Assembly (NCBI GenBank): GCA_036399215.1
Contig: DASWNL010000147.1
Coordinates: 1-40,838, forward strand
Reading direction: 5' to 3'
Origin: Abditibacteriaceae bacterium
Lineage (GTDB): Bacteria; Armatimonadota; Abditibacteriia; Abditibacteriales; Abditibacteriaceae
DNA length: 40,838 bases
Shown here one piece after another: positions 1-40,838 of this stretch (its first letter is position 1; each line of letters begins with the position of its first letter). Below the pieces are notes generated by a model that saw only the letters and a list, made by a program, of their open reading frames with translations, was not told the origin of the DNA and ran no database searches. The translations under genes and the position numbers were made by a program.

Positions 1-675
1 GAACAGGCGCTGGAGATTGCCGACACGTTGATGCGTTCGGGCGCTATTGATTTGGTTGTTATTGACTCTGTGGCGGCCCTGGTGCCACGCTCCGAAGTCG
101 AAGGTGAAATGGGCGACATCCAAGTTGGCACGATGGCGCGCATGATGAGCCAGGGTTGCCGCAAATTGGCCGGCACAGCAGGGCGCTCCAACACGACAGT
201 AATTTTCATTAACCAGATTCGTGAAAAAGTTGGCGTGATTTATGGTTCGCCTGAAACAACGCCGGGCGGGCGGGCTTTGAAGTTCTTTGCCAGCGTGCGC
301 TTGCGCGTGTCGCGCAGCGAAGCGATTAAAAATGGCGCCGAGCAGATCGGCAATCGCACCAAGGTTAGCGTGCTGAAGAACAAGATTGCGCCACCTTTCC
401 GTGATGCGGAGTTTGACCTGGTGTTCGGCAAGGGCATCAACAAATACGGCGACATTTTGGATTTAGCAGTGCAAAAAGGCTTTATTCAAAAAGGCGGCGC
501 CTGGTTTACCGTTGGCGATGAACGCTTTCAAGGCCGCGATAATGCGCGTCAGTATTTGCAGGACAATCCTGAGATTGCCGCCGGCTTTGAAACCCAAATC
601 CGCGATGCTTTCGGCTTGAATGGAAAACCCGCAGCCGAAGTCGCCGAGAAGAACGGAAAACCGGACAAGGAGTAG
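1..675 (+). CDS. recA: Recombinase RecA, C-terminal ~224 aa (5' end cut by window edge)
   Basis: Frame 1 is open from base 1 ([30 protein letters not shown]...). Canonical RecA motifs are present: [50 protein letters not shown]. Stop at 673-675. Confidence 0.97.
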
Positions 676-683
676 TGCGAGAT

Positions 684-716
684 ATGAATTGCGGAATAAA
701 AAATTCTGCAATTCAT
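684..716 (+). terminator. Hairpin just after the recA stop (atgaattgcGgaat-aaaaa-attcTgcaattcat); possible terminator or attenuator
   Basis: 14-nt arms with a single G:T (G-U in RNA) position, read directly. There is no clear downstream T-run, so the function is uncertain. Confidence 0.3.
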
Positions 717-760
717 GTTCACTATTCCGCATTAGAATGCGTGCGAGGGAGGAAAACACA

Positions 761-1294
761 ATGGCTTTACGACTTTTGAATTTGGATAGCCGCACGCGGC
801 GTTTCATGTTGGACGAGTTGGAACATGATGTTGAGCGCGGCGAGTTGTATTTCAGCCCGCGCCTTAGTGAGCGTGGACGGCGCGATTACGAAAGCCTGAT
901 GCGCGCCGCAATTGAAAGCCTGAATGATGTGCTTTTGGCTGATAGCCTGCGCGTTAATGACCGCTTAAAGAATTGGGAAGAACGCCACGTCAAAAACGGC
1001 GGCGTGATGGAAGTGAAAGTGCCGTTTACGGCTGCCGATACTTTAGCGGAAGGCGAATTCAATCGTTATTATGTGCGCGGCGTTTGTCGCCGGGCATTGG
1101 ACGAAGGCGATGGTGAAGTGATTGTTTATCGCGCCAAGCAACCAAACCGCCCTCGTCCGCAAAGCGAAGCGATTTTAGGGCGCCGTATAGATGCCGAAGA
1201 ACTGCTGAACGATTTGCGCTCCCATCATGGCGAACAACCGCAGTTGGGCATTCCACCCGGCCCCAATTCGGGCCTCAGCGTAAAATTGCCGTAG
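761..1294 (+). CDS. Hypothetical protein, 177 aa, no family recognised
   Basis: ATG at 761 is preceded by gagggagg (747-754). The upstream part of tracked ORF 620..1294 overlaps recA and is probably not translated. A strong terminator follows. Confidence 0.7.
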   Translation: MALRLLNLDSRTRRFMLDELEHDVERGELYFSPRLSERGRRDYESLMRAAIESLNDVLLADSLRVNDRLKNWEERHVKNGGVMEVKVPFTAADTLAEGEFNRYYVRGVCRRALDEGDGEVIVYRAKQPNRPRPQSEAILGRRIDAEELLNDLRSHHGEQPQLGIPPGPNSGLSVKLP

Positions 1295-1300
1295 AAGATA

Positions 1301-1346
1301 AAAGAAAAAGCCTTGCAAACAAATCAGTTTGCAAGGCTTTTTCTTT
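1301..1346. terminator. Bidirectional intrinsic terminator between convergent genes
   Basis: Perfect 20-bp stem aaagaaaaagccttgcaaac / gtttgcaaggctttttcttt with a 6-nt loop. A/T-rich runs lie on both sides. Confidence 0.8.
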
Positions 1347-1885
1347 TATCCAGCCAGCGGCACGCCGGCGTTTTTTAATATCGCATCGAAAACGGTCTGT
1401 GCTTCGGGATTGATCGCTTGGTTGTATTTTTGTGTGGGAGACGTAAATTGACGGCATGCAAAGCAGATAACGAAATCGTAGCTTTTGCCATTGTTTTGCA
1501 CGCGCAGGGCGTGGCGTGGCTCAAAGCATAGCATCGTGCCGCCAGATCTTGAAATGCCTTCATAAAACGCTTGGAGCAAGACATTTTTCTGCGTGCCGCT
1601 GACGGCTGTTTTGCCCAGCACGACCCAGGAGCCAAACTTTTCCTTCCCGGCAGCCGCAGGCGAAGCAGATAAGGCATGAGGCGAAATCGAATAGAGCGTA
1701 ACTTGCGGCGTCGCTTGCAAAGCGCGCAAAGGCGCCGTGCCTAAAGCAGCCGTTACTTTAGTGGATGGCACAGGCGCTTTGGCTTGTTCAATGGTGATGG
1801 AATTCCGTCGCGCAACGGCGAATCCGGCACCAATAATAAAACTAAGTGCGATCAGCGCAAATAAACGACTGCGATTCGTTTTCAT
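1346..1885 (-). CDS. Hypothetical secreted or membrane-anchored protein, 179 aa
   Basis: N-terminal signal/anchor MKTNRSRLFALIALSFIIGAGFAVA; C-terminal CFEPRH...ICFAC cysteines; no family recognised. Confidence 0.65.
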   Translation of the reverse strand: MKTNRSRLFALIALSFIIGAGFAVARRNSITIEQAKAPVPSTKVTAALGTAPLRALQATPQVTLYSISPHALSASPAAAGKEKFGSWVVLGKTAVSGTQKNVLLQAFYEGISRSGGTMLCFEPRHALRVQNNGKSYDFVICFACRQFTSPTQKYNQAINPEAQTVFDAILKNAGVPLAG

Positions 1886-1952
1886 ATTTTCTTTTACATC
1901 CTGTCAACTTTAAGAGTTCATCGCCAATGGCTAAGTTCACCACGTAATTTTC

Positions 1953-1991
1953 AACAAAACGCCCCGCGAATTTTTCGCGGGGCGTTTTGTT
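1953..1991. terminator. Intrinsic terminator downstream of the beta-helix gene
   Basis: Palindrome acaaaacgccccgcgaa-ttt-ttcgcggggcgttttgt, flanked by A/T runs, lying 27 nt past the stop codon at 2018. Confidence 0.75.
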
Positions 1992-2017
1992 GTGATCGAA
2001 TGCTGCCAGGCCTGTTC

Positions 2018-5000
2018 TTAAAACGGTGGCGGTGGTGGCGCTTGTTGTTCAAAAGCACCAACATCTACTTGGCCGTTAGAGATACGGTTAAAGCCACGTT
2101 GGTCGGTGGACAACAAGCCGCCACTGGTTTCTCCACCAGAATTAAGAGCCGGGCTATTCTCTAAAAGGGCGCGCGTTGGGGTTGGCCCGCCATTATTGGC
2201 CAGCGGCCCTAAGCGTGGATCAATGCGCCCCGTCGTGCCAACCTGGTCGGTGCTGTTATGAAAGCCGCTGCTACCTGTAACAATGCCAATCAGGTTAAAG
2301 CCGTGCGAAATGAATGAGCCGAAAACGTCTTGACCCGGTTGTCCAGGAGCGGCGAAGTTAGTGGCAATAATGGAGTTGCCCACGCTGGTAACGGCCTGAC
2401 TGCTGCTAAACACACCACCTCCACTGCCATTGGGCGCCACATTGGAAGCAATGGTCGCGTTGGAAATGGTTACATTGCCGCCATCGTTATAGATGCCGCC
2501 GCCACCTTGATCACCCGCGTCGCCGTTAGCGCGATTGCTACTAAGTGTGCATGTGTTCACTTCCAGGAATCCAGTCGCTGAATTCCACAAGCCACCACCT
2601 TCATCGGCGACATTTCCAGTAACCGTGCTTTTAAGAAGCCGCACACTGCCATCGCCGGTAATATGCAAACCGCCGCCATTGCCGGGCGCAGTGCCGGCAT
2701 TGTTACCTTGCAGGATGCTGTTAGTAATGTCCATGAAGACGCCGGCATTATCTTCAATGGCGCCACCGGCGCGATTGGCCGAGTTGCTGTAGAAGTGACA
2801 GGAGTCCATGAATACCTTGCCGCCATTATTCAGCAATCCACCGCCGCTACCAAAGGTGCCGGTAGTGATGTTCTCTCTAATAGAGCAGCCCCTCAGTTGC
2901 AATTCGCCGCCATCATTGAAAATACCGCCGCCACCCTGATCGGCGCCTTCACCTGCGGCTACATTATTGTTGATGTCCGCACTAACGATTAAAGTGCCCG
3001 CACTGGAATTCCATAAGCCGCCGCCTTCCTGGCCTGCTGTGTTAGATTGGGTGCTGCCATACGTTATGGTAGCGATTCCGGCGCCGCTGATATGCAAGCC
3101 ACCGCCATTAATGCCGGCGCTGTTAGCGAATAGCCCGGTCAGGGAAAGGTCAACACGTCCGCCATTGTTTTCGATGCCCCCGCCGGCACGGTTGGCGCGG
3201 TTGCGATTAATCTGACTCGCGTATATCGTTAAGAACCCGTTACTGGAGTTAAGAATTGCGCCACCGCTGCCCGAAGCGCCGATGTCAGCGCGATTATTGG
3301 TGATCCTGGTGGTGCGTACGTTCATAGTGCCATCGTTAAAGATGCCGCCACCACCGTTGCCAATCTCACCGGCGCTGGCCGTGTTGGCGTTGATTGTGGC
3401 GCTTGTAATGGTAACAGTTCCGCCATCGTTGAACACGCCGCCGCCACCCTGATTCGTTGCGTCGCCATTGGCAGTGTTGCCGGAGATATTAGTGGCCTGA
3501 GTGCTGCTGCTCTGCACCGTCATAGTGCCGATGTTAGAGTTCCATAGGCCGCCACCTTCCTGGCCTGCTGTGTTTCTGGTGATGGTGCAACCGTTGATGG
3601 TTGCACGGCCCGCGCCGCTGGTATGATAGCCGCCTCCATTGATGTCTGTCTGATTGAAAGAGAGCACGGTATTAACGAGCAGAACTTCACCACCATTATT
3701 TTCAATGCCGCCTCCGGCGCGATTGGCCTCATTAGCAACAATGTTCCCGCCATGCATTCTCAAACTCCCGCCAATCGAATTAAAAATGCCGCCGCCACTA
3801 CCGAGTTCGCCAACATTGGCGCGGTTATTGTTGATACTGCAATTGTTCAGGGTCATTGAGCCACCATTATAAAGGCCGCCACCACCCTCGCCGCTGATAG
3901 TTGTTCCCGCGCTGACAATATTACGCAGAATGTTGGCGTTAGTGATGATAACTTCCCCGCCATCGTTGTAAACGCCACCACCACCTTCGCCTCCGGCAAT
4001 GGTGCCGTTGGCCTTGTTGCCGTCAATGATGCTGGCGCGCCCGCTGCTTTGAATGGTCATGGCGCCGGTGTTAGAGTTCCACAACCCGCCACCTTCTCGT
4101 CCGGCGGTGTTGCCGGTCACTGATATGCCGCTGGCAATAAGTTGCCCGGCGCCGCTGGTATGAAAACCACCGCCGTAGTCGCCGGTTATGTTGTTGCGCA
4201 GGTTAGTGTCGATTAAAGCCACAGTGCCGGCGTTATTTTCGATGCCGCCCCCGGCACGATTGGCTGTGTTGTTGTCTATGTTGCTGTTGATGACTGTTAA
4301 AGTGCCACCGTCAGAGTTAAGAATGCCGCCCCCGTTGGCCAGCTCGAAGGCGGCGAAATTGCCAGTGATATTACATCCAACCACAGTAAGTGAACCGTCG
4401 TTGAAGATGCCGCCGCCGCCGTTGCCGATGCTGGTTCCTGTGGAGAAGTTACCTGTCACACTGGCACCCGACACGATAACCGTGCCGCCATCATTGAAGA
4501 TGCCGCCTCCGCCTTGCTCGGTTTCGCTTCCATTAGCTGAGTTGGACGCGATGCCCGTAGCGCGGCGTGTGGCGCTGCCTTGGATTGTCATCGAGCCGGT
4601 GGCTGAGTTCCACAGGCCGCCGCCTTCCTTAAGCGCTCGGTTGCCGTTGATGACGCAGCCATTAACCGTCATGCGTCCGGCGCCACTGGTGTGCAAGCCG
4701 CCGCCGTTGAAGCCTGCAGTGTTGTTGCGCAGGAAAACATCCGTCAGTGTGACGGTTCCGGCATTGTTTTCGATGCCGCCCCCGGCGCGGCCCGCGTTGT
4801 TGGTGGTTATCGTGCCGCCATGAGCCACGAAAGAAGCGCCCGGCGCCACCAAAACGCCACCGCCATTGGCGCCAATATCGGCGCCAAAGGCGCGGTTGCC
4901 GCTAATCACTACATTGGTAACTGTAGTCCGCCCGCCGTTAACGGCTAAACCGCCGCCACCATCATTCAGCGCCGTGCCCGCAGTGCGACTGCCGCTAATT

Positions 5001-5437
5001 CTGCCGCCGCTGATATTGAGAATGCCAACACTTAAAATGCCACCACCGCGCCCCGGTGTGGGTGATGAGGCAGGGTTGCCGTTTAGAATCAGCAGGTTAT
5101 TCAAATTGACCGGCGCCGCCGATGTGCCGCCGCCAATGGAAAAAACACGACTGGCGTTGTTGGCGTTAATCGTCGCCGGGCCATTAATTGTGACCGGCGC
5201 GGTAATTATCAATTGCGTGCCACCTAAAACCACGTTAAAGGCGCTGGAAAAATTAATAATGTCGGCATCGACATTAGCATTGGCCACAGCAATCGCTTCG
5301 CGCAGCGAGCAATCGGCATTGCAAGTGCCATCATTTGTGTCCGCCTGTTTGGTAACGGTAAAAGTCGCCGCTTGAACAGGCCCAATCAAGGCCCACATTA
5401 GTGGCAGTAAAAGAAACAGTAAAAGTTTTCGACTCAT
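2018..5437 (-). CDS. Secreted parallel beta-helix repeat protein, 1139 aa, with an N-terminal CSLREA motif and a C-terminal choice-of-anchor-Q-like domain
   Basis: Signal peptide MSRKLLLFLLLPLMWALIGPVQA. CSLREAI at aa 43-49. Dozens of GGG(I/L/V)xN beta-helix coils. C-terminal PRLGPLANNGGPTPTRALLENSPALNSG...DQRGFNR...VDVGAFE. Family names are from memory of the NCBIfam CSLREA_Nterm and choice-of-anchor Q models. Confidence 0.88.
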   Translation of the reverse strand: MSRKLLLFLLLPLMWALIGPVQAATFTVTKQADTNDGTCNADCSLREAIAVANANVDADIINFSSAFNVVLGGTQLIITAPVTINGPATINANNASRVFSIGGGTSAAPVNLNNLLILNGNPASSPTPGRGGGILSVGILNISGGRISGSRTAGTALNDGGGGLAVNGGRTTVTNVVISGNRAFGADIGANGGGVLVAPGASFVAHGGTITTNNAGRAGGGIENNAGTVTLTDVFLRNNTAGFNGGGLHTSGAGRMTVNGCVINGNRALKEGGGLWNSATGSMTIQGSATRRATGIASNSANGSETEQGGGGIFNDGGTVIVSGASVTGNFSTGTSIGNGGGGIFNDGSLTVVGCNITGNFAAFELANGGGILNSDGGTLTVINSNIDNNTANRAGGGIENNAGTVALIDTNLRNNITGDYGGGFHTSGAGQLIASGISVTGNTAGREGGGLWNSNTGAMTIQSSGRASIIDGNKANGTIAGGEGGGGVYNDGGEVIITNANILRNIVSAGTTISGEGGGGLYNGGSMTLNNCSINNNRANVGELGSGGGIFNSIGGSLRMHGGNIVANEANRAGGGIENNGGEVLLVNTVLSFNQTDINGGGYHTSGAGRATINGCTITRNTAGQEGGGLWNSNIGTMTVQSSSTQATNISGNTANGDATNQGGGGVFNDGGTVTITSATINANTASAGEIGNGGGGIFNDGTMNVRTTRITNNRADIGASGSGGAILNSSNGFLTIYASQINRNRANRAGGGIENNGGRVDLSLTGLFANSAGINGGGLHISGAGIATITYGSTQSNTAGQEGGGLWNSSAGTLIVSADINNNVAAGEGADQGGGGIFNDGGELQLRGCSIRENITTGTFGSGGGLLNNGGKVFMDSCHFYSNSANRAGGAIEDNAGVFMDITNSILQGNNAGTAPGNGGGLHITGDGSVRLLKSTVTGNVADEGGGLWNSATGFLEVNTCTLSSNRANGDAGDQGGGGIYNDGGNVTISNATIASNVAPNGSGGGVFSSSQAVTSVGNSIIATNFAAPGQPGQDVFGSFISHGFNLIGIVTGSSGFHNSTDQVGTTGRIDPRLGPLANNGGPTPTRALLENSPALNSGGETSGGLLSTDQRGFNRISNGQVDVGAFEQQAPPPPPF
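2402..4798 (-). repeat. Five tandem ~150-190-aa modules inside the beta-helix gene
   Basis: Each module restarts with ANRAGGGIENN(A/G)G, then NGGG(L/F/Y)H(T/I)SGAG, (K/R/Q)EGGGLWNS, QGGGGI(F/Y)NDGG. Boundaries are approximate. Confidence 0.8.
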
Positions 5438-5970
5438 GATAAAACTCCTGCCAAAGACTTTAAAAGTCTTTGGCCCGTCAGATTGTTCTCCATCTCAGCC
5501 ATCATTTGTGGCAATCACTTGATTGGCAAGCGCTTAGCTTGACTCGACAGGCAATCGTTGGGGCTGGTCAGATAAAGCGAGGGAATAAAATGTCACGTGG
5601 AAAAGGTTTTGTGCATAAAGCAGCAGAGTGGTGTTCTGGATAGGAGGTGGACGACTGCGAAAATCAATCATAGTCAGTCTCTAAAAACGCCGTTGCAATT
5701 TTCACAGCAGCCTACATTCCCAGATAAAGAAACGATCCTGCCCGGAATGCGCGGTCTTCGGACAAATCACAAACCCAACGAAGGGAATTCTTAAGTGAAC
5801 GTTCGTTGCCTGACACCCTATGCTCTTGGAGGGTATTCTATCAGTCTCAGTAGAAATGCTACAGGCTATCTGCCGTTCATCCCTGGCCCTTTTAGAATGA
5901 AGGCTAAAGTGCAAGACCAGACTGCCCTGAGACTTGAACCCATTCATCTCACGCGGCGAAACTGCATTTC

Positions 5971-6831
5971 ATGCGCGCTTTTTTGAGTCGTTCTTTGCAC
6001 CGCTATTTTTCCTTTCTGCCGCCAACAACAAGATTAATCGTGCGGCGGCGTCTCGAAGATGCAGCGCCAGCGCTTTTGTTTCATCTCAATGCAGCGCGCC
6101 GCCATCAAACTCAGCGCGAATTGCGCGCTTGCAAAACTGTTGAAGAGTATCTGGCTTTTACGCAACGTCATTTAGGCACTGGCTCAATTCAGCGGGTGCG
6201 AGAAATCGAAGGTGCGCTATGGTTTTTACAAGAGGAACTAAAAGACAAACTGCCGCTTCATGTTTGTGAAATCGGCACCGAATACGGCGGCACCAATTTA
6301 TTGTTGGGTCATGCACTGCCAAATGTTGAATTGTTAATCGGTGTTGACCTCTGGGTAAAGCACGCGCCGCAGTTGCACGCTTTCAAACCGCAAAATCAAG
6401 AGTTGCATCTGGTAAACGGTTCATCGTATGCACATAAAACAGTTGAGCGCGTGGCCGAGTTGTTAAATGGCCGCTTGCTGGATGTGCTCTTTATAGACGG
6501 CGATCATTGTTATGAAGGCGTGAAGAACGATTTTTTGCTTTATCGCCAATTCGTGCGTGAAGGCGGCTTCATTTTACTGCACGATATTGTGCCGGATGAC
6601 AAAGCCCGTTTTGGAAGGGCAACCACATCGTGGGCTGGCGGTGTGCCGCTTTTATGGCATCGCTTGAAAGCGTTTTATTCGCACCATGAATGGGTTCAAG
6701 AACCGCAGCAGGACGGATTAGGCATTGGCGCCCTGCGTTATGATCCGTCCATTGAGTTGCCCGATGAGTTCACCAATAGCCACGATGATGACGCGATTTA
6801 TCCAACGTTGACTTTTGAAAAAACGGTTTGA
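5971..6831 (+). CDS. Class I SAM-dependent methyltransferase (Methyltransf_24/CmcI-like)
   Basis: VCEIGTEYGGTNLLLG (SAM-binding G-rich loop), LFIDGDHCYEGVKNDF, GGFILLHDI. There is no obvious SD, so the start is uncertain. Confidence 0.7.
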   Translation: MRAFLSRSLHRYFSFLPPTTRLIVRRRLEDAAPALLFHLNAARRHQTQRELRACKTVEEYLAFTQRHLGTGSIQRVREIEGALWFLQEELKDKLPLHVCEIGTEYGGTNLLLGHALPNVELLIGVDLWVKHAPQLHAFKPQNQELHLVNGSSYAHKTVERVAELLNGRLLDVLFIDGDHCYEGVKNDFLLYRQFVREGGFILLHDIVPDDKARFGRATTSWAGGVPLLWHRLKAFYSHHEWVQEPQQDGLGIGALRYDPSIELPDEFTNSHDDDAIYPTLTFEKTV

Positions 6832-6835
6832 CGGT

Positions 6836-7468
6836 TTAGCCCCGGCGCATGAGAGTAGTGCGGCGTGCTTGCCAGAGAATAGCTATCGTAGTAACAACCG
6901 TGCCGATGATAAACGCCAGCGCGATAGCCTGGGGGAACCACGGCTTGTCTTTGATTTCGGCACCAACCAAATGTGTGGGCAGACCGAAGCCGACAACTGT
7001 TAAAGCCACACCGATGGCATCGAAAAACGCGAATTTGGCATAGGGAAGATTGGCCAAGCCGGCGCCCATTCCCACCCAGCGGCCAATGATGGGCACGTAG
7101 CGGCCAAAAGTCACGGCCCAAACGCCTTTACCGCGCATGGCGGCCTCAGCCTTTTCCAAAGCCATAGCCCATTTCGGAAAACGCCCGCCGATTTTATTGA
7201 CTAAAGGCCGCCCGCCTTTAAGCCCTACCCAATACATCGCATGATCAAACAGCGAAAGCGCCGCAAATCCATAAAGCATCATGCCCCAGATGTTAAGATT
7301 GGCCGCGCCGGCGAACAGAATCAAAAATATCCACGCCCACGGCACGCCCGCCGGGTCAACTAAAAGTGCGGGAACTACAGCGTGAAAGCCATATTCGCCG
7401 ACCCAAAACTCCGCTTTGTCATGACCTGCTTTCAGGGCGTGATTAACCCATTCAACGATTGGCTCCAC
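6836..7468 (-). CDS. DedA/VTT-family integral membrane protein (210 aa)
   Basis: FGRYVPIIGRWVGMGAGLANLPYAKFAFFDAIG is typical of DedA. I place the start at GTG 7468, with AGGAG 5 nt upstream overlapping the stop of the preceding gene. The tracked ORF start at 7594 would overlap that gene by 118 nt. Confidence 0.75.
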   Translation of the reverse strand: MEPIVEWVNHALKAGHDKAEFWVGEYGFHAVVPALLVDPAGVPWAWIFLILFAGAANLNIWGMMLYGFAALSLFDHAMYWVGLKGGRPLVNKIGGRFPKWAMALEKAEAAMRGKGVWAVTFGRYVPIIGRWVGMGAGLANLPYAKFAFFDAIGVALTVVGFGLPTHLVGAEIKDKPWFPQAIALAFIIGTVVTTIAILWQARRTTLMRRG

Positions 7469-7476
7469 GTAAGCTC

Positions 7477-8673
7477 CTAATGATTGAAGGCTTGCTGCAA
7501 ATCCGCGATTATGTCGTTCACATCTTCGATGCCCGCCGAAAAGCGCACGACGCCTGCTGTCAGGCCGATTTGCTTCATTCGCGCATCGCTCCAACCGCGA
7601 TGACTGGCAATGGGCGGATACGAAACTTCGCTTTGCACATCGCCCAGAGTCGTCGCTGGTTTAATTAAGCGCAACGCATCCATGAAACGGAAAACGTCAT
7701 CGCGCGCGGCGCCTTCGACTTCAAAAGCTAACATGGCGCCAAATAAGTTTTCACCACTCATCGGTTGCAACAAGCGCGCCGTTAATTGATGTTGCGGATG
7801 CGTTGACAGGCCCGGATAGAACACGCGGCTGATGCTTTTCTGCTGGCTAAGCCAATGGGCTAATTGCGCGGCATTGCGGCATTGTTCGCGCAAACGTAAA
7901 ACCAGAGTTTTGAGGCCGCGCGCCATAAGAAAGGCTTCAAAGGGGCTAAGAATTGCGCCGCCCAAACGCATGGCGCTTCGTAACGCCCCCGCTAAATTTT
8001 CATCACGCACACTAACTACGCCGCCTGTTGCATCGCCGTGACCTCCAAAATATTTCGTGGCCGAATGCAAGGCGAAATCGGCGCCACAATCCAAAACTCG
8101 CAAAAGCGGTGGCGGTGTAAATGTGGCGTCTACAATGGTCAGAGTATTTGTTTGTCGTGCCAGTTCGCAAAGCGATTGCACATCAGCCACTTTGATTAAA
8201 GGGTTAGATAACGGCTCGAACACCAAGACACGCGCCTTACTTTGTGAAAGTGATTCGCGCACTGCTTCATTATCGGTTACATCTACGGCTTCCAATTTAA
8301 CGCCAAGCGGAACCAAGAAAGTTTCAATCAACGTATGGCTGGCGCCATAGATTTCGCGCGCAATAAGAACGCAATCGCCGCTTTTGAGATTGCAGGCGAG
8401 CAAAGCACCATGCAGCGCCGCCTGGCCACTACCAAAAGCCACACAAGCAAAAGCATTTTCCAATGTCGCAATGGCTTTTTCCAGCGCCGCAACAGTCGGG
8501 TTGCCGTGCCTCGAATAAACAAAACCCGCACCGCCCAACGCTTCATCTAACTGGGCCATGTCCTCACTTAAAAATGTCGTTGTTGCATAAATTGGTGTGA
8601 TTGAAGGCCGCACGTTTAACGAATCGGTTTCGCCGGCGTGAACGGCTTGTGTGGCAGGAGAAAGTTCATTCAT
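7477..8673 (-). CDS. Cys/Met-metabolism PLP-dependent enzyme (cystathionine gamma-synthase / gamma-lyase / methionine gamma-lyase family)
   Basis: ATQAVHAG, YSRHGNPT and the SATKYFGGHGD PLP-lysine motif. Start chosen at ATG 8673 (MNELSPATQ...), 5 nt after the upstream stop. ATG 8727 is an alternative. Confidence 0.88.
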   Translation of the reverse strand: MNELSPATQAVHAGETDSLNVRPSITPIYATTTFLSEDMAQLDEALGGAGFVYSRHGNPTVAALEKAIATLENAFACVAFGSGQAALHGALLACNLKSGDCVLIAREIYGASHTLIETFLVPLGVKLEAVDVTDNEAVRESLSQSKARVLVFEPLSNPLIKVADVQSLCELARQTNTLTIVDATFTPPPLLRVLDCGADFALHSATKYFGGHGDATGGVVSVRDENLAGALRSAMRLGGAILSPFEAFLMARGLKTLVLRLREQCRNAAQLAHWLSQQKSISRVFYPGLSTHPQHQLTARLLQPMSGENLFGAMLAFEVEGAARDDVFRFMDALRLIKPATTLGDVQSEVSYPPIASHRGWSDARMKQIGLTAGVVRFSAGIEDVNDIIADLQQAFNH

Positions 8674-8678
8674 AGATT

Positions 8679-8954
8679 TCAATGGCACATTTCGCCATAA
8701 TTTGGGCATTTTGGACAGTAAAGCCAAGTATTTCCAAACTCGCGTTTAACAAAACAATGTATGTTTGGAGGATTAGTCTCGATATTGCGGAAGCCTTTGT
8801 TCTTTACCCAAACACGTTTTAATTCTGTTCCATCAATGTTGCAAAACTGCCCTGTTGGGCGGTCGGAAACATTGATTCGATAGCAAGCAAAGACCCCAAA
8901 TATCAAAAAGGCACTGAACAAAATCCATAAATAATCAAAGCGCCATTTTCGCAT
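8679..8954 (-). CDS. Small Cys-rich single-pass membrane protein, 91 aa, hypothetical
   Basis: One TM segment (YLWILFSAFLIFGVFACY) and a C-terminal CPKCPNYGEMCH. Noticeably more AT-rich than its neighbours. It fits the gap between two same-strand genes exactly. Confidence 0.5.
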   Translation of the reverse strand: MRKWRFDYLWILFSAFLIFGVFACYRINVSDRPTGQFCNIDGTELKRVWVKNKGFRNIETNPPNIHCFVKREFGNTWLYCPKCPNYGEMCH

Positions 8955-8965
8955 GATTCATCTCT

Positions 8966-9412
8966 TTACGGAATCTCATAACCCAAAACACGCGCGGATA
9001 GTTTTTTGATGTTTTCCGGTTTGCCTTTAAAAGCGACCCAGCCTTCGCGCGAAGAATTGCGCGGTAAGAAAGCGATTTCAAAATCGGCGAGTTGTGGTTC
9101 TTCACTTCCGCGCTGCATTTCGATTTCGATATGCACGCCTTCGGCGGTCTGCCAGCCTTTATTAGAGGCTTCGACAGACACAATAAAGCTTGGTGCTTCT
9201 TTGGAAAAATTTTGCAAAAGGCGCGGCGTTCCCATCTTCAAGGCGATATGTGGCGGCGATTCTTTAGCTGTTAAAGTTTCGCGACCCAGATAAAACAGTG
9301 TTGCGCCCACCAGTAGCAGGCTGACGGCAAACACGCTCCATTCCAATGGGTTTTTATTCAATTGGGAGTTTTGTGATGAAGGGTTCTTCGATGATTCTTG
9401 TTTTTCGCTCAT
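8966..9412 (-). CDS. Hypothetical single-pass membrane protein, 148 aa (resembles what I recall as TIGR02588)
   Basis: One TM segment (WSVFAVSLLLVGATLFYL) followed by a soluble domain. 4-nt ATGA overlap with the upstream gene suggests translational coupling. Confidence 0.65.
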   Translation of the reverse strand: MSEKQESSKNPSSQNSQLNKNPLEWSVFAVSLLLVGATLFYLGRETLTAKESPPHIALKMGTPRLLQNFSKEAPSFIVSVEASNKGWQTAEGVHIEIEMQRGSEEPQLADFEIAFLPRNSSREGWVAFKGKPENIKKLSARVLGYEIP

Positions 9413-10272
9413 GACGATTGCTTCCCTTGATTACCCTGCACCAACAAGCGGCCTGCTGAAGCGCCCAACGCCGCCGGGAGAGCTAAAACCACGACCTGCG
9501 AGAGGTTAATGAAAAACGAGTTGCCTTCAAAGCGCCCAAAAAACCACAGCAAGCAGGAAGCAGCGATGAGAGCAACTGCATAAGTTACAATGACACTGCG
9601 CAATGCAATCAACAAACTTCCATGTGCCGAAAAACTGTGCGAACCGCGAAACTCGCTGAACTCCACAATCAAAGCGCTGAGCGCCAGCGACAGCAAGGCA
9701 ATTCCGCCAATGTGAAGGGGCCGATTTTCGATGGCGAGCAGGATGATCTCTTCCGTTGGCGCCACGTTAGCGGCAAACAGAAAAGCGCCGCACAAAGCGA
9801 GAATTACCTGCCCACCATAAGAAGTTTCTTTGTCGTCGTCCATACCGGAATCGCCGTCATCATCGCCACCACCCAATTGTGCTGTGCCCACCGAAACTCC
9901 GATAGCAACAGTCATCGCTTCAACTACGATTTGCCCCATAATTTCGTTGATAGGTTGAGCGAGGTGAACGCGTCCTAAGAGAAATAAGATCGCCGCTGAT
10001 ATAACTAAGCCGATTCCTAACTCTTCGATTGAATCAATCACTACTTCGCCGAATGAAGCATCATTGCGCAGGCCGGCAAAGCGGTTATAACCAAGCAAAA
10101 GCACAAATGTGCCCAACAAACCCACAGCCAACCGCGCCGGATGCGCGATAAAACCAATCCACCACATTTCCATGGTGAAAAGCAGCGGCAAACTGAAAAT
10201 CAAGCCGCCCGCTACACCGCGCCCATATTCTTGCAAAGATTGTTCAATAGTGCGGCAGGAAGAATTAGGCAT
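9409..10272 (-). CDS. Polytopic integral membrane protein, 287 aa (resembles what I recall as TIGR02587)
   Basis: YGRGVAGGLIFSLPLLFTMEMWW, multiple TM helices and a central acidic loop GGGDDDGDSGMDDDKE. Confidence 0.7.
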   Translation of the reverse strand: MPNSSCRTIEQSLQEYGRGVAGGLIFSLPLLFTMEMWWIGFIAHPARLAVGLLGTFVLLLGYNRFAGLRNDASFGEVVIDSIEELGIGLVISAAILFLLGRVHLAQPINEIMGQIVVEAMTVAIGVSVGTAQLGGGDDDGDSGMDDDKETSYGGQVILALCGAFLFAANVAPTEEIILLAIENRPLHIGGIALLSLALSALIVEFSEFRGSHSFSAHGSLLIALRSVIVTYAVALIAASCLLWFFGRFEGNSFFINLSQVVVLALPAALGASAGRLLVQGNQGKQSS

Positions 10273-10289
10273 TTCAGAATCACTGGATT

Positions 10290-11273
10290 TTAGAGCAACG
10301 TCTTCAACACTTTGACGACTTCGTCGTGCAACAGCCCATTGGTTGCCAGCACGCCCAAGTTATTCTCCAGGCGTTTGCCCTGCGACCAATCAAGTGGATT
10401 ACCACGCACATCGGTCACGCGCCCACCAGCTTCTTCAACAACTAAATAACCCGCCGCATGATCCCAGATATTTTCCCGATAATCAGGAGTGCGAGAATTG
10501 GGTGAACGTAAATAGATTTCGGCATCGCCGCGCGCCACAGCAGCATATTTGGCCTGACTATCCATGCGAACCGGAGGGGCATCAATGCTTAAACGCTCGC
10601 GCAACTGCGCCGCCAAACCTTGATTGGTATGCGCCGATTCCACGCTTTCGGCCAAACGTGCCTTCGCCACGCTGTTTTGCGTGCTGACTTGAATAGTGCC
10701 TGAATCGTCGCCATCGAGCGAAAACATTTTTGCCCCTGCGCCGCGCTGTGCCACAAAAATCGAGCCTTCGCTGCTTGAGCCTTCTCTTTGCGCGTTCGGC
10801 AAAGCCGGACACGCTAAAAATCCCCATTGCACCTGGCCATTTTCAATAAGCGCTAAGGCCACAGCATACTGATCGTTTCGCAGAAAACCTTTTGTTCCAT
10901 CAATGGGGTCAAGAACCCAGTAGCGGCCTTTGGCCTCGCCCGCGCCTTTGTCAATCCAGTTGCAAATTTCTTCGGCATCACCGGGAATTTGTTGATTAAC
11001 GAAGGAAACGACTTTTTGCAGATGTTCCTCATTTTGCGCTTCACGCAAGGCAGCGCTGCCTTCTTCTCCTACAATGGCATCATTGGGAAATTGCTCTGCG
11101 ATAATCTTGCAAACCACAGCCTGCGCGCCAAAATCGGCGACGGTAACCGGGCTTTTATCACTTTTATCCAGTTTCGCCGCATCGCTATTGCTTACCATTG
11201 CCACGCGCACTTGCTGGCATAAGCGGGCCGCGCTTTGCACAGCGCGTAGGCCGGTTTCACGTTCCAAACTCAT
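10290..11273 (-). CDS. 3'(2'),5'-bisphosphate nucleotidase, HAL2/SAL1 type (inositol monophosphatase superfamily)
   Basis: KSDKSPVTVADFGAQ, WVLDPIDGTKGFLR, RMDSQAKYAAVARGDAEIYLR, IWDHAAG...EAGG..TD. Confidence 0.9.
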   Translation of the reverse strand: MSLERETGLRAVQSAARLCQQVRVAMVSNSDAAKLDKSDKSPVTVADFGAQAVVCKIIAEQFPNDAIVGEEGSAALREAQNEEHLQKVVSFVNQQIPGDAEEICNWIDKGAGEAKGRYWVLDPIDGTKGFLRNDQYAVALALIENGQVQWGFLACPALPNAQREGSSSEGSIFVAQRGAGAKMFSLDGDDSGTIQVSTQNSVAKARLAESVESAHTNQGLAAQLRERLSIDAPPVRMDSQAKYAAVARGDAEIYLRSPNSRTPDYRENIWDHAAGYLVVEEAGGRVTDVRGNPLDWSQGKRLENNLGVLATNGLLHDEVVKVLKTLL

Positions 11274-11301
11274 TCTCTTGTGCTCCTCAAACTTCTCAAT
11301 C

Positions 11302-13158
11302 TCAACTCACAAACTGAAACACTTCGGCATACAGGGGAGCGAACGAACGCGAGGGTGGCAAGACGCCTAATGCTTGCAGTTGCCGCGCAGTGTCGCGGTT
11401 ACGGTCACGGGCACGCTCCCAAAATTCGCGTCTGTCGCTCTGGCCGGGAAAGACCGGATCAAGCTGTGAAATATGGTCGAGAATCAAGCCTATTTTTTGC
11501 TCCATCAACTCTTTGCCAAACACGTTGAAATAACTGCCTTCCCAGGCTTCGTATTCGTTCCACGCACCCCTGTAATTCCAGGTTTTGAAAGGCTTGCCAC
11601 CGGCTTCGAGATAAAGTGGCAGGGCCATGCGAAAGGCTTCCTCACACATTTCGTGCGTGCCGTGTGGATCATTCTTTTCACCTGTCAATAGCACCAAATC
11701 AGGTTGCGTTGTTTGAAGAGCATTGAGCACTTTTTGCACATCGCCGGGGCCAATCGGCGATTTCTGGACAGTGCCGGTGTGGTAAAAAGGTAAATCCAAA
11801 AACAAAGGCCGCGCGCCCATTTGGCGGCACGCATCGGCTGCTTCGCCTTCACGCACTAAGCGTTTCAAATTAGTGAGCAATGGCCCATCGGGTGCGCCGG
11901 ATTCGCGTTCGAAAATCTCCTGGCGCACCTGGTTGAAAACATCATCAACTGTCGTGCCTGGCAAGCGGTTTTCTTCTTGTTCGCGCTCGATGAAGGCTAC
12001 AAGGCGCGCATGGCGCGAGCGCAAAAGCGCAAGCACATCTTTATCGCGCACTGCCATGCTGCCACTCACACCGTAGGCTACGGTGACGTTGTTGCCGCGC
12101 TCGGTCATTTTTAAAAGTGTGGCGCCGCAGCAGATCACATCATCATCAGGGTGTGGCGACAGGCAAAGCACACTTTTGTTTTGCGGCAACAGATCGTCCT
12201 TAGTGCGCGCTTTTAAATCAAGTTCCACTTCTTGCAAAGCCGCTTCGAGTGAAGGCACCTGTCGCGCCAGACTTTGCGCGCCAAAATTGCGCAGGTCATG
12301 CGTGCTAATTTTGCCCAGTGGCTTTTGCTCTTCCAACGAAACGGAGATTAAAGTGCGGCGGCGCAAATTGAAATCAACGAAATCAGCATCAGGCAAGTGC
12401 CAAGGGCGGGCGAAGGAAGTCAATTGAGAAGCCGCAGCTTCATCAAGGAACCACGTGGCATGAGCGTGTTCGCGCAGGAAACTGGCCGGCACTTTCGAGG
12501 TGATTTTGCCTTCGAGTGCCTGACGCACGATGTCGGCTTTACGAACGCCCGTTGCCATTATGATAATTTCGCGCGCTTGCAAAATGGTGCCCACGCCCAT
12601 TGTAATCGCGCGCGGCGGCACGTTTTCCTGGCCGAAAAAATCGCCTGCTGCATCGGCGCGTGTGATGTGATCGAGTGTGACAAGCCGCGTGCGCGTATCT
12701 TGCCCGCTACCGGGTTCATTAAAGCCAATATGCCCGGTGCGCCCGATGCCAAGCAGTTGAAAATCAAGGCCGCCGGCATCACGAATCATCGTTTCATATT
12801 GAGCGCAATCCGCACGCACTTCGTCCACACTGCGCTGGCGTCCATCAGGCACATGCCAGTTGGCGCAGTTGATGTGATCGAATAAATGCTCACGCATGAA
12901 ACGGTGATAACTCTGTGGCGCATCCGGCGCGATGGGAAAATATTCGTCCAGATTAAAGGTCGTGACGCGCGAAAAATCCAACTCTTCGTCGCGGTGCAGG
13001 CGTGCTAATTCTTCGTAAACACCAATTGGTGTTGAACCTGTTGCTAACCCCAGCACCGCATCCGGCTTGCGTCGGATGAGATCAGCGATACAGGCTGCGA
13101 CTTCGCGACAAATCAATGGATACGCAGCGCGCACCATAACATTTTTCAGGTCAGTCAT
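11302..13158 (-). CDS. nagB: Long-form glucosamine-6-phosphate deaminase: NagB domain fused to a LmbE/PIG-L-like C-terminal domain
   Basis: N-terminal half has GLATGSTP, LLGIGRTGHIGFNEPGS, TMGVGTIL. C-terminal half has LCLSPHPDDDVICCG (PIG-L motif) and NDPHGTH. Start placed at ATG 13158 (MTDLKN) with AAGGA upstream. Confidence 0.88.
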   Translation of the reverse strand: MTDLKNVMVRAAYPLICREVAACIADLIRRKPDAVLGLATGSTPIGVYEELARLHRDEELDFSRVTTFNLDEYFPIAPDAPQSYHRFMREHLFDHINCANWHVPDGRQRSVDEVRADCAQYETMIRDAGGLDFQLLGIGRTGHIGFNEPGSGQDTRTRLVTLDHITRADAAGDFFGQENVPPRAITMGVGTILQAREIIIMATGVRKADIVRQALEGKITSKVPASFLREHAHATWFLDEAAASQLTSFARPWHLPDADFVDFNLRRRTLISVSLEEQKPLGKISTHDLRNFGAQSLARQVPSLEAALQEVELDLKARTKDDLLPQNKSVLCLSPHPDDDVICCGATLLKMTERGNNVTVAYGVSGSMAVRDKDVLALLRSRHARLVAFIEREQEENRLPGTTVDDVFNQVRQEIFERESGAPDGPLLTNLKRLVREGEAADACRQMGARPLFLDLPFYHTGTVQKSPIGPGDVQKVLNALQTTQPDLVLLTGEKNDPHGTHEMCEEAFRMALPLYLEAGGKPFKTWNYRGAWNEYEAWEGSYFNVFGKELMEQKIGLILDHISQLDPVFPGQSDRREFWERARDRNRDTARQLQALGVLPPSRSFAPLYAEVFQFVS

Positions 13159-13338
13159 TGTCTGGGCGTCCTTAAAACTTGAAACTCTGAGCGTTGAAAT
13201 TAGCAGCAAAACAGTGCATTACAGGAAGTATCTTAACCTCAATGCGCCTTTGCTTCATACTGAAGGGCAATTAATGGCCAAATCGTAGTGCAGCAGAATA
13301 AAGCATGGTAAGCATTACGGAATCGCAAGGAGACAGCG

Positions 13339-13890
13339 ATGGATAAAGAGTCTTTGCCCCCCGATGATGTTGGAAGTTCTGAGGAAGACGCTCAGAAAAA
13401 CGGCGTAGGGCCTGCTGGGAAATCAGGCGATAAATTCCCGGATGTAACCCCTGGTGCGGCAAGCGGTAAACTTTTGGCCGAGCGGCGACAGAGCAACCGT
13501 CGCACAGGCGAACGCCGTGTCGAAGAACGGCGCACAGATTCGCGCCGTGAGGACGCCGACCGAAGGGAAACAGAGCGCCGCTTTTTGACAATGGAGGCTC
13601 TGGAAGCCACCTCCCAGAGCGACGCTGAAATTGATTCCCCAATGCGCCGCGAGGGTGGATTATGGCCTTCTCTTGATTGGCGCCCTGGTGAGCAGCGCAT
13701 AGCCCAGCGCCGCGCCAGTGAGCGGCGCATTGATGACCGGCGCCAGGAAGAACGCCGTAAAACCGACCGGCGCAGTCGGGGCCGCCGCGCCAGTGACCAT
13801 CGCGAAGACTTGTATCACGGCCAGGTGCAACTGGACGAAAACATTGATGATCTCTTTGAAGCCGGCGATTACAAAGGCGGCGCTGATTAG
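13339..13890 (+). CDS. Arg/Glu/Asp-rich low-complexity protein, 183 aa, with two blocks of 5-residue (D/E)RRxx repeats
   Basis: AAGGAG at 13327-13332 is 6 nt before the ATG, and a strong terminator follows directly. The antisense 267-aa ORF has neither signal. Confidence 0.75.
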   Translation: MDKESLPPDDVGSSEEDAQKNGVGPAGKSGDKFPDVTPGAASGKLLAERRQSNRRTGERRVEERRTDSRREDADRRETERRFLTMEALEATSQSDAEIDSPMRREGGLWPSLDWRPGEQRIAQRRASERRIDDRRQEERRKTDRRSRGRRASDHREDLYHGQVQLDENIDDLFEAGDYKGGAD

Positions 13891-13891
13891 C

Positions 13892-13931
13892 AAAAGAAAA
13901 AGCTCCTGGATTTTCAGGGGCTTTTTCTTTT
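13892..13931 (+). terminator. Intrinsic terminator
   Basis: aaaagaaaaagc(t)cctg ... cagg(g)gctttttctttt, with T-rich 3' side. Confidence 0.75.
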
Positions 13932-14162
13932 CCTAATCTAAGTTGCCACCATGAGCTGTTGTTATAGAAGATTGCAAGCGGGTGCAAAGCATGGAGAGGC
14001 CGGTTGGCAGGATGCGTGAAAGTAGGCCTTGGGCCGTCAGGCGCGCCGCAACCGGCATTCTGTGTCAAAATCAAATAAGGTTTTGAAGTGAAAACCTATC
14101 TTCACGGAATCTATCAAAAAATGCGGTTGTGAGTAAACAGTTGTGATTAAACGGAGTTTGTT

Positions 14163-15926
14163 GTGACCAAGGTGCGGGATATTGTGGACGAGGCAATGAC
14201 GCGGCGTGAGGAGCAGCGTCAGGAAACTTATTTCGACAACTTCGAAGACTTGCCTTCCATTGATTTCGAGCAGGCCGAAGCGGCGCTGCGCTTTGAAGAA
14301 CGCCTCAAACTACTCAATGAAATCGGCCTTGCGCTTTCAGCGGTGCGCGATATTGATATGCTGCTGGATTTAATTTTGTCCAAGGCACGCGAACTGACCG
14401 GCGCCGATGCCGGCAGCCTTTATTTAATAGATAACTCCAATACGGCTTCAACAAATGACGATACGCTCTATTTTCGCAAAGCGCAAAATGATTCGATTTA
14501 TGTAGACACTTCGCGCTCGTTTCCGGTTGGGCCATCCAGTTTAGCGGGTTATGTCGCACTAACCGGCAAGACAATGGTTTTTGAAGATGTTTACCGTCTG
14601 CCCCCGGATGCGCCCTATCAGTTCAATCAATCGTTTGATAAGGCCAACTGTTATCGCACCAAAAGCGTGCTGGTTGTGCCAATGCACAATCACAAGGGCG
14701 GTATGCTTGGCGTTCTGCAACTCATCAATCGCAAGCGCCATCGTGAGGTAAAACTCACTGACGAAGCCATCGTTGAACAAGAAGTCTTACCCTTCGACGA
14801 CGAATTAACCGACCTGGCGGCGTCTTTGGCCTCGCAGGCCTCTGTTGCTGTGCAAAACAGCCAATTCGTCAGCAGCATACGTTCGTTATTTCGCTCGTTT
14901 GTGGATGCTTCGGCCAGCGCTATTGAAGACCGAGACCCCTGCACCAGTGGTCACTCGCGGCGCGTTACCGCCCTGACGCTGGCCATGGCAAAGGCCGCCC
15001 ATGCCTCTCAGGACGGCCCCTTTAAAGATGTGCAATTTTCGCCAATTGAAATAGACGCCTTAGAATACGCCGGAAAACTGCACGACTTCGGCAAAATCGG
15101 TGTTCCCGAACACGTGCTGACCAAAAGCCACAAGTTAAAGCCGGAAGATTACGAAAAAATTAAAGGCCGCCTTTTCGCGCTTCGCCAGGAGCGCCGTGCC
15201 TATTACGCGCATGAAATGAGCCGTGCCTGGCGTTGTCAATCCTTAGAGACGGAGAAAACGGACGGTGCAAGAGATGCGGCCACCGTGTGTGCAGGCTTAG
15301 AGCAACAACTCCAGGCCGAATTGAAAGAGTTTGAAGCGTTGTTTCAAATGTTAGCTCGCGCCAATAACCCGGCAGTAACGTTTCTGCCTGATGAAGAGTT
15401 CGGCCAGCAACAGTTGCAAGTGCATCGCCTCGCACAGATGACTTATGAAGATGAAACGGGAAAGCGTTGTCCTATTATTGAGGAAAAAGAAATCAGGGCG
15501 CTTGGTATTCGTAAGGGCAGCTTGACGCAGGAAGAGTTTCACCAAATTCAAAGCCACGCCCAGCTTTCCTACGAATTCCTGAAGAAAATTCACTGGACGG
15601 AAGAATACGCGCGCATTCCGCTTATTGCCTGGGGCCACCACGAAAAATTGAATGGTAAAGGCTATCCACGCGGCGTGACGGCAGAAGAAATTCCTCTCGA
15701 AACGCGCATGATGACCGTAGCAGACATCTTTGAAGCTCTCACTGCCGAACGTCCTTATAAGCGCCCCATGCCTTTAGACCGTGCGCTTTCCATCCTGAGT
15801 GAAGAAGCCGAAAAAGGTGACCTCGATAAAGACGTAGTGCAACTGTTCATCAAAGAAAAAATCTACGAAGTTCTGCACGAAGACATTGGCACTCACAATG
15901 CCCATTGCAACGTGCCTGATCGTTAA
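14163..15926 (+). CDS. GAF domain / HD-GYP domain protein (predicted c-di-GMP phosphodiesterase)
   Basis: GAF-like N-terminal half (GADAGSLYLID...VLVVPMHNHKGGMLGVLQLINR). HD-GYP motifs HSRRV, LHDFGKIGVP, HHEKLNGKGYPRG, ADIFEALTAERPYK. GTG start with GGAG 6 nt upstream. Confidence 0.88.
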   Translation: MTKVRDIVDEAMTRREEQRQETYFDNFEDLPSIDFEQAEAALRFEERLKLLNEIGLALSAVRDIDMLLDLILSKARELTGADAGSLYLIDNSNTASTNDDTLYFRKAQNDSIYVDTSRSFPVGPSSLAGYVALTGKTMVFEDVYRLPPDAPYQFNQSFDKANCYRTKSVLVVPMHNHKGGMLGVLQLINRKRHREVKLTDEAIVEQEVLPFDDELTDLAASLASQASVAVQNSQFVSSIRSLFRSFVDASASAIEDRDPCTSGHSRRVTALTLAMAKAAHASQDGPFKDVQFSPIEIDALEYAGKLHDFGKIGVPEHVLTKSHKLKPEDYEKIKGRLFALRQERRAYYAHEMSRAWRCQSLETEKTDGARDAATVCAGLEQQLQAELKEFEALFQMLARANNPAVTFLPDEEFGQQQLQVHRLAQMTYEDETGKRCPIIEEKEIRALGIRKGSLTQEEFHQIQSHAQLSYEFLKKIHWTEEYARIPLIAWGHHEKLNGKGYPRGVTAEEIPLETRMMTVADIFEALTAERPYKRPMPLDRALSILSEEAEKGDLDKDVVQLFIKEKIYEVLHEDIGTHNAHCNVPDR

Positions 15927-15943
15927 TTAGGGAGAAGTAATCA

Positions 15944-16795
15944 ATGGCGCTTGGCCCACTGACTCATCAACCTACAGTTTCTTTATCACCTGATGACATC
16001 GCGTTCTTTCAAGAGAACGGTTTCCTGCGATTTTCTCAACTTTCAACTCCCGATGAAATTTCGATGATGCGCCAGTCGTATGATCGCATTTTTCAAACGC
16101 GCGCTGGGCGTGAAGAAGGCAATCAATTCGATCTGGCGGGCAGCGATGAAGAAGATAAAGAAGCTGCCCTGCCCCAAATTTTAGGGCCGGAAAAATACGC
16201 GCCGGAACTATGGGACACGCTCGCCCGTGCCAATGCTTTGCAAATCTGCCGTCAGCTTTTGGGCGAGGATATGCAGGCGCAGGGCAGTCACGCGATTTTC
16301 AAGCCTGCCCATCATGGCGCGGTCACACCCTGGCATCAGGACGAAGCCTACTGGAATCCCGACATGGAATATCGCTCGATAAGCGTATGGGTGCCCTTGC
16401 AAGACGTGGACGCCGCCAATGGTTGTATGCAGTTCATTCCCGGTTCGCACAAATGGGAAGTCATCGCGCACCAACCCATCAACAATGACCCGCGCATTCA
16501 CGGCCTCGAACTATCACCCGATGTGCGCCATTTAGCGCTCAATCCGGTTGTTTGCCCTTTGATGGCCGGCGGCGCAACTTTCCATCCTGGCCGCACGCTG
16601 CATTATGCGGCAGCTAATCATTCTGCTCGTCCGCGCCGCGCTTTAATTATGGGTTTTGGCGCGCCAGCCAGGCAGCGAAGCAATTTAGGCTTGCCCTCCC
16701 GTCGTTTCGTGTGGAACGACATCAAAAAGCCAGCGCGTGAAGAACGCGCTGCAAGGGCGCAGGAAAAGGCGCAAGCGGCGCAAACCGTTGCTTGA
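15944..16795 (+). CDS. Phytanoyl-CoA dioxygenase (PhyH) family Fe(II)/2-oxoglutarate oxygenase
   Basis: TPWHQDEAYW (HxD), GCMQFIPGSH, ATFHPGRTLH. SD GGGAGA upstream. Confidence 0.85.
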   Translation: MALGPLTHQPTVSLSPDDIAFFQENGFLRFSQLSTPDEISMMRQSYDRIFQTRAGREEGNQFDLAGSDEEDKEAALPQILGPEKYAPELWDTLARANALQICRQLLGEDMQAQGSHAIFKPAHHGAVTPWHQDEAYWNPDMEYRSISVWVPLQDVDAANGCMQFIPGSHKWEVIAHQPINNDPRIHGLELSPDVRHLALNPVVCPLMAGGATFHPGRTLHYAAANHSARPRRALIMGFGAPARQRSNLGLPSRRFVWNDIKKPAREERAARAQEKAQAAQTVA

Positions 16796-16826
16796 ACTCG
16801 TTTGAAGACGCGCAAAAAGCGTAACA

Positions 16827-16858
16827 AAAGGCCGCGACAAATTTGTCGCGGCCTTTCA
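16827..16858 (+). terminator. Intrinsic terminator
   Basis: Palindrome ggccgcgacaaatttgtcgcggcc followed by tttcatttgcatttt. Confidence 0.75.
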
Positions 16859-16914
16859 TTTGCATTTTCGCGGCGCGAGGTCTTGCTTTAAGCATTGCTT
16901 CAAGGAGATGCGCC

Positions 16915-18000
16915 ATGAAAGTGCCCAGTGGAAAAGAGTTTGTCGAGCTTTTAAAAGAAACATTCGCGGATTTCAATGAAGATAAGGCGCCGCGTTTGGG
17001 AGCGGCTTTGTCATATTACACCATCTTCTCGCTGGCGCCGCTTTTGGTGGTGATAATGGGCATCGTCGGCCTGTTTTATTCGGGCGCCGATCAGGCTCTG
17101 CAAAAACAGATAGCCGGGGTAGTGGGCAAGGACGCTGCTGCTGCGATCTCTGAAATTTTGCAGCACGCTAATCAGAACAAAGGACATGGAATTGTGGCCA
17201 CCGTTGTGGGAACTGTGACGCTTTTATTAGGCGCCGGCGGGCTTTTTGGGCAATTGCAAGATTCGCTTAACACCATCTGGGAAGTGCGGCCCAAACCCCA
17301 GGGCTTCATGGCGATGCTCAAAAATCGCTTTCTCTCTTTTTCGATGGTGCTGGGCACCGGCTTCTTTTTGTTGGTTTCTCTGGTAGCCAGCGCTCTGATT
17401 TCCAGTGCCGGAGAATGGCTGGAAAACATGGTTAGTATGCCCGCCTTTGTATTGCAGGCTTTGAACATAATCGTCACATTTGCCGTAGTGACAGCCCTGT
17501 TCGCCACGATTTTCCGTAATCTGCCGGATGTGGAGATTGACTGGCACGATGTTTGGGTTGGTGCTGCAATGACTTCGCTGTTATTTGGCATCGGCAAGTA
17601 TGCCTTAGGCCTTTATCTGGGTAAGGGCACCATAGCTTCGGCTTATGGCGCGGCAGGCAGTCTGGCGGTTTTGCTGATCTGGATTTACTACGCGGCGCAA
17701 ATTCTCTTTTTTGGTGCTGAGTTCACCCAGGTGTATGCCAAGAAATATGGCTCGAAGATTGTGCCATCTCCCAACGCCGAACCTGTCACAGCAGAAGATC
17801 GCGCCCAACAAGGTTTGAAGCCTTCGGATGGTGGCCCGGTTGCCGAAGGCGCTGCTGTTGCCATTGCGCGACCTCATGGTCTGGGAGCAGCACAATCGCC
17901 TAAGCAACTGCAAAAACAACGCGACATGGAGTTCCTCTGGCCCGCTGCTGTTGGCTTTCTTAGCATTCTCTTGTTTGCCGAGCGCCGGAAGAAAAACTAA
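16915..18000 (+). CDS. YihY/BrkB (virulence factor BrkB / former RNase BN) family membrane protein
   Basis: DKAPRLGAALSYYTIFSLAPLLVV, LLIWIYYAAQILFFGAEFT. Start placed at ATG 16915 with AAGGAGA at 16902-16908. Confidence 0.88.
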   Translation: MKVPSGKEFVELLKETFADFNEDKAPRLGAALSYYTIFSLAPLLVVIMGIVGLFYSGADQALQKQIAGVVGKDAAAAISEILQHANQNKGHGIVATVVGTVTLLLGAGGLFGQLQDSLNTIWEVRPKPQGFMAMLKNRFLSFSMVLGTGFFLLVSLVASALISSAGEWLENMVSMPAFVLQALNIIVTFAVVTALFATIFRNLPDVEIDWHDVWVGAAMTSLLFGIGKYALGLYLGKGTIASAYGAAGSLAVLLIWIYYAAQILFFGAEFTQVYAKKYGSKIVPSPNAEPVTAEDRAQQGLKPSDGGPVAEGAAVAIARPHGLGAAQSPKQLQKQRDMEFLWPAAVGFLSILLFAERRKKN

Positions 18001-18841
18001 GCGGTATTCTTTCCAAAACTCCACCTTCAAAAACCCCATATAAGTTCAATTCGTTCATGTGAACATAGCCGATGTGACAGCCGCAAGTTTGATTGCTGCA
18101 AAGGCGCGGGCGGAGAGCGTTTTTCCAATCATTTTCGTAAATATTGCCGATTGCTTCTTTGACGAAATGACAGCGCCGCATGGTGCCGTCGCCATCTACG
18201 GAAATCACACTTTGCCCGGCATGGCAGGCGCGGCCTAAGCTTTGGTGGCGCGTGTTGTTGAGTGGAAATAGTGGGTCAAGGGCCGTTAAAAAATTGACTT
18301 CATCAGGCACATAATAATCTTCAAGACGCTTAAAGGCGTTGACCCATAAATAAACACCAGGCGGCAAAGCGGCGCGCAAGGCTTCGATTTCCGCGAAGTG
18401 TTCTTTTAATCCTACGACGCCAACACTAAAGCGAATGCCCTGCTGTTGCATCTGAGCGCAGCGTTTTAAAAACTGCTCGCATGAAGTTTCGCCGGGATGA
18501 TAAGTCACCCATAAACCCAGCTTGCTTTTGTCGCAGTGCGCGGCCCAATTGAAGCGGCATGAGCCGTTGGTTTGAATGGCGACTTTTTCGACATGCGCTA
18601 AATTGGTGAGAGTAATTAAGGCTTGCTGATAGCGCCGCCGAATCAAGGCTTCGCCCCACGGCGTGAAGAAAACCGAAAATTCCATATCGCGCTGCGCTTC
18701 GATCCATTGCACAAAACGTGATAGCGCATAAGCATCGCGCGCGTGCTCTTCATCGCTTTCCTGATGCTTGGCAAATGGGCAATAGGGGCAGGCGTAGTTG
18801 CAACTGGACAATGGCCCGCGATAAAGAATGGTAAGTTTCAT
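17960..18841 (-). CDS. Radical SAM protein, 293 aa, with twitch/SPASM-like C-terminal Cys motif (STM4011-like)
   Basis: CNYACPYC (CX3CX2C) at aa 14-21. C-terminal CHAGQSVISVDGDGTMRRC fits CX9-15GX4C, then CSNQTCGC. Confidence 0.85.
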   Translation of the reverse strand: MKLTILYRGPLSSCNYACPYCPFAKHQESDEEHARDAYALSRFVQWIEAQRDMEFSVFFTPWGEALIRRRYQQALITLTNLAHVEKVAIQTNGSCRFNWAAHCDKSKLGLWVTYHPGETSCEQFLKRCAQMQQQGIRFSVGVVGLKEHFAEIEALRAALPPGVYLWVNAFKRLEDYYVPDEVNFLTALDPLFPLNNTRHQSLGRACHAGQSVISVDGDGTMRRCHFVKEAIGNIYENDWKNALRPRLCSNQTCGCHIGYVHMNELNLYGVFEGGVLERIPLSFSSGARQTREC

Positions 18842-18844
18842 AGC

Positions 18845-20230
18845 TTAACGCAGGGCAAAAGTCTCCATCTGAGAACGCACTTGATGGGAAGCCAGCCAGG
18901 GGCCGATGACATCGGCGTTTTCGAGTCCGGCACTTGTCGGACGCAGCCCTGTGCCGTCGTTTTGCATCAAACCGAGTTCTTCCAACTCACGCAGTTGCGG
19001 AAACTCTGCCATCGCTTCGCTGCCGAAATAATCGGCATACGCCACGAAATTAAGACCTTCAACATGACCCAGCGATTGAATGATGTAACGGCGCTTTTGC
19101 TCCTCTTCGTTTAACTGAAAACCATAATCCGCGTAATCAAATGAAACAGCCGGACGCGCCATATAGTTATGCAGAATCTCGCGCACGCCTGTTGCGCCCA
19201 CGGCGTATTCGCCCGAATAGTGCAGGGTGCTGCTATAAGAGCGCGCCCCGGCGCCTAAACCTATCATGCCGTCTTGCTGGCAGCAGTAAACCGGGCCACA
19301 TTCTCCCTTCCCTTTAGTAAGGGGAAGGGCTGGAGGGTGCCCTCTGGGCGGGAGGGTTTTTTGAAACTGCCGCAGCGAAATCTGGTGATAGCCATTTTCT
19401 AAAAGAAAGTCGCGGCCCGCGCGATATAAGTCGCGTCTCGCCAAATTCTCCACTTCAATTTTGCCGTTCTGGGCGCGCTTTCCCAAGCCCGTTAAAGGCC
19501 GCACATAAAGCGGATACAAGAAAATCTCTTCGGGCCGGAATTGCAGCGCAGCGTAAAGCGAAACCTGCAAAGATTCAGTAGTTTGGCCCGGCAAGCCGAG
19601 AATCAAATCGATGTTCAGCGTCGAGAAATTTGCATCGCGAATGGCATTTAGCGCTGCTAAAACATCATCCGTTTTTTGCGCGCGGCCACCGGCGCGCACC
19701 TCGCTTTCCACAAAACTTTGCACTCCGATGCTGATGCGATTGGCGCCGCGTGATTTTAATATTTGCAGCTTTTCCGGTGTAGCTGTCAAGGGCGAAGTTT
19801 CAACGGAAACCGGAATATCCAGGGGCCGCGCGCCCATGATCTCTTCGGCAATGTCGAACAGACGATGCAAGCCGGCGGCGCTTAAAAACGTCGGCGTGCC
19901 ACCACCGATGGCCAACCCCGCGAACTGCGCCGGGGCAATCGCTTCGCGCACCTGACGCGCTTGAATTTCCAGGGCAGCCAGATACGGCTTTTCCATTTCG
20001 TCATCGTGGCGCACCGTTGTAAACAAGTTGCAGAAGCCACAACGCATCTCGCAAAACGGCACGTGCAAATACAAAAACAGCGCCTCGCGATTTTCACTTT
20101 GCCACACATCTTGCAAGGCAAACGGCGGTGATAATTTGCGATAGGCGGTTTTATGCGGATACGAATACGAATAGGCCGCATAAGGCGTTTTTTGAAGCCA
20201 CTGTTTTAAGGAATTCATTGAACTGCTCAT
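18845..20230 (-). CDS. HemN-like radical SAM protein, 461 aa (STM4012-like)
   Basis: YSYPHKTAY, LYLHVPFCEMRCGFCNLF (CX3CX2C), GGGTPTF, RISIGVQSF, GLGAGARSY. Confidence 0.88.
   Translation of the reverse strand: MSSSMNSLKQWLQKTPYAAYSYSYPHKTAYRKLSPPFALQDVWQSENREALFLYLHVPFCEMRCGFCNLFTTVRHDDEMEKPYLAALEIQARQVREAIAPAQFAGLAIGGGTPTFLSAAGLHRLFDIAEEIMGARPLDIPVSVETSPLTATPEKLQILKSRGANRISIGVQSFVESEVRAGGRAQKTDDVLAALNAIRDANFSTLNIDLILGLPGQTTESLQVSLYAALQFRPEEIFLYPLYVRPLTGLGKRAQNGKIEVENLARRDLYRAGRDFLLENGYHQISLRQFQKTLPPRGHPPALPLTKGKGECGPVYCCQQDGMIGLGAGARSYSSTLHYSGEYAVGATGVREILHNYMARPAVSFDYADYGFQLNEEEQKRRYIIQSLGHVEGLNFVAYADYFGSEAMAEFPQLRELEELGLMQNDGTGLRPTSAGLENADVIGPWLASHQVRSQMETFALR
19297..19375 (-). repeat. 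In-frame fragment of the intergenic palindromic repeat family, embedded in the HemN-like gene
   Basis: gggtgccctctgggcGggaggg (19335-19356) matches the reverse complement of 29298-29319 at 21 of 22 positions. A local hairpin cccttcccttt/aaggggaaggg (19305-19329) and a ttttgaaactg end are also present. The segment encodes ...TLPPRGHPPALPLTKGKGE... Confidence 0.6.
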
Positions 20231-20237
20231 AAAGTTT

Positions 20238-21053
20238 TCAGCGATGTCTTTCGGGCAAGACGAACTCGGCGTAAGGCACCGTCCACACGACAGGATGCGC
20301 TAAGCGATGCCCTTCATAGCCATCTTCGCCAAAGGCGGTGCCGTGATCGGAACAAAGCACACATAATGCCCCTGCCCGCTCGCGCAAAGCCTCAAAAAGG
20401 GGCGGCAGTTGCGAATCTACATAGGCTAAAGCATCGCTCATGGTTTGGATTGAGTCATTTTGCGCGCCCGGTGTCCACAGGAAGTTGGGCTGATGAATCG
20501 CCGCGATGTTGATGAACAAGAACAGGCGTTTATGGCGTGGCAGGGCACGCAAAATTTCAATTGCCCACTCGACTTGCACTTGCGCCGAATGCGCACCTGT
20601 CACACCGCTTTCTTCACCCCAGCGGCTTTCATCGAACAGATTGGGCAGAACACAGGAAAGCGGTGTGAGCTTGTTAAAAAAGCCGACGCCGCCGATGCAA
20701 GCCGTGTGATAACCGCTTTGCGCAAAGCCGGTGACAATATCAGGCGCATCGAAAATCATGGTTGTTTCTGTTGCGCTGACGCTGCCGGCAAAGCGCGTGG
20801 CAAACAGGCGCGGTGAATGCGGGTTATCAATCGGCGTCGGCAGAAAGCCGGCAAAAAAAGCATGGTGCGCCGCATAAGTAAAGCTGCCCGGCGTATGGCG
20901 CGCCTGCCAGGCGCCGCCGGGCAAGAGCGATTTTAAATAGGGCGTGCGGCCCTGTCGCAAGGCGCTTTCGGCGACATCGAAACGTAACGTGTCCAATGTC
21001 ATAAACAGCACGTCATGCGTGCCCAGCATTGAGCGCGCGTTAAGATGAAACAT
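20238..21053 (-). CDS. Alkaline-phosphatase/sulfatase-superfamily metallohydrolase, 271 aa (STM4013-like)
   Basis: LFMTLDTLRFD near the N-terminus (metal-binding Asp plus nucleophile region) and CSDHGTAFGEDGYEGH near the C-terminus. The start overlaps the upstream gene by 14 nt; ATG 21029 is an alternative. Confidence 0.75.
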   Translation of the reverse strand: MFHLNARSMLGTHDVLFMTLDTLRFDVAESALRQGRTPYLKSLLPGGAWQARHTPGSFTYAAHHAFFAGFLPTPIDNPHSPRLFATRFAGSVSATETTMIFDAPDIVTGFAQSGYHTACIGGVGFFNKLTPLSCVLPNLFDESRWGEESGVTGAHSAQVQVEWAIEILRALPRHKRLFLFINIAAIHQPNFLWTPGAQNDSIQTMSDALAYVDSQLPPLFEALRERAGALCVLCSDHGTAFGEDGYEGHRLAHPVVWTVPYAEFVLPERHR

Positions 21054-22188
21054 GATTATTTATCGCGGCATCAATTTGCGCTTCGTAGGTGGTTTGGTTT
21101 TCATGTAGCGTGCCCGGCAACAAATCGCCCCAGGCGTTGACTTCGATAATTGCATGGCGCGCAAAGCCCGCTGTGAATAGCAAATCCACGCCGCCGCATA
21201 GTGAGTTGGGAAAGCAGTGCATAACTTTCTCGCAAGAGTGCATCGCCGCTTCCCAACTTTCAGGCGAGACATTGTTGCGTAGCAGTTTGCCCTCAACTCG
21301 ATCATTCAGCAGATGTAAATTCGTCAAAGGATGCCTGGATAAGCGCACCACCTTATGTCGCGCCCGGCCCTTAATGACTACCACGCGCAAATCGCAACTG
21401 CGGCCTTGAAAGCCGTCTTTGGGAATCCACTCTTCGGCGTGCGCGCGATGGCGGCAAAGCGTATCTATTAGCTCGGCGATTTCCTGCAACGAGGTCAAAG
21501 TGCGAACGCGGCGCGAGTTGTAAAGACAGGTTTGATTTTTGGTTTTGACCACTTCGCTTGTTGTCACGGCGCGATGACTGATTCCATTAGTTTGATAAGC
21601 CACCACGCCCGCTGCACTGGAGCCGTGCGCCAACTTGATAAAAGCGCGACGGCAATGTGCCGCTTGCATCTTTGCCGTCAGGTCATCGAAGTTTTGCGGA
21701 ATGTCCAGAGTGCGCGGGGTGGGAATCTTCGCCGCGTGCAAACGCGCCTGGCAATGCGGCTTATCAAACATGATTTCAATCTCTTGCGCATTGTGCGTCA
21801 CGCAATGCGGCGCCGAATCTTTTAACTGCGTTTCAACTTCCATTAAGGCCGCTTTTAATCCCAAAAACCACTGCCGCGACGGCCAGAGACGACCTTTTTC
21901 AAAAGCTAAATCTTTAACGGAGGTGCTGGGAATCCAGGCCCATTGATTTTCAAATTCCGCTGCTTGCGCGCCGCGCTGTAAGAGCAGTTTTTCAACCGGC
22001 CAATCGCGTCCCGGCGATTCAAGGCGCACAATGTTATTGACTTGAATTATGTCAGACAGTTGAACGCGTCCGCCCAAGAAATCAGACCAGGTAATGATTT
22101 TTGCGGGCGGCAAGCCGCATGATAACAACGCACTTTGGAAGCCTTCGACGCGCGGGCTATCCGGGTTACCCAAAACAACAAATCTCAT
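21040..22188 (-). CDS. ATP-grasp-like protein, 382 aa (STM4014-like)
   Basis: RimK-like elements: FIKLAHGSSAAGVVAY, CDLRVVVIKGR, GGVDLLFTAGFARHAIIEVNAWGDL. Confidence 0.7.
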   Translation of the reverse strand: MRFVVLGNPDSPRVEGFQSALLSCGLPPAKIITWSDFLGGRVQLSDIIQVNNIVRLESPGRDWPVEKLLLQRGAQAAEFENQWAWIPSTSVKDLAFEKGRLWPSRQWFLGLKAALMEVETQLKDSAPHCVTHNAQEIEIMFDKPHCQARLHAAKIPTPRTLDIPQNFDDLTAKMQAAHCRRAFIKLAHGSSAAGVVAYQTNGISHRAVTTSEVVKTKNQTCLYNSRRVRTLTSLQEIAELIDTLCRHRAHAEEWIPKDGFQGRSCDLRVVVIKGRARHKVVRLSRHPLTNLHLLNDRVEGKLLRNNVSPESWEAAMHSCEKVMHCFPNSLCGGVDLLFTAGFARHAIIEVNAWGDLLPGTLHENQTTYEAQIDAAINNHVSS

Positions 22189-22194
22189 GCACGC

Positions 22195-23115
22195 TCATTC
22201 GCCGTGCGCCACGTAGCGATAGGTTTCAGCTCCGTCTTGGTCGCCCGCTTCCTGTTCGCTCACATCTACTTCACAGGGCAGAGCTTTGAGCTTTTCCATC
22301 ATTTCGTCGGAGCAGAAATGATGATGCAAATCCAGTTTTTCCAATTTGGTAATCGCCGCATCATCTAACAAGGCCTGCGCGCCTTTATCGGTAAGAGTGC
22401 CCAGCGATAAATCCAGAACCCGAATCTTCTTCAGAACCGGCGCCCCGTGCAACGCTTGCGCGATTTCATTTTGAATTTCGCTGTTACGCAGACCGAGATA
22501 TTTCAAATTCGGAAATAAATCACCATTCAAAAGCGGCTTTAAATCGGTGGCCGCTACTTCGCCGCCGTAGTTTTCTTCGCCCAGCCACAATTCCAGATGC
22601 TCCAACTGTGGCAACTGTGCCTGCACGACGGATTGAAATACAGCGCCTGGCATACCGCCGGTTTCGATGACCAGACCTTTTAGCTTTTCGTGACGCGGCG
22701 CGCCTAATACCAGACCATTGCCGCCGCGCACGCCCAACCATTCCAAATTGGGAAACGCCGCGAACAAAGGCGAAATGTCGGTTTGTTCAATCCAGGACAG
22801 CTCGTTCTCTTCGTAGGTGATGTCGCCGATGAAAAGCACTTTAAGCCCCGGCAGCTTTTCACCGGCGACTACCAAAGCCTCAACCACTTGCTCGGCGGAA
22901 GTTCCAAACTGTGAACCCTGCCAGTTACCGACTACGAGGCCGTCAAGTTGAGCGGCGCCGGGCGCTTGCAGCAACTCGGCTAAAAGGTCGCTCCATTTGC
23001 CGTCATTGTCATAATCCAATATCAGGCGCGGTAAAGCCTTGTCCGGCAGGCTTTGTCCCGGCTGCCAGTCGTGCACCGGGAAACCGGCAAAATCTGTTTT
23101 GTGTTCACCTATCAT
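22195..23115 (-). CDS. Leucine-rich-repeat (ribonuclease-inhibitor-type) protein, 306 aa (STM4015-like)
   Basis: LFPNLKYLGLRNSEIQNEIAQALHGAPVLKKIRVLDLSLGTLTDKGAQALL, with an acidic tail ending YRYVAHGE. Start set at ATG 23115 with GGGAGAG upstream; the tracked TTG at 23130 is less likely. Confidence 0.78.
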   Translation of the reverse strand: MIGEHKTDFAGFPVHDWQPGQSLPDKALPRLILDYDNDGKWSDLLAELLQAPGAAQLDGLVVGNWQGSQFGTSAEQVVEALVVAGEKLPGLKVLFIGDITYEENELSWIEQTDISPLFAAFPNLEWLGVRGGNGLVLGAPRHEKLKGLVIETGGMPGAVFQSVVQAQLPQLEHLELWLGEENYGGEVAATDLKPLLNGDLFPNLKYLGLRNSEIQNEIAQALHGAPVLKKIRVLDLSLGTLTDKGAQALLDDAAITKLEKLDLHHHFCSDEMMEKLKALPCEVDVSEQEAGDQDGAETYRYVAHGE

Positions 23116-23175
23116 GCGTTGCTCTCCCAAAAATTTGTCACAGTTTCAACCGTCGCCAGCCAAATAACAACCGGG

Positions 23176-24243
23176 TTACGTCTCCTGAACCGGCTGATAC
23201 TCATCAGGATTGTCAAAGCCTGCAATCCAGGCCGCCGCCGCGTGGCAGTGGCGCATCTGCGGCGGCACGCGCAGCATGTATTGGCGACCCGTCGAAGGGC
23301 AAAATACATTCAAGCACACCAGAGGCTCATCTCCGGCAAACTCCACGCGCAGTAATCGCCGCACGCCGCCGGCATCGCGGTCTTTGTCCAACTCCATGGC
23401 TCTGGCTTCGCTCAGGAATTTCTCATAGCCCATACGCTCCAGCAAGACGCGCCGCTTTTCCGTGTTTTGCTCTTCAAAAATCTCCTCAACCGTTATCGTT
23501 TCGGGACGAAAAGCAATGCGCCCATCAACCGGCACGCCGCGCCAGCGCAAGGGCGTATTTCGCAGGTTCTCCGGCAACTGCGTTAGCCCGCTACCACCTA
23601 AATCCAACCATGAAGCAATGCGCAAATCATCAGGTAATTCGCGCAAATTTTCGCAGTCGGCCACATCCAGTTGCGATAGCTCTTTAAGCCACGATGGCAA
23701 AGAGTGCAAGCGCGTGCAACCGGCCATTACTAAGCGACCAATGCGAACATTCGCTTCTTGTGGCCAATTCTTCAAACGTGAACAGCCGGCAATATCCAGA
23801 AAGTAAACATCCAGCTTTTCCGGCAAGGCTTGCAGCCCGGTGCAGCCACGCAAAACCAATGAGCCGGTTTTGAGGCCAACCGGCAGCGTTTCGATGGCGC
23901 TTTCGCTTAAATCAAGGCGAAACTCCACCTTCAAATCAGCGGGCAAGGTTTGTAGCGGCGTTTCGCGCGCTTCCAACTCAAAAAGCTGCAAGCCCTGGGG
24001 CAAAGCGCGCAGGTTTTTACAACCGCTCACCTTGAGGCGTCGCACCTTTAAATCGGTGGGCAACTCGCGCAGTTCAAGGCAGCCGCTGGCATCCAAACTG
24101 TCGGCGGTTAAACCGGCAGGCAATGTTTCCAACTTGCGATTTCCGGCAATCTTCAAAGCGCCCCGCACCTGCATATTCTCCGGCGCCTGGCCTTTGGCAA
24201 TCAACAATCCGGCTTGTTTGGCATCAAGAATTGTTTCGCTCAT
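23176..24243 (-). CDS. LRR protein (~10 repeats of ~21 aa, L..LP..L type) with a distinct ~120-aa C-terminal domain
   Basis: Repeats such as CLELRELPTDL, CKNLRALPQGL, CTGLQALPEKL, CTRLHSLPSWL, CENLRELPDDL. C-terminal domain: EKRRVLLERMGYEKFL...DEPLVCLNVFCPSTGRQYMLRVPP...AAAWIAGF. Start at ATG 24243 with AGAGGAG upstream. Confidence 0.8.
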   Translation of the reverse strand: MSETILDAKQAGLLIAKGQAPENMQVRGALKIAGNRKLETLPAGLTADSLDASGCLELRELPTDLKVRRLKVSGCKNLRALPQGLQLFELEARETPLQTLPADLKVEFRLDLSESAIETLPVGLKTGSLVLRGCTGLQALPEKLDVYFLDIAGCSRLKNWPQEANVRIGRLVMAGCTRLHSLPSWLKELSQLDVADCENLRELPDDLRIASWLDLGGSGLTQLPENLRNTPLRWRGVPVDGRIAFRPETITVEEIFEEQNTEKRRVLLERMGYEKFLSEARAMELDKDRDAGGVRRLLRVEFAGDEPLVCLNVFCPSTGRQYMLRVPPQMRHCHAAAAWIAGFDNPDEYQPVQET

Positions 24244-24258
24244 TTTGACTCCTCTTTT

Positions 24259-24398
24259 AATAGAACGCGGAGCCTTCGGCCACGCGGAAACGGCTTTGAT
24301 GGACACGGAAAATATGGGAAAACAACTCTTGAAATCTGCGAAAATCCGTCGTTTCAGGCGCCCTCTGGGCAGGATGCCCAGAGGCTCCGCGTTCTATT
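24259..24398. repeat. MITE-like palindromic element, 140 bp, with 16-bp perfect terminal inverted repeats
   Basis: aatagaacgcggagcc (24259-24274) pairs with ggctccgcgttctatt (24383-24398). Internal hairpin ccctctgggcaggatgcccagagg. It shares gccctctgggcagga with 29301-29315 (reverse complement). Confidence 0.7.
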
Positions 24399-24404
24399 GA
24401 AAAT

Positions 24405-24713
24405 TCAATCCGAAACGCGCACAATCGCACGCGGCGTATATTCGCGTTGCTGCCACACTTTATAAGCGCCACGCGGCAATTCTATGCGCTTGTGCTCTTC
24501 ATGAACTAAGGCCGCCATTTCTTCGGTCACGCTCAGATAAAGAAACTCACCAGCGCGAAAGACCTGTGCCGTTTCGGGCCGCTCCACACGATGGCTATGC
24601 CCCGTCACTTCGCCGTGCGCCAGGGTCACCGTCGGCAAAAGTCGCGCGCCCCTGGGCACCTCATCCACCCGCGCAATCATCACATCTCCATGTCGCCACA
24701 ACATTGTGCTCAC
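24405..24713 (-). CDS. Small conserved hypothetical protein, 102 aa (HGDV...HGEVTGHSH...PRGAY.V.QQREY)
   Basis: Clean ORF on the same strand as the downstream LRR genes. From memory this motif pattern occurs in small proteins common in phage genomes; unverified. Confidence 0.6.
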   Translation of the reverse strand: MSTMLWRHGDVMIARVDEVPRGARLLPTVTLAHGEVTGHSHRVERPETAQVFRAGEFLYLSVTEEMAALVHEEHKRIELPRGAYKVWQQREYTPRAIVRVSD

Positions 24714-24853
24714 TCCCTTTAAAATGCTTTCACTGGGTTAAATGATAACATTTTGAAGGTCATTTTTTAAGGTGGCGGGATGTGTTTTTTGACGCTATTT
24801 TCGGTCAAAAATCGGCGTTCAATGAAGGGGGTTGATAGCGTAAACTAAAGGGC

Positions 24854-26077
24854 ATGAAAAGCCCTGTTTCTTTTACCTGCTTGTCTCTCATTGCGTTTGG
24901 CTTGATTTCAGTTTCGTCGGCACAGGACGCGCCCGTAGTGCCACCAGGTTTGCCGCATGAGCCGACTAATGTGAAGTGGAAAAAAACGGTTGTGGATACC
25001 AGATTTCGCGCGGAAGGTGCAGCGGTAGCGGATGTGAATCACGATGGTAAAAACGATATTTTGGTGGGCGATTTTTGGTATGAAGCGCCAAATTGGACGC
25101 GCCATGAAATCCGTAAGCCGGGCGACTTTGGCGATGGGGCGAATGGATACAGCGAAGCGTTTATGAGTTTCGCCGATGATTACAACGCCGATGGTTGGAG
25201 TGACTTACTGGTAGTGCCTTTTCCCGGCAAAGCCATGTATTGGTATGAGAATCCGCAGAACAAGCCCGGCCACTGGAAGCAGCATATGGCGTGGACGAGC
25301 AGTTGCAACGAAACGCCGATTTATGCCGATCTTTTCGGCGACGGCAAGAAGAAAATCATCATGGCCAGTTGTCCCGAAGGACAAATGGCCTGGTTCGCGC
25401 CCGGTGCCGACCCGACTGCTTTGTGGACGCTGCACCCGATTAGCGGAAGCCAGAAAGCCGGCGCACAAGTGTGGGGCGTGCATCAGTTTGATCATGGTTT
25501 AGGCGCGGGTGACATGAATGGTGATGGCCGCGCTGATGTTTTGGTGCGCCAGGGTTGGTGGGAGCAGCCGGAAGATGCTAAAACGCGCACCGAGCCGTGG
25601 AAATTTCATGTAGCCAACATCGGCGAAGATTGCGCGAACATGATTGCTCTGGAAGGCAATGGCGACGCGCATACCGATGTTATTAGCAGTTCGGCGCACA
25701 AGCGTGGCATGTGGTTTCACAAGCGCGAACCGGAGCGCCCGGCGGGCTTTTCACGCCACACCATTTTTGATGCCTTCACGCAAACGCACGCTTTGAATTA
25801 TGAAGATGTAAATGGCGATGGCACCAAAGATTTGATTACTGGCAAGCGCTGGTGGGCACACGGCCCACAGGGCGATGTTGAGCCGATGGCGCCCCCTGTT
25901 TTATATTGGTTTGAAATCAGGAAAGCCCCCGGCCAGGTGCCGACTTTAGTGCCGCACATGATAGACAACGACAGCGGCATCGGCACGCAGTTCTGGACGG
26001 GCGATTTTAACGGCGACAAGAAGTGCGATGTTGTTATCGGCAACAAAAAAGGCGTTTTCTTGTTCGAGCAGAGTTAA
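24854..26077 (+). CDS. Secreted FG-GAP/VCBS repeat protein, 407 aa
   Basis: Signal peptide, then repeated Ca-binding-like DxNxDGxxD loops: DVNHDGKNDILVGD, DYNADGWSDLLV, GDMNGDGRADVLV, DVNGDGTKDLITG, GDFNGDKKCDVVIG. Confidence 0.85.
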   Translation: MKSPVSFTCLSLIAFGLISVSSAQDAPVVPPGLPHEPTNVKWKKTVVDTRFRAEGAAVADVNHDGKNDILVGDFWYEAPNWTRHEIRKPGDFGDGANGYSEAFMSFADDYNADGWSDLLVVPFPGKAMYWYENPQNKPGHWKQHMAWTSSCNETPIYADLFGDGKKKIIMASCPEGQMAWFAPGADPTALWTLHPISGSQKAGAQVWGVHQFDHGLGAGDMNGDGRADVLVRQGWWEQPEDAKTRTEPWKFHVANIGEDCANMIALEGNGDAHTDVISSSAHKRGMWFHKREPERPAGFSRHTIFDAFTQTHALNYEDVNGDGTKDLITGKRWWAHGPQGDVEPMAPPVLYWFEIRKAPGQVPTLVPHMIDNDSGIGTQFWTGDFNGDKKCDVVIGNKKGVFLFEQS

Positions 26078-26078
26078 T

Positions 26079-26228
26079 TTCACCACAGAGGACACAGAGC
26101 ACGGAGAAAACAAATGTTGGCCGCGAAAAGGCGCAAAAGACACAAAAAGATTTTCGTTATTTTTGTGTCTTTTGCGCCTTTTCGCGGCTATTCCTTCTTT
26201 CTCTGCGCCTCCGCGTCTCTGCGGTGAA
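26079..26228. repeat. 150-bp palindromic element between convergent genes; probable bidirectional terminator or MITE
   Basis: Central perfect 29-bp stem, 26120-26148 / 26160-26188 (gccgcgaaaaggcgcaaaagacacaaaaa). Imperfect outer arms ttcaccacagaggacacagagcacggag / ctctgcgcctccgcgtctctgcggtgaa. Confidence 0.75.
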
Positions 26229-26234
26229 TAAAAA

Positions 26235-27626
26235 TTACAACTTCGCCACAATGCGGAAGATGGCCTGGGCGAGTTTTTGTGGGTTATGGCGCACGACATC
26301 GGTGACATCTGCGAAATTACCTTGAATGGGGCGCACGCCGAGCATTTCGATGGCGGCTAAATCGGCTTCCACATAATCGGCGCGGGTTTTTCGATAGCGT
26401 TCTAAAACTTCTTCGGGAATTTTAGCCGAGTTGACTAAGGCGATGTCAATGGCATCTTTGCCGATGTGGCGCAAAATGGCGCGCACGTGGTCGCTGGCTT
26501 TGTAGCCCAAAGTTTCGCCTGCTTGCGTCATGACGTTGCACACGTAAATTTTGGGTGCTTTGGCGGCTTTAAGGGCTTCGCCAATTTCAGGGACTAAAAG
26601 GTTCGGCAAAATTGAAGTGTAAAGCGAGCCGGGGCCGATAATAATCACTTCGGCTTCGGCGATAGCCGTGAGCACGCCGGGCAAAGCAGCAGGCGAATCC
26701 GGTTTCAGAAACACTTCCTGAATGCCTTCGGATTCATGCACCTTGACCTGGCCCATCACTTCGCTGCCATCGGCCAAACGGGCGCCCAGTTCAATACTTT
26801 CAACCGTTGAAGGCAAAACGCTGCCGCGCAAAGATAGCACTTTAGAGGTTTCGCGCACGGCGCTTTCAAAGCTACCCGTGCGCTCGCACATGGCCGCGAC
26901 AATGAGGTTGCCCAGCGAATGCCCTTCCAGTTCGCCCATGCCGGTAAAGCGATGCTGGAACAGTTCCTGCATTTCCGGTTCGGCATCGGCTAAAGCGGCC
27001 ATGCAGTTGCGCAGGTCGCCGGGCGGTAACATACCGTCTTTGCGTAAGCGGCCTGATGAGCCGCCGTCGTCGGCCATTGTTACAATGGCTGTAATGTTGG
27101 AGGTGTAATGTTTGAGACCACGCAGCATGGTCGAAAGGCCAGTGCCGCCGCCTAAAGCCACCAACTCTTCGCCATGTTCCAATTTACGACGGCGGATGGC
27201 CGCTTCCAAAAAGCCGCCGCTGCCGGGCGCTAAGGCCAATTCGACGGCTTGCAAAGTGCCGCGCATGCCTACTAAAAATAGCATCACGCCGGCGCCTATC
27301 ATAAACCAGCCGATACGCTCGGTTTCGACCAGTTGATGCGTCATGCCGCCGATCCATTCCACCATGCCGACGCTTAAATCAACGGCCACATAAGCTAAGG
27401 CCAAAAGCATTCCGGTGGCGAATAGTAACAGGCCAAGCGCCGCTATCAAACCCCAACGTTTAATCCCAATGCCGATAGTCAGCCATTGCAAAGCGCGCCA
27501 GTCGCGGGGCGACTTAGCGTTGATTTTAGCCAGTGCCTGACTTTTCAGCGTATTTCCGTCGGAAGCACCGAAGCCGCTGTCGAGGTTCTTATCGAGATCG
27601 GCTTTGAAAGGGGAGAGGGGCTTCAC
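26235..27626 (-). CDS. yvcK: YvcK-like (UPF0052/CofD-like) protein with an N-terminal transmembrane extension, 463 aa
   Basis: ALGGGTGLSTMLRGLKHYTSNITAIVTMADDGGSSGRLR, GHSLGNL, IIIGPGSLYTSILPNLLV. The N-terminal ~130 aa contain 2-3 hydrophobic helices. Confidence 0.88.
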   Translation of the reverse strand: MKPLSPFKADLDKNLDSGFGASDGNTLKSQALAKINAKSPRDWRALQWLTIGIGIKRWGLIAALGLLLFATGMLLALAYVAVDLSVGMVEWIGGMTHQLVETERIGWFMIGAGVMLFLVGMRGTLQAVELALAPGSGGFLEAAIRRRKLEHGEELVALGGGTGLSTMLRGLKHYTSNITAIVTMADDGGSSGRLRKDGMLPPGDLRNCMAALADAEPEMQELFQHRFTGMGELEGHSLGNLIVAAMCERTGSFESAVRETSKVLSLRGSVLPSTVESIELGARLADGSEVMGQVKVHESEGIQEVFLKPDSPAALPGVLTAIAEAEVIIIGPGSLYTSILPNLLVPEIGEALKAAKAPKIYVCNVMTQAGETLGYKASDHVRAILRHIGKDAIDIALVNSAKIPEEVLERYRKTRADYVEADLAAIEMLGVRPIQGNFADVTDVVRHNPQKLAQAIFRIVAKL

Positions 27627-28639
27627 AGGGAATCTACCTGGCGGCGGCCTTTTTTGGGTTTCTTTGCCGTTTTGTCGGCGGCCTTTTTGGCTTCGCCTTC
27701 AACAGTTGAACGCTTTAAGTCACGGTGCGTGGGAATGGCACGAAAACCAGCTTCGAGTAAGCGTTGGGTTAGCCAGTTGGTCAAAACCACACTGCGATGT
27801 CGCCCGCCGGTGCAGCCAATGGCGATTGTGAGGTAAGACTTGCCTTCTTTTTCATACTGCGGCGCCATGAAATCTACTAAATCGCCAAGACGCTTTAAAA
27901 ACTCCTGGGTGATTTCCGGTTTCATTACATAGTCAATCACTGCCTGCGCATGACCATCGAGATGGCCGATAACACGGTCATAATTCGGGTTCGGCAGAAA
28001 GCGCACGTCGAACACTAAATCAGCATCTTGCGGCATTCCATGCTTGAAGCCAAAGCTTTCCACGCGCACCAGCATTTGCGCGGCGTCGGCTTCTTCAAGG
28101 AAGACGCTTTTAATCTGCTCGCGCAGTTCGCGCGGCGTCGCGTGGCTGGTGTTAACAATCATGTCGGCACGCCCACGCAACTCTAACAAGGCTTCACGCT
28201 CGGCAGCGATAGCTTCGGCCAAATCAGGATACTGCTCGGAAAGCGGGTGCCGCCGCCGCGTTTCCTTGAAGCGCTTGACCAACAAATCATCATCGGCATC
28301 TAAAAACAGAATGCGATACGAAAAACCGGCGCCATGCAGTTTTTCGAGGGCATCGCTCAGGTCGTGAAAAAATTCGCCGCCGCGCACGTCGGTGACAAGA
28401 GCCACACGCCCGATATGGCCCCGGCTGCATATTTCTGCAAACATTGGAATTAAAGCCGGCGGCAGATTGTCCACGCAGAAAAAGCCGAAGTCTTCAAAAT
28501 GACTGGTGGCTATGCCTTTTCCGGCACCGGATAAACCGGTGATGATGATGAATTGCATCGCTTCGCGCGAAGCATGAAAGCCCGGCGATGAACCGTTGGG
28601 CGAAGCTGATAACTCTTGGGAATCCATTTTAGCGCTCAT
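27623..28639 (-). CDS. rapZ: RapZ/YvcJ RNase-adapter P-loop ATPase with a Lys-rich C-terminal tail
   Basis: IIITGLSGAGKG (Walker A), FLDADDDLLVKRFKETRRRHP, IAIGCTGGRHRSV. 4-nt overlap with the yvcK start. An alternative start at ATG 28558 (MQFIIITG) is possible. Confidence 0.9.
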   Translation of the reverse strand: MSAKMDSQELSASPNGSSPGFHASREAMQFIIITGLSGAGKGIATSHFEDFGFFCVDNLPPALIPMFAEICSRGHIGRVALVTDVRGGEFFHDLSDALEKLHGAGFSYRILFLDADDDLLVKRFKETRRRHPLSEQYPDLAEAIAAEREALLELRGRADMIVNTSHATPRELREQIKSVFLEEADAAQMLVRVESFGFKHGMPQDADLVFDVRFLPNPNYDRVIGHLDGHAQAVIDYVMKPEITQEFLKRLGDLVDFMAPQYEKEGKSYLTIAIGCTGGRHRSVVLTNWLTQRLLEAGFRAIPTHRDLKRSTVEGEAKKAADKTAKKPKKGRRQVDSL

Positions 28640-29015
28640 CTTTTTTATCGTCCTTGCGCGTCAGCACGGTCGCGAGCGCATTACAAATCGAAAGCAGCAA
28701 GGCGCCGATTAAAGCAGTAGAAAAGTTCTCAACGCGGAAACCAGGCAGGTATTGCCCCGCCGCATAAAATAGCGCCGCGTTAATTAGCCACGACAATGCC
28801 AGGCTCCACAACCCCAGAGTCAGGCAGGACAAAACGCAGGTCGCGCTTTTAGCGATGCCATGCAGGATGGGTTTTACCGTCGCGTTGGCTATACCCAGCA
28901 CTAAAGCGGCGATCAGCACGCTGGAGAAGTTATCGGTTTTCACGCCGCTGAGGAATTGCGTGATAAGAAACAAGCCCACGGCGTTAATCGCGGTGCGAAT
29001 CAAAAAAGCGGTCAT
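28629..29015 (-). CDS. Phage-holin-superfamily-IV (DUF360-type) 4-TM membrane protein, 128 aa
   Basis: INAVGLFLITQFLSGV...NFSSVLIAALVLGIANATVKPIL...FRVENFSTALIGALLLSICN, a duplicated two-helix pattern typical of this family. Confidence 0.75.
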   Translation of the reverse strand: MTAFLIRTAINAVGLFLITQFLSGVKTDNFSSVLIAALVLGIANATVKPILHGIAKSATCVLSCLTLGLWSLALSWLINAALFYAAGQYLPGFRVENFSTALIGALLLSICNALATVLTRKDDKKDER

Positions 29016-29166
29016 AAAACAATCAATAAACGTCCAACGGCAGTATACAACCGGAAGGTCTCTTCGCTGTAGTCAATAGAGCAGAGCCAAAACAGGTCAC
29101 CATCATAGCTGGCCCCGAATCTTCCCTGTCATCACAAAGGCCACTCCAGAGGAAGAACCCAAAAGC

Positions 29167-29360
29167 TTTAAGAATCAGTTTGAAAAGTGGGCAGCGTAAA
29201 CTCCTCTCCCTTCCGGGGAGAGGCCGGGTGAGGGGTGGAGGCCGCATAGAGGTCTCTGTGAGAAGCCGCAAACCGCGCCGAACCCCTCAACCCTCTCCCT
29301 CCTGCCCAGAGGGCACCCGCGCTACGCTGGGGAGAGGGGACTTTTCAAACTGATTCTAAA
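29167..29360. repeat. MITE-like palindromic element, ~194 bp
   Basis: 18-bp perfect terminal inverted repeats agaatcagtttgaaaagt (29171-29188) / acttttcaaactgattct (29340-29357). Internal G/C-rich palindromes ctctcccttccggggagag and cctgcccagagggcaccc. Confidence 0.7.
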
Positions 29361-29397
29361 GACCTCTTGCATAAGTAGATGTGATAGACGATGAGGT

Positions 29398-29838
29398 GTG
29401 CATTACAAACAAATCCAGCACCGCAAGCCCGCCGAGTTCCTGCGTCTGACTGGGGTGCGGCGCGACACCTTCGAGACGATGCTAAGGGCCTTGCAGGAAC
29501 AGTTGGGCCGCTTTGGCCGCCCGCCCAAGTTACCTTTGTGCGACCAACTCTTGTTGACTTTGATGTATTGGAGAGAATACCGCACGCTCTTCCACATCGC
29601 TAACACATATGGCGTGAGTGAAGCGACCGCTTCTCGCACTGTGCGCCGTGTGGAAGATGCTCTAATGACTTCGGGCCAGTTCACCTTGCCAGGCAAAAAA
29701 GCATTGCGGCCTTCGGGGATGGTCTGGCAAGTCGTTGTCATTGATGCCACCGAATGCACAATTGAGCAACCGCAGGGCAAAGGCGCCCAAAAAAACGCAA
29801 AGCTTTCTTTAGCGGCAAGAAGAAACGGCACACCTTGA
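29398..29838 (+). CDS. IS transposase OrfA (HTH region plus first catalytic Asp region)
   Basis: LTLMYWREYRTLFHIANTYGVSEATASRTVRRV (HTH), VVVIDATECTIEQPQ. Confidence 0.85.
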   Translation: MHYKQIQHRKPAEFLRLTGVRRDTFETMLRALQEQLGRFGRPPKLPLCDQLLLTLMYWREYRTLFHIANTYGVSEATASRTVRRVEDALMTSGQFTLPGKKALRPSGMVWQVVVIDATECTIEQPQGKGAQKNAKLSLAARRNGTP

Positions 29839-30233
29839 AGGCGCAAGTGGTTATTGAGCAAAGCAGTGGGCGCATTCTGGCGACGGCTTTTTGTGAGGGA
29901 CGAGTGCATGACTTTGCTTTGTTCCAAAAAAGCCGACTGTGGCTCAGTGCATCCAGTCGCTGTTTGGCGGATGCGGGTTATCGCGGCTTGAACCGCTGGC
30001 ACTCCAACAGCCAAACGCCGCACAAGAAAAGCAAATATCGCCCGTTGCAAACTGAGCACAAAGCTGAGAATCGAGAGTTGTCGGGCCAGCGCATGGCTGT
30101 GGAGCATGTGATGGCGCGCCTCAAAGTCTTTCGTATCTTGAGCGAGCGCTACCGCAATCGGCGCGAGCGTTTCTGTTTGCGCTTTAATTTGTTGGCTGCC
30201 ATCTGTAATCATCAACTCAAATCCCATGGCTGA
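29787..30233 (+). CDS. IS transposase OrfB (-1 frame; DDE C-terminal part), probably expressed as an OrfAB fusion
   Basis: The -1 frame reads PKKRKAFFSGKKKRHTLKAQVVIEQSSGRILATAFCEGRVHDFALF...ADAGYRG...RMAVEHVMARLKVFRIL, and is open from 29787. The tracked ORF begins at 29835. Confidence 0.8.
   Translation, partial: PKKRKAFFSGKKKRHTLKAQVVIEQSSGRILATAFCEGRVHDFALFQKSRLWLSASSRCLADAGYRGLNRWHSNSQTPHKKSKYRPLQTEHKAENRELSGQRMAVEHVMARLKVFRILSERYRNRRERFCLRFNLLAAICNHQLKSHG
29790..29796 (+). promoter_or_regulatory. Candidate -1 programmed ribosomal frameshift site A_AAA_AAC
   Basis: The A7 run (29789-29795) in zero frame reads caA AAA AAC. Slipping by -1 joins ...GKGAQK to KRKAFFSGKKKRHTLK, restoring the conserved motif. 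Confidence 0.6.
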
Positions 30234-30304
30234 TACTTATGCAAGAGGTCTTTAGGATAGTTGTCGGAGTGCGGCTCACCCCCAAAGAGAAGTGAAAACG
30301 CTAC

Positions 30305-30493
30305 AGGCTATTTCAAAAGTCAGGAAGAGTCAGAGAAGTATCACGTATGGATTCCACCTGCCCGCAAGCGGGCGCCCTGCGCGGGAATGACGGACTCCTC
30401 ATCATCGTTTGTGTCATTCCCGCGCAGGCGGGAATCCATCACCTGGCCAATAGGCCGCCTCAACATACCAACTGCCCACTTTTGAAATAGCCT
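30305..30493. repeat. MITE-like palindromic element, 189 bp
   Basis: 16-bp perfect terminal inverted repeats aggctatttcaaaagt (30305-30320) / acttttgaaatagcct (30478-30493). Internal ctgcgcgggaatgac...gtcattcccgcgcag and attcccgcgcaggcgggaat hairpins. Its end aaaagtgggcag is shared with the 29167-29360 element. Confidence 0.7.
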
Positions 30494-30705
30494 TTAAGGT
30501 TACTTCCAACAGCCATCACCCACACCCCACCTCCGCTAAACTATCGCGTTTTTTACAGGCTCAGCGTGTATCAGGTATGTCATCGTATTTGCCTGTTAGG
30601 ATATACTCCGACCAATTTCCCTGTTGTTCCAAAAATCCATCGCCGGTTTAAACTAGGCTGAACTGGGACACAGGTGGAAAAAACCACAATTACGGAAGGC
30701 TCTAC

Positions 30706-32775
30706 ATGAAAAGCGCATTGAGGCGGTTACCTCTACTTGTGTGCGGCTTGTGCTTAGGTGCTCTGTGCTTAGGCGCTCTGGTTTTCTCAGGTTGTTCAGG
30801 CTCAAACACCGTTTCTCCGTTCAATTCGTTGCGGCAATACGCTAATTTGGTATTGTTAGCCCGTTACGGCCCTGCCGGTGCGAATCCGGGTGGTAATATT
30901 CGCATCGATTTCAACAGTAGTGGCAACGGCGGCATCATGACCATATTCGACCCGCAGTTTGGTGAAGTGAGCGGGCCGGTCACCGTAACCCTCCAGGCAG
31001 ACAATACCGCTCGGCTCAGTGCAAATTTCACGAGAGACAGTCAGCCCCTCGCGGCTGGGCAAAGTGGGGCGAAGAATGCGGGGCAAAAGGAGAGCATTCC
31101 GACACACCCGCGTTCGGTCTTCGGGGATATCGCTGCGCAAGTCACAGGGACGCTCCCCGCGCACCCGTCCACCGGAACATCGGGGACTCCTGTCAACAAT
31201 CTTAACCTTGTGCTCAATGGCCTCAGTCGCGATCCCATCGGCTTTCTCCTCAACCCGGCGAGCCTGCGACAAAGCCCACTGGCCAATAAACGGTTTCCCG
31301 CGTCCGGGAGCACGAACTTCACCGCTGGTTCCATCAGCGGCAACTATGTCATAGCCGTCAGCGCAGATGGCAGCCGCGCAACACTCACGGGAAATACCAC
31401 CAGTCCCGCCGCCGGCTCATTTTCCGGGAATGGTGTAATTACCCCTCTGCCCAATGGACAATACAGCCTGACGGCTACGGCTCCCCAGGGCCTGGTCACT
31501 TTTCAGGGCACGATCACCCTGACTCCAGCGAACGCGCCCACTTCAGCCACTATAACGGGCGATGTGTTTTTCAATAAAGTAAAGCAAGGCACGTTTACAA
31601 CAACGACCAGCATTTCTAACCCACCTCCCACACCCACGACAATTTGCATTGAGCAGGGCAGCAATAGCCTGACTTTGAATTTGCAAAACGGCCAATACAC
31701 TTTCTGTGTTGGAGGCACCAGCTTTACCGGCACCGGAACGGTAACAACCGGCGTGAGCGGCTCGACCTTCACGCATAACACGGCAGACCGCCGCGTGTTG
31801 GCAACCATTAACACCAATACGCGCCAGGCCAGCGCCACTTTGCAGGCTCCGGTCGGCACTACACGCGCTAATATCACCGATAGTAACTATGCCGATGGCA
31901 CATGCGGCGCTTGTTCGAGTGGTAACACGCAAATTTGTATTGAGCAGGGCAGCAATAGCTTCACGCTGAACTTGCAAAACGGCCAATACACCTTCTGTGC
32001 CGGGGGCACCAGCTTTACCGGCACAGGAACGGTAACAACTGGTGTGAGCGGCTCGACCTTCACACATAACACGGCAGACCGTCGCGTGTTGGCAACCATT
32101 AACACCAATACGCGCCAAGCCAGTGCCCTTTTGCAAGCGCCAGTGGGAACTACGCGTGCCAGCATCACCGATAACAGCTTCGCGGATGGCGCTTGCGGCG
32201 CTTGTTCAGGCGGCCCACAAACGCGCAACCTGACGGCGCCGGGCGCGCGCATTGTGACGGTGCGCTTGAACGGCAATAACTCGTCATCAGTTTTTCCCGA
32301 CTTACTGGAGGCCGGTGACCACGATGAAGGCGGCCACAAAACGGTGCAGGGTTTTATCGGCTTTCCGTTTAGCGGTCAGGGCTTACCCACCGACCCGGCG
32401 AAGATTACTAATGTGCGCCTGGTGCTGACCGAAAATCGTAGCATTACTAATGGCAGTATCGGTCAGCCATTCACTCAATTGGGACGCTTGTTTGCCGAGC
32501 GTATCGCGCAAACCGAATTTCAGCAAATCGGCACCGCGCAATTACCGGTATCAGACATCACGCGCACCAGCCGCATCATTCCCACCAACACAACCGGTGG
32601 CTTTGCGGCGGACGTGACGGGAATCTTTAAAGAGTTCGTGCGCACCAATGCGGGCGTGGCAAACTTCCGCCTGCGTTTTGAAACTGCCGAAAACAACGAC
32701 GGCAACAACGACATCGCCGACTTCTTCATCAGCGGCACCAGCCAGCCGCGTTTGGAAGTGACGTTTACGCCGTAA
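30706..32775 (+). CDS. Predicted lipoprotein, 689 aa, unknown function, with an internal tandem duplication
   Basis: Signal peptide with lipobox LVFSGC. Thr/Gly/Ser-rich beta-type sequence. SD GGAAGG upstream and a strong terminator downstream. Confidence 0.8.
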   Translation: MKSALRRLPLLVCGLCLGALCLGALVFSGCSGSNTVSPFNSLRQYANLVLLARYGPAGANPGGNIRIDFNSSGNGGIMTIFDPQFGEVSGPVTVTLQADNTARLSANFTRDSQPLAAGQSGAKNAGQKESIPTHPRSVFGDIAAQVTGTLPAHPSTGTSGTPVNNLNLVLNGLSRDPIGFLLNPASLRQSPLANKRFPASGSTNFTAGSISGNYVIAVSADGSRATLTGNTTSPAAGSFSGNGVITPLPNGQYSLTATAPQGLVTFQGTITLTPANAPTSATITGDVFFNKVKQGTFTTTTSISNPPPTPTTICIEQGSNSLTLNLQNGQYTFCVGGTSFTGTGTVTTGVSGSTFTHNTADRRVLATINTNTRQASATLQAPVGTTRANITDSNYADGTCGACSSGNTQICIEQGSNSFTLNLQNGQYTFCAGGTSFTGTGTVTTGVSGSTFTHNTADRRVLATINTNTRQASALLQAPVGTTRASITDNSFADGACGACSGGPQTRNLTAPGARIVTVRLNGNNSSSVFPDLLEAGDHDEGGHKTVQGFIGFPFSGQGLPTDPAKITNVRLVLTENRSITNGSIGQPFTQLGRLFAERIAQTEFQQIGTAQLPVSDITRTSRIIPTNTTGGFAADVTGIFKEFVRTNAGVANFRLRFETAENNDGNNDIADFFISGTSQPRLEVTFTP
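31642..32223 (+). repeat. Direct tandem duplication, 2 x 291 bp (2 x 97 aa)
   Basis: ICIEQGSNS(L/F)TLNLQNGQYTFC(V/A)GGTSFTGTGTVTTGVSGSTFTHNTADRRVLATINTNTRQASA... occurs twice, starting at 31642 and 31933. Confidence 0.9.
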
Positions 32776-32786
32776 GGAGCAAGTTA

Positions 32787-32834
32787 CAAACAAAAGCGCG
32801 TAACAGTTTGCAAACTGTTACGCGCTTTTGTTTG
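32787..32834 (+). terminator. Perfect 48-bp palindrome, probable terminator
   Basis: caaacaaaagcgcgtaacagtttg / caaactgttacgcgcttttgtttg. Confidence 0.7.
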
Positions 32835-32900
32835 CTGGTCTCTGCAACAATGCAACAAGAGGCATTTTGAGGATTCTAAATCATGCTTTTAAGGAGTTTC

Positions 32901-33812
32901 ATGCGAACTTTTCAAAAACTTGCCCTTTTTATCGCAGTTGTCTCAACGGCGACTTCTACGTTTGCGGCTGATGCGCCCAAGCGCAAGATTCTGTTTTTTA
33001 CCAAATCGAGCGGCTTCGAGCATTCGGTGATTTCGTGGAAAAAGGGCCAGCCTTCGCACGCCGAAAAAGTGCTCAGTGAACTGGGCCAAAAGCACAACTG
33101 GGAATGGACGTTTTCCAAAGACGGCTCCCTTTTCGGCAAAGATTACTTGAATCAGTTCGATGCGGTGTTTTTTTACACCACGGGCGATTTGACTTCCAAA
33201 GGCACTGACGGCAATCCGCCCATGACGCCCGAAGGCAAGCAGGCATTATTCGATTATGTGCGAAGCGGTAAGGGCTTTTTAGGCGCGCATTCGGCAACCG
33301 ATACTTTTCATACCGACAACGAATCGAAAAAAGGCCCCGAACGTTATGTGAATCATGGTGACAAGGCCGATGACTATGTGAAATTTATCGGTGGCGAATT
33401 CATCAAACACGGCGCGCAACAAGAGGCCAAGAACACCGTTGTTGACCCTCAATTTCCGGGCTTTGAAAAACTCGGTGCTGAATTCACCTGGAAAGAAGAA
33501 TGGTATTCCATTAAAGATTTCACACCAGATATTCACGTCATTACCGTCATTGATGCACCGGCTATGAAAGGCATCGAATATCAGCGCCCGCCATTTCCTT
33601 CAACCTGGGCGCGACAAGAAGGCATGGGACGAGTTTGGTATACAGCTCTGGGCCATCGCGAAGATGTGTGGACGAATCCTCTGTTTCAGGATATTTTAGT
33701 CGGCGGCATCAAATGGGCCACAGGTGATGTGAAAGCCGATGTGACACCGAACCTGAAAACTGCCGCGCCTCAGGCGATGACTAATCCGCCGTATCCCGAA
33801 CCGAAAAAATAA
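32901..33812 (+). CDS. Secreted ThuA-domain protein
   Basis: KILFFTKSSGFEHSVI, FLGAHSATDTF, GGEFIKHG, VWYTALGH. Start set at ATG 32901 with AAGGAG at 32891-32896; the tracked start is 32883. Confidence 0.85.
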   Translation: MRTFQKLALFIAVVSTATSTFAADAPKRKILFFTKSSGFEHSVISWKKGQPSHAEKVLSELGQKHNWEWTFSKDGSLFGKDYLNQFDAVFFYTTGDLTSKGTDGNPPMTPEGKQALFDYVRSGKGFLGAHSATDTFHTDNESKKGPERYVNHGDKADDYVKFIGGEFIKHGAQQEAKNTVVDPQFPGFEKLGAEFTWKEEWYSIKDFTPDIHVITVIDAPAMKGIEYQRPPFPSTWARQEGMGRVWYTALGHREDVWTNPLFQDILVGGIKWATGDVKADVTPNLKTAAPQAMTNPPYPEPKK

Positions 33813-33840
33813 ACCCCTGTTGTGGGCGCATGTGATTGCA

Positions 33841-33881
33841 TAAGGGCGGTATCGCAAATCTGCGACTCGCCCTTATTTTTT
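33841..33881 (+). terminator. Possible terminator overlapping the stop codon of the convergent kinase gene
   Basis: taagggcg ... cgccctta followed by tttttt. The loop is long and contains an inner tcgca/tgcga stem. Confidence 0.4.
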
Positions 33882-36821
33882 CAGCGTTTCAACAACAACT
33901 CGCACCAAATCGTCGGGCAAAACAGGTTTGGCGAGGTGCCTGCTAAAGCCGGTTGATAAAGTGCGGTCACGGTCGGCTTCGGTCGCGCAAGCTGATAAGG
34001 CAATTGCTGGAAGTTGGGCTAAAGCTTTATCGCTTTGGCTGCGCAACCAGGACAATAGTGCAAAACCATCTTCGCCCGGCATAGCCAAATCACTAATTAG
34101 CAGGTTGGGCTTCCAAGTCTCTAATAATGTGCGCGCCTCACTTGCCGAAGGTGCAAAGCGCGCCTCTGCGCCTTGTTGGCGCAAGATAATAGTGACTAAG
34201 TCTCCGGTGTCAATTTCGTCATCTACTACTAAAATTCGCTGACCTTCTAAAGAAAGCAAGGAAGATTCTAAAGTTGTATCGTCAATTGTTTGGTTCATTG
34301 CCTTGCCCGGCGTGCCACTCATCGCAACGTCTGGCGCAAGTGAGGTATCGTCAGGTGAGGCATCACAAAGCGGCAAACGCACAATAAAAGTAGCGCCCTG
34401 ATTTACCCCCGCGCTTTCGGCACGCACGGTTCCACCATGCAGGGCTGTCAGATGATGAACAATGTTTAATCCCAGCCCCAGGCCGCCGTGCTCGCGGGTG
34501 TGCGACGAATCGGCCTGGCGAAAACGCTCGAAAACATAAGGCAGAAATTCGGCTTCGATGCCGATTCCGCTATCTTTAACGCTGATTTCCACATGCGTTT
34601 GGTCGCGCCGTGCCTTTACTTCGATACGGCCTCCCGGCGGCGTGAATTTGATGGCGTTCGTCAGCAGATTCCATAAAACCTGACGCAAGCGTAGGCTATC
34701 GCCTTGAACAGTGCCGGGATTGGCTGGCAGATCAATAAAAACCGCGACGTTTTTGGCTTTGGCCTGGTCGTAAATCGGTTCTAATGCTTCATGCACTAAT
34801 GGTGCGACGGGTAAGACACAAAGTTCGAGATGAAGCTTGTCGGAAGTAATACGCGTGGTGTCGAGAATATCGCTGATAATCTGCACCTGAGCGGCTAAGT
34901 TACGTTCAATTATGTCCAGTGCCTCGTTTTTAACGGTGTCTTCCATAGGGCCGCGCAGCAGACTGACCCAGCCCATAATGGGTGTCAGGGGTGTGCGAAG
35001 TTCATGCGAAACCACAGAAAGAAACTCATCCTTGGCGCGATTGGCTTTTTCAGCAGCATCACGGGCACGTTGCGCTTCAGCGTAAAGATTGGCCCGGTCA
35101 ATGGCCGAGCCGGCGCGCCGCGCGATTTCGGTGAAAAGCGCTACATCCTGTTCGTCATAACGCCGCTCCGATTGGGTGAGCAGGCACGAAAAATAACCCA
35201 ACAATCGCGGGCGGCCCTTCTGCTCTTTAGTGGTGTGTGAAAGTAGCGGTGTTATGACAGCAGACCGCACTTCCATTTGTTGCAGCAATTGATGTAATTC
35301 GCCACCGGCGCCAGCAGTGAGGGCTTCGACTCCGTTTTGGTCAAGTAGCAAAGGTTCGCCTTGCCGCAGCATTTCCAAAAAAGGCGCCCTGGCTACCGGC
35401 GAGCTTACAAACTGCCGCCTTACTTCCAGGGCAATGGCTTCTTTTTGCGCATTGACGTGACGCATGGCAACGCTGCGAATTTCGCTCTGGGCCAGGTCTT
35501 CGGATTCCTCTATATATTGCACGTCGGCCCAGTCAGCCCAATCGGGCAGCATCAAATCCACCAGTTCTCTCAAAGTGGTTTCGGCGTCTAAGGTGGCGCC
35601 TAAGGTCTCACCGGCGTGAGCTAAAAGACGCAGGGCTTCTTCGGCCCGCTTGCGCGTGGAAATATCTTCAATCACCGAAATGAAGTAGCGCGGGCTGCCG
35701 TCTTCATTACGGCGTAGAGCAACCGTCACCGTTGTCCATATCGCCGTGCCGTTTTTATGAAGATACCGTTTTTCAAGGAGAAGGTCTTGAATTTCACCGG
35801 CCAGCAGCTTCTTCATGGCGGGTGGGTGCAGATGCAAATCATCAGGATGGGTGATCTGATCAAAATTTAGATTCATCAATTCGTCAGATTCGTAACCCAA
35901 AATGTCGCACAGCTTTTGGTTGACTCGTAAAAAGTGACCTTCCAGGCTGACATGAGCGATGCCGACGGCGGCTTGCTCAAAAGTGGCGCGAAAACGCTCT
36001 TCGCTTTCGCGCAACGCCACAGCAGCGCGTTTCTGGGCCGTCGTATCACGCGCCTGAATGATGAAAAATTCGACTTCGCCCTGCGTATCGCGCACCGCAG
36101 TGACCGAAGCATCAGCAGTATGAATCTGGCCTGCTGCATCTTGAAACTCATCCTCGGTAAGCACCGGGCCATCGTGTTGCGCGGCGTTTTGCAGGCGGCT
36201 TGGCCATTCTTCACGTATGGCCGGTAAATCACGCCACCAGGGCGTGTCCCAGAACAAATGCCCAATCACCTGGTCGCGCGTGATGCCGACGGCCTGCAAA
36301 GGTGAATCGTTGATTTCGAGAACATAGCCTTGAGGAGAAAGGACAGCCAAAAACTGAAATTGCTGGCTGAAAACGCCATGAAACAAGCGCTCGCTTTCGC
36401 GCGCGGCTCTTTCGGCCAATTTCAGGTCTTCAATATCTGTGCTGGTGCCAAACCAGCGCACAATTTGGTTTTGCGCGTCGCGTAGCGGCACGCCGCGCGT
36501 TTTGAACCAGCGATAAACCCCATCGAAGCGGCGCAGGCGAAATTCGATGTCGTAACTTTTGTTGTTGGCAAAAGCGGCTTTCCAGGCCTGGGCTGCGTTC
36601 TGGCGGTCATGGGGATGCACTTGCTCTAACCAGTCAAATCCCCATTGCTCACTTTCGGGTATTCCCGTATATTCCACCCATTGGCGGCTCAGATAGTCGC
36701 ATTCGCCGGTAGGAGTGCATGACCACACCAGTTGCGGCAGCGATTCAGCGATCTGCCGCCCTGCCAGGTTTTCAATAGATGAGGACGCAGGATGTTGCCC
36801 TGCTTTATCTATCGTATCCAT
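33873..36821 (-). CDS. Hybrid sensor histidine kinase: multiple PAS/PAC + GAF + HisKA + HATPase_c + C-terminal receiver
   Basis: Three PAS/PAC-like segments (e.g. YRWFKTRGVPLRD, KNGTAIWTTVTVALRR). FLSVVSHELRTPLTPI (H-box), NLLTNAIKFTPPGG, GGLGLGL, ILVVDDE...DLAMPGEDG...AKP. Confidence 0.92.
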   Translation of the reverse strand: MDTIDKAGQHPASSSIENLAGRQIAESLPQLVWSCTPTGECDYLSRQWVEYTGIPESEQWGFDWLEQVHPHDRQNAAQAWKAAFANNKSYDIEFRLRRFDGVYRWFKTRGVPLRDAQNQIVRWFGTSTDIEDLKLAERAARESERLFHGVFSQQFQFLAVLSPQGYVLEINDSPLQAVGITRDQVIGHLFWDTPWWRDLPAIREEWPSRLQNAAQHDGPVLTEDEFQDAAGQIHTADASVTAVRDTQGEVEFFIIQARDTTAQKRAAVALRESEERFRATFEQAAVGIAHVSLEGHFLRVNQKLCDILGYESDELMNLNFDQITHPDDLHLHPPAMKKLLAGEIQDLLLEKRYLHKNGTAIWTTVTVALRRNEDGSPRYFISVIEDISTRKRAEEALRLLAHAGETLGATLDAETTLRELVDLMLPDWADWADVQYIEESEDLAQSEIRSVAMRHVNAQKEAIALEVRRQFVSSPVARAPFLEMLRQGEPLLLDQNGVEALTAGAGGELHQLLQQMEVRSAVITPLLSHTTKEQKGRPRLLGYFSCLLTQSERRYDEQDVALFTEIARRAGSAIDRANLYAEAQRARDAAEKANRAKDEFLSVVSHELRTPLTPIMGWVSLLRGPMEDTVKNEALDIIERNLAAQVQIISDILDTTRITSDKLHLELCVLPVAPLVHEALEPIYDQAKAKNVAVFIDLPANPGTVQGDSLRLRQVLWNLLTNAIKFTPPGGRIEVKARRDQTHVEISVKDSGIGIEAEFLPYVFERFRQADSSHTREHGGLGLGLNIVHHLTALHGGTVRAESAGVNQGATFIVRLPLCDASPDDTSLAPDVAMSGTPGKAMNQTIDDTTLESSLLSLEGQRILVVDDEIDTGDLVTIILRQQGAEARFAPSASEARTLLETWKPNLLISDLAMPGEDGFALLSWLRSQSDKALAQLPAIALSACATEADRDRTLSTGFSRHLAKPVLPDDLVRVVVETLKK

Positions 36822-37061
36822 AAGTTTCGATTTGAAGATAAAGAAGGTTTACCATACCCCTTGCTTTGTTCTGTGGAGTGCTTTGTTAATTGCGCACAAA
36901 CAATCACGTAAACAAGCACACAAACAGCGGCGCACAAGGGATAACTTACTTACCGTCCGGTTCCTGCTGTTGAGACTTGTTGGGAGGCTTGCGACGGCAG
37001 TTATGACTATAATATGGTTTTCGCGCCCCTTGACACCCCGATTACAGTGTCAGCAAGGCGC

Positions 37062-37091
37062 TTGCGTTGGTAAAATTTACTGTGCTATAAT
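37062..37091 (+). promoter_or_regulatory. Candidate sigma70-type promoter with extended -10, ~355 nt upstream of gltB
   Basis: TTGCGT (37062-37067), 18-bp spacer, TGcTATAAT (37083-37091). Sequence match only. Confidence 0.35.
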
Positions 37092-37446
37092 GCGCCGCTC
37101 AGTGAGATAGCTTTCAGGGTTACTAATTTAGATGCAATTTGACGACCCCGATTGCGATGGCACTGTAGTAGTCACTTAATAGCAGGTAATAGCGAGCGCT
37201 AACAAGGCGATGGCGAGCGGCACTCTTCAAAGCAGTCTCCCAGGCAGTCTTTGACACAGCACGATTTTAAATCAAGCGCAGCTTTTAACTAAGGCTTTAA
37301 GCGCAAGCTTTTGAGGCCTTTGTCGAGGCCTTCGCCGGCAAAACATCAGCCCGGCGAGGGCCGCTTTGTCCTAAGTTTGCCGAAGTGTGCCAATTATTTA
37401 GCGCCGTTTTAATTCGATAATGAAAGATTCGTTGAAAGGCGAGACG

Positions 37447-40400
37447 ATGACGTTTCCCCAAACAAAACCCGGTAGCCCGGTAAGGCGAACGCCTGCCAAA
37501 CAGGGGCTTTACGACCCGCGCCACGAGCATGATGCCTGTGGTATCGGCGCGGTTGTTCATATCAAAGGCCAAAAGTCGCACTCAATTGTGCGCCAGGGTC
37601 TGGAAATTCTGGTCAATCTCGACCATCGCGGCGCACGCGGCGCGGAAACCTGCACTGGCGACGGCGCCGGCATTCTAATTCAGATGCCGCACGATTTTTT
37701 CGCGTCTGCCGTTGAAGGCTTCTCTCTGCCCGAAGTCGGCGCTTACGGCGTAGGCTTTCTATATTTGCCTGCCGACCAGACGCAACGCGAAGCGCAGGAA
37801 AAGAAGCTGGCCGAAATTATTGAAGCCGAGGGCCAAACTGTTTTGGGCTGGCGCGATGTGCCGACCAACAACGCCGATTTGGGCGAAACCGCCATTTCGG
37901 TCGAACCGGCCATGCGTCAGGTCTTCATTGGACGCAGCGCGGATACTGCTCAAAAACAGGAAAGCGATGCGCTGGCTTTCGAGCGTAAGTTATATGTGAT
38001 TCGCAAACGCGCCGAGCACGAAATCCACTACTCAGAGATGCCCGGTGGCGAGTTCTTTTACGTGCCCAGCCTGTCCTCGAAAACGGTTGTTTACAAGGGC
38101 ATGTTGACGCCTGACCAGGTGGATTCGTATTTTCCTGACCTCAGCGATGAGCGCATGACTTCGGCTTTGGCTTTAGTTCACTCGCGCTTTTCCACCAATA
38201 CTTTTCCCAACTGGGATCGCTCGCATCCTTATCGCTACATCATTCACAACGGCGAAATCAATACCCTGCGCGGCAATGCCAACTGGATGTTCGCGCGGCA
38301 AAAGCAGGTCGCGTCCGAAGTCTTCGGCGAGGATTTGAACAAGCTGTTCCCCATTATTGATACCGATTCCAGCGATTCGGGCCAGTTTGATAACGTGCTC
38401 GAATTTCTCTATCTTGGCGGGCGCCCCTTAGCGCAGGCGGTCATGATGATGATTCCTGAGCCGTGGGCCAAACACGAGAGCATGAGCGAAGACAAGCGCG
38501 CCTTTTATAATTACCACGCTTCGTTAATGGAGCCGTGGGACGGCCCGGCTTCGATTGGCTTTACCGATGGCATATCGCTTGGCGCCGTTCTCGACCGTAA
38601 TGGTTTGCGCCCATCGCGCTATTACGTAACCGATGATGATCTGGTGATTCTGGCTTCGGAAGCCGGCGTTTTAGAAATTGACCCGGCCAAGATTAAACAG
38701 AAAGGCCGCTTGCAGCCGGGGCGCCTGTTTTTGGTGGATACCGAAGAGGGCCGCATCATCGAAGATGAAGAGATCAAGCAGAAATTCGCGTCCGAGTTTC
38801 CGTATAAAGAGTGGTTGGACGCTAATCTCATAAAACTCGAAGAGTTGCCGCCCGTTGCTGATGTGCCTGAACCCGATCATCACACGGTTTTGCAGCGCCA
38901 ACTGGCCTTTGGTTACACCTTTGAAGAGTTGCAGATGATGATTGGCCCGATGGCGGCCAATGGCATTGAGCCGGTTGGTTCGATGGGCAACGACGCGCCG
39001 CTTGCCATTCTTTCGCGCAAGCCACAACTGCTCTCGTCGTATTTCAAGCAGTTGTTCGCTCAGGTGACGAACCCGCCGATTGATGCCATTCGCGAAGAGA
39101 TTATCACTGGCACCAACTTGCGTTTGGGCGCTGAAGGCAACCTCTTAAAGCCCACGCCGGAAAGCTGCCGCCAGATTGAAGTAGAGAATCCGTTTTTATC
39201 GAACGAAGAGTTGGCCAAACTGCGCGTTTATGAAGCGCCGGGTTTCAAAAGCGTAACACTGCCGATTCTCTTTGACCCGCAAAGCGGCGAAGCGGGATTG
39301 GAAAAAGCGCTCGATGATTTGTTTGCAGGGGCAGACAAGGCCATCGAAAGCGGCGCCACAATTTTGATTCTGTCGGACAGAGGCGTGGATGAAAAGAACG
39401 CACCAATTCCTTCGCTTTTGGCCTCGGCAGGCTTGCATCACCATTTGATTCGTCAGGGCACACGCACCAAAATCGGTCTGGTTTTGGAAAGCGGCGAGCC
39501 GCGCGATATTCATCAGTTCGCCACCTTGATTGGCTATGGCGTTTCGGCCATTAACCCGTATCTGGCTTTTGAAACGCTTGATGACATGATTCACAGCGAA
39601 ATGCTTAAAGGCATCAAGCACGAATACGCCGTCGAGAAATTCAAAAAAGCCGCCGTTAAGGGCGTTGTGAAAACGATGGCCAAGATGGGCATCTCGACCA
39701 TTCAAAGCTACTGCGGCGCGCAGATTTTTGAAGCGGTCGGCCTGTCGAATAAGCTGATTGACAAATACTTTACCTGGACGGCCTCGCGTGTTGAAGGCAT
39801 CGGCCTCAAAGAGATCGCCGAAGAGATTCGCCTGCGCCACGAACGCGCTTATCCATTGCGCGATATTGAAGTGGATCAGACTCTGGATGTTGGAGGCCAA
39901 TATCAATGGCGTCGCACCGGAGAGTTTCACACTTTTAATCCGCAAACTGTGCATAAGTTGCAGCAGGCCTGCCGCACGGGCAAGTATGAAGCGTTCAAAG
40001 ATTACACGCGCCTTTTGAACGAGGAAGCGACGCAGGCCAACAACCTGCGCGGCCTGTTGGAATTCAAATTTGCCGATGAGCCGATTCCCATTGAAGAAGT
40101 AGAATCGGTTGAAGAGATCGTCAAGCGTTTCAAAACCGGCGCCATGAGCTACGGCTCCATTTCCGGCGAAGCGCACGAAGCGCTTGCTATTGCCATGAAC
40201 CGTTTGGGCGGCAAAAGCAACACTGGCGAAGGCGGCGAAGACCCGGAGCGTTATGTTCCTCAAGCCAACGGCGATTCGCGCAACTCGGCGATTAAGCAAG
40301 TGGCGTCGGGCCGCTTTGGTGTGACCAGCAATTACCTGGTTAACGCCAAAGAGTTGCAAATCAAAATGGCGCAAGGCGCGAAGCCCGGTGAGGGCGGACA

Positions 40401-40838
40401 GTTGCCGGGCAGCAAGGTTTATCCTTGGATTGCCAAAGTGCGCGGCGCGACACCCGGCGTAGGATTGATTTCGCCGCCGCCGCATCACGATATTTATTCG
40501 ATTGAAGACCTGGCGGAACTGATTCACGACCTGAAGAATTCCAACGTCAAAGCGCGGGTCAGCGTGAAATTGGTTTCGGAAGTTGGCGTTGGCACTATCG
40601 CCGCTGGTGTGGCCAAAGCCAAGGCTGATGTGGTTCTCATTTCCGGCTACGAAGGCGGCACCGGCGCTTCGCCACTGACCAGCCTGACCCATGCCGGCTC
40701 GCCCTGGGAGATCGGCCTGGCCGAGACCCAGCAGACGCTGCTGCTCAACGGGCTGCGCAGCCGCATCGCGGTGCAAGTCGACGGCGGCCTGCGCACCGGG
40801 CGCGACGTCGCAATCGGCGCGCTGCTCGGCGCCGACGA
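37447..40838 (+). CDS. gltB: Glutamate synthase large subunit GltB, N-terminal ~1130 aa (3' end beyond the window); not in the supplied ORF track
   Basis: My own translation from ATG 37447 gives [41 protein letters not shown]. In frame at ~38180 it reads [38 protein letters not shown]. At ~40140 it reads [35 protein letters not shown]. The frame is open to the window end. Confidence 0.95.

Follow-up and report, generated by a model that had tools for sequence, protein, structure and literature searches.

The STM4011-STM4015 cassette of an Abditibacteriaceae bacterium as a candidate protein-tail modification or carrier-protein pathway

Layout and distribution of the cassette

The window, which is the whole stretch of 40,838 nucleotides analysed from an Abditibacteriaceae bacterium, contains the STM4011-STM4015 gene cassette as five minus-strand genes at 17960-23115. 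The coordinates and spacings re-derived from the ORF calls agree exactly with those of the first-pass annotation, with gaps of 3, 7 and 6 nt and one overlap of 14 nt (g3/g4). That annotation had also named the STM4011-STM4015 identity and gene order, and both are borne out by the NCBIfam scores, which are well over the curated cutoffs for all five proteins, and by the same order in the annotated loci of Salmonella, Paenibacillus, Streptomyces and Methylobacterium.

g1, 17960-18841, minus strand: ORF of 293 aa; NCBIfam STM4011 (NF038073), 410 bits against a curated cutoff of 200
g2, 18845-20230, minus strand: ORF of 461 aa; NCBIfam STM4012 (NF006067), 561 bits against 380
g3, 20238-21053, minus strand: ORF of 271 aa; NCBIfam STM4013/SEN3800 (NF038075), 382 bits against 250
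g4, 21040-22188, minus strand: ORF of 382 aa; NCBIfam STM4014 (NF038074), 381 bits against 175
g5, ORF 22195-23130, minus strand: 306 aa from the likely ATG at 23115, which has a GGGAGAG ribosome-binding site ahead of it; NCBIfam STM4015 (NF038076), 343 bits against 275

The gene order is common to at least 11 phyla, between flanking genes that are unrelated, and the cassette behaves as one self-contained unit. The tightest gene pairs are g5 immediately upstream of g4 (71/77 loci) and g2-g1 (52/54), and split cassettes separate into g5-g4 and g3-g2-g1. The cassette is already catalogued, but as family names only, without a characterised function. A full-text literature search by locus name, family name and domain combination found no paper giving it a function, as had been supposed at first pass, and a search of the carrier-protein literature likewise returned nothing on it.

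In comparison with the cassettes of Salmonella and Bacteroides, the window adds g6 and g7 on the same strand and lacks the Cof-type HAD gene of the former and the WGR domain of the latter. The five genes stand as first called, but the operon start does not; it very probably lies further upstream, taking in 23176-24243 and 24405-24704 in a seven-gene unit.

g6, 23176..24243, minus strand: accessory protein of 355 aa, with LRRs of plant TNL / XopL-like type at the N-terminus and a DUF6745 domain at the C-terminus
g7-g6 intergenic region, 24244..24404, minus strand: structured, with 28-nt inverted-repeat arms at 24255-24282 and 24375-24402
g7, 24405..24704, minus strand: accessory protein of 99 aa, rich in His (HGD...GHSHR...HEEH...QREY) and ending in Asp
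Sigma-70-like promoter match upstream of g7, 24742..24770, minus strand: TTAAAA-17-TATCAT with extended TG, 9/12 positions, a consensus match only

The LRR part of g6 matches RPP1, Roq1 and XopL-like chains, and its DUF6745 corresponds to Pfam PF20530 (E 6e-22). About 25-30 of 80 cassette loci have a gene of this type, with no fixed position or orientation, and in Streptomyces and Methylobacterium one is annotated adjoining the cassette. The g7 protein has no match in Pfam, NCBIfam or PDB, and all 76 of its homologues examined end in Asp. In 45/46 metagenome loci g6 lies directly downstream of g7, and a core cassette gene is found in 24 of the 32 g7-seeded loci with at least 4 kb of downstream sequence. 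g6 and g7 are a recurrent accessory pair. The RNA of the region between them folds at -64.1 kcal/mol (z = -4.9; 0/200 shuffles as stable), and a search of this region against Rfam gave no family at threshold. The promoter match could mark the start of the seven-gene transcription unit, though promoter-like matches in the region are no more numerous than in shuffled sequence.

Radical SAM enzymes, phosphoesterase and ATP-grasp

Motif conservation was assessed across 15-79 homologues, depending on the gene. The g1 protein has a cluster motif at its N-terminus (C14-x3-C18-x2-C21), a conserved C128, and a Cys-rich, twitch-like region at its C-terminus (C206-x12-G219-x4-C224 and C248-x4-C253-x-C255). 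At least 90% of 53 homologues retain each of these nine Cys, which are invariant in a 15-sequence alignment. Pfam Radical_SAM matches 15/15 STM4011 members tested, and g1 has no sequence relative in PDB. From the earlier assignment of g1 as a twitch/SPASM-type enzyme, the Cys motif is retained; the Pfam SPASM match is sub-threshold (residues 206-243, E 0.025), and on these two grounds the assignment is a putative one.

The HemN-type motifs reported for g2 are found, namely CxxxCxxC (C60-x3-C64-x2-C67) and GGGTP (109-113), along with the Pfam domains Radical_SAM and HemN_C. In the PDB it matches E. coli HemN 1OLT best (E 3e-30), with the alignment starting from the N-terminal extension, and the class C methyltransferase NocN second (5e-20). 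The motifs, HemN_C and the N-terminal segment are features that g2 has in common with HemN and class C radical SAM methyltransferases. This full-length likeness, together with ChuW/HutW, HemW and HemN models at around 1e-41 to 1e-44, would suit tetrapyrrole or haem metabolism, in which STM4012 acts on a porphyrin as a HemN/HemW/ChuW-type enzyme and the other genes tailor or traffic the tetrapyrrole. However, g2 is below every curated cutoff for HemN, HemW, ChuW and HemZ, and far under those of the models above, in contrast to its 561 bits with the STM4012 model. The genomic context is unrelated to haem, with no further haem, porphyrin or transport gene recurring near the cassette, and the LRR tail, ATP-grasp and phosphoesterase are given no role. 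Such a function is highly improbable.

In g3, the residues D21, T59, H63, D236-H237 and H249 are invariant in the homologue alignment and align with the metal and nucleophile residues of Xanthomonas NPP; the segment SFT59YAAH lines up with the nucleophile motif SLTFPNH in NPP 2GSN. The C/S-x-P-x-R motif is absent. Judged by its conserved residues, g3 is an alkaline-phosphatase-fold, NPP-type phosphoesterase with a Thr nucleophile and not a sulfatase. The alkaline-phosphatase metal-site motifs had been recognised at first pass, but the NPP type with its Thr nucleophile had been missed. In Salmonella the end of STM4011 is overlapped by a Cof-type HAD gene, and in Bacteroides the two are fused. 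Through this overlap and fusion, and through the NPP metal ligands and Thr nucleophile of g3, phosphoryl chemistry is linked to the pathway.

The g4 AF2 model (pLDDT 93.8) has the ATP-grasp fold, and K185 (the ATP-grasp Lys) and D335 and E349-x-N351 (the D...E-x-N Mg site) are invariant. The RimK-like ATP-grasp motifs called earlier are matched by the fold, and RimK is among the top structural matches. The top Foldseek matches are PsnB with its precursor, ranked first, ArgX/LysX with LysW, and RimK with RpsF (E about 1e-12); LysW and RpsF both end in a C-terminal Glu. The nearest solved structures to the predicted model all ligate onto a peptide or protein carboxylate. However, the separation from D-Ala-D-Ala ligases (E 1e-11 to 1e-10) is not sharp, and the sequence likeness to RimK and MptN is marginal (RimK profile E 0.2; MptN E 1e-4).

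MptN, a small-molecule glutamate ligase, is the best NCBIfam match of g4 outside the STM4014 family, which would agree with a pathway to a modified sugar phosphate, nucleotide or cofactor. Here the ATP-grasp would join two small molecules (cf. MptN, CofF, DdaF, NikS/PolG), the radical SAMs would work on a phosphorylated metabolite and the phosphoesterases would finish the product, while the LRR protein would be merely a scaffold, chaperone or regulator with its tail docking non-covalently, for example as a glutamate mimic. Peptidyl-nucleoside pathways combine radical SAM enzymes, a phosphatase and an ATP-grasp. A small-molecule product requires no release enzyme and accommodates both the NPP-like g3 and the phosphatases fused to or overlapping STM4011, but the structures nearest to g4 are protein- and peptide-modifying ligases.

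The LRR protein and its C-terminal tail

The g5 product is a ribonuclease-inhibitor-type LRR protein (Pfam LRR_6) that finishes with an acidic linker and a conserved tail, and its structural neighbours are ribonuclease-inhibitor and NLR-type LRRs. This agrees with the earlier description of an LRR protein with an acidic tail, which overlooked the invariant C-terminal Glu. The PDB entry that matches it best is 2RA8 (the uncharacterised Q64V53 of B. fragilis; HMM E 4e-70, TMq 0.80), a solved member of STM4015, and the NCBIfam entries of the cassette are names rather than functions. The AF2 model (pLDDT 91.6) is confident in the LRR body and falls below 50 at residues 304-306.

C-terminal heptapeptide of g5, R300-Y-V-A-H-G-E306, 22198..22218, minus strand: proposed modification or loading site

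The consensus of the STM4015 tail is R-Y-V-A-V/H-S/G-E. The terminal residue is Glu in 75/78 genome homologues, in 119/120 metagenome homologues and in all six distant annotated members (Salmonella, Paenibacillus, Bacteroides, two Streptomyces paralogues and Methylobacterium); position -7 is R in 69/78 and position -6 is Y or F in 72/78. The linker ahead of the tail, about 31% Asp/Glu, varies in length and sequence. By these alignments, no other feature of STM4015 is as constrained or as unusual as the tail, whose terminal Glu is practically invariant while the linker drifts. The motif is found solely at the ends of g5-type LRR ORFs and in no small precursor ORF, in line with the earlier remark that the operon leaves no room for one. 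In several genomes (L051, L039, Streptomyces) a single enzyme set is accompanied by two or three STM4015 paralogues that bear the tail. A small-molecule pathway leaves unexplained the constancy of the terminal Glu against the drifting linker, the tight g5-g4 pairing and the multiplication of tail-bearing paralogues, and is considered rather unlikely.

The LRR proteins could also point to a conflict or anti-phage system, which the first-pass annotation had offered as a viperin-like alternative: one or both would sense an invader, and a modified nucleotide made by radical SAM chemistry would be processed by the phosphoesterases. The g5 LRRs resemble those of NLRs and ribonuclease inhibitors, those of g6 are like the LRRs of plant TNL receptors and type III effectors, and some STM4015 members (seen in Bacteroides) have an N-terminal WGR domain. 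Generic viperin models match weakly (E 3e-4 to 3e-3), and the distribution across phyla is patchy, in unrelated contexts. However, the cassette proteins match no PADLOC defence system beyond sub-threshold generic matches, and among the 142 flanking ORFs of 64 loci the sole matches were to TnpB-like and IscS-like models and to a few candidate PADLOC models, with no defence enrichment. There are no relatives among 2.9 million viral contigs, and the three matches in the INPHARED phage collection are partial (about 62% of g4), comprising one 156-kb Salmonella genomic record and two unannotated fragments. The Salmonella cassette occupies a single housekeeping position, between ompL and typA, and the invariant Glu and its ligase pairing are given no role. 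An immunity function is unsupported by these data and improbable.

A proposed tail-modification or carrier pathway

The cassette is proposed, with a probability of about 0.5, to be a cytoplasmic protein-tail modification or carrier-protein pathway with the STM4015 LRR tail as substrate or carrier. STM4015 would present a flexible C-terminal tail, the acidic linker followed by the conserved motif. As LysX/ArgX act on LysW and RimK on ribosomal protein S6, we infer that the STM4014 ATP-grasp would phosphorylate a carboxylate of the terminal Glu and join to it an amine, either an amino acid or another amino compound. The HemN-like STM4012 and twitch-like STM4011 would then remodel the terminal or appended residue, and the NPP-type STM4013 would take a phosphoryl group off an intermediate or the ligated building block; in some lineages the Cof-type HAD phosphatase may be added for this step or a related one. 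The end product would be a mature LRR protein with a modified C-terminus, or a tail-built small molecule later released. As an optional module, g6 (LRR+DUF6745) and g7 (99 aa, His-rich) may act on or read the same product. The data establish what the genes are, how their products fold, and how they are conserved and linked, whereas the choice of carboxylate, the ligated group, the radical SAM chemistry and any release step are inferred.

This reading is favoured because the terminal Glu is near-constant across genome, metagenome and distant members while the linker varies, because the last residues of g5 are disordered in the model while the LRR body is confident, and because g5-g4 is among the tightest pairs. 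Likewise, the solved structures closest to the g4 model are of ligases in complex with a peptide or protein substrate, and the Lys and Mg site of g4 are invariant; STM4015 paralogues multiply beside one enzyme set, as do precursor genes in RiPP pathways; the motif is carried by no small precursor ORF; phosphoryl chemistry is linked to the pathway; and the genes form one self-contained unit. The first-pass inference of a modified small molecule, peptide or protein, with the LRR protein as scaffold, substrate or sensor, is compatible with this, the evidence favouring a substrate. Additions to that account are the C-terminal Glu, the two upstream accessory genes and the NPP-type hydrolase, and the tail model is now directly testable.

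Several points count against it. The model has strands at residues 292-299 of g5, just N-terminal of the heptapeptide, and is fairly confident there (mean pLDDT 82 for 291-300), so this part may be structural rather than a free arm. The blurred separation of g4 from D-Ala-D-Ala ligases and its marginal likeness to RimK/MptN weigh in the same direction. Neither a peptidase or amidase able to release a product nor an RRE/PqqD-type recognition domain is present, and LysZ, LysY, LysJ and LysK have no homologues in the cassette. Known carrier-protein pathways offer no obvious place for a phosphoesterase of the alkaline-phosphatase fold, and an LRR protein of 306 aa bears very little resemblance to any known carrier or RiPP precursor.

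As in LysW systems with LysX/ArgX, a RimK-type ATP-grasp is encoded beside an acidic protein, and the C-terminal Glu of the LysW type is essential. Unlike LysW, a zinc-ribbon protein of about 54 aa, the putative carrier is an LRR protein, and in place of the LysZ/Y/J/K-type kinase, reductase, aminotransferase and release hydrolase there are two radical SAM enzymes and an NPP-type phosphoesterase. RimK is likewise an ATP-grasp with a folded protein as substrate, ribosomal protein S6, which it glutamylates at the C-terminal Glu, but g4 is about 90 residues longer than RimK, which its profile matches marginally, and it has a dedicated LRR partner and further tailoring enzymes in the cassette. In contrast to RiPP pathways, there is no short precursor or protease, the 'leader' would be the entire LRR domain, and just one tail residue is practically invariant. 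Rather, the likeness to RiPP and scaffold-peptide pathways (PsnB graspetides; PqqE and MftC on precursor C-termini; pearlins) would lie in the processing of a gene-encoded C-terminal motif by an ATP-grasp and auxiliary-cluster radical SAMs, and it extends to the multicopy substrate genes of some loci and to PsnB as the top structural match of g4.

The five-gene cassette and its distribution

Five minus-strand genes of the window, numbered g1 to g5, make up the cassette. The proteins are given below with their families, lengths and NCBIfam scores.

Core genes of the cassette in the window
17960-18841, minus: g1, STM4011 radical SAM, 293 aa, 410 bits against a cutoff of 200
18845-20230, minus: g2, STM4012 radical SAM, 461 aa, 561 bits against a cutoff of 380
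20238-21053, minus: g3, STM4013/SEN3800 hydrolase, 271 aa, 382 bits against a cutoff of 250
21040-22188, minus: g4, STM4014 (ATP-grasp), 382 aa, 381 bits against a cutoff of 175
22195-23115, minus: g5, STM4015 (LRR protein), 306 aa, 343 bits against a cutoff of 275

The packed layout described in the first-pass annotation is reproduced exactly in the ORF table, with gaps of 3, 7 and 6 nt and one 14-nt overlap, and g5 starts at the ATG at 23115 behind a GGGAGAG ribosome-binding site. Judged from spacing alone, the cassette genes are probably co-transcribed. The STM4011-STM4015 identity, which the first-pass annotation had proposed, was borne out by family profile search (NCBIfam, Pfam): all five proteins lie far above the curated NCBIfam cutoffs, Radical_SAM, HemN_C and LRR matches were obtained as well, and the motifs named earlier are present and conserved over 15-79 homologues. 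The order 4015-4014-4013-4012-4011 on one strand is that of the NCBIfam-named cassette, and the locus is a regular member of this catalogued but uncharacterised group. Base composition is even over the region, which therefore bears no mark of a foreign island. The earlier statement that no function has been assigned also stands, as a literature search by locus names, family names, domain combinations and carrier-protein topics gave no functional study. Salmonella papers have STM4011, STM4013 or STM4015 merely in tables of expression, sigma-54 binding or positive selection, and a 2012 transposon study of S. Enteritidis is said possibly to mention SEN3800. Until now the cassette has been a set of database names.

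Relatives of g4 number 954 in the metagenome protein collection and are found in at least 505 of 185,579 species-representative genomes. The locus analysis covers the best 80 of these 505 loci, with crude ORF calls in the high-GC ones. The nearest genome is an Abditibacteriaceae MAG (67-88% amino-acid identity over the five proteins). Most of the best 80 loci keep the whole cassette, and these come from lineages of soil, fresh water and the gut and from cyanobacteria; Salmonella enterica and Bacteroides are also carriers, and no cassette was found in complete E. coli genomes at megablast sensitivity. Conservation of the neighbourhood across phyla had been suggested as a check, and the gene order does recur over many phyla in unrelated contexts. 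Among the best 80 loci, g5-g4-g3-g2-g1 is found in Abditibacteriota, Armatimonadota, Planctomycetota, Acidobacteriota, Chloroflexota, Cyanobacteria, Deinococcota, Myxococcota and Proteobacteria, and annotated replicons show it in Firmicutes, Actinobacteria and Bacteroidota. Split cassettes break into g5-g4 and g3-g2-g1.

Same-strand adjacency, in loci having both genes
g5-g4: 71 of 77
g4-g3: 48 of 66
g3-g2: 51 of 58
g2-g1: 52 of 54

The cassette is a self-contained unit in unrelated contexts, because all-against-all clustering of 1,214 ORFs found no further family in more than six loci near it, apart from two accessory genes, g6 and g7, which lie upstream of g5 in the window. Some cassettes contain inserted genes, either Uma2-family elements or unrelated ones.

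The Uma2-family genes (putative restriction endonucleases) lie in or beside the cassette in Chloroflexaceae and cyanobacterial genomes, in four of the numbered comparison loci (L029 11147-11674; L032 11150-11677; L034 4721-5212; L054 14925-15650). In two cyanobacterial MAGs, a tandem array of four to five paralogues of about 300 aa directly follows g1 (L077 15386-19852; L079 15555-19154); one member was searched against Pfam and gave no match.

Mobility on phages or plasmids was considered and rejected, as IMG/VR holds no relatives. Three phage-collection matches are partial (one Salmonella genomic record and two unannotated fragments), and the plasmid matches are megaplasmids, chromids or misassigned chromosome. 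For example, the Salmonella Infantis 'plasmid' record NZ_CP019203.1 (locus L081) carries glnA, glnLG, typA, ompL and yihS besides the cassette and therefore appears to be chromosomal sequence labelled as plasmid.

The same contexts bear on a defence system with LRR sensors, the immunity role that the first-pass annotation had raised as an alternative. Neither PADLOC matches, flanks nor viral contigs lend it support, and we consider it improbable. PADLOC v2 returned no defence-system match for the cassette and solely sub-threshold generic radical SAM hits. The 142 flanking ORFs of 64 loci yielded only TnpB-like, IscS-like and a few candidate PADLOC models, with no enrichment for defence models. 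There are no viral copies among the viral contigs, the phage-collection matches being partial, and the Salmonella cassette lies between ompL and typA, which is a fixed housekeeping position.

The radical SAM enzymes, the phosphoesterase and the ligase

The CxxxCxxC motifs of the two radical SAM enzymes (C14/C18/C21 in g1, C60/C64/C67 in g2) are conserved in at least 90% of homologues. PF04055 Radical_SAM matches g2 with E 9e-22; on g1 it reaches 28.7 bits, slightly below the gathering score of 29.5, and it matches 15 of 15 STM4011 members tested. Homologue alignments show further conserved Cys in g1 at C128, C206-x12-G219-x4-C224 and C248-x4-C253-x-C255. A full SPASM domain was taken as Cx9-15Gx4C followed by further Cys ligands, with seven or eight Cys in total. 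The C-terminal region of g1 would fit a one-cluster twitch-like domain more than a full SPASM, because there are five or six conserved Cys beyond the SAM cluster and the Pfam SPASM match covers about half of the model (positions 1-43 of 67, sub-threshold at 15.3 vs 21.5 bits, in 3 of 15 members). A search for PDB sequence relatives of g1 found none.

The HemN-family features are all present in g2, namely the radical SAM core, GGGTP, HemN_C (Pfam E 6e-7) and the HemN N-terminal segment. Its best solved relative is E. coli HemN 1OLT (E 3e-30, residues 19-290, from the N-terminal extension onward). In NCBIfam it stays below the cutoffs of characterised members (205-400), with 142-152 bits for HemN, HemW and ChuW/HutW and 117 bits for HemZ. 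A tetrapyrrole role for the cassette is highly improbable, as genomic context gives it no support.

In g3 the alkaline-phosphatase-superfamily ligands D21, D236-H237 and H249, together with T59 and H63, are invariant in the homologue alignment, and the protein aligns to the DG.R.D...SLT-FPNH and SDHG motifs of NPP 2GSN. Pfam Phosphodiest (23.9 against a gathering score of 23) and Sulfatase both match weakly. The segment F-T-Y-A-A-H puts Thr59 at the nucleophile position of Xanthomonas NPP, and the C/S-x-P-x-R sulfatase motif is absent there. On these residues g3 is predicted to be an NPP-type phosphoesterase and not a formylglycine sulfatase, since the superfamily ligands are present and Thr59 sits where the NPP nucleophile does. 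The anSME enzymes mature formylglycine sulfatases; an anSME-like role of g1 as maturase of g3 was ruled out by the Thr nucleophile and the lack of a CxPxR motif.

Phosphatases of another family are linked to the cassette in two hosts. The Salmonella STM4011 gene shares its end with an overlapping gene for a Cof-type HAD-IIB phosphatase (L081 12685-13419), and in Bacteroides finegoldii (L083 9142-10707) a Cof-type HAD-IIB-like domain is fused to STM4011. The overlap and the fusion, together with the NPP-type g3, link the pathway to phosphoryl chemistry. The B. finegoldii plasmid copy is most likely a decayed cassette, a deletion derivative. What remains between its STM4014 and STM4011-HAD genes (L083 8764-9130) is a piece of the STM4013 N-terminus and what appears to be a piece of the STM4012 C-terminus, neither of them annotated in the PLSDB gene table. 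With these remnants, the three-gene Bacteroides cassette was rejected as a minimal core; being a deletion derivative it is uninformative on that point, and the STM4011-HAD fusion alone was taken from it as evidence.

Predicted structure models cover g4 and g5. The AlphaFold model of g4 (pLDDT 93.8) has a clear ATP-grasp fold, and the ATP-binding Lys K185 and the Mg site D335, E349-x-N351 are invariant. Sequence similarity to known ATP-grasps is weak. Foldseek gave 501 PDB matches at E<=0.001, and among the matches listed 50 of 50 are ATP-grasp-fold proteins. The best of them (E ~1e-12) are PsnB with its precursor peptide, ArgX/LysX with LysW, and RimK with RpsF. These enzymes act on a peptide or protein carboxylate, which for LysW and S6 is that of a C-terminal Glu. 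D-Ala-D-Ala ligases rank close behind, and hence the fold of g4 alone is not decisive.

A candidate carrier tail on the LRR protein

The model of g5 (pLDDT 91.6) shows an LRR solenoid, of the type seen in ribonuclease inhibitor and NLRs, and Pfam gives matches to LRR_6 and LRR_4. Its best PDB match, 2RA8 (HMM E 4e-70), is an uncharacterised B. fragilis structural-genomics protein of the same family. Complete STM4015 homologues share a near-identical end, R-[Y/F]-[V/I/C]-A-[V/H]-[S/G/A]-E-stop. Of 78 genome homologues, 75 terminate in Glu, the exceptions being three tail-less paralogues, as do 119 of 120 metagenome homologues, where the sole exception appears truncated. Distant tails diverge yet keep the terminal Glu. 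For example, the protein ends in NAMYTE in Salmonella, RYPSLTE in Paenibacillus, YYPMITE in Bacteroides and RSIAVSE in Methylobacterium, and two Streptomyces paralogues end in RYVAVGE. The surroundings of the tail favour a functional role for it. The stretch preceding the tail is variable both in length and in sequence, with Asp and Glu making up about 31% of it, and the last three residues of g5 are disordered in the model. In some genomes a single set of enzymes is accompanied by two or three paralogues that bear the tail. A hidden small precursor peptide was ruled out, as the tail motif occurs solely at the ends of LRR ORFs, truncated or frameshifted ones included, and in no short ORF; the first-pass annotation had likewise seen no room for an obvious one inside the operon.

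Two further variants of STM4015-type proteins were observed. Some carry an N-terminal WGR domain (L083 6690-7763, E 6e-18; L058 13320-14783, E 2e-18), and a 487-aa Pirellulaceae paralogue ends in LWYGDME.

The most economical reading, to which we give a probability of about 0.5, is that the cassette enzymes use the STM4015 tail as their substrate or carrier. The STM4014 ATP-grasp would activate one of the carboxylates of the terminal STM4015 Glu and ligate an amine to it, the two radical SAM enzymes would remodel the terminal or appended residue, and the phosphoesterase or phosphoesterases would take phosphate off an intermediate or building block. The product may be a modified LRR protein or a molecule released later. 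The gene identities, folds, conservation and linkage on which this scheme is drawn are observed, and we infer the ligation site, the nature of the amine, what the radical SAM enzymes do and any step of release. HemN makes vinyl groups by removing CO2 from propionate side chains, and the side chain of Glu is a propionate; by this purely speculative analogy STM4012 could form a vinylglycine-type residue from Glu. A small-molecule pathway in which the LRR protein is a non-covalent scaffold seems unlikely, for it leaves unexplained the invariant terminal Glu, the g5-g4 pairing and the multiplied tail-bearing paralogues.

By function, the nearest characterised systems are the LysW/LysX carrier pathways, RimK-S6, and RiPP or scaffold-peptide pathways, with all of which the cassette shares a gene-encoded C-terminal site and an adjoining ATP-grasp. 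As with LysW/LysX, a protein with a C-terminal Glu (g5) is encoded beside a RimK/LysX-type ligase (g4), but the candidate carrier is a 306-aa LRR protein instead of a small zinc ribbon, and LysZ/Y/J/K tailoring or release enzymes neither occur in the cassette nor recur in its flanks. In the LysW/LysX system the substrate amine is bound to the terminal Glu through a covalent isopeptide link. RiPP pathways have a short precursor and an RRE, whereas the cassette is without either; no cassette protein has an RRE or PqqD match in NCBIfam or Pfam. What sets the cassette apart from all these systems is a folded LRR protein as candidate carrier and, among the enzymes, an NPP-type phosphoesterase and radical SAM proteins of two orphan families, with no recognisable release enzyme, and there is a real chance that its chemistry is unprecedented.

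Taken with the LysX/RimK/PsnB-like ligase paired with it and with the phosphatase links, the invariant C-terminal Glu makes the tail reading a concrete hypothesis, with a simple read-out in the mass of one C-terminal peptide. If true, it would extend the carrier-protein and C-terminal-tail chemistry of LysW, S6, PQQ, mycofactocin and pearlins to a folded LRR protein, and would give an assigned chemistry to DUF6745, a domain of g6, to one orphan family of the alkaline-phosphatase fold and to two of radical SAM enzymes.

The accessory pair and the neighbouring genes

Features upstream of g5 in the window
23176-24243, minus: g6, plant-TNL/XopL-like LRRs and DUF6745
24244-24404, minus: g7-g6 intergenic structure, 28-nt inverted-repeat arms 92 nt apart
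24405-24704, minus: g7, 99 aa, His-rich, with HGD, GHSHR, HEEH and QREY motifs

About one third of cassettes have g6-g7, mostly convergent after g1; in the window the pair is upstream on the same strand. A metagenome search seeded with g7, which itself has no family or PDB match, found g6 after g7 in 45 of 46 loci and a core cassette gene in 24 of the 32 loci with enough sequence. The Methylobacterium annotation has the same seven-gene layout as the window, and Streptomyces has the same seven genes together with g6-g7 divergent from the core cassette. The pair is a dedicated optional module of the cassette, because of the g7-seeded linkage and these seven-gene loci. More tentatively, and with considerable doubt, STM4015 may be a new class of carrier or substrate whose Glu is loaded or activated by STM4014, on which the radical SAM enzymes and the phosphoesterase build an unprecedented product, with g6-g7 as dedicated reader or processor of the modified tail. 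This product would either stay bound to the protein, as a warhead or cofactor, or be released as a metabolite.

Two more conserved C-termini were noticed in the cassette neighbourhood. In the g7 family (24405-24704 in the window; loci L084-L163) the HGD, GHSHR, HEEH and QREY motifs are invariant and the terminal residue is Asp in 76 of 76 homologues, and in g6 homologues the penultimate residue is Glu and the last one Thr, Ser or Ala.

Upstream of g7 lies a promoter-like site. The g7-g6 intergenic RNA folds at -64.1 kcal/mol (z = -4.9; 0 of 200 shuffles equally stable) and stops just short of the g6 ribosome-binding site, and the arm sequence has no second occurrence in the window. A riboswitch or other known RNA upstream was rejected: no Rfam match reached its gathering score, and an overlapping SAM-Chlorobi match (E 0.95) is at chance level.

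On the plus strand of the window lie a GAF and HD-GYP-type gene (14163-15926), a PhyH-family dioxygenase gene (15944-16795) and a BrkB/YihY membrane protein gene (16843-18000), whose 3' end shares 41 nt with that of g1. Elsewhere the cassette has none of these three genes beside it. Divergent from g7, at 24854-26077, is a gene not conserved near the cassette, whose product has FG-GAP repeats, an XAC2610-related N-terminal segment and, judged by eye from the N-terminus, probably a signal peptide.
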